In this document: positions 1 to 37,498 of the stretch, one piece after another
How the letters are laid out: each line of letters begins with the position of its first letter
Position numbering within the stretch: position 1 is the stretch's first letter
Source of the DNA: a virus
Taxonomy: Duplodnaviria > Caudoviricetes
Direction: 5' to 3' (one strand)
IMG/VR virus record: IMGVR_UViG_3300036770_003979
Coordinates: 1-37,498 of that record
Length of the DNA stretch: 37,498 nucleotides
Translations under genes and position numbers: made by a program
Notes under the pieces: model-generated
Told to the model about the DNA's origin: nothing
The model's input: the letters and a program-made list of their open reading frames with translations, nothing else
The model's database searches: none

Positions 1-1138
1 TTCTTAGAACTTCATCAATTGGTATATCGTAAAGTCTACGTGTACCAACTATTTTACGTGTACCTGGAATAAGTACTGGATCTAGACCAACAAAAGGCCC
101 GCGTGGGCCGGGTGGTTCAGCCGGTGGTCTTGGTGTAAACGTTCTCTCTGTTACACAGTAATCAGGCTGCTTACCAAGATTACAAGTTCTAGCCCAATAA
201 TCCGCAACGGTGTTTATATCAGCTTTTGGTTGAGCCAATCCAGGTCTTACAGATTGAGTTGGATCTTGTAAGTTAGAAACAACAGCTACAAGATCAATTG
301 TTCCACTGGAAGAGGTGTCTGGTACTATTACCGTTTCACCGTTTGCTGCAGTCTGTTTTATAAATCTAGGAGCACTCTTGACTCCAACACTTGCCTGCTC
401 GATAATTGCTTGTCTTAGTCTTTCTGTTGTTATTCTAGTACCACGAGTTCTACGAGTACCAACTACACCATTTTCTACAGCATTGGTATCCGTTTCGTTG
501 AATTCATCAACGTATGATGATATATCAATGTATCCGAGTAGTTCTGGCGTATATGAAAATGAACTCAGGTTATTCGCGTCAACACCAAACAATCTTGCAT
601 TTCCAGATGGATAACATGTTCTGTAGATTGGCAACAGTATTCTACATCCTGCCTCACCTGGTCGTTTTGAAAATTCAGGACAACCAAATGAGTATCGATA
701 ATCACAAGTTGGTTCGTTATTGATGATAACAGGGGGTGGTGGGGGTACTGGTGGGAAAGTGATGTCATCTATAATTCTAGTCCCGCCTGATAAATCAGTA
801 CCACCCCGTTGAGGTGCTAAGTCAGGATTGGTTCTACCACCAACACTGGCGTCCACTGGATTTGGTGTGACGATATTACGTCTACCAGTTATATCTACAA
901 GTTGACTTCCAGCATTTAGAGTTGGGGAGTCTACAAATGTAAGTGCCTGAGTAAGATTTCTAGCGGCTACAGCACTTTCAAGTGCAATACCCTCAGAGTT
1001 GGCAAGTGATTGTTCAGGAGATATACCAAATCTTTGAACAAACTCGTTACGAATGAGTCCAGCTGTAATTGTATCACCCCTTTGGAGCGCTGACTCATAA
1101 TCTCTTCTAAGTGACAATTCTGAAAATGTTGTTGCCAT
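1..1138 (-). CDS. Hypothetical, probably virion-associated, Pro/Cys-containing protein (3'-truncated by window edge, at least 379 aa)
   Basis: Not in the ORF track. ATG at 1138 (MATTFSELSLRRDYESALQRG...) stays open to the window start. It begins 11 nt after the stop of the 1150-2214 gene, on the same strand as the structural operon. Confidence 0.85.
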   Translation of the reverse strand, partial: MATTFSELSLRRDYESALQRGDTITAGLIRNEFVQRFGISPEQSLANSEGIALESAVAARNLTQALTFVDSPTLNAGSQLVDITGRRNIVTPNPVDASVGGRTNPDLAPQRGGTDLSGGTRIIDDITFPPVPPPPPVIINNEPTCDYRYSFGCPEFSKRPGEAGCRILLPIYRTCYPSGNARLFGVDANNLSSFSYTPELLGYIDISSYVDEFNETDTNAVENGVVGTRRTRGTRITTERLRQAIIEQASVGVKSAPRFIKQTAANGETVIVPDTSSSGTIDLVAVVSNLQDPTQSVRPGLAQPKADINTVADYWARTCNLGKQPDYCVTERTFTPRPPAEPPGPRGPFVGLDPVLIPGTRKIVGTRRLYDIPIDEVLR

Positions 1139-1149
1139 ATGCGTTTATC

Positions 1150-2214
1150 TCAATAATCTAGTTTAACTTTTATAACCAACTCTCTATCAAATGACTTCTT
1201 TACAGGTTTACTTAGTTTTGCAACCGCAAGCAATTCCTGATTATCGTCATACAAACCAATCGTAGTAACATAAACCTGTGGATCACGCACCATTGAATCA
1301 TATTTCACTACACCCGAACTACCACTAATAAAGCTATCATTCGTTGTATAGTTGTACTCACCATTGAACAGTCGTACAAAATAGTATGTTGAAGACATTA
1401 CTTCACTTGTTCTACCTTGAAATGACCATGATACATCAGCCGCCATAGCTCCACTTATAGCAGTGAATAACTTGAAGGCGTTATCAAATCCACTTCCAGT
1501 CGCAGGAACACGTTCTGTATTGAATGAAGCAGATGCATCAAGTGCCTGTCCATTCAATACTATAACACCGCGGTCTGGATAGAATAATCCCCACGGTGTT
1601 GTGTCTGATGTGTAAATACCGTTCGCGATAGAACCACTTCTAACATTGAAAACTCTACCACCTAATTGTGCTAAGTCAGTTGTTGATGCCGAAGAATCAT
1701 CTATCAATGTGATGTAGTTATCTCCTGAACCCGAAAATGAAAGTTGCCATGTCTTTGTATCCATTCTATCTTTGAATCTGGCTCGGTTTACGTTTACAAC
1801 GTATATGTATTCGGATGTCTCACCACCAGAGAACGTAAATAAGGTATCGCCGGCATTCAAAAGCATCTGTCTATATTGCGAGTACACCGCCTTTGTAGGA
1901 AAGTCATATAGATTCTGAGCACCCGAACCAGTGGATGAACCACTCCCTACAGAATCACCATAAGCAATGCTAAACTGAGACTCGGCACCTTGTAAGTTTG
2001 ATTGGCTATTGTAAACTTCGTAGTAATATCTCTTCTGATTAGTAGACTGAGCAGAGCTGGTATAAATAGCTGTCAGTGCTGCTTGACTCTTAGACCAGAG
2101 CGGAGCTGATACCACTTCCTTTTGATTTGGAGCCACATCTATGTCATCCACGAAAGGAGTAAAGGTTTTACCGTTTCTAAGGCTTTTACGTATTAGAATT
2201 TGTTCTTGTGTCAT
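1150..2214 (-). CDS. Tail/baseplate structural protein (paralog of 2220-3326)
   Basis: C-terminal YVTTIGLYDDNQELLAVAKLSKPVKK resembles the xGLYDxxGxLxAxAK motif of tail-fibre/baseplate attachment domains; Ser/Gly-rich; lies in the structural operon. Confidence 0.6.
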   Translation of the reverse strand: MTQEQILIRKSLRNGKTFTPFVDDIDVAPNQKEVVSAPLWSKSQAALTAIYTSSAQSTNQKRYYYEVYNSQSNLQGAESQFSIAYGDSVGSGSSTGSGAQNLYDFPTKAVYSQYRQMLLNAGDTLFTFSGGETSEYIYVVNVNRARFKDRMDTKTWQLSFSGSGDNYITLIDDSSASTTDLAQLGGRVFNVRSGSIANGIYTSDTTPWGLFYPDRGVIVLNGQALDASASFNTERVPATGSGFDNAFKLFTAISGAMAADVSWSFQGRTSEVMSSTYYFVRLFNGEYNYTTNDSFISGSSGVVKYDSMVRDPQVYVTTIGLYDDNQELLAVAKLSKPVKKSFDRELVIKVKLDY

Positions 2215-2219
2215 AACTT

Positions 2220-3326
2220 TTAGTACTCTAATTTCACAGTAACTGATAATTCACTATTGAATGATTTTTGAAGTGGTTTACTCATTTTTGCGATAGCAAG
2301 CAGATCACCACTGTCATTGTAAAGTCCGATAGATGTTATGTATGTGATCGGTTCATTTGTGAAGCTTGTATTAGCAACAACGGCGGAACTACCACTTACA
2401 TATGTAGGATTATTACTGTAGTTGAATTCAGTATTGGATATTCTTACGAAGTAAAAATCTTGTTGTTTTACATCAACGGCTCTAGCTGTAAATCCAAAGT
2501 CTTTTGTTGCAGATCCACTTATAGATGTGAATAACTTGAATGAGTTGTCACCAGCGATGTTACTACCACTAACGGTATTGAATGACGCGGAGATGTTCAA
2601 CACATCAGCAGAGACAATGATTGTTCCGAGGTCAGCATAAACAAGTCCGTAATAGTGTGGGGCAGATGGATTATGTATACCATCGGCTAAACTACCACTT
2701 ACAAGATTTCTAACAGGAGAAGGTATACCATTATAACCCAAAGCGTCAGTCTTATCTGCAGAATCATCAATAAGCTTGATAATCTTTGGATTAGAACCTG
2801 AAACTTCAACTGCACTTCCAGTGTGTGCTGAATTTATCTTCCCACTACCACTAAGTTCGGCTAGACATAGTTCAAAATTACCCAAGTCAATTTTATCACC
2901 GACTTTACTTCTGTTGAAGTTGATAGCATAAAAATCATAAAGTGTTGTTGCAGCTTCATCACCCAAACTAAACAAAGTTTGAGTCGGTTCTAAACAAAGT
3001 AGTCTATACTGTGAATAGATAGCTTTCGATGGTGTATCACTTGCCTCCCCACCTTGTGATAGTGAACCCGATCCAGCATAGTGTCCATATGCAACGGAAA
3101 ACACTTGAGCATCTTCACAATCTAAAGAAGCAGAACTCCATACAGCATAGTAATATTCACGAGATGAAGTAGTCTGGGTTGAACTTGTGAAGAAAGTCAA
3201 TAATTCACCTGTTCCAGCCGACCATAGTCCACGGGTTTCGATTACCTTTTCAGCTGCCGTCATCGGCATTCCAGATTGATCTAGTGGTCTTTGAACAGGT
3301 CTAAAAATTCTTGAATTATTCGCCAT
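2220..3326 (-). CDS. Tail/baseplate structural protein (paralog of 1150-2214)
   Basis: Shares LWS, FSxAYG, KAxYSQYR, LIDDS, SASFNT, FKLFT and YITSIGLYNDSGDLLAIAKMSKP...KLEY blocks with the neighbouring gene. Confidence 0.6.
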   Translation of the reverse strand: MANNSRIFRPVQRPLDQSGMPMTAAEKVIETRGLWSAGTGELLTFFTSSTQTTSSREYYYAVWSSASLDCEDAQVFSVAYGHYAGSGSLSQGGEASDTPSKAIYSQYRLLCLEPTQTLFSLGDEAATTLYDFYAINFNRSKVGDKIDLGNFELCLAELSGSGKINSAHTGSAVEVSGSNPKIIKLIDDSADKTDALGYNGIPSPVRNLVSGSLADGIHNPSAPHYYGLVYADLGTIIVSADVLNISASFNTVSGSNIAGDNSFKLFTSISGSATKDFGFTARAVDVKQQDFYFVRISNTEFNYSNNPTYVSGSSAVVANTSFTNEPITYITSIGLYNDSGDLLAIAKMSKPLQKSFNSELSVTVKLEY

Positions 3327-3368
3327 ATTTTGTTCCTATCATTTAGTTGAATCTATAACAGTCGTGAC

Positions 3369-4064
3369 TTATGGTGCAGTTTGAGTTGGTGGTGTTACCG
3401 TAACGTCGATTACGATACGTCCGCCAGTTTCATTTGCTGTGATGATAACCTTTGTTGTCTTTTGTGTAGCAATAAGTCTTGCCTGACTATTTGGCTCAAC
3501 ACGGAAAGTTTTACCAACAACCGAGACAGAGTTCGCTGTCTCTGCATCACCAGCCATTGAAGCCTGTGGAGCAGAAGAAAGTCCTGCAATTTGACCACCA
3601 TTAGCAACCTTTAGTGTAAAGTATGTACTGTCAAGAAGTGTTGCGGTGTAACCAAGTGTAGCATTCAAACTTGCTTCGTTTATGTTGTTACCACCCTTGT
3701 AACGAGTTTCCGGTACAATGTTAGGTTCAATACTCGAAGCATCTGTTGCGTTCACAGTAATAGATGTACTACCAACTGTTACAAATGGAATAGCAGTCGT
3801 ACCCTTAGGCAGGGTAATTAGCTTATACTTCATGGATTGAGTTTCATCAGGTACTGCCTCTGTTACCGGCATACTTTCGATTACAACACCATAATAATCA
3901 GAACCGAGTGGATGTGCTGGATTCCATAGATCATAATCTACTTCATCATCGGCTAAAGCAAATTGTGTAATAGAGAAGTTTTGTCTTCCTTTTGCTAAAA
4001 GTTCACGTCCTTTTTTCGTAAGGATAGCGTCCACTGTAATTGAGGAATTGTCTAAATAACCCAT
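3369..4064 (-). CDS. Phage structural protein (baseplate/tail associated)
   Basis: N-terminus MGYLDNSSITVDAILTKKGRELLA...ITQFALADDEVDY resembles LTxxGxxxxA tail/baseplate N-terminal domains; Thr/Val-rich beta-type C-terminus; AGGAG RBS and late motif upstream. Confidence 0.6.
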   Translation of the reverse strand: MGYLDNSSITVDAILTKKGRELLAKGRQNFSITQFALADDEVDYDLWNPAHPLGSDYYGVVIESMPVTEAVPDETQSMKYKLITLPKGTTAIPFVTVGSTSITVNATDASSIEPNIVPETRYKGGNNINEASLNATLGYTATLLDSTYFTLKVANGGQIAGLSSAPQASMAGDAETANSVSVVGKTFRVEPNSQARLIATQKTTKVIITANETGGRIVIDVTVTPPTQTAP

Positions 4065-4098
4065 TGTTGTTACTCCTTGTTGAATATACTGTTACTCA

Positions 4099-4106
4099 TA
4101 TAAATA
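4099..4106 (-). promoter_or_regulatory. Putative late promoter TATTTATA
   Basis: Intergenic, about 35 nt upstream of the 4064 start; the same 8-mer recurs upstream of other minus-strand genes. Confidence 0.6.
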
Positions 4107-4122
4107 TCAAGTTTTTTGTTTT

Positions 4123-7100
4123 TCATATTCCACTATTTGTGAAATTTTGATTCAAGTTTATCTGATTAGGATCTACTATAAATACTTCTACTACTGGCTT
4201 ACCGTCTGGAGATTCACTTGAATCTACATTTATATCCGGCCCACTCAATTTACACCCATCAAAGCGATGGTCTCGTATTGGTTTTGGTAAGTTATGTGGA
4301 TTCTCAAAACTTGCACTTGTAAATGTATACGAGAAGTAATTTCGTTCATCCATATCTTTGCTACTGGTGTAAGCAAAAACGTACTCACTGTAATAACTAT
4401 CACGTCTAAAAGATTGTGTTGATTCAAATACAGCTTGAGACTTACCTGAGTCATTTCTCTGAACAATCCAACCCGAACCAAATCCTATATCTGGACTTCC
4501 TTCAGAGTAAAATACGTTTTCTCTTTCAAACGTATTGGTGAATGCAGTATCAACAACACCAAATATAGTCGAGACTCCAGTGCCGACTCCAGATGAAATA
4601 CTTCCGAAAACTCTACCATATGTCCTGTTTTGAATCAAACTGGTGTAAGTTGTAAGCAACGAATTTATAGAACCTGTAGTTGTAGTTATGGTCGTTTTGT
4701 AAGGAACAAAAGTATTACGTACAAAATTTGCAAATCCCGTACCACGAGAACTTGTTATTTCTAACTTATACTGTCTTGCAAATCCAGTTGGAATAACTAC
4801 AGTGTCATAGTCTCCAGCAACATTTATATCCTGTGATCCTTCAAACTGTATAGCTATATCGGTTTCACCATCGATTTCTTGATAAGAACTTTCATTCTCG
4901 AAACCAATCAGGATAGTGGCTCTTTTAGAAGATACGGTGGCACTTGGAGTACCAGACGAACTAATCTCGTTTGTTCTAGTTACTGTTTCAGACACCCCGC
5001 TAAAATTCTTCACCAAACGAACTTTTGATCTCTCCAAGATATTTGGTTCAACAACTATACCAAGAATCTCGTTTACACGGGCTGGTAAAGTTTGGCGAAT
5101 TTGATCAAAGATACTAAAGTCAAATTGTGATATTAGACGAATGTAAGCCGTAAAGTCATTTTTATTCGGGTATTTTTGCCAGTACTCTCTCGCAAACCAT
5201 TTTAGTCTTGGATATTCATCTTTGTCTATATTGGAATACTCACCAAAGTAGTCATCTATTGAAGTGTAACCTATTGCCTCGTAGATGTCTTCATTTATTA
5301 TACTCTGAGGCGAAAATGCTACCATGAGCTTATTTGAGTCAACCGAGAACTTATCAAATCTAGATACCTCGGATGAGTAATTGGGGTCTAACCCACCAAG
5401 CAATGATCCAGAGTCTAAACGAACTTTTTCAGCGAAAGGTGTATTGTTTCCTACCGTTGCAACTTCCATGTTGTAGGTTTCAGTTATCGACTCGAAAGCA
5501 TCATAATTGAATCCAATTAGAGATGCGGTTTTTGGAGACGAGTAGAAACTACTCAGTGTTTGATTGGGGTGTGAACTAGCTATACTTGAAGTCAGTGTAG
5601 TATCAAACTCCTGCCAAAACTTGAATTGAGCTTGTAGATCATAGAACGAAGATGTTGAACTATTTCCGTTGTATGCTCTTGGAGCAATAACGTGATTATT
5701 GAAAGAACTTTCTTCAAGTGGAGAAGACCAATATCTCAATTCGAAAATTGAACCCGATAAGATGTTATCAGTTTGAATATTAGATCCAGATCCGATATAC
5801 AGATTTCCATCTGATACCCACGCCTGATTGTAACTACCACTGGTTGTTCCGTTTATAGAAATACTGGCAGATTGTTCTATTACAAGTTTGCCATACTTCG
5901 CTGTTTTTACAAAAACATCGTAAGTTTGATTTGATGACGTTAGGTCATTACTCAGGTTTCTACGGATCATGAGACTTATTGGTACATCATCATAGAAATA
6001 CTGATCGTAGAATGACGCTGAAGTATATGTTGTTCCATCACCTATCCAGAAAGCCAATGTACCTTTACCAAGATCTGTTCCTGAGTTTTTGTCCATTGTT
6101 ACAAACCAATCCACTCGACTTCCCGACTGCTTCTGAAGTAGGGTCTGTGTTGAATTGCCTGTGTAGGTATATCTACTTTCTGGTTCCATTTTCCAACGGA
6201 ATGTTAGAGTGTCTGGATATTGCCATGTGCCAGTTGGACTTGTGACCTTTTCCCACGGAATACTAACATAACTTGCAGTGGTTGGTGTTGGTAAAGAACC
6301 ACGTAGATTTAGATAGTACGTGTGTTTTTCCCACTCTGCTCTTGGAATTATTCCCAAGTCTGCGTTATCCGGCCCACCAAATTCACGAATAGTTAGAATA
6401 GTCTGTGGTATACCATAAGCAGCAAGAAGTGCCTTTATACCACGGGCAGTTCCTTTTGTCTTGTAGATGTATGGAAGATTATTGAAAATACGCCTCCACA
6501 CCTCTTTTGTTCTCTCTTCATATGATTTAGCAAGATACTTGTTTATGGTTGTTTTTCCAGTCCATATTGGTTCGGTACTACCACTTATACCAAGTGCGTA
6601 TTCCCATAAATCTTTTGTCTGAGTTCCATGTGATAACGTCCAACCTAAGTTTCTTGTTGCGTCAAATATAAGATCCTGTGAAATACCATCATTTGGATGT
6701 TCCATTCTTAGGTTCTTCTTCAAAATGTGATCCGTGTACAGATACATAATATCAAAGTGTTGACCTAACATATTGACGAACGTTACGGCCTGGTCGTTAT
6801 CACTATCTTCTCTGATATGATCTGGTAGTGCCTTTGCTAACGTTGTGTAATTTTTTGCATCATAGTCTGTTGCATACTCAAGAAGTGAGTCCAACCAATT
6901 TTCTACAAAAGAAGATGTGTATGAATAGAAATTGAATTTTCCTTCCTTCGTAGCTATGTCATAAACACTAGCAGTTACATCAAGTTCGTATTTTGGATAA
7001 GGTACTATTGATGCGCTTATTTGATACGTGTAGTTGTAACTACCAGTTGAGTTATAGTATAGGTATTTTTCAAATCCATCGAATCCACTTATAACCTTAT

Positions 7101-8151
7101 CCTTCAGTAACTGAATCTTTATACGGTTTGTTGCAACAGATCCTGTTATAGTAGAAAGTGTATTTAGTTCCGACTTGTAGAATTCTATCAACTCCATCTT
7201 GTATGCGAAGTTATCAACACGATCTCTTGCATTAGAATAATAGACAAAGTTCTTGAAGTCTGTATAATCCACATTCAGTGTAACTGGCAAACTAGAACCT
7301 GAAATATATCGGTTTATCAGTTGTTCAGATGTCTGAACATTTTCACTTAGGATTTCCGTCCATGACTTATATTCGGTATCCGATGTAGTCCAGTAATCGT
7401 AATCTACCTCAAAATTTGGCCCTTTTATAAATGGAATCTCTGGCTCAAATTGATCGGGTAAAATGTTTACCGTGTCAATGTACGGCTTCATCAACCGAAC
7501 GGCAACCCAACACGTAAAGAAAATGTCTAAGTCTGGACTAAGTGGTTCATATAGTTTTACATAGAATGAGAATGGGTCTCCATCCGATGTAACGTTTATA
7601 ACATCAACAAGCTTGTTTTCTCCAAAGTTCAAGACTATTGGTGGTATAAAGGTTTTCGGTTTTAGATTCTCAAGGACAAATCTAGCGAGTTGAGCAACCC
7701 CTTGTTCAGAGTTTGGATTCGCAAGTGAAAGTTTTAGCTCCGTTCTATCGTCAGATATTTCGGATATAAACATCTTGTCTTTAGAATCGTATGACCCTAT
7801 AAAGTCACGTAAGAAGTTGTAAACAACTTTGTATTCAGTGGGTGGAACGCTTAGATTTTCAAGATCTCTGTGAATCTGTAGTGACAAACTTGGATAGTCT
7901 TTACCATCAACTAAAGAATACGTATCAATGTTGTATGCTGATTTTACGTAAAACAAGTTTCGTAAAAATACATGGAGTTCTACATTGAATGAATTCTTTC
8001 CAGTAACTGAATCTATAACACTCGGATCAAATTCTGGTACGATCGTTCGCTTTTCTAATAATGCAAGATCTTCAAGTGGAAATGTAATTCCCCTCTTTGG
8101 ATTGTTATCTGCGATTATCTCGTTTATGTTCTTGTATTCAAAGTTTGCCAT
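4123..8151 (-). CDS. Large baseplate wedge-like virion protein with a probable LamG/concanavalin-like beta domain
   Basis: YKTKGTARGIKALLAAYG resembles the KGT motif of P2 gpI/T4 gp7-type wedge proteins; LYIG...LSGSIFELRYW resembles the end of a LamG-like domain; 1342 aa; sits in the baseplate cluster. Confidence 0.55.
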   Translation of the reverse strand: MANFEYKNINEIIADNNPKRGITFPLEDLALLEKRTIVPEFDPSVIDSVTGKNSFNVELHVFLRNLFYVKSAYNIDTYSLVDGKDYPSLSLQIHRDLENLSVPPTEYKVVYNFLRDFIGSYDSKDKMFISEISDDRTELKLSLANPNSEQGVAQLARFVLENLKPKTFIPPIVLNFGENKLVDVINVTSDGDPFSFYVKLYEPLSPDLDIFFTCWVAVRLMKPYIDTVNILPDQFEPEIPFIKGPNFEVDYDYWTTSDTEYKSWTEILSENVQTSEQLINRYISGSSLPVTLNVDYTDFKNFVYYSNARDRVDNFAYKMELIEFYKSELNTLSTITGSVATNRIKIQLLKDKVISGFDGFEKYLYYNSTGSYNYTYQISASIVPYPKYELDVTASVYDIATKEGKFNFYSYTSSFVENWLDSLLEYATDYDAKNYTTLAKALPDHIREDSDNDQAVTFVNMLGQHFDIMYLYTDHILKKNLRMEHPNDGISQDLIFDATRNLGWTLSHGTQTKDLWEYALGISGSTEPIWTGKTTINKYLAKSYEERTKEVWRRIFNNLPYIYKTKGTARGIKALLAAYGIPQTILTIREFGGPDNADLGIIPRAEWEKHTYYLNLRGSLPTPTTASYVSIPWEKVTSPTGTWQYPDTLTFRWKMEPESRYTYTGNSTQTLLQKQSGSRVDWFVTMDKNSGTDLGKGTLAFWIGDGTTYTSASFYDQYFYDDVPISLMIRRNLSNDLTSSNQTYDVFVKTAKYGKLVIEQSASISINGTTSGSYNQAWVSDGNLYIGSGSNIQTDNILSGSIFELRYWSSPLEESSFNNHVIAPRAYNGNSSTSSFYDLQAQFKFWQEFDTTLTSSIASSHPNQTLSSFYSSPKTASLIGFNYDAFESITETYNMEVATVGNNTPFAEKVRLDSGSLLGGLDPNYSSEVSRFDKFSVDSNKLMVAFSPQSIINEDIYEAIGYTSIDDYFGEYSNIDKDEYPRLKWFAREYWQKYPNKNDFTAYIRLISQFDFSIFDQIRQTLPARVNEILGIVVEPNILERSKVRLVKNFSGVSETVTRTNEISSSGTPSATVSSKRATILIGFENESSYQEIDGETDIAIQFEGSQDINVAGDYDTVVIPTGFARQYKLEITSSRGTGFANFVRNTFVPYKTTITTTTGSINSLLTTYTSLIQNRTYGRVFGSISSGVGTGVSTIFGVVDTAFTNTFERENVFYSEGSPDIGFGSGWIVQRNDSGKSQAVFESTQSFRRDSYYSEYVFAYTSSKDMDERNYFSYTFTSASFENPHNLPKPIRDHRFDGCKLSGPDINVDSSESPDGKPVVEVFIVDPNQINLNQNFTNSGI

Positions 8152-8155
8152 TTAT

Positions 8156-9925
8156 TTACCACCCGAATGCTGCACCATTATTCTTGATTTCATCTAGTAT
8201 AGTCAGTATGTTTATTAGTTGATCTTGATCCCTACTTAGTCTTGTTTTTATACCAGTAGCCGCTTGAAATGCCAACGATCTACTACCACCTAAATCATTT
8301 GTGGCTGGAAACTTGGATCCTACTTCCAATGCTATCTTTCTTATAACGGATGTTGCAAATCCACGGACTTGTGCTTGGTCTTCAACCCAAGCATCTAACG
8401 CAGCAACTATAGTGTTATACATACCATTGTTGTTTAGACTTCCATTCACATCATTTAGAATATCATTTACGTTTCTCAAAACTTCTTCGGCAGCCGCTTT
8501 ATCCGCTAAACCAGCAACTATACTCTTTATCTGTGGTTTCAATTCATTATTCCATTTCAGATGTTGTTTTATCTCTTCAGATGGATTGAACGGATTACCC
8601 TTTGCCGGTGGAACAAATACATAAGTTGATTTTGTTGGCTTCTTGGCACCAAGTATGTCCAAAACTCTGACAAACTTAGTGTATGTTGTTTCTGATATAA
8701 CAGTTATCTTGTCCCATTTGTCCAAGATTTGCTTTATCACTTCTGCCGCTGGATTTTCTGGATCTGGCTCAGGTTCCGCCGGTTTTAGAGAATCTGCTAG
8801 ACCACTCACAGCCTTTTCAAAGGCAGCTAATTGTTTAGCGGAAGCTTCCTCCGACTTCTTAGCTTGTGCCTCTATTTGTGTAGCTAGTGCATCGAAAGCA
8901 TCGGTTGTATTTGTTAGTTGTTGTGAAACTCTATCTTCCAATTGTGCCAGTGTAGCATCTATCACCGCATTCAATGCAATGATAGTTTCATCTTTCACCG
9001 CGTTTTCTTCTTCTATTATACTTCTCTCTACTGAGAGTTCGGCTATAATCCTATTCAGGTCATCAAGATCAGAGTCTTTTATGTTTACTAGTTCATTTAT
9101 ATCAGATAGTTGTGTTTGTAGTACCTCCAACCTAGATTGCAATGCAGCAACACTATTCGAATCACTGACTATCAATTGCTTTAGGTTTTCAATAAAATCC
9201 CTATTATCAACTACACCGTCTCCAGTTGCATCAACTGGAAATAGAGTGTCAAACTCTGCTGCACGACGTAGAACATTTTTTTCAGCAGTAATAGCATTTT
9301 CAAGTTGGTCGAACTTCTTATCAACAACATAATTGAAAGATTCAATAGCAAACCGCTCATCCAACAATTCAACTTTAACAACACCTTTATTTCTAAGGTA
9401 GTTATCAAATGAAATTATACGACCCAACTCATCTCGACTAACACCAACAGTTGTGTCTATATCTTGTTGTGTTTTTTTAGTTAGTTCATCTAGTAGTGAA
9501 CGTAAGGATTCTGATGGTAAGACTCCAGTTTCACTTCCTGTTAGCATTTTTCTAACTATGAAATTGAAAAATGGGTCTAAAGGTTGGTTTGTAATTCCTT
9601 CCAAAAGATTAGATGATCTTACTATGTCACCACTATCTATAGCAGCTTGAATTCTCCTCTGCTCAGCTATGTACTTTTTGACATAATCGTAGTCAGTTGA
9701 AGATTTGAAATCTTTGAACTTTTGTAATAACTCATCCTTTGGTTGAAATACTTCACGATTCACACCCAACTTAGTTTCGTATGTGAGTGTAATGTTTTGT
9801 GATTCAAAGTAGTCTATAAATTCCTGAGCGGTTGGAAATTGGAGCGTCGGAAACTGTGCTATCAAGGCCTCAGCTTGAGTCCTTTCAATTCCGTTTTCAA
9901 ACAAAAACTGTTCTATTCGAATCAT
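8156..9925 (-). CDS. Coiled-coil hypothetical protein, probably virion-associated
   Basis: Long heptad-rich region, a DATGDGVVDNRDF Ca-loop-like motif and a PAEPEPDPENP linker; coupled to 9922-11094 by an ATGA overlap. Confidence 0.5.
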   Translation of the reverse strand: MIRIEQFLFENGIERTQAEALIAQFPTLQFPTAQEFIDYFESQNITLTYETKLGVNREVFQPKDELLQKFKDFKSSTDYDYVKKYIAEQRRIQAAIDSGDIVRSSNLLEGITNQPLDPFFNFIVRKMLTGSETGVLPSESLRSLLDELTKKTQQDIDTTVGVSRDELGRIISFDNYLRNKGVVKVELLDERFAIESFNYVVDKKFDQLENAITAEKNVLRRAAEFDTLFPVDATGDGVVDNRDFIENLKQLIVSDSNSVAALQSRLEVLQTQLSDINELVNIKDSDLDDLNRIIAELSVERSIIEEENAVKDETIIALNAVIDATLAQLEDRVSQQLTNTTDAFDALATQIEAQAKKSEEASAKQLAAFEKAVSGLADSLKPAEPEPDPENPAAEVIKQILDKWDKITVISETTYTKFVRVLDILGAKKPTKSTYVFVPPAKGNPFNPSEEIKQHLKWNNELKPQIKSIVAGLADKAAAEEVLRNVNDILNDVNGSLNNNGMYNTIVAALDAWVEDQAQVRGFATSVIRKIALEVGSKFPATNDLGGSRSLAFQAATGIKTRLSRDQDQLINILTILDEIKNNGAAFGW

Positions 9926-11094
9926 CTTGAAACCTTGAAGTAATAGTTGTTATCAAAGATTTGGGAAACATCCCCACCATCAGTATCGACTCTAACTAAG
10001 ACTCTGTAAAATCTTTCTGGTTGAAAAGAATTCATCCACAAATTGAAATAGTTACCTTCAGTATCACAACTTATTTTACTACCAGTTAGGTTGAATGGTA
10101 TTATTACTTCATCCGTACTCGCATCTCTCACCTCATAGTATGAAGAAGATGGGAGATAATACTTCTGAGTGTAATACGATTGTGTTGTGTATGTTTTCTG
10201 AGGATACTTCGTATAAGCATCGACTCTTATCTTTGCCTTTTCTGTTTCAGAATAGGATCTTTTCAAGCTCACACCTACAACAACATCCTCAAGTGATACA
10301 GACGGAAGACTACCAGTGATAAACTGTGAGTCATCCCATACAGCTTGTAGTCTTGGCACGTAAATGGTGTTACTATCAGTACTAAAAAACTTTAGACTAG
10401 TTACCGACTGATTTAGAGCTTCCAATTCAGTTGAAAACTTCAGTATGAACCCCTCGTTATCAAATCTACCAGAACCGGTTATCCACTTGTTCACAATAGA
10501 TGTAACATCCATGTAAATGTCAGACGACTCGTATGCAAATGACTGTGTGCATTCTGTGTTTTCAAACGTCCACCAAGTTCCACCACCCACATTGGTAAAG
10601 TAGGATCCAGTTGAACTGGCAAACAGAGCACCAAAAATCAAATCAGCGTCAACCCAAGATTCGGATATTTCATCCCACTCGTAATTTATACCGCCAGTTA
10701 CTTCAGTTACACCCCAAAGTCTACCAACTTGTTTTGAACTACGATATGTCCAAGAAGCACCATCTGTTGTTATTGGAGTGTTGAAATATTTTCCAGTTCC
10801 ATTTACCCATGTACCGCTCACAGGATACGCATACACGGTGTACTCTTGTGGTATCTCTCTAACTTCTGCGGTTCTAAGCTGAAGGTAATATCTAGCGTCA
10901 CTCCCAATCTTTCCAGAGTTTACTCTCGACTCTATATCAGTCATATCGAACTTCATAAGAATTCGACTGTTGTAAATAGAAGACGAACCAACCAACTCAT
11001 GTGAAAGCTCAAGTATTTGATCAGTTCCCGTATTTAGGGATTCTGTCTTTTCATAGATAGTAGTATCAAACTTCGGGTAAATTGTGTAGATCAT
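9922..11094 (-). CDS. Virion structural protein with DNRLRE-like beta-sandwich N-terminus
   Basis: DTTIYE...NTG...SRILMKFD...W.NGTG...SW...NEGFILK...F.S.....P.L pattern resembles DNRLRE-type domains; directly follows the gp6-like gene. Confidence 0.5.
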   Translation of the reverse strand: MIYTIYPKFDTTIYEKTESLNTGTDQILELSHELVGSSSIYNSRILMKFDMTDIESRVNSGKIGSDARYYLQLRTAEVREIPQEYTVYAYPVSGTWVNGTGKYFNTPITTDGASWTYRSSKQVGRLWGVTEVTGGINYEWDEISESWVDADLIFGALFASSTGSYFTNVGGGTWWTFENTECTQSFAYESSDIYMDVTSIVNKWITGSGRFDNEGFILKFSTELEALNQSVTSLKFFSTDSNTIYVPRLQAVWDDSQFITGSLPSVSLEDVVVGVSLKRSYSETEKAKIRVDAYTKYPQKTYTTQSYYTQKYYLPSSSYYEVRDASTDEVIIPFNLTGSKISCDTEGNYFNLWMNSFQPERFYRVLVRVDTDGGDVSQIFDNNYYFKVSR

Positions 11095-12992
11095 CCAAAT
11101 GCCCTCACTCTACCAACAATATCATTGTCAGGATATTTGATTTCAAAAATAGATGGATCGAGGGATGGGAAAATGATACCATCCTTCGTTGCACGAACTA
11201 AATCATAAGCATATGGTGAATAACCTAATGTTGTATCATAATAGTTCACAAACTTCACATCAATTACAGTTTGAACACCTTCAACTCTGTCCAGTTCAGT
11301 GAAAACATTACTGATCACAATGGGTTGGTTTATCTGCCAACGTTTTATATCGAAATATCTCTTTAGTCGTTCTATACATCGAAGTATTACTTGGTTACCA
11401 TTTTGATCTGGTAACGTTATGATGTCAAACTCCACACCGATATTCACAACATATGCGTCCTTTATGTTTATGGCATCAGTGAGCATACGGTGGTGATTTA
11501 TGTATGTCTTTAGATTCTCTTTAGTCGCATCATTTATAGTAGTTAGTTTGTTATTAGCATCATATCCAAGTACATATAAATTCAAAGCCAGATCGTTCGC
11601 AACACGATCACTATTGAAGATAGATTCCTCGGTAAGTTGTGTGTCTTTTGTGATGTAAGCTTTTGCAATTGACCCGTAACGTTGTGGTAAACTATAAGCA
11701 CGTATTATGTAGTCTTCTTTTGTTACCGCCCTATTCTGTGACGCAAATGAGGCAAGTGCATTCTGACGGATTTCGTTTATGGTTTCACCATCCATACCAC
11801 CGGTTGCTGGTTGAGTGTTTGTTGTTGCTAAACTACCAATTACCTGATTGTAAAGCGTCGTATCTAAACCAGTTTCATCCAAGGTTATAGTTCTACTTAT
11901 GATTCGAGTCAAAGTTTCAGAACTAACGTTGTCACGAACTCCACCACCTTGTGTGTAGTAAACCGTTAGTGTTGTATTATTAGGTGCCAATCCATATGTC
12001 TTCGTATAGAGAAAGTTTGAAGGATCTATGTTTGGCGAAGCTGACGTTTCTATACCTGATAAAGATGAACCGATTAGGTCTGGATTTGGTATGATTTCCT
12101 CGTCATCAAAATCAGAAACTCCGGCTCCAAAGTTTATCTCATATGAGCTAGAGAAGTTGTTACCAAACGCACGAGAAGAAAATCTACGTGCAACTTTATT
12201 CAACTTCAACAAGTATGGTGTTTCATTTCTATGGATATTCAATGATGTGTCATTTCTTGGAATGTTCGGAACTGCCTCAAAGACAGTATCTTGTGCAAGA
12301 TACGGTACATGATACCATTTATTTGCATCGGAGTCTATAGCATATAGTATCTCGATAATCCTATCGTCTTGTAGTATGACTTTATCATATGGTTTTGGTG
12401 ATCCGAAATCATAAGTTGTAGTCTTTAGAACACCAGAAACCGCATTCACAGACTTCTTTAGTAAGTAAAAGGTTGGTTCGTTTGATATATCATCAACTTC
12501 GAAAACTGTTATCTCAGTTGGATCAAAAGAACTACTGAACCTAAAGTCTAAATACTCTATTGTTCTGAATTGAATACTACTATCGTTTTCCGCCGATACT
12601 TGCATACCGGGTTCTATTGCAAAAGCATAGTTCCAATCGGGTCTGTTGTTTATTCCACTACCAATAGCTGGTACAATTTGAAATACATCAAGAGTTACAT
12701 TAGCAGCAACAGATGTCTTTGGTGTGTATCCAAATGATTGTGCAAGGTTCAAAATATTCTGAGTCTCTGATGCCTGAAGAATCATGGATTCTTGTAGAGC
12801 TACGTCGGTATAGTAAGAAAGTACATCACCAACGTAGGCAGACATTTCAAGAAACATCATGCCAGGTGAAGACTCGTTGAAGTCTTGGTATGAGTTAGGA
12901 AAATAATTCCTTGCAAAATCGATTAGATTTTGACGTAGTGATCCGAAATCTCTAGCGAGATAACGAATATCCTTTTTTACTAAATCTGCCAT
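11091..12992 (-). CDS. Baseplate wedge subunit (T4 gp6 / baseplate J-like)
   Basis: RDFGSLRQNL, DFNESSPGMMFLEMSAYVGDVLSYY, LAQSFGY, GG..GET..EIRQNA and QNRAVTKEDY are characteristic of gp6/baseplate-J proteins; adjacent to the gp25-like gene. Confidence 0.9.
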   Translation of the reverse strand: MADLVKKDIRYLARDFGSLRQNLIDFARNYFPNSYQDFNESSPGMMFLEMSAYVGDVLSYYTDVALQESMILQASETQNILNLAQSFGYTPKTSVAANVTLDVFQIVPAIGSGINNRPDWNYAFAIEPGMQVSAENDSSIQFRTIEYLDFRFSSSFDPTEITVFEVDDISNEPTFYLLKKSVNAVSGVLKTTTYDFGSPKPYDKVILQDDRIIEILYAIDSDANKWYHVPYLAQDTVFEAVPNIPRNDTSLNIHRNETPYLLKLNKVARRFSSRAFGNNFSSSYEINFGAGVSDFDDEEIIPNPDLIGSSLSGIETSASPNIDPSNFLYTKTYGLAPNNTTLTVYYTQGGGVRDNVSSETLTRIISRTITLDETGLDTTLYNQVIGSLATTNTQPATGGMDGETINEIRQNALASFASQNRAVTKEDYIIRAYSLPQRYGSIAKAYITKDTQLTEESIFNSDRVANDLALNLYVLGYDANNKLTTINDATKENLKTYINHHRMLTDAINIKDAYVVNIGVEFDIITLPDQNGNQVILRCIERLKRYFDIKRWQINQPIVISNVFTELDRVEGVQTVIDVKFVNYYDTTLGYSPYAYDLVRATKDGIIFPSLDPSIFEIKYPDNDIVGRVRAFG

Positions 12993-13513
12993 TAGTTCTG
13001 AGCCTCTTCTGTTACACGAATAGTTGCTGTTTCAGATATAAATATCCTGACCGGCAAATATATGTTTGTTCCTGAGATTTGAACACGTAAAAATATGCTT
13101 ACTGCGTGTTCGGGATTATCCACTTGACCTTCATCTGTTATGTTTATATCGACGGTAAGATCCGTAATAACCAAGTACGGCAACCAACGAGAAATCGCTG
13201 AAGATATTTCGCCTCTAAGTCTTGATGAGAAGTCCTCCTCATTACTGATATTTTCAAACAAAACACCCCGTATATCCGTACCAAATTCTGGTTCAAAGTA
13301 CCTCTCACCTTTAGCTGTAAGTAACAGGTTCCTTAGGTTACTCAAAACTTGCTCACGGTTCGTAAAACTCTTGAAGAATACTCCACTCGGATTGTTGAAT
13401 GGTATAGTAATACCAATCGGTTTTAGAGTCCCTGGTTTTGTCAAATCACGAATCTGTGATGTGTTTTGATCTACGGGTGAGTTGATGAGAATGGTTTTTC
13501 TTCTAAATGCCAT
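12992..13513 (-). CDS. Baseplate protein, gp25/GPW family (sheath initiator)
   Basis: NLRNLLLTAKGERYFEPEFGTDIRGVLFE...AISRWLPY is the gp25 signature. Confidence 0.9.
   Translation of the reverse strand: MAFRRKTILINSPVDQNTSQIRDLTKPGTLKPIGITIPFNNPSGVFFKSFTNREQVLSNLRNLLLTAKGERYFEPEFGTDIRGVLFENISNEEDFSSRLRGEISSAISRWLPYLVITDLTVDINITDEGQVDNPEHAVSIFLRVQISGTNIYLPVRIFISETATIRVTEEAQN
13037..13044 (-). promoter_or_regulatory. Possible internal late promoter TATTTATA for the gp6-like gene
   Basis: GATATTTATA on the minus strand inside the 3' end of the gp25-like gene, 45 nt upstream of the 12992 start. Confidence 0.4.
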
Positions 13514-13515
13514 TA

Positions 13516-13944
13516 TTACGCTCCCTTTTTCTCGTTTATCTTAGCCATGAGAGATGAGTAATCACGAGTAAGAGCCTTTGATACTTCAGGAGTTAGTTCG
13601 CTATCCGAATAACCGTCAGGAACCATACTTGGGGTTTGTCTGCCAGCTACGATAGAGTCCGTAGTAAAACGCATCTCAGGGTACTCATCATCTGACATCG
13701 CAGCTTCCATTGATAATCGTGTCTCATTCAGTATATCTTGAATACTACTCAAACCAGTTTTAGATGGTTTCTGTTTTGGTTTTTTTACCAAACCAACTTC
13801 TTTCATCAAACTCATACCGTGGTTTAGAGTTTCGGTATCCAACTTTTTCTTCACCTGACTCTCGTTCAGTTTTTTCTCAAGAGCATATTCTATCTCTTCA
13901 CGAATGATAACCCGTATTTGTTTTAGTAATTTGTCTAAACTCAT
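13516..13944 (-). CDS. Hypothetical phage protein
   Basis: 142 aa ORF tightly packed between baseplate genes; GGAGG RBS; IREE and ALTRDYSSLM segments. Confidence 0.75.
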   Translation of the reverse strand: MSLDKLLKQIRVIIREEIEYALEKKLNESQVKKKLDTETLNHGMSLMKEVGLVKKPKQKPSKTGLSSIQDILNETRLSMEAAMSDDEYPEMRFTTDSIVAGRQTPSMVPDGYSDSELTPEVSKALTRDYSSLMAKINEKKGA

Positions 13945-13945
13945 T

Positions 13946-16585
13946 TTACACCTCCATTATATCACGTAGCAAGTTATAAGCACTTGTCTGATCTTTCTTG
14001 ACTAGACCTAGTTTTTTATCATTATTTTGTACTCGTTGAATATATTCATTGTATAGCTCGGTTTTTTTCACACTAATACCAAGTCCATTAGTGTAGGGGG
14101 TTTTTGTTCCACGTTTTACAATATAAATTACAGAACCACCAAATTTACTGATGTTAGGGTATGCCTTGAGACCTAAAGTTGTACCGTTTCTGGTACCATC
14201 TGAATAACCAGAGTTTCCAAATATGACATATACCTTTGAAGTTTTACTTATATGTAATAATAACTCGGTATGACCAGGTCTAACAATATACGCACCAGGC
14301 CAGTCTTTCAAAATATTCCACAGTTCAAGACCTTCAGTGGTAAATCCACTATCCGTAAAATGTATACCCTTTTCAAACTTGATAACATCATTTGTAACAA
14401 CATACTTTGAAATGGGCGTATTCCGGATCTCTTCTCGCCGTTTTTCCAATTCAACTATTTCCGAAAGTAAGTTTTCTTTTGTTGCCTCTTTATTTCTTAT
14501 ATCAGATTCAACCTTATCTAGGTCAACTTTCTTACTACGTTCAGTCTTTTCGAGCTTAGGAGTTGGATCTACTAATAAATCAGCTTGAATTTGTGTTAAG
14601 TCAGCGGTCAACTTCGTTCGCTTTCCATATAAACCCTTTTTCTTATTTTGAAGTGAGTCGTCTATACTTGCTATTAGTTTCTTTTTTGACTTTATATCAC
14701 CATCTAACTTATTGATAGCTTTCCTTTGCCTTTCGGCTTCTGCATTAGGATTGTTCACTGGAGAATTAGCAAAGTATGTAGTAATAACACCAGTTCCAAC
14801 TATTGGCAACTTAGTTTCATCTGAAACGTATATGCCGTTTTTAAACAACATAAAATCTACCGTAAGTCCACACCAATATGGGGTTTCACTCCAATTAGAG
14901 TCCAAATTACCCTTATTCACATTAGCCCCCGTTTGTCCCAATACACCTTTTTCTTCATCAGTAACGTAAGATCCTTTTATCATAAGAAGATGTGGCTCAG
15001 AACCCTCATCGAATAAGTATGGTAGATTTTTATTGAAACCACCAACAGTCATGGTATTCATCAACAAACAAACATCAAGTGGTGATTGTATTTTGTTTTC
15101 ATATCCAGAAAAAAATTTAGATAAGTTAGTACCCCAGTCGAATAAACTCTTGTAATTTTTTGGGGTAGAAACATTTAGATTTACAGGTGGTGGTTGCTTT
15201 GGTGGATACGGTCGTTCTCCCAAAAGCCTACGATTCCATATAAATCTATCACCGGATTTTGGTGGATTTTTGTTTATCCAAGATACGAATGTTGGCGTTT
15301 CTGTATTCAACGTTTCGGGATCTAATTTATCAGGTTTTTGTTCTTCTGGTATAGGATCAGTTTTACTGTCTGTGCTTGCAGTTTTTCCGTCCTTCAAGTC
15401 TGGATTTGGGCCAACAGGCCCAGACAAAGCTTTTTCTTTGGCTTGTGCCTTAGCAAGAGCATCAGATTCCTCGGCCTTTATTTGTGCAAGCGTTCTTTTT
15501 TCTATTTCAATTCGTTCATTTTCTGCAACTACAGTATTCACCCCATCAGTCGGCTTTAGTGGATTCTCCGTATTTCTAATTGCTGTCTGTTGTGTTGTTA
15601 TTGCATTCAATCCACCCGATCTAAACGAGGATTCAACCTCCTCATCTGTAACAGCTCTAACCGAGATATATCTAATCGGTGCAGTTGGAACAGTTTCACT
15701 TCTAATGCCGGGGTCATCGTCTTTTACGGCTTCGATAGAAAGATACTTTATACCACCAGTACTAGTTGGAGTCGTAGGAGTTGATGGTGTAGTTGAAATA
15801 GGCGAAGTTACAGAACCTAAATTTGAATCTCCGGTTACATCAACAGAATCAGTAGGTACAGATGGTACTACCACACCAGTATCTGTTGGTGTGAGGGTTG
15901 TTGGTGTCTCGATCAATCCGTCTGGTTTAGGAAATATACTATTATAGTCCCCCAAACTAAAAACGGCGAACCCAACTAATGCAAGTGAATCTAATTGAGG
16001 TATAGATTCAACTTTCAATTTTGTGTTTACGAATTGTAGATATGTATCAAACCTACCGTTTGAAGTTATGTTCGCTACAGGATAATCAAAAGCAGAAAGT
16101 TCTTTCCTAAGCTGAGAGAACGCATTTGAATTATTAGGCACTTCTATTTTTCTTATCCCACCGCCTCCGGTGAATATCTCACTAGCAGTTCCAGAATTCT
16201 GACCCTTCAGGTACAATCTTTCTATGATTGAATAATTCAGTGTTATTTTACTCGAATCGATACTTGTAATTGAACAAATACATTCCAAGATTACATACGA
16301 AAACACACCATCAGTTGTTGAGAACTTTTCAACCATACCGTCACGTATAGTAGAAAGTATGAAGCCTCTATTTTCGGTATCAGATTTACCTAATATAGAC
16401 GAATTTAGTTTAGGAGAAAAATCATCCGCGGTTGCAGTTGCACTTATTACAGAAATACCATTCTTTAGTAATCCTGCTTGTTTTGCAGACTGAACTGATC
16501 TACCAACAAACGTAGTTTGAAGTTGAAGTATCTTCTGGCTTTTTTCATTATCATATTGTTGTTGTATTTCAGCTTGTGTTGCCAT
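13946..16585 (-). CDS. Putative baseplate-associated peptidoglycan hydrolase with an interrupted CHAP-like C-terminal domain
   Basis: PYWCGLTVDFML (Cys box), RPGHTELL (His box) and VIFGN; T/P/S-rich linker; lies between the spike-like and gp25-like genes. The ORF is secure, the function is inferred. Confidence 0.5.
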   Translation of the reverse strand: MATQAEIQQQYDNEKSQKILQLQTTFVGRSVQSAKQAGLLKNGISVISATATADDFSPKLNSSILGKSDTENRGFILSTIRDGMVEKFSTTDGVFSYVILECICSITSIDSSKITLNYSIIERLYLKGQNSGTASEIFTGGGGIRKIEVPNNSNAFSQLRKELSAFDYPVANITSNGRFDTYLQFVNTKLKVESIPQLDSLALVGFAVFSLGDYNSIFPKPDGLIETPTTLTPTDTGVVVPSVPTDSVDVTGDSNLGSVTSPISTTPSTPTTPTSTGGIKYLSIEAVKDDDPGIRSETVPTAPIRYISVRAVTDEEVESSFRSGGLNAITTQQTAIRNTENPLKPTDGVNTVVAENERIEIEKRTLAQIKAEESDALAKAQAKEKALSGPVGPNPDLKDGKTASTDSKTDPIPEEQKPDKLDPETLNTETPTFVSWINKNPPKSGDRFIWNRRLLGERPYPPKQPPPVNLNVSTPKNYKSLFDWGTNLSKFFSGYENKIQSPLDVCLLMNTMTVGGFNKNLPYLFDEGSEPHLLMIKGSYVTDEEKGVLGQTGANVNKGNLDSNWSETPYWCGLTVDFMLFKNGIYVSDETKLPIVGTGVITTYFANSPVNNPNAEAERQRKAINKLDGDIKSKKKLIASIDDSLQNKKKGLYGKRTKLTADLTQIQADLLVDPTPKLEKTERSKKVDLDKVESDIRNKEATKENLLSEIVELEKRREEIRNTPISKYVVTNDVIKFEKGIHFTDSGFTTEGLELWNILKDWPGAYIVRPGHTELLLHISKTSKVYVIFGNSGYSDGTRNGTTLGLKAYPNISKFGGSVIYIVKRGTKTPYTNGLGISVKKTELYNEYIQRVQNNDKKLGLVKKDQTSAYNLLRDIMEV

Positions 16586-16607
16586 TTAGATTCTCACCTG
16601 AATCAAA

Positions 16608-17930
16608 CTATACTAAACGTGATGTCCCGTCGCCATCTTGTTTTTGTGGGATAGTTACAACAAAATTGTTATTTTTAGATTCATTGAATCTGTTTTTATC
16701 AGCCTGATTGGCACCACCTGAAAATTCATTCACAAAAGCAAACTTACTTGCCAAATTAGGAAGAGTACTTATAAGACGACTTAGTTGATTTATGTAATTG
16801 ATATAGTCCCCACTGTTGACAGGAGTTCCTGACGGGCCTACTCCAGTTGGATGTGTCATCTGAACTATAGACGTATTCATATCTATCAATACGTCCATCA
16901 AAAACTTCAAAAGATCTATCAGTCTATCACCCAATATCACAGGTGAGGTAGCATTGAAACCGATTGATATTCTACCACCTTCTATTTCAACGATATTCTT
17001 TGCGTTTAGTGCAAGTGTGGCCTCTGTTGCGAACCCGATACCGGCTTTAGAGAATCCAACTATTTCTTGTTTGTTGGCATTCAATACGATTCTATCAGAT
17101 GCTAGTATTATTTGATTTCCACCAAATAGGTTCTTTCTAAATAGTCCAATCTCCTTATCAAAAATAGATGGGGTATACTCAGAAGCGGGTTTGAATTTTA
17201 CAGACTGTCCTGATGTAAGCCAGATAGATGCATCGTCATTATCCGGACTTTCGATGTGAAACTGATTGAAAGTTTTTTCATTTCGTTTTGGATTCGTCCC
17301 GTTTGAAATGATTGTAATGGGATTTCCTGTTGCACCAGTTCCAACACCCCATGTAGGATTTTGTTGGTATCTACGTCTCGTGTCAACTGTTGAACCTAGA
17401 CGAATAGATTGACCCCATCTGCCTTCAAAAATAATATCACCTGAGTAAGGCTGGATCGGAAATACGTCGAGTCTTTCTGGAAATGTAGGATCGATGGTAT
17501 CTTTTACAAGAGTATTGTCAGTTAGTCTTGATGGTAACCCAAGACTAGAATCAGTTGCCTTATTTGTATTACTCCGTTCATCTAAAACAACTCTGTTTGC
17601 ACCAGGAAGTCCATTCTGGTGTACCGATGATTGAATTGAAATGGGTGATGTGTAATAATACTCACGACCACTACCAGCACCAGAATGATATGCGGTTGGC
17701 CCCTTACAAACAAAAACTACCTCACCTTTTAGTGGTATTTGTTTTATGTTTGCGTTGATTGGTTTAGCCTGCACCAAGTCCATTGGTGAGCCAGCCGAAT
17801 CGGAATTCAGAAACTTACATTGAATAGTAAAAAGTCGGTTAGGAGTTTTATTCTCATAATCAACACTAACGACTTCTGCGGGTGCCCATTCATATTCTTC
17901 GGCGTTAAGTATTATCTTTTTGGGATTCAT
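16608..17930 (-). CDS. Baseplate hub/spike protein (T4 gp5 / P2 gpV-like)
   Basis: N-terminal OB-fold-like region (AEVVSV...QIPLKGEVVFV), GDIIFEGRWGQSIRLGST, a beta-helix-like stretch (QIILASDRIVLNA) and a THPTGVGPSGTP tip motif. Confidence 0.75.
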   Translation of the reverse strand: MNPKKIILNAEEYEWAPAEVVSVDYENKTPNRLFTIQCKFLNSDSAGSPMDLVQAKPINANIKQIPLKGEVVFVCKGPTAYHSGAGSGREYYYTSPISIQSSVHQNGLPGANRVVLDERSNTNKATDSSLGLPSRLTDNTLVKDTIDPTFPERLDVFPIQPYSGDIIFEGRWGQSIRLGSTVDTRRRYQQNPTWGVGTGATGNPITIISNGTNPKRNEKTFNQFHIESPDNDDASIWLTSGQSVKFKPASEYTPSIFDKEIGLFRKNLFGGNQIILASDRIVLNANKQEIVGFSKAGIGFATEATLALNAKNIVEIEGGRISIGFNATSPVILGDRLIDLLKFLMDVLIDMNTSIVQMTHPTGVGPSGTPVNSGDYINYINQLSRLISTLPNLASKFAFVNEFSGGANQADKNRFNESKNNNFVVTIPQKQDGDGTSRLV

Positions 17931-18276
17931 CTATTTTTGTCTCCTCCTTTGCTTCACCGATGTTTTTTATCTCTTTTAGAAGAGCATCCTTTTCCTCGTC
18001 TGTCAAGAATGAGCTCCCTTCATCCGTAGTTTTCGAGACCATACGTTGAACAACAGCAGCGAGTTTTACAAGATGTTCGTCATTCTTGACGGATACTTCC
18101 ATGTAATCTTTGATTACGGGTACAAGTAAAGCCGCATCACTTATATTTGTGATAAGAGGCTTCAAGTCCGCAATCAGAAGATTTATCTGCCGGTCTTTCT
18201 TTTTTTGGTTCTCGTAAATATCTTTGAGTAAATCCGAGAACTTTTTACTTCCAAATATTTCTGTATCAAAGCTCAT
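17905..18276 (-). CDS. Helical hypothetical protein
   Basis: 123 aa ORF between the sigma factor and spike genes, overlapping the next gene by 26 nt. Confidence 0.75.
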   Translation of the reverse strand: MSFDTEIFGSKKFSDLLKDIYENQKKKDRQINLLIADLKPLITNISDAALLVPVIKDYMEVSVKNDEHLVKLAAVVQRMVSKTTDEGSSFLTDEEKDALLKEIKNIGEAKEETKIDESQKDNT

Positions 18277-18291
18277 ATAACTATAACTATG

Positions 18292-19023
18292 TTAATCCTC
18301 AATAATGTCTTGAATGTCAAACCAATCCATATCGGCTATGTTTCTTCCGTCTGAATATGCCTCATAGAGTCTTCCGTAGATAAACTTGAACTTGGTAATG
18401 ACATTTGTTATGTACTGTGTTTTTATACCTGTTCTTTCTCTAATGAGAATATATAGAGCCTTTTTATTGTAGTTTTCTATGTTGTCACGAGTTTTGAAAA
18501 GATACAATACCGAGTCTGCTACTTGTAAATCTCTGTTCTTTGTAAAAATCAAAGGCAAAAATTGTTCCATGATTTCTGCAAACATATCTATGAAGTCTTT
18601 TTGTTCGTCAATATATTCACTACGTAACTGTTCATTTACGATATTTCGTTCAGAATCTATTGTCTCTAAACTATGTCTTTTCTTATAGTGATAATAGTTC
18701 TTGTTATTCTCAGCTATCAGATAGTTCTTTGCAACTATTGAAAAATAAGAGAATGCCTTGAACCCACTTTCTCCATCGTATTTACTTATCTTCTCATGTA
18801 AGAACGTAACAACTTCATGTTTTACATCTTCATGTGGGACGTCGAAACTATAAAACTTGAATCGGTGTATCATAATCTCTGCCAACTTGTAAAATGCAGG
18901 ATGAATTTTCTTCGTGTAGATTATGTTTCTAATAACCGGGTCTTCACACTTATTGTACTCGTTTATTGCATCCTCTGTTTCCTGTGTGAAATAGATATTC
19001 TGCTTCTTTTTCTTTACTTCCAT
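18292..19023 (-). CDS. Phage late-transcription sigma factor (T4 gp55-like)
   Basis: YFTQETE..I..YN, FYKLAE.MI..FKFY, EDVKHE, KYD...FKAFSYFSIVAKNYL match a sigma region-2 / gp55-type pattern. Confidence 0.75.
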   Translation of the reverse strand: MEVKKKKQNIYFTQETEDAINEYNKCEDPVIRNIIYTKKIHPAFYKLAEIMIHRFKFYSFDVPHEDVKHEVVTFLHEKISKYDGESGFKAFSYFSIVAKNYLIAENNKNYYHYKKRHSLETIDSERNIVNEQLRSEYIDEQKDFIDMFAEIMEQFLPLIFTKNRDLQVADSVLYLFKTRDNIENYNKKALYILIRERTGIKTQYITNVITKFKFIYGRLYEAYSDGRNIADMDWFDIQDIIED

Positions 19024-19025
19024 AA

Positions 19026-19358
19026 TCAGATCCTCTCTATTCTACCATTGAAAGAATTTCTTGATGTTTCTTCTTCCGATGGTTCATCATCTATTTCTAA
19101 GTAGACAGCAATATCATTGATTACTTTCTTTAGCTCATTGAAAAAGACTCCTACTTCATCATCCGCCTCAAACGAACCCTTTCTATCCAATTGTTTCAAA
19201 TACGATTGTTGACTTAGTACACGGTTTCGCATGGAGAAGATAAAGTCTACATTTTCCTGAGCAACTCTTTCGAGTGCCTGGTACTTTGTGTAAAGATTGT
19301 ATATTACATAGAATGATACAAGTAGTAATAAAACCAAAAACAAAACCATAAACTCCAT
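19026..19358 (-). CDS. Membrane-anchored coiled-coil hypothetical protein
   Basis: Start moved to MEFMVLF (GAGG RBS, avoids ClpP overlap); N-terminal hydrophobic helix; LDRKGSFEADDEVG motif. Confidence 0.7.
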   Translation of the reverse strand: MEFMVLFLVLLLLVSFYVIYNLYTKYQALERVAQENVDFIFSMRNRVLSQQSYLKQLDRKGSFEADDEVGVFFNELKKVINDIAVYLEIDDEPSEEETSRNSFNGRIERI

Positions 19359-19359
19359 A

Positions 19360-20019
19360 TCATCCTCTTGTAAATTTTGGTTCAATTACTTTGTCAATAA
19401 CTCCATGATTGACAGCATCATCGGGTGTTAGATAATAGTCTTTGATAGTGGCATCACTCCAAAACTTCTTATCCTTATTCGAATTATCAGTCATGATTGT
19501 TAGAAGAATATCTTCCAACTTTTCCATATGACGAGCATTAGCTTTCATGTCAGATGACTTACCGTAAAGACCAGTGCTCAATTCATGGAACATGATTGTA
19601 CTATGTTTCGAAGCCGCACGAACTCCCGTTCCTGCACATAAAAGAAGTGCTGCAGCTGACATTGCACGTCCTCGGCAAATTGTATTCACTTTGACATTCA
19701 GTGATTGAATAAAATCAATCATACCGAGTGCCTCATATACGTCACCACCATCTGAATTGATTACAATAGTGACAGGATCATTTTTCTTACTTTCATCCCT
19801 CATATGCATAATTGCCCGTACACGTAAAACTAAATCATACAATGTACCGTCTGCAATATCACCAAACATATAAATGGTAGAAGTCTCAACATCCATACCG
19901 TAATCTATTTGTGAAAGTGCTTCTTTCCACTTTACCGGCAGATCTTCTCCACGTTCTGTTGATTCTTTACTAACCAGTCTGTTTTCGTTCTCTGTTTCAT
20001 CGTCGTAAAATCCTGCCAT
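19360..20019 (-). CDS. clpP: ClpP-family protease (peptidase S14)
   Basis: INSDGGDV, CRGRAMSAAALLL (catalytic Ser), IMFHE (His), KDYYLTPDDAV..GVID (Asp region). Confidence 0.9.
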   Translation of the reverse strand: MAGFYDDETENENRLVSKESTERGEDLPVKWKEALSQIDYGMDVETSTIYMFGDIADGTLYDLVLRVRAIMHMRDESKKNDPVTIVINSDGGDVYEALGMIDFIQSLNVKVNTICRGRAMSAAALLLCAGTGVRAASKHSTIMFHELSTGLYGKSSDMKANARHMEKLEDILLTIMTDNSNKDKKFWSDATIKDYYLTPDDAVNHGVIDKVIEPKFTRG

Positions 20020-20020
20020 A

Positions 20021-20449
20021 TCATTTACTCCTCTTAGTTTTAGAAGACCCTTTCTTAGCTGTTTTTGTTCTAACCGATGTTGGTTTTTTCTTACCAGCTT
20101 GAACCAGCTTAGAAAACTCAGTTGTTATTTTATCGTCGATAGTTGTTTTCTTTTTACGTTCTGTTTTGGTTTCTTTTATTTCAGTCGGTGGTAGTGTTCC
20201 AAACAAATCTTTTTGTAATTCGCCTTTATGGTAAACGTTACCATCTTTGTCAACAAACTCGTTCATAAACTTCCAACCTCTCGGATAGCCAGATGGTTTT
20301 TTCTCTTCGGGTGGTGGTAGTAACATAGCCGTACAACGCCAACACAATACTTTAGTTGCATTTTCATCAACCAAAACTTCTTCGTAACATCTTCTACCTT
20401 TGAAGTACTTACTATCAGTTTCACTATTTTGACAAACTAAGTATTTCAT
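20021..20449 (-). CDS. Cys4 zinc-finger-like protein with Lys-rich tail
   Basis: C-x14-C-x14-C-x2-C, then GYPRGWKFM.EFVDKDGNVYHKG and a basic C-terminus. Confidence 0.65.
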   Translation of the reverse strand: MKYLVCQNSETDSKYFKGRRCYEEVLVDENATKVLCWRCTAMLLPPPEEKKPSGYPRGWKFMNEFVDKDGNVYHKGELQKDLFGTLPPTEIKETKTERKKKTTIDDKITTEFSKLVQAGKKKPTSVRTKTAKKGSSKTKRSK

Positions 20450-21684
20450 ACAGATATACCTCTTTTATACCTTTCAAATGCAGGTGGTGGTGGTGGTGGT
20501 GTATTTTTTTCACTCACCTCATTGATTTCTTGATAGAACTCTTTCTGTTCATCTACCAATGATGAATCCTGTAATATACTACTTATCTCCTTCTTTTTCA
20601 AGCGTTTATTTCGTTTGGGCTTTACTCTCTTTCGAGTTATAACAGGAATACTATTTTCTGTATTGAGTAGTTTGTCTTCTTCTGTTTTAGTCTCAGGTTC
20701 TATTTCAGGTTGTACTACTACATCATTGTTATTCAGAATGATAACAACATCTTTATCCTGTAACTCGTCTATTTGTTCAGACTCTTTTTCCAAAACCTCA
20801 TCTTGAAAAAAATCGGGTTCCTCCAACGGTGGATCCGTTTCAATCTCCTGACCTATTTGAGAAAGTTCATCTAAGGTTTGTTTTTGTTTTTCCTTATGTC
20901 TCAGGTGATTAGCAGCAACAACTAAACTAACTGCAAGTGGGTCAAACACTACAACGAGGATAAGAATAAACCAATTCACAACAACGTCCATTGGAACACC
21001 AGTTATTCTACTAAGATAAAGTAATGGTCCAAGTTCCGATGAGAATGTTTCGTTATTCAGAGTTAGTTTTGTTTGTTCTATCGCAGCAATAGAATCTGAA
21101 AGTGCAAATGACTTCTGAGTAAGTGTGGAAATATCGTTGTTGATTGTTTCCGATGACTTATCAATAGAAGACATATTCTTTGATAAAGACCACGTTCCTT
21201 TGTTCTTGGACAGTTGTTCTGTGTAAGCATTTTGTTGGGATACACGAACTTGGTCAAGTGATTTCAATCGATTACTTTTTTCTTCTACCGCCTTATCAAT
21301 CTGAACCTTCTGATCCTCGAACAGTTTTTTCTTTTGATCGAGAAGAGTTATTTCATTCTGTGTTTTGTAAATAACCTTTGCGGTTTCTTGATACGAGTTA
21401 GTCAGGTAGCCATAAACACCGATAGATGTTATAGCCATCAGAACTATCGCGGAAGAAAGAAGATATGCTTTGAATGCAAGTTTTAGTGTCTTGAAGTGAT
21501 CGTGTAAAAAGGTTACAACAACAAGTTTGGAAAATTCCAACATTGCCGCCATACCAATAATTGACCAAGAACCACCTGCAAAGAGTTTAGATATTCCAAA
21601 TACTGAGTAGTATCCAGAGAAAGCTGCCAATCCAATCGCACAAAACCAAATAAGATTTTTGAGGTTGAATATTTTAGATGACAT
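20446..21684 (-). CDS. Integral membrane protein with long coiled coil and disordered C-terminus
   Basis: Three N-terminal hydrophobic helices (SVFGISKLF, LEFSKLV, TSIGVYGYL), a coiled coil, then ELGPL.Y...VVNWFILILVVVFDPLAVSL TM helix and an acidic/Pro tail. Confidence 0.7.
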   Translation of the reverse strand: MSSKIFNLKNLIWFCAIGLAAFSGYYSVFGISKLFAGGSWSIIGMAAMLEFSKLVVVTFLHDHFKTLKLAFKAYLLSSAIVLMAITSIGVYGYLTNSYQETAKVIYKTQNEITLLDQKKKLFEDQKVQIDKAVEEKSNRLKSLDQVRVSQQNAYTEQLSKNKGTWSLSKNMSSIDKSSETINNDISTLTQKSFALSDSIAAIEQTKLTLNNETFSSELGPLLYLSRITGVPMDVVVNWFILILVVVFDPLAVSLVVAANHLRHKEKQKQTLDELSQIGQEIETDPPLEEPDFFQDEVLEKESEQIDELQDKDVVIILNNNDVVVQPEIEPETKTEEDKLLNTENSIPVITRKRVKPKRNKRLKKKEISSILQDSSLVDEQKEFYQEINEVSEKNTPPPPPPAFERYKRGISV

Positions 21685-22591
21685 CCATGTTTCCCATTGT
21701 TTTACGATATTCTAGTAGTGCCAGTTCTTTAGCTTTACATTCCAACATGACATCTACGTCATGACCATAAGTATCTATTTTCTCCAAAATGTAGTCCGCG
21801 TGAGCCTGTGGTTTGTCTTTTGGATTACCGGTTTCCTTTGGTTTAGATGATGAGTAATGAACTACGGGGATGATACCATCACGCCACGTTGAAATGGCAA
21901 GTTCAAGGGCTTCTTGTTCAGACAAACCACCTGTATTGAACGTATGGTGGTGATAATCAAATACGATTGGAATACCGATACGTTCATGAATATACATCAG
22001 GTCTTTCACACTATACATACTAGCTTTGTCATCATTCTCAACCGTAAGACGAGATTTGACAGAGTGTGACAATCTGTCATAGTTGTCACAAAAACGTTGC
22101 ATAGATGCAATTTTATCACCATATACACCGTTACAATGGATGTTTATCTTGTTGAATGGTGAGTTGTAGAGTCCTAATAAATCAAGAACCTTACCGTGTA
22201 GCTCAAGGTCTGTAATAGAATTCTGAACTACCTTTTCGTTGGTCGAACAAAGAACGTTGAATGGGCCTGGATGACACCCTAAACGGACACCATGAAGTTT
22301 TGCATACTCACCCGTGCGTTTCATCACCTCACTAATTTCATCGATGTTAGGGAGGTTTTCTATACCGTATTCCGATGCCCACGGGAACATATCGGACGAT
22401 ATACGAAATAGTTTGATGTTGTTTTCTACGTTCCAATGGATGATGGTCTCCAAGTCTTTGACATTTTGAAGTCCAAGTTCAGCGGCATAATTGATACCAC
22501 GTTGGAGAAATGTTTTCTTTATCATTGACCGATTGGTGGTGATTTTTTTCTTACCAAGAGTCATATTGATACAGGCATAACCGAGGTTCAT
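21674..22591 (-). CDS. uvsE: UV DNA damage endonuclease UvsE/UVDE
   Basis: LGYACIN, LFRISSDMFPWAS, HPGPFNVL, INIH, RLTVENDDK, IPIVFDYHHH, AHADY, DVMLECKAKE. Start moved to ATG 22591 (AGGA RBS). Confidence 0.95.
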   Translation of the reverse strand: MNLGYACINMTLGKKKITTNRSMIKKTFLQRGINYAAELGLQNVKDLETIIHWNVENNIKLFRISSDMFPWASEYGIENLPNIDEISEVMKRTGEYAKLHGVRLGCHPGPFNVLCSTNEKVVQNSITDLELHGKVLDLLGLYNSPFNKINIHCNGVYGDKIASMQRFCDNYDRLSHSVKSRLTVENDDKASMYSVKDLMYIHERIGIPIVFDYHHHTFNTGGLSEQEALELAISTWRDGIIPVVHYSSSKPKETGNPKDKPQAHADYILEKIDTYGHDVDVMLECKAKELALLEYRKTMGNMDVI

Positions 22592-22619
22592 AACAATCCT
22601 ATGATGAATAATGTGAGTT

Positions 22620-22650
22620 CTAATATAAGGAAAAAAACAATGGGAAACAA
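22620..22650 (-). promoter_or_regulatory. Host-RNAP-type promoter for uvsE (TTG-N20-TATATTAG)
   Basis: Same 20-nt spacing as five other intergenic copies. Confidence 0.6.
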
Positions 22651-22670
22651 GAAAAATCTTGTCTCCCATT
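22631..22670 (-). terminator. Rho-independent terminator after the FISUMP gene
   Basis: Minus-strand AAUGGGAGACAAGA-UUUU-UCUUGUUUCCCAUU (14 bp with one G-U) followed by G and a U tract. Confidence 0.7.
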
Positions 22671-22696
22671 CAAGAATTTCAAACTAATAGTTACAA

Positions 22697-23332
22697 TTAG
22701 CCCCAGTTCTCACTTGGTTTGAATCCAACACTTCCTGTCCACTCACCATCCGATATAAGTCGTATAGATAGACCCATAATCTGTGGTGTGAGTACTGATA
22801 TAGCATTACGATTTTGCCAATAGAGTTTGTATGCGTAAGCATCATTTGCGGATGCTGAAGTACTTGACCACCAGTTTCCACTCCATGTGAGATCGAAAAA
22901 TTCACCACCAACTGTAACAAATCCACCAGGATTACCTTTCCATCCAGATGAGTTAGAACCATTACCAGAAATACGTGTAAGTGTTCCCCAATTTTCAGTA
23001 TTCTTCATTGCAAATCCAGCTGCACGTGTACCACCTAAATAGGTTATGAGTGTGTTATAGTCATCTGCGGTTGGAACTTTAAATTGAGGGTTCTCAGTTA
23101 TTGGATGTGCTGTAAGGGAAGCACTTACAACGTACCAGTTATACAGTTTCCCATATGTACTGGCATTTCTATCACTATTGTCATAGTATCTCCATGCCGG
23201 TGTACTATTGCTACAATAGTCTATCCATTGCTGAGATGAAGACGCTTCTGGTATTGGTGTTCCATCTCCAAACGCATCAACATCAAGATTTTGATCATCC
23301 CAGTCTTGGGTTCCAATAGTTACAATTGCCAT
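22697..23332 (-). CDS. FISUMP (Fibrobacter succinogenes major paralogous domain) protein
   Basis: VTIGTQ.W..QNL.V..F.DG.PIP, PAW.YYDN, YGKLYNWY.V, VP...DY..L..YLGG, NSSGW.G.PGG, WWSST, G.SIRLI. Start moved to MAIV (GGAG RBS). Confidence 0.85.
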   Translation of the reverse strand: MAIVTIGTQDWDDQNLDVDAFGDGTPIPEASSSQQWIDYCSNSTPAWRYYDNSDRNASTYGKLYNWYVVSASLTAHPITENPQFKVPTADDYNTLITYLGGTRAAGFAMKNTENWGTLTRISGNGSNSSGWKGNPGGFVTVGGEFFDLTWSGNWWSSTSASANDAYAYKLYWQNRNAISVLTPQIMGLSIRLISDGEWTGSVGFKPSENWG

Positions 23333-23373
23333 GAATATCTCCAACAGTTCAAGAAAAAAAATATCTTACTGAC

Positions 23374-23381
23374 TATAAATA
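23374..23381 (-). promoter_or_regulatory. Putative late promoter TATTTATA
   Basis: Intergenic, directly after the hsp20 terminator and about 42 nt upstream of the FISUMP start. Confidence 0.6.
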
Positions 23382-23383
23382 TG

Positions 23384-23418
23384 AATGAAAACGGGAAACC
23401 ATTTCTGATTTCCCGTTT
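23384..23418 (-). terminator. Rho-independent terminator after hsp20
   Basis: Minus-strand AAACGGGAAAUCA-GAAA-UGGUUUCCCGUUU hairpin with a GNRA loop and U-rich tail. Confidence 0.75.
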
Positions 23419-23435
23419 GGTGTTTATGTTTTTCC

Positions 23436-23957
23436 TCAATCTACTTTGATATACTTGACCGTATTTTCAATCCGTTTTACTTCAACCTTTGGGATTGAAA
23501 TTGTCAATACACCGTTCTCGTGTTTTGCAGAAACTGAATCGAAGTCGTATTGGGTGTGGTTATTGATAACAAATGTACGTTCGAAATACGAGTGTTTCAA
23601 CTCACGAAGAAGATACCTAATGTTATCATCTCGTTTTTCAGCTTCCTTCTTACCAGCAATAGTAAGAATCTTTGCTACGTCACCATCATAGTTTGCATTC
23701 AGGTATTCCTGATCCTTGATGGAGATTGTAACCTCGTCCTTTGTGAGTCCAGCAATTTCTGCAACAAATTTGATTTCAGTATCTGTTTCAAGAATGTTGA
23801 CCTTTGGGTAAGATGCCTTTTGAATTGCATCTACTCCAAATGTTTTCCTAAACTCAGGAAATGCAGTTGAAATCAAATTGTCAAATAACCTATCGGTTGG
23901 AAGGAACGGTTCGTTCCATAGTGAGGATGGCAATTGTGCCAGTTCATATCTTTTCAT
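23436..23957 (-). CDS. hsp20: Small heat shock protein (Hsp20/alpha-crystallin)
   Basis: YPKVNILE, AEIAGLTKDEVTI, LTIAG, RE....FERTF, VSAKHENGVLTISIPK. Confidence 0.93.
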   Translation of the reverse strand: MKRYELAQLPSSLWNEPFLPTDRLFDNLISTAFPEFRKTFGVDAIQKASYPKVNILETDTEIKFVAEIAGLTKDEVTISIKDQEYLNANYDGDVAKILTIAGKKEAEKRDDNIRYLLRELKHSYFERTFVINNHTQYDFDSVSAKHENGVLTISIPKVEVKRIENTVKYIKVD

Positions 23958-23998
23958 ATTGAACTCCTATAAATTGAACAATCAGTTAGACTTGTTAT

Positions 23999-24037
23999 TA
24001 CCGACCCAACATAGGCGTCGGTACTTTCGTATAAGTA
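23999..24037 (-). promoter_or_regulatory. Late-type motif TACTTATA (24030-24037) followed by a 5' leader hairpin (23999-24023) of hsp20
   Basis: UACCGAC-G-CC-UAUGUU-GG-GUCGGUA stem-loop starting 6 nt after the motif. Confidence 0.5.
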
Positions 24038-24045
24038 GTTCTTAG

Positions 24046-24357
24046 TTAGTTATTGTTGTTTTTAGGTTTTCTACCACGACCAGATTTTCCATTTTGATCA
24101 CCTTTTCTAGAGGCACCATTACTTCGTTGATCATCATTAGCATTCTTTTTGGGACGGTTGCTATAGCGTTTCTTTTTAGTCTGAGTAGCTTTGTCAGTGT
24201 TGGTGGGTGCTTCAATATGAACACGAAGGCTATTTATTACCGCGTTCTTGTCTTCTAATGTTTCGGTGAGTGAACTAATTTGTCTACGATTGTAGAACCA
24301 AAACCCAACACCCGAAACAATAGCCGTGATCAAAACTATAAGTAAAGTAAGAGACAT
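24046..24357 (-). CDS. Membrane-anchored protein with basic disordered tail
   Basis: Start moved to MSLTLL (GAGG RBS); TM helix, short coiled coil and K/R/N-rich tail ending GRGRKPK. Confidence 0.7.
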   Translation of the reverse strand: MSLTLLIVLITAIVSGVGFWFYNRRQISSLTETLEDKNAVINSLRVHIEAPTNTDKATQTKKKRYSNRPKKNANDDQRSNGASRKGDQNGKSGRGRKPKNNNN

Positions 24358-24368
24358 AACATTTCCTC

Positions 24369-24917
24369 TCAATATTTGAAAATACAATAAACGTAGTTGT
24401 TATCGTTTACTTTTTTGATGGTTACTTTACCATAAGTATTGGTGAACGTAACAAAAAAGTAAAGCGTTGAATACATAAACGAATCACTAAGGTTTGGTTT
24501 CAGTGTGAAAATCACACCCTTGTTCGCAATAGACATTGCGTTTTCAATAACTGAAGTGACATAATCATGTTGAAATTCACCATACAGGTGTTTATCAAAT
24601 ACACCAGTTATTACGACCCAATCCTTTTTGTCTGGTTCTGAATCGATGTAAGCTTGCAAGGATGTTTCAACAAATAATACATTATCATCTACAAACTTAT
24701 CTTTCAAGGTCTCGACCTTCGTTGGATCCGCGTCAACCGCTATAAAAGAACCAGGTTCAGTTATCGTCGTATATTCCAAATACGTCTCTATGAATTTTCC
24801 GGATTCATTTCCGGATCCGAAATTCAAAACAGAATCTTCGTCGAGTATTCCACAGTTTATAATCTCATCGTAAATAGTTAACTCATCCATAGCATTAGTC
24901 ATTGTTGTAGTATCCAT
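24369..24917 (-). CDS. Class I SAM-methyltransferase-like protein (divergent)
   Basis: SVLNFGSG (motif I variant), FIAVDAD (motif II), DWVVITGVF, KGVIF. Confidence 0.5.
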   Translation of the reverse strand: MDTTTMTNAMDELTIYDEIINCGILDEDSVLNFGSGNESGKFIETYLEYTTITEPGSFIAVDADPTKVETLKDKFVDDNVLFVETSLQAYIDSEPDKKDWVVITGVFDKHLYGEFQHDYVTSVIENAMSIANKGVIFTLKPNLSDSFMYSTLYFFVTFTNTYGKVTIKKVNDNNYVYCIFKY

Positions 24918-25206
24918 AAAAATCCATTGTCTTTTTTCTTCTACGATTGATACGCTTCTTCGTATCGGTTGATGAACAATGTTCAGTCCTCATCGGATGT
25001 GTTCTATTGAAATTTTGTGTCATCTTCAAACTCAACTCAGCCATTTCCCATGCCCTATGTGGGTCTTTAGTCGGGGGAAGTAGATGCTCTTCCGATAGAT
25101 TCACTCCATTTACGTCAATATACAAATTTTTTTCCGAATCGAAAAGCATTTTTGCGTTAGGTAACTTCTTCAGTACTCTCTTCATAATCTTTTCAGTCTC
25201 TACCAT
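24895..25206 (-). CDS. Hypothetical protein
   Basis: 103 aa, GAGG RBS, overlaps neighbours in the operon; QNFNRTHP motif, basic tail. Confidence 0.7.
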   Translation of the reverse strand: MVETEKIMKRVLKKLPNAKMLFDSEKNLYIDVNGVNLSEEHLLPPTKDPHRAWEMAELSLKMTQNFNRTHPMRTEHCSSTDTKKRINRRRKKTMDFYGYYNND

Positions 25207-25444
25207 AACTGTTTCCTCTAATTACTTTGTGGTATTTATTTCTAACAGTAACAATACTATTTTGTATTACTTCACATTTTTCAAACTCATCGTTCTCAAG
25301 AAAGTAGATGTACATATCATATAGTTCATCTAACTTTTGAAAGTCAGTCATCGAAGTCATTTCAATGTAGTAGTTTGGATTTTGTTCCAACATTTCCCAA
25401 TTGAAATTCAGGGACTCTTCGTAAAACTTCTTTACGTCTCCCAT
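25193..25444 (-). CDS. Hypothetical acidic protein
   Basis: 83 aa, coupled to thyX; C-terminal YFLENDEFEKCEVI resembles a UVR-like helix pair. Confidence 0.7.
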   Translation of the reverse strand: MGDVKKFYEESLNFNWEMLEQNPNYYIEMTSMTDFQKLDELYDMYIYFLENDEFEKCEVIQNSIVTVRNKYHKVIRGNSYGRD

Positions 25445-26118
25445 CCAATTGCCTCGGAAATGTTCGGGAAGTTCTGTGTGAAAATGTCACGTATTCCGTT
25501 TGCAATATCTCTATGTTCTTTCTGTGTATCCTCAGCGGTTCTCAGTTCAAGATAGTGGATCCAGGATCGTAGTGAACCTTTCATATACATCGTTGTTTCA
25601 GTTGCAAGAGGAAGAACATCACGAGCAACTTCACGAGCAACACCAGCAGTTATCAATTCGGAATACAGTCTCATAGAAGATTGTAAGAAGTCACTAACCG
25701 CATCAGATGCTTTGACTTCTCCACCAACTTTATAGTTGGACAAAATAGATCCAGATAACATAGGATCAAATGATTCTGCGGAGGATTGACGATTCTTATC
25801 TGCCTGTTTACGAAGTTCAACTTCTTGAACAGATGTAGCAGAAGAATATCGTTGTGAAAATTCTTGGAACGAGAATGACTTATGACGAAGAATTTGTGCA
25901 GCGATAGAACGTCTTGTTACGATTTCCACGGTCATATCAACGAACTCAAACGGAGACCAATGCTTGTGTTTGATGAGATAGTTGATAAGACGTGGGGCTG
26001 TCTCTACATTCATCTGATTCGATGGATTAGATACACGAGCGATATAAACAACAAACTCTTCTGGTGTCATCTCTTTTTCGAGTGACGGGTGTGTAATTGA
26101 AACCAACTTTACTGACAT
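25432..26118 (-). CDS. thyX: FAD-dependent thymidylate synthase ThyX
   Basis: ARVSNP, HWSPFE, RSIAAQILRHKSFSFQEFSQRY (RHx8S signature), EVARDVLP, GSLRSWIHY, TQKEHR. Confidence 0.97.
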   Translation of the reverse strand: MSVKLVSITHPSLEKEMTPEEFVVYIARVSNPSNQMNVETAPRLINYLIKHKHWSPFEFVDMTVEIVTRRSIAAQILRHKSFSFQEFSQRYSSATSVQEVELRKQADKNRQSSAESFDPMLSGSILSNYKVGGEVKASDAVSDFLQSSMRLYSELITAGVAREVARDVLPLATETTMYMKGSLRSWIHYLELRTAEDTQKEHRDIANGIRDIFTQNFPNISEAIGWET

Positions 26119-26313
26119 TTATTCCTCGCCTTCTTCAAATTCCATTTCAAAGTTATCGTCTTCTTCTTGAAGTTGGAATTGGTTTAGATTGATTTTGTTT
26201 TCTTTTCGACCTTTGTTTCGGTCATAAGAATCTAATTTTCTTTCCTTGAACATTTCATATCCGTCTTCAAACCGATCGGATTTCTTCGTGTGGTGTCTGT
26301 AATCTCGTCCCAT
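26119..26313 (-). CDS. Small charged hypothetical protein
   Basis: 64 aa with a basic N-half and acidic C-terminus; first gene after the promoter at 26350-26380. Confidence 0.7.
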   Translation of the reverse strand: MGRDYRHHTKKSDRFEDGYEMFKERKLDSYDRNKGRKENKINLNQFQLQEEDDNFEMEFEEGEE

Positions 26314-26349
26314 AATACGTTGTATTGTTGATGAATTTGAGTTATGTTA

Positions 26350-26380
26350 TAAAGCTACGAAAAAGTTAGAAGATTTCCAA
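26350..26380 (-). promoter_or_regulatory. Host-RNAP-type promoter (TTG-N20-TAGCTTTA) for the thyX operon
   Basis: Conserved 20-nt spacing; TTGGAA upstream element as in other copies. Confidence 0.6.
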
Positions 26381-26752
26381 ACCAAATTTTTGAACAAACT
26401 TCTTTATTTCATCTAACTTTTCATATCGTTCTGCATCTAAAAGTCGCTTGGTATATCCCGATAGAATTTTCTGAAAGTTATCTCTTCTAATAAGAACATC
26501 TATTTGTGATTGACCTTGTACTAAAATAGAAGCAACTATCATCGATTCTATATCGTTTTCTAAACAATCAACCATCGCAAGATACACTTTATCGGATAGT
26601 GAGAAATTCAGTTTGTCATCTGCTGCCCATTCCAACATCGATTCACTACTGTTGAATTCCAGTGTCTCATGAAAATGCCAAAGTGGTATTTCACTGAGTT
26701 GGTCATTAGGGTTGGAGTAATCGCTTTTTGACATATCCTGAAATTGTCTCAT
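26366..26752 (-). CDS. Hypothetical protein
   Basis: 128 aa (true start possibly MSKSDY at 26734); C-terminal ERYEKLDEIK. Confidence 0.7.
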   Translation of the reverse strand: MRQFQDMSKSDYSNPNDQLSEIPLWHFHETLEFNSSESMLEWAADDKLNFSLSDKVYLAMVDCLENDIESMIVASILVQGQSQIDVLIRRDNFQKILSGYTKRLLDAERYEKLDEIKKFVQKFGLEIF

Positions 26753-26984
26753 AGTAATCTTTTTTTTCTGGACTTTGTTTTATAGCACTATTGAGGTACT
26801 CATCTATCAATTCTTCAGTTAGATTGTTATTTCTTGTTATCTTGTACTGGCTTATTATGTTCTCAGTAACTTCTATAGCAGCACTAACATGAAATTCATC
26901 ATAGTCAGAGAATTCAATATTGTACCCATTCAATATGTGTTCCAAGTTGAATAGCCATTCGATATAGTTACTTTTTCTTTCCAC
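26706..26984 (-). CDS. Hypothetical protein
   Basis: 92 aa with GAGG RBS, in a packed minus-strand operon. Confidence 0.65.
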   Translation of the reverse strand: MERKSNYIEWLFNLEHILNGYNIEFSDYDEFHVSAAIEVTENIISQYKITRNNNLTEELIDEYLNSAIKQSPEKKDYYETISGYVKKRLLQP

Positions 26985-27450
26985 CTCGTTTCGATTTTAT
27001 TTTTTGAAGTTTGATGTGAGTGATATTACCCTCTTCGGAAATCACAACCTTATGGTCTGCCGAATACAACAGGTCTGTCATCCAATCTAAAAACTTCTCT
27101 ATTTCAGGGTTTATGTTCAATCCCTGTGGTTGTCTTGAACCAAAATCAAAAGGAGGTTTGAAATTATTGAAGAACGGGTTTTGTTTGTCACCCGTGTCAG
27201 ATTTCCCATCTGCTTCATCTTTCAATGAATCAAAAAAAGGATCTTTATCTTCTTCATTGTCTATATCATCGGTTTGTTTGTCTCGAATTTTCTTTACGAT
27301 CTCTTCTACTGTATAACCATCATAGATGGAATTGAACTTATCAAAAAAGTTCTTTGCATCTTGCTTAGTCATCTTTTCATTACGTGTTCCACCCATGTCT
27401 ATTTCAAAATAGTTCAACATGGATTTCAGTTGTCTTTCACGCTTTGTCAT
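26968..27450 (-). CDS. Hypothetical protein
   Basis: 160 aa, overlapping neighbours; DPFF/NPFF/PPF repeats in an acidic linker. Confidence 0.7.
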   Translation of the reverse strand: MTKRERQLKSMLNYFEIDMGGTRNEKMTKQDAKNFFDKFNSIYDGYTVEEIVKKIRDKQTDDIDNEEDKDPFFDSLKDEADGKSDTGDKQNPFFNNFKPPFDFGSRQPQGLNINPEIEKFLDWMTDLLYSADHKVVISEEGNITHIKLQKIKSKRGGKKK

Positions 27451-27700
27451 TTTTGTCTTTCTTCATAAGTGTACTTAGAACTTCTTCATACTCATAGTGT
27501 CCATCTCTAATTCTCATAAGAGAAAATTCTTTTATCTCTTTCTTCAACTTTGAAGATGAACAAACCTCAGCCATTCTAACAACAGATTCTTTTTTTGGAC
27601 ACTTACTTTGAAAGTAGACAGGAAGAAAATCATCCCTCGTAAGAAACCAAAAGCTAAAGAACCCTAATAAGAAAACTACGATAAATTCCACTGAAAACAC
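27437..27700 (-). CDS. Small membrane-anchored hypothetical protein
   Basis: N-terminal hydrophobic helix; GTG start; late-like TATTTATT at 27729-27736 upstream. Confidence 0.6.
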   Translation of the reverse strand: MFSVEFIVVFLLGFFSFWFLTRDDFLPVYFQSKCPKKESVVRMAEVCSSSKLKKEIKEFSLMRIRDGHYEYEEVLSTLMKKDKNDKA

Positions 27701-27744
27701 CTCGGTTATGACGTAAGTTAGTTACAAGAATAAATAGTAGTTGT

Positions 27745-27831
27745 AAAAACAAAACAGGGACTGAAGAATAAATTTGGTCGGTATATGTTGATGAAAAGGT
27801 TCATCACTCTATACAACATTCTTCAGCCCCT
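27745..27831 (-). ncRNA. Structured 3' UTR / extended terminator of the lysin gene (~76 nt rod-like hairpin plus U tract)
   Basis: Outer stem AGGGGCUGAAGAAU (27831-27818) / AUUCUUCAGUCCCU (27769-27756); inner stems GUAUA/UAUAC and UGAUGAA/UUCAUCA; followed by GUUUUGUUUUU. The G-U pair favours the minus strand. Confidence 0.65.
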
Positions 27832-27836
27832 ATTGT

Positions 27837-28337
27837 TTACTCTGTTATCATTACTTGAGCAAGGTTGCGTTCCTCTAACTCAATTCGAAGTCTCTTAGAT
27901 ACCTTTCGCCAGTACTTTTTAGTAGACTTCTTCTTGTGCCCGTCGGGGCCTCCGTTCCACTTCCTTGCCATCAATTCCATGTCTTCTTTTGAAAGTGAAT
28001 CTCTATTCAGGTTTGGGTTGTAAAACTCTTGATAGATCCAAAACATCTCTGCCGACTTCTCAGGATCGTTTCTATCAGCAAGAGTAAACTTTTTATCAAG
28101 TCCTTGAATCTTGCAAATACGATTTACTTCCTTCACCATGATTGGTTTGATTTGGACAATTCCAACCGAACCATCTCTTGATTTTGCGTTTGCGTCACCT
28201 TTTGACTCAACCCAAACGATAGATGAATACAACACGTCTTTTAGGATTTCACCCTTCTTGAAAGGGGTCATTGCAATTACTACAAACGTAGCAACAATGA
28301 GTCCAACGGTTGTAACCCGTTTCCATTTGTTAGTCAT
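27837..28337 (-). CDS. Lysozyme-superfamily peptidoglycan hydrolase (SLT / i-type-like) with N-terminal membrane anchor
   Basis: VES catalytic Glu motif, SVGIVQI, DR.DP.KS..MF and ARKWNGGPDG; hydrophobic VTTVGLIVATFVVIAM after a basic N-terminus. Confidence 0.8.
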   Translation of the reverse strand: MTNKWKRVTTVGLIVATFVVIAMTPFKKGEILKDVLYSSIVWVESKGDANAKSRDGSVGIVQIKPIMVKEVNRICKIQGLDKKFTLADRNDPEKSAEMFWIYQEFYNPNLNRDSLSKEDMELMARKWNGGPDGHKKKSTKKYWRKVSKRLRIELEERNLAQVMITE

Positions 28338-28372
28338 ATCAACTCTCTCTTTTGTGGATAATTTGTTTTCAT
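28334..28372 (-). CDS. Candidate 12-aa leader peptide MKTNYPQKRELI coupled to the lysin
   Basis: ATG at 28372; its TGA (28336-28334) overlaps the lysin ATG as ATGA. It has no strong free RBS and may be chance. Confidence 0.3.
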   Translation of the reverse strand: MKTNYPQKRELI

Positions 28373-28376
28373 TCTT

Positions 28377-28392
28377 TACGTCCGAAGACGTA
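28377..28392 (-). promoter_or_regulatory. C(UUCG)G tetraloop hairpin in the lysin 5' UTR
   Basis: UACGUC-UUCG-GACGUA, a perfect 6-bp stem. Confidence 0.7.
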
Positions 28393-28423
28393 GGTGTATT
28401 ACAACAACATTATACCGACCAAG

Positions 28424-28431
28424 TATAAATA
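28424..28431 (-). promoter_or_regulatory. Putative late promoter TATTTATA for the lysin
   Basis: GATATTTATA context identical to the copies at 4099 and 13037. Confidence 0.6.
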
Positions 28432-28450
28432 TCAGTTGTTTTTGTTATTA

Positions 28451-28484
28451 CAATAATAGGAAATTTTTGGGACAATTCCAAGCG
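28451..28484 (-). promoter_or_regulatory. Host-RNAP-type promoter (TTG-N20-TATTATTG)
   Basis: The 15-mer CGCTTGGAATTGTCC is identical to 30685-30699. Confidence 0.65.
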
Positions 28485-28488
28485 ATTT

Positions 28489-28749
28489 TTATCCGATACC
28501 GCCGGTGTCTCCAAGTTCAAATTGTGTACCCTCGTAGGTTTCACGTGATTCGGTAGGGATCAGTTCAATGTCCCTATATTCGGCGTCTTTGGCTTTCATA
28601 CAACAGAACCATTTTCCATCTTTATCACGGAGTAAAGAATCTGTTCCAAGACTGTTGTGGATTATAGTTGCAGCTTCCTCAGAAGTAGTATTACTCAACA
28701 CTCTTCGTATAACATAGATACTATCTTCTAGTCTAATAACACTATTCAT
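28489..28749 (-). CDS. Hypothetical protein
   Basis: 86 aa with GAGG RBS, downstream of the promoter at 28851-28881. Confidence 0.7.
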   Translation of the reverse strand: MNSVIRLEDSIYVIRRVLSNTTSEEAATIIHNSLGTDSLLRDKDGKWFCCMKAKDAEYRDIELIPTESRETYEGTQFELGDTGGIG

Positions 28750-28850
28750 ATTAACATAACCTCTAGTTTAACTGCTACTTAACTTAACTCTGTTAATAAG
28801 TAGAATAAGAACTTCTTTTTTCTGTGTTCACTCTTTTCCCGTGTTCACTG

Positions 28851-28881
28851 TAAAGATACAAAATAAATCAATACGAGTCAA
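28851..28881 (-). promoter_or_regulatory. Host-RNAP-type promoter (TTGACT-N17-TATCTT)
   Basis: Near-canonical -35/-10 with the same spacing as the other copies. Confidence 0.65.
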
Positions 28882-29088
28882 GTGTTATTTTACAGTCTGT
28901 CAACATTGTTGATGTTCTGTAAAACTAGCCTCCTTCAGATTCCGTAGGAAGAAAATGGGTGTTTTTATGGACTGTAAATACCCCTGTTTTGACCCCTACC
29001 GACGTCCTAGAGACGTTTTTATTTGACCACCCATACCCAACTATACCTCCACCCATAAAATCTCCGTATAAACGAGTTAAACACCATA

Positions 29089-29152
29089 TTTAAGTCTATG
29101 AAAATAAAGGACTTACGCCGATGACGTAAGTCCTTATAAATCAACTACTTAC
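29089..29152. repeat. Palindromic repeat array, copy 1 (two TAAGT-N15-ACTTA units)
   Basis: Units start at 29091 and 29127; an 11-bp inverted repeat AAGGACTTACG/CGTAAGTCCTT (29107-29135) lies between them; near-identical to 34776-34832. Confidence 0.9.
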
Positions 29153-29158
29153 AGAAAA

Positions 29159-29575
29159 TCAGTCGTTTTCGCCCATGAGAATATCGGGACGTTGGATGTA
29201 TTCGATTGTTAGGTCATCCGCCCACAGAATTCTTTGGTCATCCCATGAAACAACGAATTCTGGCACCATACAACCGTAACGTTGATAGTATGCTTCATAC
29301 TCATCAAATGATTCGTAGATGTCAAACTTATCATCGAAGATTGGAATACCACCTGACAATTGAACAAGACTTGATTCTAGCTCACCGAACGTCGAGAAAT
29401 ATGTCCCTTGTTCAGCCTCATCCTCTGAGTTTTCAAAAACCCAAACCAAAATGTCTTCTCGTAGTCCTTCAAGAATTGTAAAACTACGTTCTACTTCTTC
29501 GAGATTTGCCGCATTTGCAACATCGTCCCATCGTGCAGAAAACTGTTCGAGTAGTTGTTTGAAATTATTGTTCAT
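29159..29575 (-). CDS. Acidic hypothetical protein
   Basis: Start moved to MNNNFKQ, giving an 11-nt overlap with the upstream gene; strongly Asp/Glu-rich. Confidence 0.7.
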   Translation of the reverse strand: MNNNFKQLLEQFSARWDDVANAANLEEVERSFTILEGLREDILVWVFENSEDEAEQGTYFSTFGELESSLVQLSGGIPIFDDKFDIYESFDEYEAYYQRYGCMVPEFVVSWDDQRILWADDLTIEYIQRPDILMGEND

Positions 29576-29771
29576 TGATGTAGTCCACGATCTTTGATTC
29601 TGAAATAGTCTTGACCTCGAATGGATCAACACACGTTGATAGATACTTGTTCACTTGAACTTCGGCATCCGTTACAGACACGGCATTTACCATGTATGAA
29701 CGAGATTGCTTTTTCACCTTACCATTATCGTGGGTGATTTCAAATTGAACTTTTGCTAGATAGAAAGCCAT
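29565..29771 (-). CDS. DUF4494-like protein
   Basis: FYLAKVQFE....NGKVKK....YMVNAVSVTDAE..V resembles the Bacteroidota DUF4494 family; GAAGGA RBS. Confidence 0.7.
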   Translation of the reverse strand: MAFYLAKVQFEITHDNGKVKKQSRSYMVNAVSVTDAEVQVNKYLSTCVDPFEVKTISESKIVDYINEQ

Positions 29772-29773
29772 AA

Positions 29774-30028
29774 CTAATCCTTCTTTTTATAAATGTTTGA
29801 TAAGTACTTTGTATTTAGTTGGTTGGTTCCAATGAGAGAGTGTAATGGGAAGTACCCTTTATGACACCCTACCATATCGTTCTTTGTTCCAATATACAAA
29901 TTTCCGTCTTCTTCTACAAGATAAACAGGTATAAAGTTTATCTGTAAATCGTTGTACTCGTCGGAATACCGAGCGAATATCTTTTTACCGATTGGAAATT
30001 GGTTAGTCTTGGAATGTTGCATAGTCAT
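29774..30028 (-). CDS. Hypothetical protein
   Basis: Likely start at MTMQHS (30028 or 30022) rather than 30142, which would overlap the upstream gene by 140 nt. Confidence 0.5.
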   Translation of the reverse strand: MTMQHSKTNQFPIGKKIFARYSDEYNDLQINFIPVYLVEEDGNLYIGTKNDMVGCHKGYFPLHSLIGTNQLNTKYLSNIYKKKD

Positions 30029-30362
30029 TGAATTTTGACTGATAGATTGGTTCGAGAGCGAGATACACTTCCCAAAGTTGTTCGAGGAAAAAGTCATTTG
30101 CGTTATACGGTGTAAACTCTCCATCAGTGTTCCATTCGTCACTGTTTACAACGGTCATAAGATATACGTCCCGTCCCTTTGTCTCTACACCATAAACATC
30201 CACATCTTCGATTGTTACGATAGGTGTTGGTGTATTTGTATCATCGTACTTGTAGAATTCACCACCAGCCTTATTGATTAGGGTGGCCATACGAATGATG
30301 ATCTGTTCCTTCAACGTCTTCGGTGTGATAATGATAGACGTTACGTGTGATGATTGACTCAT
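30003..30362 (-). CDS. Hypothetical protein
   Basis: 119 aa; ATGA-coupled to 30359-30631. Confidence 0.7.
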   Translation of the reverse strand: MSQSSHVTSIIITPKTLKEQIIIRMATLINKAGGEFYKYDDTNTPTPIVTIEDVDVYGVETKGRDVYLMTVVNSDEWNTDGEFTPYNANDFFLEQLWEVYLALEPIYQSKFNDYATFQD

Positions 30363-30631
30363 CGAGTTACTCCAATAAAAAAGTTGTAAAAGAAAATAGA
30401 AAACGGAATTGCTGCGAGTGTAAAGTAGAACATATTACGGAACGACTGCTTCTTTTGTTCGAGTGTCTTGATCTTATTGTAGAGAGCAAGTGAATTACAA
30501 AACTCATCCTTTGTGATGTGTTTACCGAATGTTGTGTAAGCATTCGGATCGGCGAGAAATACCTTGTGGATATTTTCTTTCGAGGGTGTCCGTGACCAAT
30601 TGAATGGTTGTATTCGTCGGACTTTCTTCAT
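30359..30631 (-). CDS. Hypothetical protein with C-terminal TM helix
   Basis: First gene after the promoter at 30666-30699; AAGG RBS; hydrophobic C-terminus. Confidence 0.7.
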   Translation of the reverse strand: MKKVRRIQPFNWSRTPSKENIHKVFLADPNAYTTFGKHITKDEFCNSLALYNKIKTLEQKKQSFRNMFYFTLAAIPFSIFFYNFFIGVTR

Positions 30632-30665
30632 TGCGTTACCTTTGAGGTGGTTGATTGATGTAATA

Positions 30666-30699
30666 CAAATGTACGAAAAAAATAGGACAATTCCAAGCG
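30666..30699 (-). promoter_or_regulatory. Bacteroidota-type promoter (TTG-N20-TACATTTG)
   Basis: Exact TAnnTTTG element with upstream TTG. Confidence 0.7.
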
Positions 30700-31569
30700 T
30701 TATTTCGTTACGTCACGAAAAAGTTGTGGAACAGTTCCGTACTGTGGTAACTTTCCATCCCACTTATCAATCATTTCCTTTTGAACAAGAAGTGGTGTGA
30801 GAGATTGTTGCTTCAGACGGTTAGCTTCTGCTTCGGCACGGGCACGAATGATTGTAGATGCAGAATCACCACGAGCCGATTCAATTTGTTTTTGAGCTTC
30901 CGCGATTGTTTGTTGCTTCTCATTCTCTGCACGTTGGGCATTCTGAACGGCTGTGATCTTTGAATTGATCGCCTGTTCGAGAGATTGAGGAACTGAAATC
31001 TTACCAGCGATTGTAATTTGTTGGATTTCAAATCCTTCCTTACTCAACTGACTAACAAGAACACGACGAACAGAATCTTCATACACCTTACGATTGGAGA
31101 TGATATGTTCGGCCGTCATTTGACCTGCAACACCGTTGTACGCATTACGAACAGACGTGTAAAGATAACGTGTTTCAAGGTCTTCAAGTGGAAGACGATA
31201 CTTACGGAAGATGTTTGATACTTCATCGTTACGAACCGAGTAGTTCATACTTACGTCGAATGAAATAGTCATACCGTCGGCGGTGGTACAATGAATTGAA
31301 TGATCATACACCATTGTACCGTCTTGATCTACATACCGTTGGTACTTGATTTCACGAACATACGTTGGAAACTCATAGACCGCGGTTGTAAACCGATTGT
31401 ACCACACCATACCTGTTACCAACTCGATGTCTTGGACACCACGATCGGAACCATACAGTTCGACCTTTACACCGGCATGACCGGCATCAATACGTTCGCA
31501 TCCGAAAAAGATTGAACCAATGATAAGAGTTGCTACGATAGCAATACCTGTGATAATAAGATTACGCAT
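30700..31569 (-). CDS. SPFH / Band 7 / prohibitin-family membrane protein
   Basis: N-terminal TM, RIDAGHAGVKV..YG, TADG..I.FDVS.NY, AINSK..A.Q.AQRAENE, AEAEANR...QSLTP, DKWDGKLP. Start moved to MRNLII. Confidence 0.92.
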   Translation of the reverse strand: MRNLIITGIAIVATLIIGSIFFGCERIDAGHAGVKVELYGSDRGVQDIELVTGMVWYNRFTTAVYEFPTYVREIKYQRYVDQDGTMVYDHSIHCTTADGMTISFDVSMNYSVRNDEVSNIFRKYRLPLEDLETRYLYTSVRNAYNGVAGQMTAEHIISNRKVYEDSVRRVLVSQLSKEGFEIQQITIAGKISVPQSLEQAINSKITAVQNAQRAENEKQQTIAEAQKQIESARGDSASTIIRARAEAEANRLKQQSLTPLLVQKEMIDKWDGKLPQYGTVPQLFRDVTK

Positions 31570-31813
31570 TTTCATTTTCCTTTGTTTGATTGTTAGTACG
31601 TGATTCGATAAAACTTTCAACTACCCAACGAACTCCATGATAAACAACAGAACCCGAAGTGATAAACAGGAGAAGTCCTAAAAACATTTGAAACGTTGAT
31701 GATGGAGATGAGATGACACCTGCGGCATAAGTAAGTGCGTAAATTACACACGCGGTAATGATTGTGCAGAAGGTAAAAATACCGACTGACTTCAAGATTG
31801 AATTTGTGTTCAT
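31562..31813 (-). CDS. Two-TM small membrane protein
   Basis: Two hydrophobic helices; 8-nt overlap with the SPFH gene; AAGG RBS. Confidence 0.7.
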   Translation of the reverse strand: MNTNSILKSVGIFTFCTIITACVIYALTYAAGVISSPSSTFQMFLGLLLFITSGSVVYHGVRWVVESFIESRTNNQTKENENA

Positions 31814-31834
31814 ACGAACCTTTCCTTTATAATG

Positions 31835-32335
31835 TTACCCGAAATAAATTTGAATGCTAGCAGAATCGTCAGTGGCCTTTACGTCATTGTAAGCAGAAAG
31901 AATGTCCTCATGGAACTTCCAAATGTCTGCGATATTTTCACGGGCATCTTCGATGGAAATATCTTCTTTCGTTGTCAACTTTTTGATGTTTGGTGCGATC
32001 TGTTGGAAAACTTCCGCGAATGCCTTGATAGAATCTTCGGCTTCCATCTTTTGTTCAAGTAGATGTTCACGAAGGGCAGAGTCGTCATCCATGAAGTATT
32101 TACACGCAGAGATTCCTCGTTTGATGTCATCCTCTGTAAAGTCCAACGTAGAACCGTCACCCGATACACCTGCGTTTGCACGCGTTGCGTTTGGTAAGAT
32201 TCCGTAGAACAACCGTTGACGTGATGTGTTGAATGCACCGATTCGGAAGTAGGCAATCTCGTTTTCAGAGGCGTAAAAACTATCATCCGTTGGTGATGAC
32301 TTTGTTTTGATGTATGCTGAAATATCGTGTCCCAT
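31835..32335 (-). CDS. Hypothetical protein
   Basis: 166 aa, MGHDI N-terminus and IYFG C-terminus; TAATG-coupled to the upstream nuclease gene. Confidence 0.75.
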   Translation of the reverse strand: MGHDISAYIKTKSSPTDDSFYASENEIAYFRIGAFNTSRQRLFYGILPNATRANAGVSGDGSTLDFTEDDIKRGISACKYFMDDDSALREHLLEQKMEAEDSIKAFAEVFQQIAPNIKKLTTKEDISIEDARENIADIWKFHEDILSAYNDVKATDDSASIQIYFG

Positions 32336-32877
32336 TAGTTTTGTCCTTTTGTAAGGTCTATGATTTTTGTGAGAGAATCTTCCAATGTACCACCGTAAGG
32401 TTCAAGCCATGTTGGAACGTTAGTCGGATCAACCGAAAACCACGCGGTCTCCGAACCACGACTACCATTATGTTGTGACCCAATTTTACCGGACTTCCAA
32501 AGTTGAATCAAATCGGGTTTTGGAATTACCCAACAATGAACATCATGTGGCGAAAGACCAAGACAAATTGCAAACTCGTAGTTTTGATTACGAAGTTGTT
32601 GAAACTTGTAAACACCCGTTTCCCAAAGCGTACTCATCTTTACTTCTGCACGATGTCCTTCAACAATACGATCGGCGTCTGAATCAGGAGAACGTCGAAC
32701 TTCAAGACCGTTGTCTTTCAACCACCGTTCAACAATCTTTTCACCGATCGCGCCTTTACGTTTAGAAGATTCTAAACGAATCCACTTGAAAGGACTATCT
32801 TCCCACACATCCGTATGTTTTGAATACTCTTGTTCAAGATCTTCCGTTATTGAGACAAGATTTTGTTTTTGTCCCAT
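32335..32877 (-). CDS. PD-(D/E)xK restriction-endonuclease-like nuclease
   Basis: KGAIGE (helix Glu), PDSDAD..V.G...EVK.S active-site pattern and FQQLR.QNY. Start moved to MGQKQ at 32877 (TAATG overlap). Confidence 0.7.
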   Translation of the reverse strand: MGQKQNLVSITEDLEQEYSKHTDVWEDSPFKWIRLESSKRKGAIGEKIVERWLKDNGLEVRRSPDSDADRIVEGHRAEVKMSTLWETGVYKFQQLRNQNYEFAICLGLSPHDVHCWVIPKPDLIQLWKSGKIGSQHNGSRGSETAWFSVDPTNVPTWLEPYGGTLEDSLTKIIDLTKGQN

Positions 32878-33092
32878 TAGTTTTGTTCCCGTGACGGTGG
32901 ATTGATAATTCCGTTTTGAATAAGACCATGAGCGGTACGTCCGAACCAACCTTGTAGGTTCCAACACAAACCTGTGTCAACAAGATGTTGCCAAGCAGCA
33001 ATCAATTGTTCTTCGGATTCAGGTTCTTGGAAACCTTCTGCAACGGCGACTGCGGTGTAGTCATCCATTTCGTACATATCGGTTGCCTTCAT
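32877..33092 (-). CDS. Small phage protein with AWQxLxDTGxxWxLQGWxGR motif
   Basis: 71 aa, coupled to both neighbours; the Trp-rich motif looks like a conserved family. Confidence 0.75.
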   Translation of the reverse strand: MKATDMYEMDDYTAVAVAEGFQEPESEEQLIAAWQHLVDTGLCWNLQGWFGRTAHGLIQNGIINPPSREQN

Positions 33093-33430
33093 TACTTCTT
33101 ACCCTTTCCTGTTTTTGTTGTAGTTGTTTTTGGTTTGTTTGTACTTCCCTTTGGACGACCACGCTTTCTCTTTTCACCTGTTACGGGATCAATCTTTGGC
33201 CCCTTACGTTCAACGGGAACTAACTTGGAAACACACGTTGAACAAACGAACCGAGAAATTTCACCGTCATGGTCGATGTGTGTGTCACAAATTTCACCAC
33301 CCCAATACGGTGTCTTGTTCTTCTTGTGATTGATACAGTAGATTTGACCACGTTTTACTACTGATTGCTCGAAGTTTGATTTCTTGGAAGTTTTCTTTGT
33401 CTTGCGTGTTTTCGTTGTTTTTGTTTTCAT
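33092..33430 (-). CDS. Cys4 zinc-finger-like protein with AT-hook
   Basis: C-x15-C-x14-C-x2-C; KRKRGRPKGS AT-hook core; K/T-rich termini. Confidence 0.7.
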   Translation of the reverse strand: MKTKTTKTRKTKKTSKKSNFEQSVVKRGQIYCINHKKNKTPYWGGEICDTHIDHDGEISRFVCSTCVSKLVPVERKGPKIDPVTGEKRKRGRPKGSTNKPKTTTTKTGKGKK

Positions 33431-33445
33431 TATAGTTACCTTGTG

Positions 33446-33712
33446 TTATCGATTAGTTAGGTTGCTGAATCCCGATTCGTCAAGCAGGGCGATACCATAC
33501 TTTTCTTTGTGCTTCCTGTCAACATTCAAGGCATGGAAGATTTCATCCTCATGCCAATTAGTGATTTGATTTAGCACCCAATTCAGCTGCTCACTATACT
33601 TCTTGTATAGTTTAGGACTAGTGATCGCCATCTCAGCAGCCATGATCATAAGTGCATCATACTTACGACGCACCTCGATCGCCTCCATATCCCATTCAGA
33701 AAGTTGTTCCAT
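33446..33712 (-). CDS. Hypothetical protein (tandem paralog of 33744-34034)
   Basis: QLSEWD.EAI...RKY...PKLYKKYSE.L.WV......EDE..HA.NV....K.KYGI.LLD is shared with the neighbour. Confidence 0.8.
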   Translation of the reverse strand: MEQLSEWDMEAIEVRRKYDALMIMAAEMAITSPKLYKKYSEQLNWVLNQITNWHEDEIFHALNVDRKHKEKYGIALLDESGFSNLTNR

Positions 33713-33743
33713 TGCGGTGTTCCTTGTGTGTTATTGATTGAGG

Positions 33744-34034
33744 TTAGCTAATCGAACTACCATTGACTACATGATTGAGAACGGTTCCATCTAGCAGGTT
33801 GATACCATACTTGTGCTTATACTCGTTGACAACGTTCCATGCGTGACCAAGTTCATCCTCTCGTGAGAACGATACTTCTTCGTCCACCCATTTCAATATT
33901 TCACTATACTTCTTGTATAGCTTAGGGTCAACCGCTTTCATTTCATTCATCATGTTCGTGAAGATCATATACTTGCGGTTGATCTTGATTGCTTCAATAT
34001 CCCACTCTGAGAGTTGTGGTTGTGATTTTTTCAT
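33744..34034 (-). CDS. Hypothetical protein (tandem paralog of 33446-33712)
   Basis: Same motifs as above; an identical 20-mer occurs at 33591-33610 and 33901-33920. Confidence 0.8.
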   Translation of the reverse strand: MKKSQPQLSEWDIEAIKINRKYMIFTNMMNEMKAVDPKLYKKYSEILKWVDEEVSFSREDELGHAWNVVNEYKHKYGINLLDGTVLNHVVNGSSIS

Positions 34035-34064
34035 TACGGTGTTCCTTGTGTGTTTGTGTGAAAA

Positions 34065-34376
34065 TTAGACGTATTGAACTACACGACGTTGTTTGTGTTG
34101 TTGACGTGAACGAATTGTCTTTCGGTACAAGTTAACATAATGGTCGAACGTATCAATATCCAATTCGTAAATTCTTTTGTTTACTACAAGACAACCACGT
34201 CCGTCGAATGTGTGTGAAGAGTTACGACGGAAGTAACCTGTATTTGGGTTCCAACGATATACAGAACCCGTGACCGCATCAAAGAAAATAGAAGTACCCC
34301 TTGTATTCACACCAAGATAGTGAATGTGAGAATCAAGTTCTTCGATGGAGAACGGGAGATTAGGAAGTGTTTTCAT
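34065..34376 (-). CDS. Hypothetical protein
   Basis: 103 aa preceded by the ACACAAGGA leader. Confidence 0.7.
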   Translation of the reverse strand: MKTLPNLPFSIEELDSHIHYLGVNTRGTSIFFDAVTGSVYRWNPNTGYFRRNSSHTFDGRGCLVVNKRIYELDIDTFDHYVNLYRKTIRSRQQHKQRRVVQYV

Positions 34377-34399
34377 TGTGTTATCCTTGTGTGTGAAAA

Positions 34400-34681
34400 T
34401 TACAGAGAAGATTGAAAAACTTTTTGAGCCATGGCATAGACGAAATCTACAACAACCTTGTTACCCATCTTTTGAACTTCGATGAGTTGACCCTTCTCGT
34501 TACGGAATGTTGCGGTCTTTGTCATACGATTGTACTCACACAAGAATCGACGTTGTTCGTCGTTGACGATTGACGTAGGACGGAGGATCATGTGATACGT
34601 CGTCACGGTATCACGTTTACGGTCACCAACCTGCTTCTCGGCAGTGTGAAGGTAGAACGACGAAAACTTGGTGTTTTTCAT
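34400..34681 (-). CDS. Hypothetical protein
   Basis: Start moved to MKNTK (34681); first gene after the promoter at 34719-34749. Confidence 0.65.
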   Translation of the reverse strand: MKNTKFSSFYLHTAEKQVGDRKRDTVTTYHMILRPTSIVNDEQRRFLCEYNRMTKTATFRNEKGQLIEVQKMGNKVVVDFVYAMAQKVFQSSL

Positions 34682-34718
34682 GGGGATTGTCCCGATTTGT
34701 GTGGAGAATTTCAATACA

Positions 34719-34749
34719 CAAATCTACGGCATATATCCGAAATATCCAA
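34719..34749 (-). promoter_or_regulatory. Bacteroidota-type promoter (TTG-N20-TAGATTTG)
   Basis: Exact TAnnTTTG element; GCTTGGA upstream element as in other copies. Confidence 0.7.
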
Positions 34750-34775
34750 GCAAAATCGGTCGGTGTGGATAACTT

Positions 34776-34879
34776 TTTAAGTCTATGAAAATAAAGGACT
34801 TACGCCGATAAACGTAAGTCCTTATAAATCAAGGGGTTACAACGATTTTACTGTAAGTCCAATAAAATAAGGGGGTTAC
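34776..34879. repeat. Palindromic repeat array, copy 2 (three TAAGT-N15-(AC/GG)TTAC units)
   Basis: Units start at 34778, 34815 and 34854; 34776-34832 matches 29089-29144 except for a 2-versus-3 nt loop difference. Confidence 0.9.
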
Positions 34880-34887
34880 ACTTGTGT

Positions 34888-35004
34888 TCAACGGTTATAC
34901 CGTTCCTCTTCAAGTTCTGTTATGGTCTTACGTTGAAAGTAAACTACCACAGATAACGCAATAATTGTGAGAGATTTCAGTATCGAAATTACGTCACCTA
35001 TCAT
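34888..35004 (-). CDS. 38-aa single-TM peptide
   Basis: MIGDVISILKSLTIIALSVVVYFQRKTITELEEERYNR; starts 1 nt after the exonuclease stop; below the ORF-track cutoff. Confidence 0.5.
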   Translation of the reverse strand: MIGDVISILKSLTIIALSVVVYFQRKTITELEEERYNR

Positions 35005-35005
35005 T

Positions 35006-35824
35006 TCACTGTACATATGTATTCTCCTTTTCCTTTTGTTCCACACGTTGAAGATAATCTGTCAGTACAATCTCGTGTTTCTTTTTCAACTTATCATCTG
35101 AAAGTGAGATTGCAAATTGTGCAGACTTGATTACATCCCGCATACAATACTCATTGATACTTTGAATGTTGTGGTCATCCCAAAAGAGATGACATACTTG
35201 ACGGCCGTCCACACCTTCTTCTTTTGAAGAACCAACACCCATCATTTCACAAGCAGACGAGAATCCACTCCAACCGTTTGCACCTGTTCCACTCCACCAG
35301 TCCATCAATTCTAAATTTTTCAAATCCCACGGCTTGAGACCAACGTTCACGAGAGTAGCCTGTGGGTAAAGTCCGTTTGCAAGAAGACGACGGTATAGAT
35401 ACGGAATATCAAACTTATTGATATTGTAACCACCAAGTGAACGACGTTCTTCTCCAAACAATTCGTAAAGATATTCATTGAATGGAATGATAATATCCCT
35501 GTCTGCATTCTTCTTATCTTCAATGGATTCATATTCTTCCCATGATGAGAAACCGAATGTACGATCGTCCCACTTCTTTTCCGTTGGATTCCAAATACGA
35601 GAACAGATAGATACAATCTGTCCGTGTTCAGGAGACAACATTGCACGATCTGCATATACATCTTCTACACGAAAAGCATTCCATTCGTTTTTCATACGAA
35701 TTTGACCTTCAAAGTCTTTCGCTGAATAAGGTTCTTTTTCCTTATACTCTTCCCAAGTCTTGTATCGAGTCGTAGTCTCAATATCAAAAAAGAGGGTATT
35801 TAGAATTTGATTCTTTGAAATCAT
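35006..35824 (-). CDS. Stand-alone 3'-5' exonuclease, DEDDy / PolB-like exonuclease family
   Basis: ExoI FFDIET, ExoII GYNINKFDIPYL, ExoIII YCMRDV. Confidence 0.88.
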   Translation of the reverse strand: MISKNQILNTLFFDIETTTRYKTWEEYKEKEPYSAKDFEGQIRMKNEWNAFRVEDVYADRAMLSPEHGQIVSICSRIWNPTEKKWDDRTFGFSSWEEYESIEDKKNADRDIIIPFNEYLYELFGEERRSLGGYNINKFDIPYLYRRLLANGLYPQATLVNVGLKPWDLKNLELMDWWSGTGANGWSGFSSACEMMGVGSSKEEGVDGRQVCHLFWDDHNIQSINEYCMRDVIKSAQFAISLSDDKLKKKHEIVLTDYLQRVEQKEKENTYVQ

Positions 35825-35949
35825 TTTGTGTCCTTTCGCCGTGAGAAGAAATCAATAAACCGTTCAACAATCCATCTTGTAATATACAACGTTCCTCCAA
35901 GAATTACAAGAAGAATAAGTGAAATCAACATTACTCTCATCAGTCCCAT
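35821..35949 (-). CDS. 42-aa single-TM peptide
   Basis: MGLMRVMLISLILLVILGGTLYITRWIVERFIDFFSRRKDTK; TAATG and ATGA overlaps at its two ends. Confidence 0.7.
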   Translation of the reverse strand: MGLMRVMLISLILLVILGGTLYITRWIVERFIDFFSRRKDTK

Positions 35950-36293
35950 TACGGCAACTCCATGTTTAGAGTTTCCAATACAACCTTTACAACCTTATCA
36001 CGCTCACGTTTACCTTCACCACCCGAAACAACTACAGTGTATTCGCCGTCCGTCAGGAAGTTCGGTTGTGACCCATATGTCCACCGTGTCGAGGGACGTT
36101 TAGGTGGTGTGGGTGTCGGCAACCATGGCATCCCCTTATTTACTTGGTCGAACCTCTCAACGATGACATCACCACTATAACCTACGGTGAGAACGTGACC
36201 AAACGGGTCGCCGTCTTTTATTGTCGGTTCTCTATCGGTTATCCATTGTACCATGACTTGAGTTACTCCTATACTTTGAAAGTACCACGTCAT
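35949..36293 (-). CDS. Hypothetical protein (DUF551-like W...D..P...WLP.P.PP pattern)
   Basis: WITDREP...GHVL...WLPTPTPP; coupled at both ends. Confidence 0.65.
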   Translation of the reverse strand: MTWYFQSIGVTQVMVQWITDREPTIKDGDPFGHVLTVGYSGDVIVERFDQVNKGMPWLPTPTPPKRPSTRWTYGSQPNFLTDGEYTVVVSGGEGKRERDKVVKVVLETLNMELP

Positions 36294-36406
36294 ACTCGAC
36301 TCGCATCTCGTTTCAACATCATTACTTCATCTTCTAAATCGTCTATTCTATTTTTCAACTTCGAGAAGTACCACCATCCCGAAATAAACATAATCAGTTC
36401 AATCAT
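36290..36406 (-). CDS. 38-aa peptide with hydrophobic N-terminus and short coiled coil
   Basis: MIELIMFISGWWYFSKLKNRIDDLEDEVMMLKRDASRV; ATGA overlaps on both sides; GAGG RBS. Confidence 0.65.
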   Translation of the reverse strand: MIELIMFISGWWYFSKLKNRIDDLEDEVMMLKRDASRV

Positions 36407-36495
36407 CTCTTCCTCTTTCTATCATTCCACACGATGAAACAAATTGTTGCGAAAAAAGCAACACTCACTATCGCGACTAATTCATTCTCGTTCAT
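36403..36495 (-). CDS. 30-aa single-TM peptide
   Basis: MNENELVAIVSVAFFATICFIVWNDRKRKR; AGGGGA RBS; its stop overlaps the next ATG. Confidence 0.65.
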   Translation of the reverse strand: MNENELVAIVSVAFFATICFIVWNDRKRKR

Positions 36496-36561
36496 GTTAT
36501 ATCCCCTTTGTGTTTTGACGAATTTCATTCAAGGTATACCGACGGATGATTTGTCCGTCTG

Positions 36562-36843
36562 TCATGATTTTACCTTGTTCAGTCCAATGAATGTTATTGA
36601 TTGTATTTTGTGAATCATCTCTACCATATCAAATTCAGTTACTACGGGAGATCCTTTCATGACGTTTTGGATTCCGTTTAGAGTTATCAGAAGTTCCGCC
36701 TTCTCCTCCTTCAATCTCTGAATCTCTAACGAAATATCTGCAAGTGCATTCTCTACTTCTTCTTGGGAAGGACAGATAACCTCGGTTGATTCGTAGTGAT
36801 GTTGAATCGCTTTGTCAATGATGAGTAAGTTGTAGGTTGTCAT
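36562..36843 (-). CDS. Hypothetical coiled-coil protein
   Basis: 93 aa; TAATG-coupled to the upstream small ORF. Confidence 0.7.
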   Translation of the reverse strand: MTTYNLLIIDKAIQHHYESTEVICPSQEEVENALADISLEIQRLKEEKAELLITLNGIQNVMKGSPVVTEFDMVEMIHKIQSITFIGLNKVKS

Positions 36844-37010
36844 TATTTCTTACCTGTTGTATTTTGATTACAGGAACACCGGGATTGAGATTCCTGTTGA
36901 TTGTTACATTGTCCGAACATACCCGTACCGATTGCCATCGCGGCAGAGAAGGCAATACATATTCCGAGGACGAAGAGTCCATATACGATTCGTTGGGTTT
37001 TCCTTGTCAT
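36843..37010 (-). CDS. 55-aa single-TM peptide with Cys-containing tail
   Basis: MTRKTQRIVYGLFVLGICIAFSAAMAIGTGMFGQCNNQQESQSRCSCNQNTTGKK; overlaps start/stop codons at both ends. Confidence 0.7.
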   Translation of the reverse strand: MTRKTQRIVYGLFVLGICIAFSAAMAIGTGMFGQCNNQQESQSRCSCNQNTTGKK

Positions 37011-37282
37011 TGATTTTCTTCTTCCTTTTGTTCTTCTATATCTGTAATGATTGAACTAATGTCTGATATGGTTTCGGGAGTAAGGATGTTATACACATCA
37101 TATCCTACTTTGATTTGAGTGTCAATATCTTTCAAGATAGAAAGCATCAATTCGTTTTGTTCCTTCAAATTTTCAACAATGTCTTCGTATTCGGATGTTG
37201 CATCCGCAACCCCACGAGAGTAAAAGTCACGTAGAAGATTATCTAATACGTCTTGTGCCTTATTTTTCTGTTCGTCTGTCAT
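37007..37282 (-). CDS. Hypothetical acidic coiled-coil protein
   Basis: 91 aa; AGGAG RBS; ATGA-coupled. Confidence 0.7.
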   Translation of the reverse strand: MTDEQKNKAQDVLDNLLRDFYSRGVADATSEYEDIVENLKEQNELMLSILKDIDTQIKVGYDVYNILTPETISDISSIITDIEEQKEEENQ

Positions 37283-37498
37283 TCCTTATCTCCTTCTACG
37301 AGAGCGATTGCTTCTTCAATCTCAAAGATAGCTCCGCCAAAATCGTGATCGTGGATCATTGAGTGCACAGTCCTCAACACATCCATCATCTCTTTGTTAT
37401 GATCCTCTAACTTCTTTACATCTTCACACTTTACCCAATCGCCGTTATCGGATTCCTCGATTTGTAAACGTTCTTCCCACCCGTCATTATTCCATGTG
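37279..37498 (-). CDS. Hypothetical protein (5'-truncated by window edge)
   Basis: Open frame ...EESDNGDWVKCEDVKKLEDHNKEMMDVL...GDKE whose TGA overlaps the 37282 ATG. Confidence 0.7.
   Translation of the reverse strand, partial: TWNNDGWEERLQIEESDNGDWVKCEDVKKLEDHNKEMMDVLRTVHSMIHDHDFGGAIFEIEEAIALVEGDKE

Follow-up and report, generated by a model that had tools for sequence, protein, structure and literature searches.

Control by pairing between the two ends of a message is known for few bacterial mRNAs, and the literature searched yielded no case for a phage cell-wall enzyme. In hok of plasmid R1 (hok/Sok), a 5'-terminal element can pair either with a local partner or with one at the 3' end, and the message encodes a small membrane-damaging peptide. 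Trimming removes the 3' fbi segment and activates the mRNA (PMC9841398). In hbs of the Firmicute Bacillus subtilis, a short perfect helix linking the 5' UTR to the 3' UTR (14 bp, -19 kcal/mol) lies away from the ribosome site and beside the terminator, with its 3' arm upstream of the latter, and acts on RNase Y/J1 cleavage (PMC5737220). The two UTRs of Staphylococcus aureus icaR pair over ~40 nt, directly with the Shine-Dalgarno (SD) sequence, and feed RNase III (PMC3868564). The leader of the T4 gene e, which also encodes a cell-wall enzyme and adjoins a late promoter, forms a purely local hairpin over the SD and AUG on the early RNA (PMC3014915). The comparisons below refer to the available parts of these four sources.

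Here we describe the mRNA of a putative lysin from a group of large T4-like phages, in which a 5' arm (X) can pair with a 3' arm (W) located beyond the stop codon. The likeness to tac and fbi of hok noted in the initial annotation is closer than claimed, as X is predicted to have a local partner (Y) as well. As in hok, the product is toxic or potentially toxic and the state of the 3' end is predicted to set the fold. Unlike in hok, W is caged in a stem-loop and trimming would expose it, no antitoxin RNA or leader ORF was found here, and the product is a 166-aa SLT enzyme. Membership of the lysin mRNA in the type I toxin-antitoxin systems fails. The helix shares with that of hbs its short, perfect form and its position away from the ribosome site and beside a terminator. 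It differs in that the loop of the terminal stem encloses W, and the available part of the hbs source describes no local mimic such as Y. As in icaR, two UTRs of one mRNA pair, and cis and trans action are unseparated in both. The helix of 11–12 bp is at least 74 nt from the start codon, and direct SD pairing of the icaR type fails: the partner lies at -82 to -94 from the AUG in 61/61 loci, with the helix 74–94 nt away from it, and the ribosome site is not covered by the helix.

The window, the whole stretch of 37,498 nucleotides analyzed, spans the entire 37.5-kb virus record, with no sequence beyond it. It encodes baseplate, ClpP-like, UvdE, ThyX and Hsp20 genes, and a T4-type major capsid protein is encoded in four of the five related records searched. 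The host probably belongs to Bacteroidota or a neighboring phylum, judging from the resemblance of the promoters to the -33/-7 consensus. The SLT protein matches PF01464 with 30.7 bits (cut-off 21.3) and a PHROG endolysin profile with an E-value of 4e-7. Residues 8–22 are hydrophobic, and Glu44, which we take to be the catalytic residue of the family, is invariant in 28/28 homologues. A search of solved structures returned a match to the C-terminal lysozyme motif only (E ~0.001). Among the 135 of 182 ORFs screened in the complete relative G001, the SLT gene is the sole member of a peptidoglycan-hydrolase family, and no holin was identified. An endolysin role is plausible. Judged from the SLT domain, the "lysin" of the initial annotation is a putative one. 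A further ORF (24046–24387, minus strand) encodes a single membrane segment with a probable coiled coil behind it and looks spanin-like by eye.

Table 1. Coordinates of the lysin mRNA element and adjoining features in the window.
Feature	Position	Strand	Evidence
SLT-family lytic transglycosylase, 166 aa, hydrophobic N-terminal segment; putative secreted endolysin	27837..28337	-	PF01464, PHROG, Glu44, hydropathy
-33/-7 promoter of the host type; predicted start close to 28446	28451..28483	-	Bacteroidota consensus, one mismatch in -7 box
Phage late-promoter-like motif TATTTATA	28424..28431	-	Repeated motif, sense bias
Hairpin predicted on long leader only; holds 3' half of X	28401..28439	-	Folds
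X, the 5' arm, 74-85 nt ahead of start codon; core GGUCGGUAU at 28420-28412	28411..28422	-	Core invariant in 61/61 arm loci
Apical leader hairpin, UUCG loop in window; sequence variable, stem kept	28377..28392	-	Alignments; z < -2 in 50/61
Local partner Y, imperfect copy of W ending ~ -19; predicted partner of X before W exists	28353..28368	-	Folds
Codons 1-8, zero synonymous variation	28314..28337	-	0 differences in 1076 pairwise comparisons, clade A; next lowest interval 0.13
Terminal stem (27830-27818 with 27769-27757) caging W; optional inner hairpin (27807-27789)	27757..27830	-	Folds, covariation
3' arm W (27785-27774) and 5-nt extension (27790-27786), within terminal stem-loop	27774..27790	-	Conservation, enclosing stem
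U-rich tract after stem, terminator-like	27745..27756	-	At least 5 U in 8 in 33/61 loci (crude count)
Late motif (27730-27736) and small membrane-protein gene 3' of element	27437..27736	-	Adjoins SLT gene, same strand, in 58/61 arm loci

Three complementary blocks flank the gene: 28411–28422 with 27774–27785, 28405–28409 with 27786–27790 and 28366–28372 with 27791–27797, all as first annotated. The continuous 24-nt strand that they were said to form turned out to be lineage-specific, with the 7-nt extension kept in 2/61 and the 5-bp extension intact in 12/61 loci that carry the arms. An outer extension of the helix was rejected: it reaches z ~ -5 in the window, but p ≤ 0.05 in only 3/24 loci, two of which are of the window's own lineage. 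The predicted energy of X:W is about -17 to -18 kcal/mol, versus -2 to -7 kcal/mol for X:Y. To gauge the chance level, we compared 110 nt upstream with 100 nt downstream of 474 ORFs in the window and two related genomes. Perfect inverted matches of 12 nt or more were found at four ORFs, two of them copies of the SLT gene, leaving 2/472 other genes (12–13 nt). A 12-mer at a single locus is therefore unusual yet not decisive, and it is the conservation of the sequences that settles the reality of the complementarity.

Homologue searches yielded 171 loci, reduced to 127 by merging duplicates and dropping incomplete genes; 121 of these have flanks of 110 nt upstream and 100 nt downstream. The two arms occur together in 61 distinct loci and are both missing from 60, with no locus carrying one alone. 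The arms are found in all 20 loci with at least 70% protein identity, in 41 of 50 at 54–70% and in 0 of 51 below. The data themselves supplied the motif patterns, and an unguided search for the longest helix chose the same arms in 61/61 cases. The arm loci divide into clade A (n = 20, including the window), clade B (n = 37, the largest) and the divergent clade C (n = 4). Two members of the set, one identical to the window (L001) and one 99% identical (L013), are not independent of it. A further arm locus from a bacterial bin (L311), probably a phage contig, was left out of the counts. The initial annotation had looked to homologous lysin loci for covariation between the UTRs, and their complementarity is indeed kept in 61/121, the arms always occurring together.

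The pattern of substitutions bears on the nature of the element. Across the 61 loci, 549/549 cells of the 9-bp core are paired, 539 as Watson-Crick, 10 as G·U and none as A·C. All core changes are G·U wobble-compatible on the mRNA strand only, and the A-to-G wobble in the 3' arm appears at four or more distinct points of the tree. The 5' core is invariant, and double-sided changes are therefore absent within the core. At the helix edge, L033 is changed on both sides at position -1, and position -2 is U-A versus A-U between clades A and B; mismatches occupy 7/122 edge cells. The arms are kept down to 55% protein identity, while the flanks, the spacing (10–81 nt after the stop codon) and the hairpins turn over. 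Because the changes are mRNA-strand wobbles, recur on the tree and are double-sided at the edge, the pairing would act as RNA and not as a DNA site. Together with the co-occurrence of the arms, these patterns uphold the RNA-level 5'–3' pairing first proposed, and the ends of the lysin mRNA very probably pair under selection.

Eight sister SLT genes of 58–62% identity (L036, L041, L055, L061, L035, L038, L058 and L103) have no arms. They mostly have a short leader and a plain terminator and constitute natural negative controls. The small membrane-protein gene that follows the element (Table 1) is missing from 9/9 no-arm loci checked; in the three arm loci where it could not be scored, the contigs are too short. 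Its protein (27437–27700, minus strand) has an N-terminal membrane segment and no family match in Pfam-type and PHROG profile searches, and is a candidate lysis partner of the SLT enzyme.

A scan of viral contigs with the leader pattern returned at least 120 loci, of which five are known arm loci and the others chance-like; among the matches listed, nothing points to the element at genes other than this one. Rfam 15 gives no match at gathering score in the window, the best in the element region having E ~1. A separate conserved structure was observed in the hsp20 leader (23999–24023, minus strand, on to 23957), where a hairpin with compensatory changes in L097 is followed by an invariant block. 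It happens to contain arm-like words, has no Rfam match and shows no end pairing in 3/3 loci.

The 3' hairpin of the window has a predicted energy of -37.8 kcal/mol (z -7.4), and 0/200 shuffles were as good. W is enclosed in the loop of the stem in 57/61 loci; L033 and L115 have no cage stem. The stem covaries: of 126 cells from 22 distinct stems, 100 are Watson-Crick, 14 are G·U, 3 are A·C and 9 are other combinations, with several pair types per column and G·U in excess of A·C. W is fully open in clade B (unpaired 0.86–1.0), and its opening costs ~6 kcal/mol in clade A. In full-length folds of 25 mRNAs, the probability of the end-to-end helix is 0.00 in 9/10 loci of clade A and 3/4 of clade C, and 0.85–1.00 in 9/11 of clade B. 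Removal of the 3' strand of the stem raises the predicted probability from 0.00 to 0.99–1.00 in 12/12 of the zero loci (nine of clade A and three of clade C). The two mutually exclusive folds proposed for the 3' arm thus hold in nested folding models; ViennaRNA ignores pseudoknots, and helix and stem may coexist. In two small-share RNA runs, one contig of 335 nt covers 27784–28117, and RNA ends and strand are not discernible from it.

From 5' to 3', the leader consists of X, a hairpin of variable sequence, Y, the ribosome site and eight frozen codons. The predicted folds join X to Y in every clade (3–9 expected pairs), and X:Y beats shuffles in 31/37 loci of clade B, 2/20 of clade A and 0/4 of clade C (33/61 overall). 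In clade B, the leader reaches ~27 nt past X and includes a hairpin of its own. Codons 1–8 are nearly identical between clades that are 58% alike in protein, with an invariant CGG codon. Synonymous change in them is absent from clades A and B, but in clade B other intervals are equally frozen, and only clade A is telling. No pairing partner for these codons was found in the folds. Two candidate contacts were rejected: X locking the start codon is present in the fold of the window but averages less than one expected pair, and freed Y pairs with codons 7–8 by at most 0.7 pairs. Two perfect 9-mers (34764–34772 and 28353–28361, minus strand), which we take to be DnaA-box-like, are each located near a host-type promoter. 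A DnaA-box reading of the latter was also rejected, since the 9-mer is not intact in clades B and C, and it is taken as part of Y.

The best-studied Bacteroidota ignore SD sequences. A run of small ORFs at 33446–34376 (minus strand) has near-identical SD-like ribosome-site leaders despite Bacteroidota-type promoters. Elsewhere, strong hairpins are present at 28888–28924 and 29107–29135, in a 400-nt gene-free stretch upstream of an 86-aa ORF. According to the available part of PMC6847099, Bacteroidota promoters follow a -33/-7 consensus with 4–5 nt spacing to the start, which we used for start prediction, and -20 to +20 is a low-structure zone around the start codon.

Read on the gene strand, the late motif corresponds to the T4 late box in reverse complement. 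TATTTAT(A) has six copies in the window (2062–28431), all on the minus strand and 6/6 on the coding strand. Upstream of ORFs, sense copies outnumber antisense copies by 24 to 3 in G001 and by 15 to 2 in G002. Its distribution in the sequences indicates that the motif is a real feature of the phage group; no sigma factor was found among the 135 ORFs screened in G001. In these T4-like phages, the sense bias applies 20–50 nt ahead of genes.

Both promoters assigned to the gene in the initial annotation are candidates, one as a host-type match and the other as a copy of the group-wide late motif. Their arrangement is less general, as the late motif is within 14 nt of the arm in only 18/61 loci. 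In 35/37 loci of clade B, it precedes the host -7 box, lying about 47–50 nt upstream. In the window's clade, the predicted cost of opening the ribosome site is 4.7 kcal/mol on the long leader versus 6.7 kcal/mol on the short one. In the long leader of clade A, X is predicted to go into a distinct hairpin, and the ribosome zone is predicted to be more open than on the short leader. The suggested timer of the T4 gene e type, in which early transcripts are silenced by structure, is not supported: early long leaders are predicted to fold no more closed, the opposite of what gene e does, and few loci have the motif beside the arm.

The complementarity, the co-occurrence of the arms, the wobble-type variation and the position of W inside a covarying stem are established directly; local pairing of X with Y and the switch from terminal stem to end-to-end helix are folding predictions. 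We tentatively favor a gated strand-displacement switch, in which uncaging of W leads to activation and end protection, and rank it above a stability clamp and a shut-off of the hok type. X would first fold onto its weak partner Y at the edge of the ribosome landing zone, with W caged in the loop of the terminal stem. Once W is set free, either while the RNA is nascent or through slow trimming from the 3' side, the two ends of the mRNA would join, leaving the landing zone open and both ends protected. The closed form would be the stable, translated one, and the enzyme would be made mainly from finished, matured transcripts. Gating by trimming would not be universal, because the cage is weak in clade B, as its helix probabilities indicate, and absent from L033 and L115.

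The predicted effect of the helix on the ribosome zone changes sign with the interval chosen. With X bound, opening of -20 to +13 becomes cheaper by more than 0.5 kcal/mol in 48/52 short-leader loci (16/18 of clade A, 30/30 of clade B and 2/4 of clade C), a gain that is partly built in because an interval from -20 includes the end of Y. For -18 to +12, the median change is -0.7 to +0.4 kcal/mol. For -14 to +3, the cost rises in five and falls in five loci of clade A, and rises in 14 and falls in five of clade B. The role of the helix as a "safety lock", suggested by the initial annotation, is unproven in these models. A bolder version of activation by uncaging, which we consider rather improbable, is a self-contained, RNA-only lysis timer. 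The mRNA would be born closed at its 5' end, its key shut inside the loop of the terminator, and slow trimming from the 3' side would yield a stable, translated closed loop with no antitoxin and no protein regulator. This would invert the logic of hok, with trimming exposing an activator here and removing an inhibitor there.

The absence of a consistent change in the narrow ribosome intervals is what a stability clamp would predict, a possibility that we place second. Here, as in hbs, the helix would hide the 5' end or a cleavage site in the leader and block 3' decay with no direct effect on ribosomes. X follows the late motif by 3 nt in 18/61 loci and is so probably at the 5' end, the helix is remote from the AUG, and the 14-bp hbs helix of similar energy provides a precedent (PMC5737220, available part). 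Against this, a clamp leaves the local mimic Y and the caging of W unexplained, and in clade B there are the extra ~27 nt and hairpin of the leader.

The rises in cost seen in clade B would fit a shut-off of the hok or icaR type, in which W pulls X off Y, and freed Y covers the ribosome site. The finished mRNA would be silent, with nascent or W-less RNA being translated. This is also possible, in third place. The order of the parts matches tac, ucb and fbi in the available part of PMC9841398. In clade B, pairing of Y with -14 to +9 rises from 0.1 to 3.6 expected pairs, and -14 to +3 is costlier in 14/30 loci, or 29/30 with a shorter coding stretch. However, Y pairing in clade A stays flat, at 1.6 expected pairs before and 1.5 after, opening of the wider footprint becomes cheaper rather than costlier, and no antitoxin RNA was found, nor, in a sigma-70 scan, an opposite-strand promoter over the gene.

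Control of termination is unlikely. The helix would form as W leaves the polymerase and either block the terminal stem, causing read-through, or itself act as the terminator stem with the gene as its loop. W ends 3–7 nt before the 3' strand of the stem, at least five U occur in the eight nt after the helix in 54/61 loci, both cage-less loci have a plain U tract, and the helix forms in folds of RNA cut off behind W. Yet those U residues double as the 3' strand of the stem, L032, L034 and L037 lack a U tract, and in most loci the following gene carries a late motif of its own. Less likely still is action in trans, with the 3' stem-loop outliving decay as a small RNA that binds the 5' arm of new transcripts, a feedback growing during infection. 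The loop-exposed W of clade B resembles an antisense seed and the 3' hairpin is very stable in clade A, but no promoter or processing site was identified, cage-less loci would yield no stable fragment, and sequence cannot by itself separate cis from trans.

Inverted DNA sites, whether an operator pair or the ends of a recombining or mobile unit, are very improbable. An invariant 5' core is expected of a protein site, but the changes within the core fit G·U pairing on the mRNA strand alone, the motif is not genome-wide (10 arm copies and four strays in five records versus seven control matches), and the gene is never inverted in 58/58 informative loci. Chance complementarity inherited by descent, for which the 12–13-nt matches at 2/472 other genes could be cited, is negligible given the 61/0/60 co-occurrence, the fully paired core and the retention of the arms while their surroundings turn over.

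The element is real and conserved, and appears to be an undescribed variant of the rare pairing between 5' and 3' UTRs. No description was found in the open-access literature searched; RNA-motif supplements could contain either half. It is also unmentioned in the available part of a 2026 preprint on the mining of non-coding elements. A secreted muralytic enzyme would reach the wall without a holin, and its timing must therefore be set at expression. The element is a small and portable candidate, with a leader and a trailer of ~90 nt each, and its 61 natural variants suggest disruptive and compensatory mutants. It bears on how a 3' end could govern a message, given that translation usually runs coupled to transcription.
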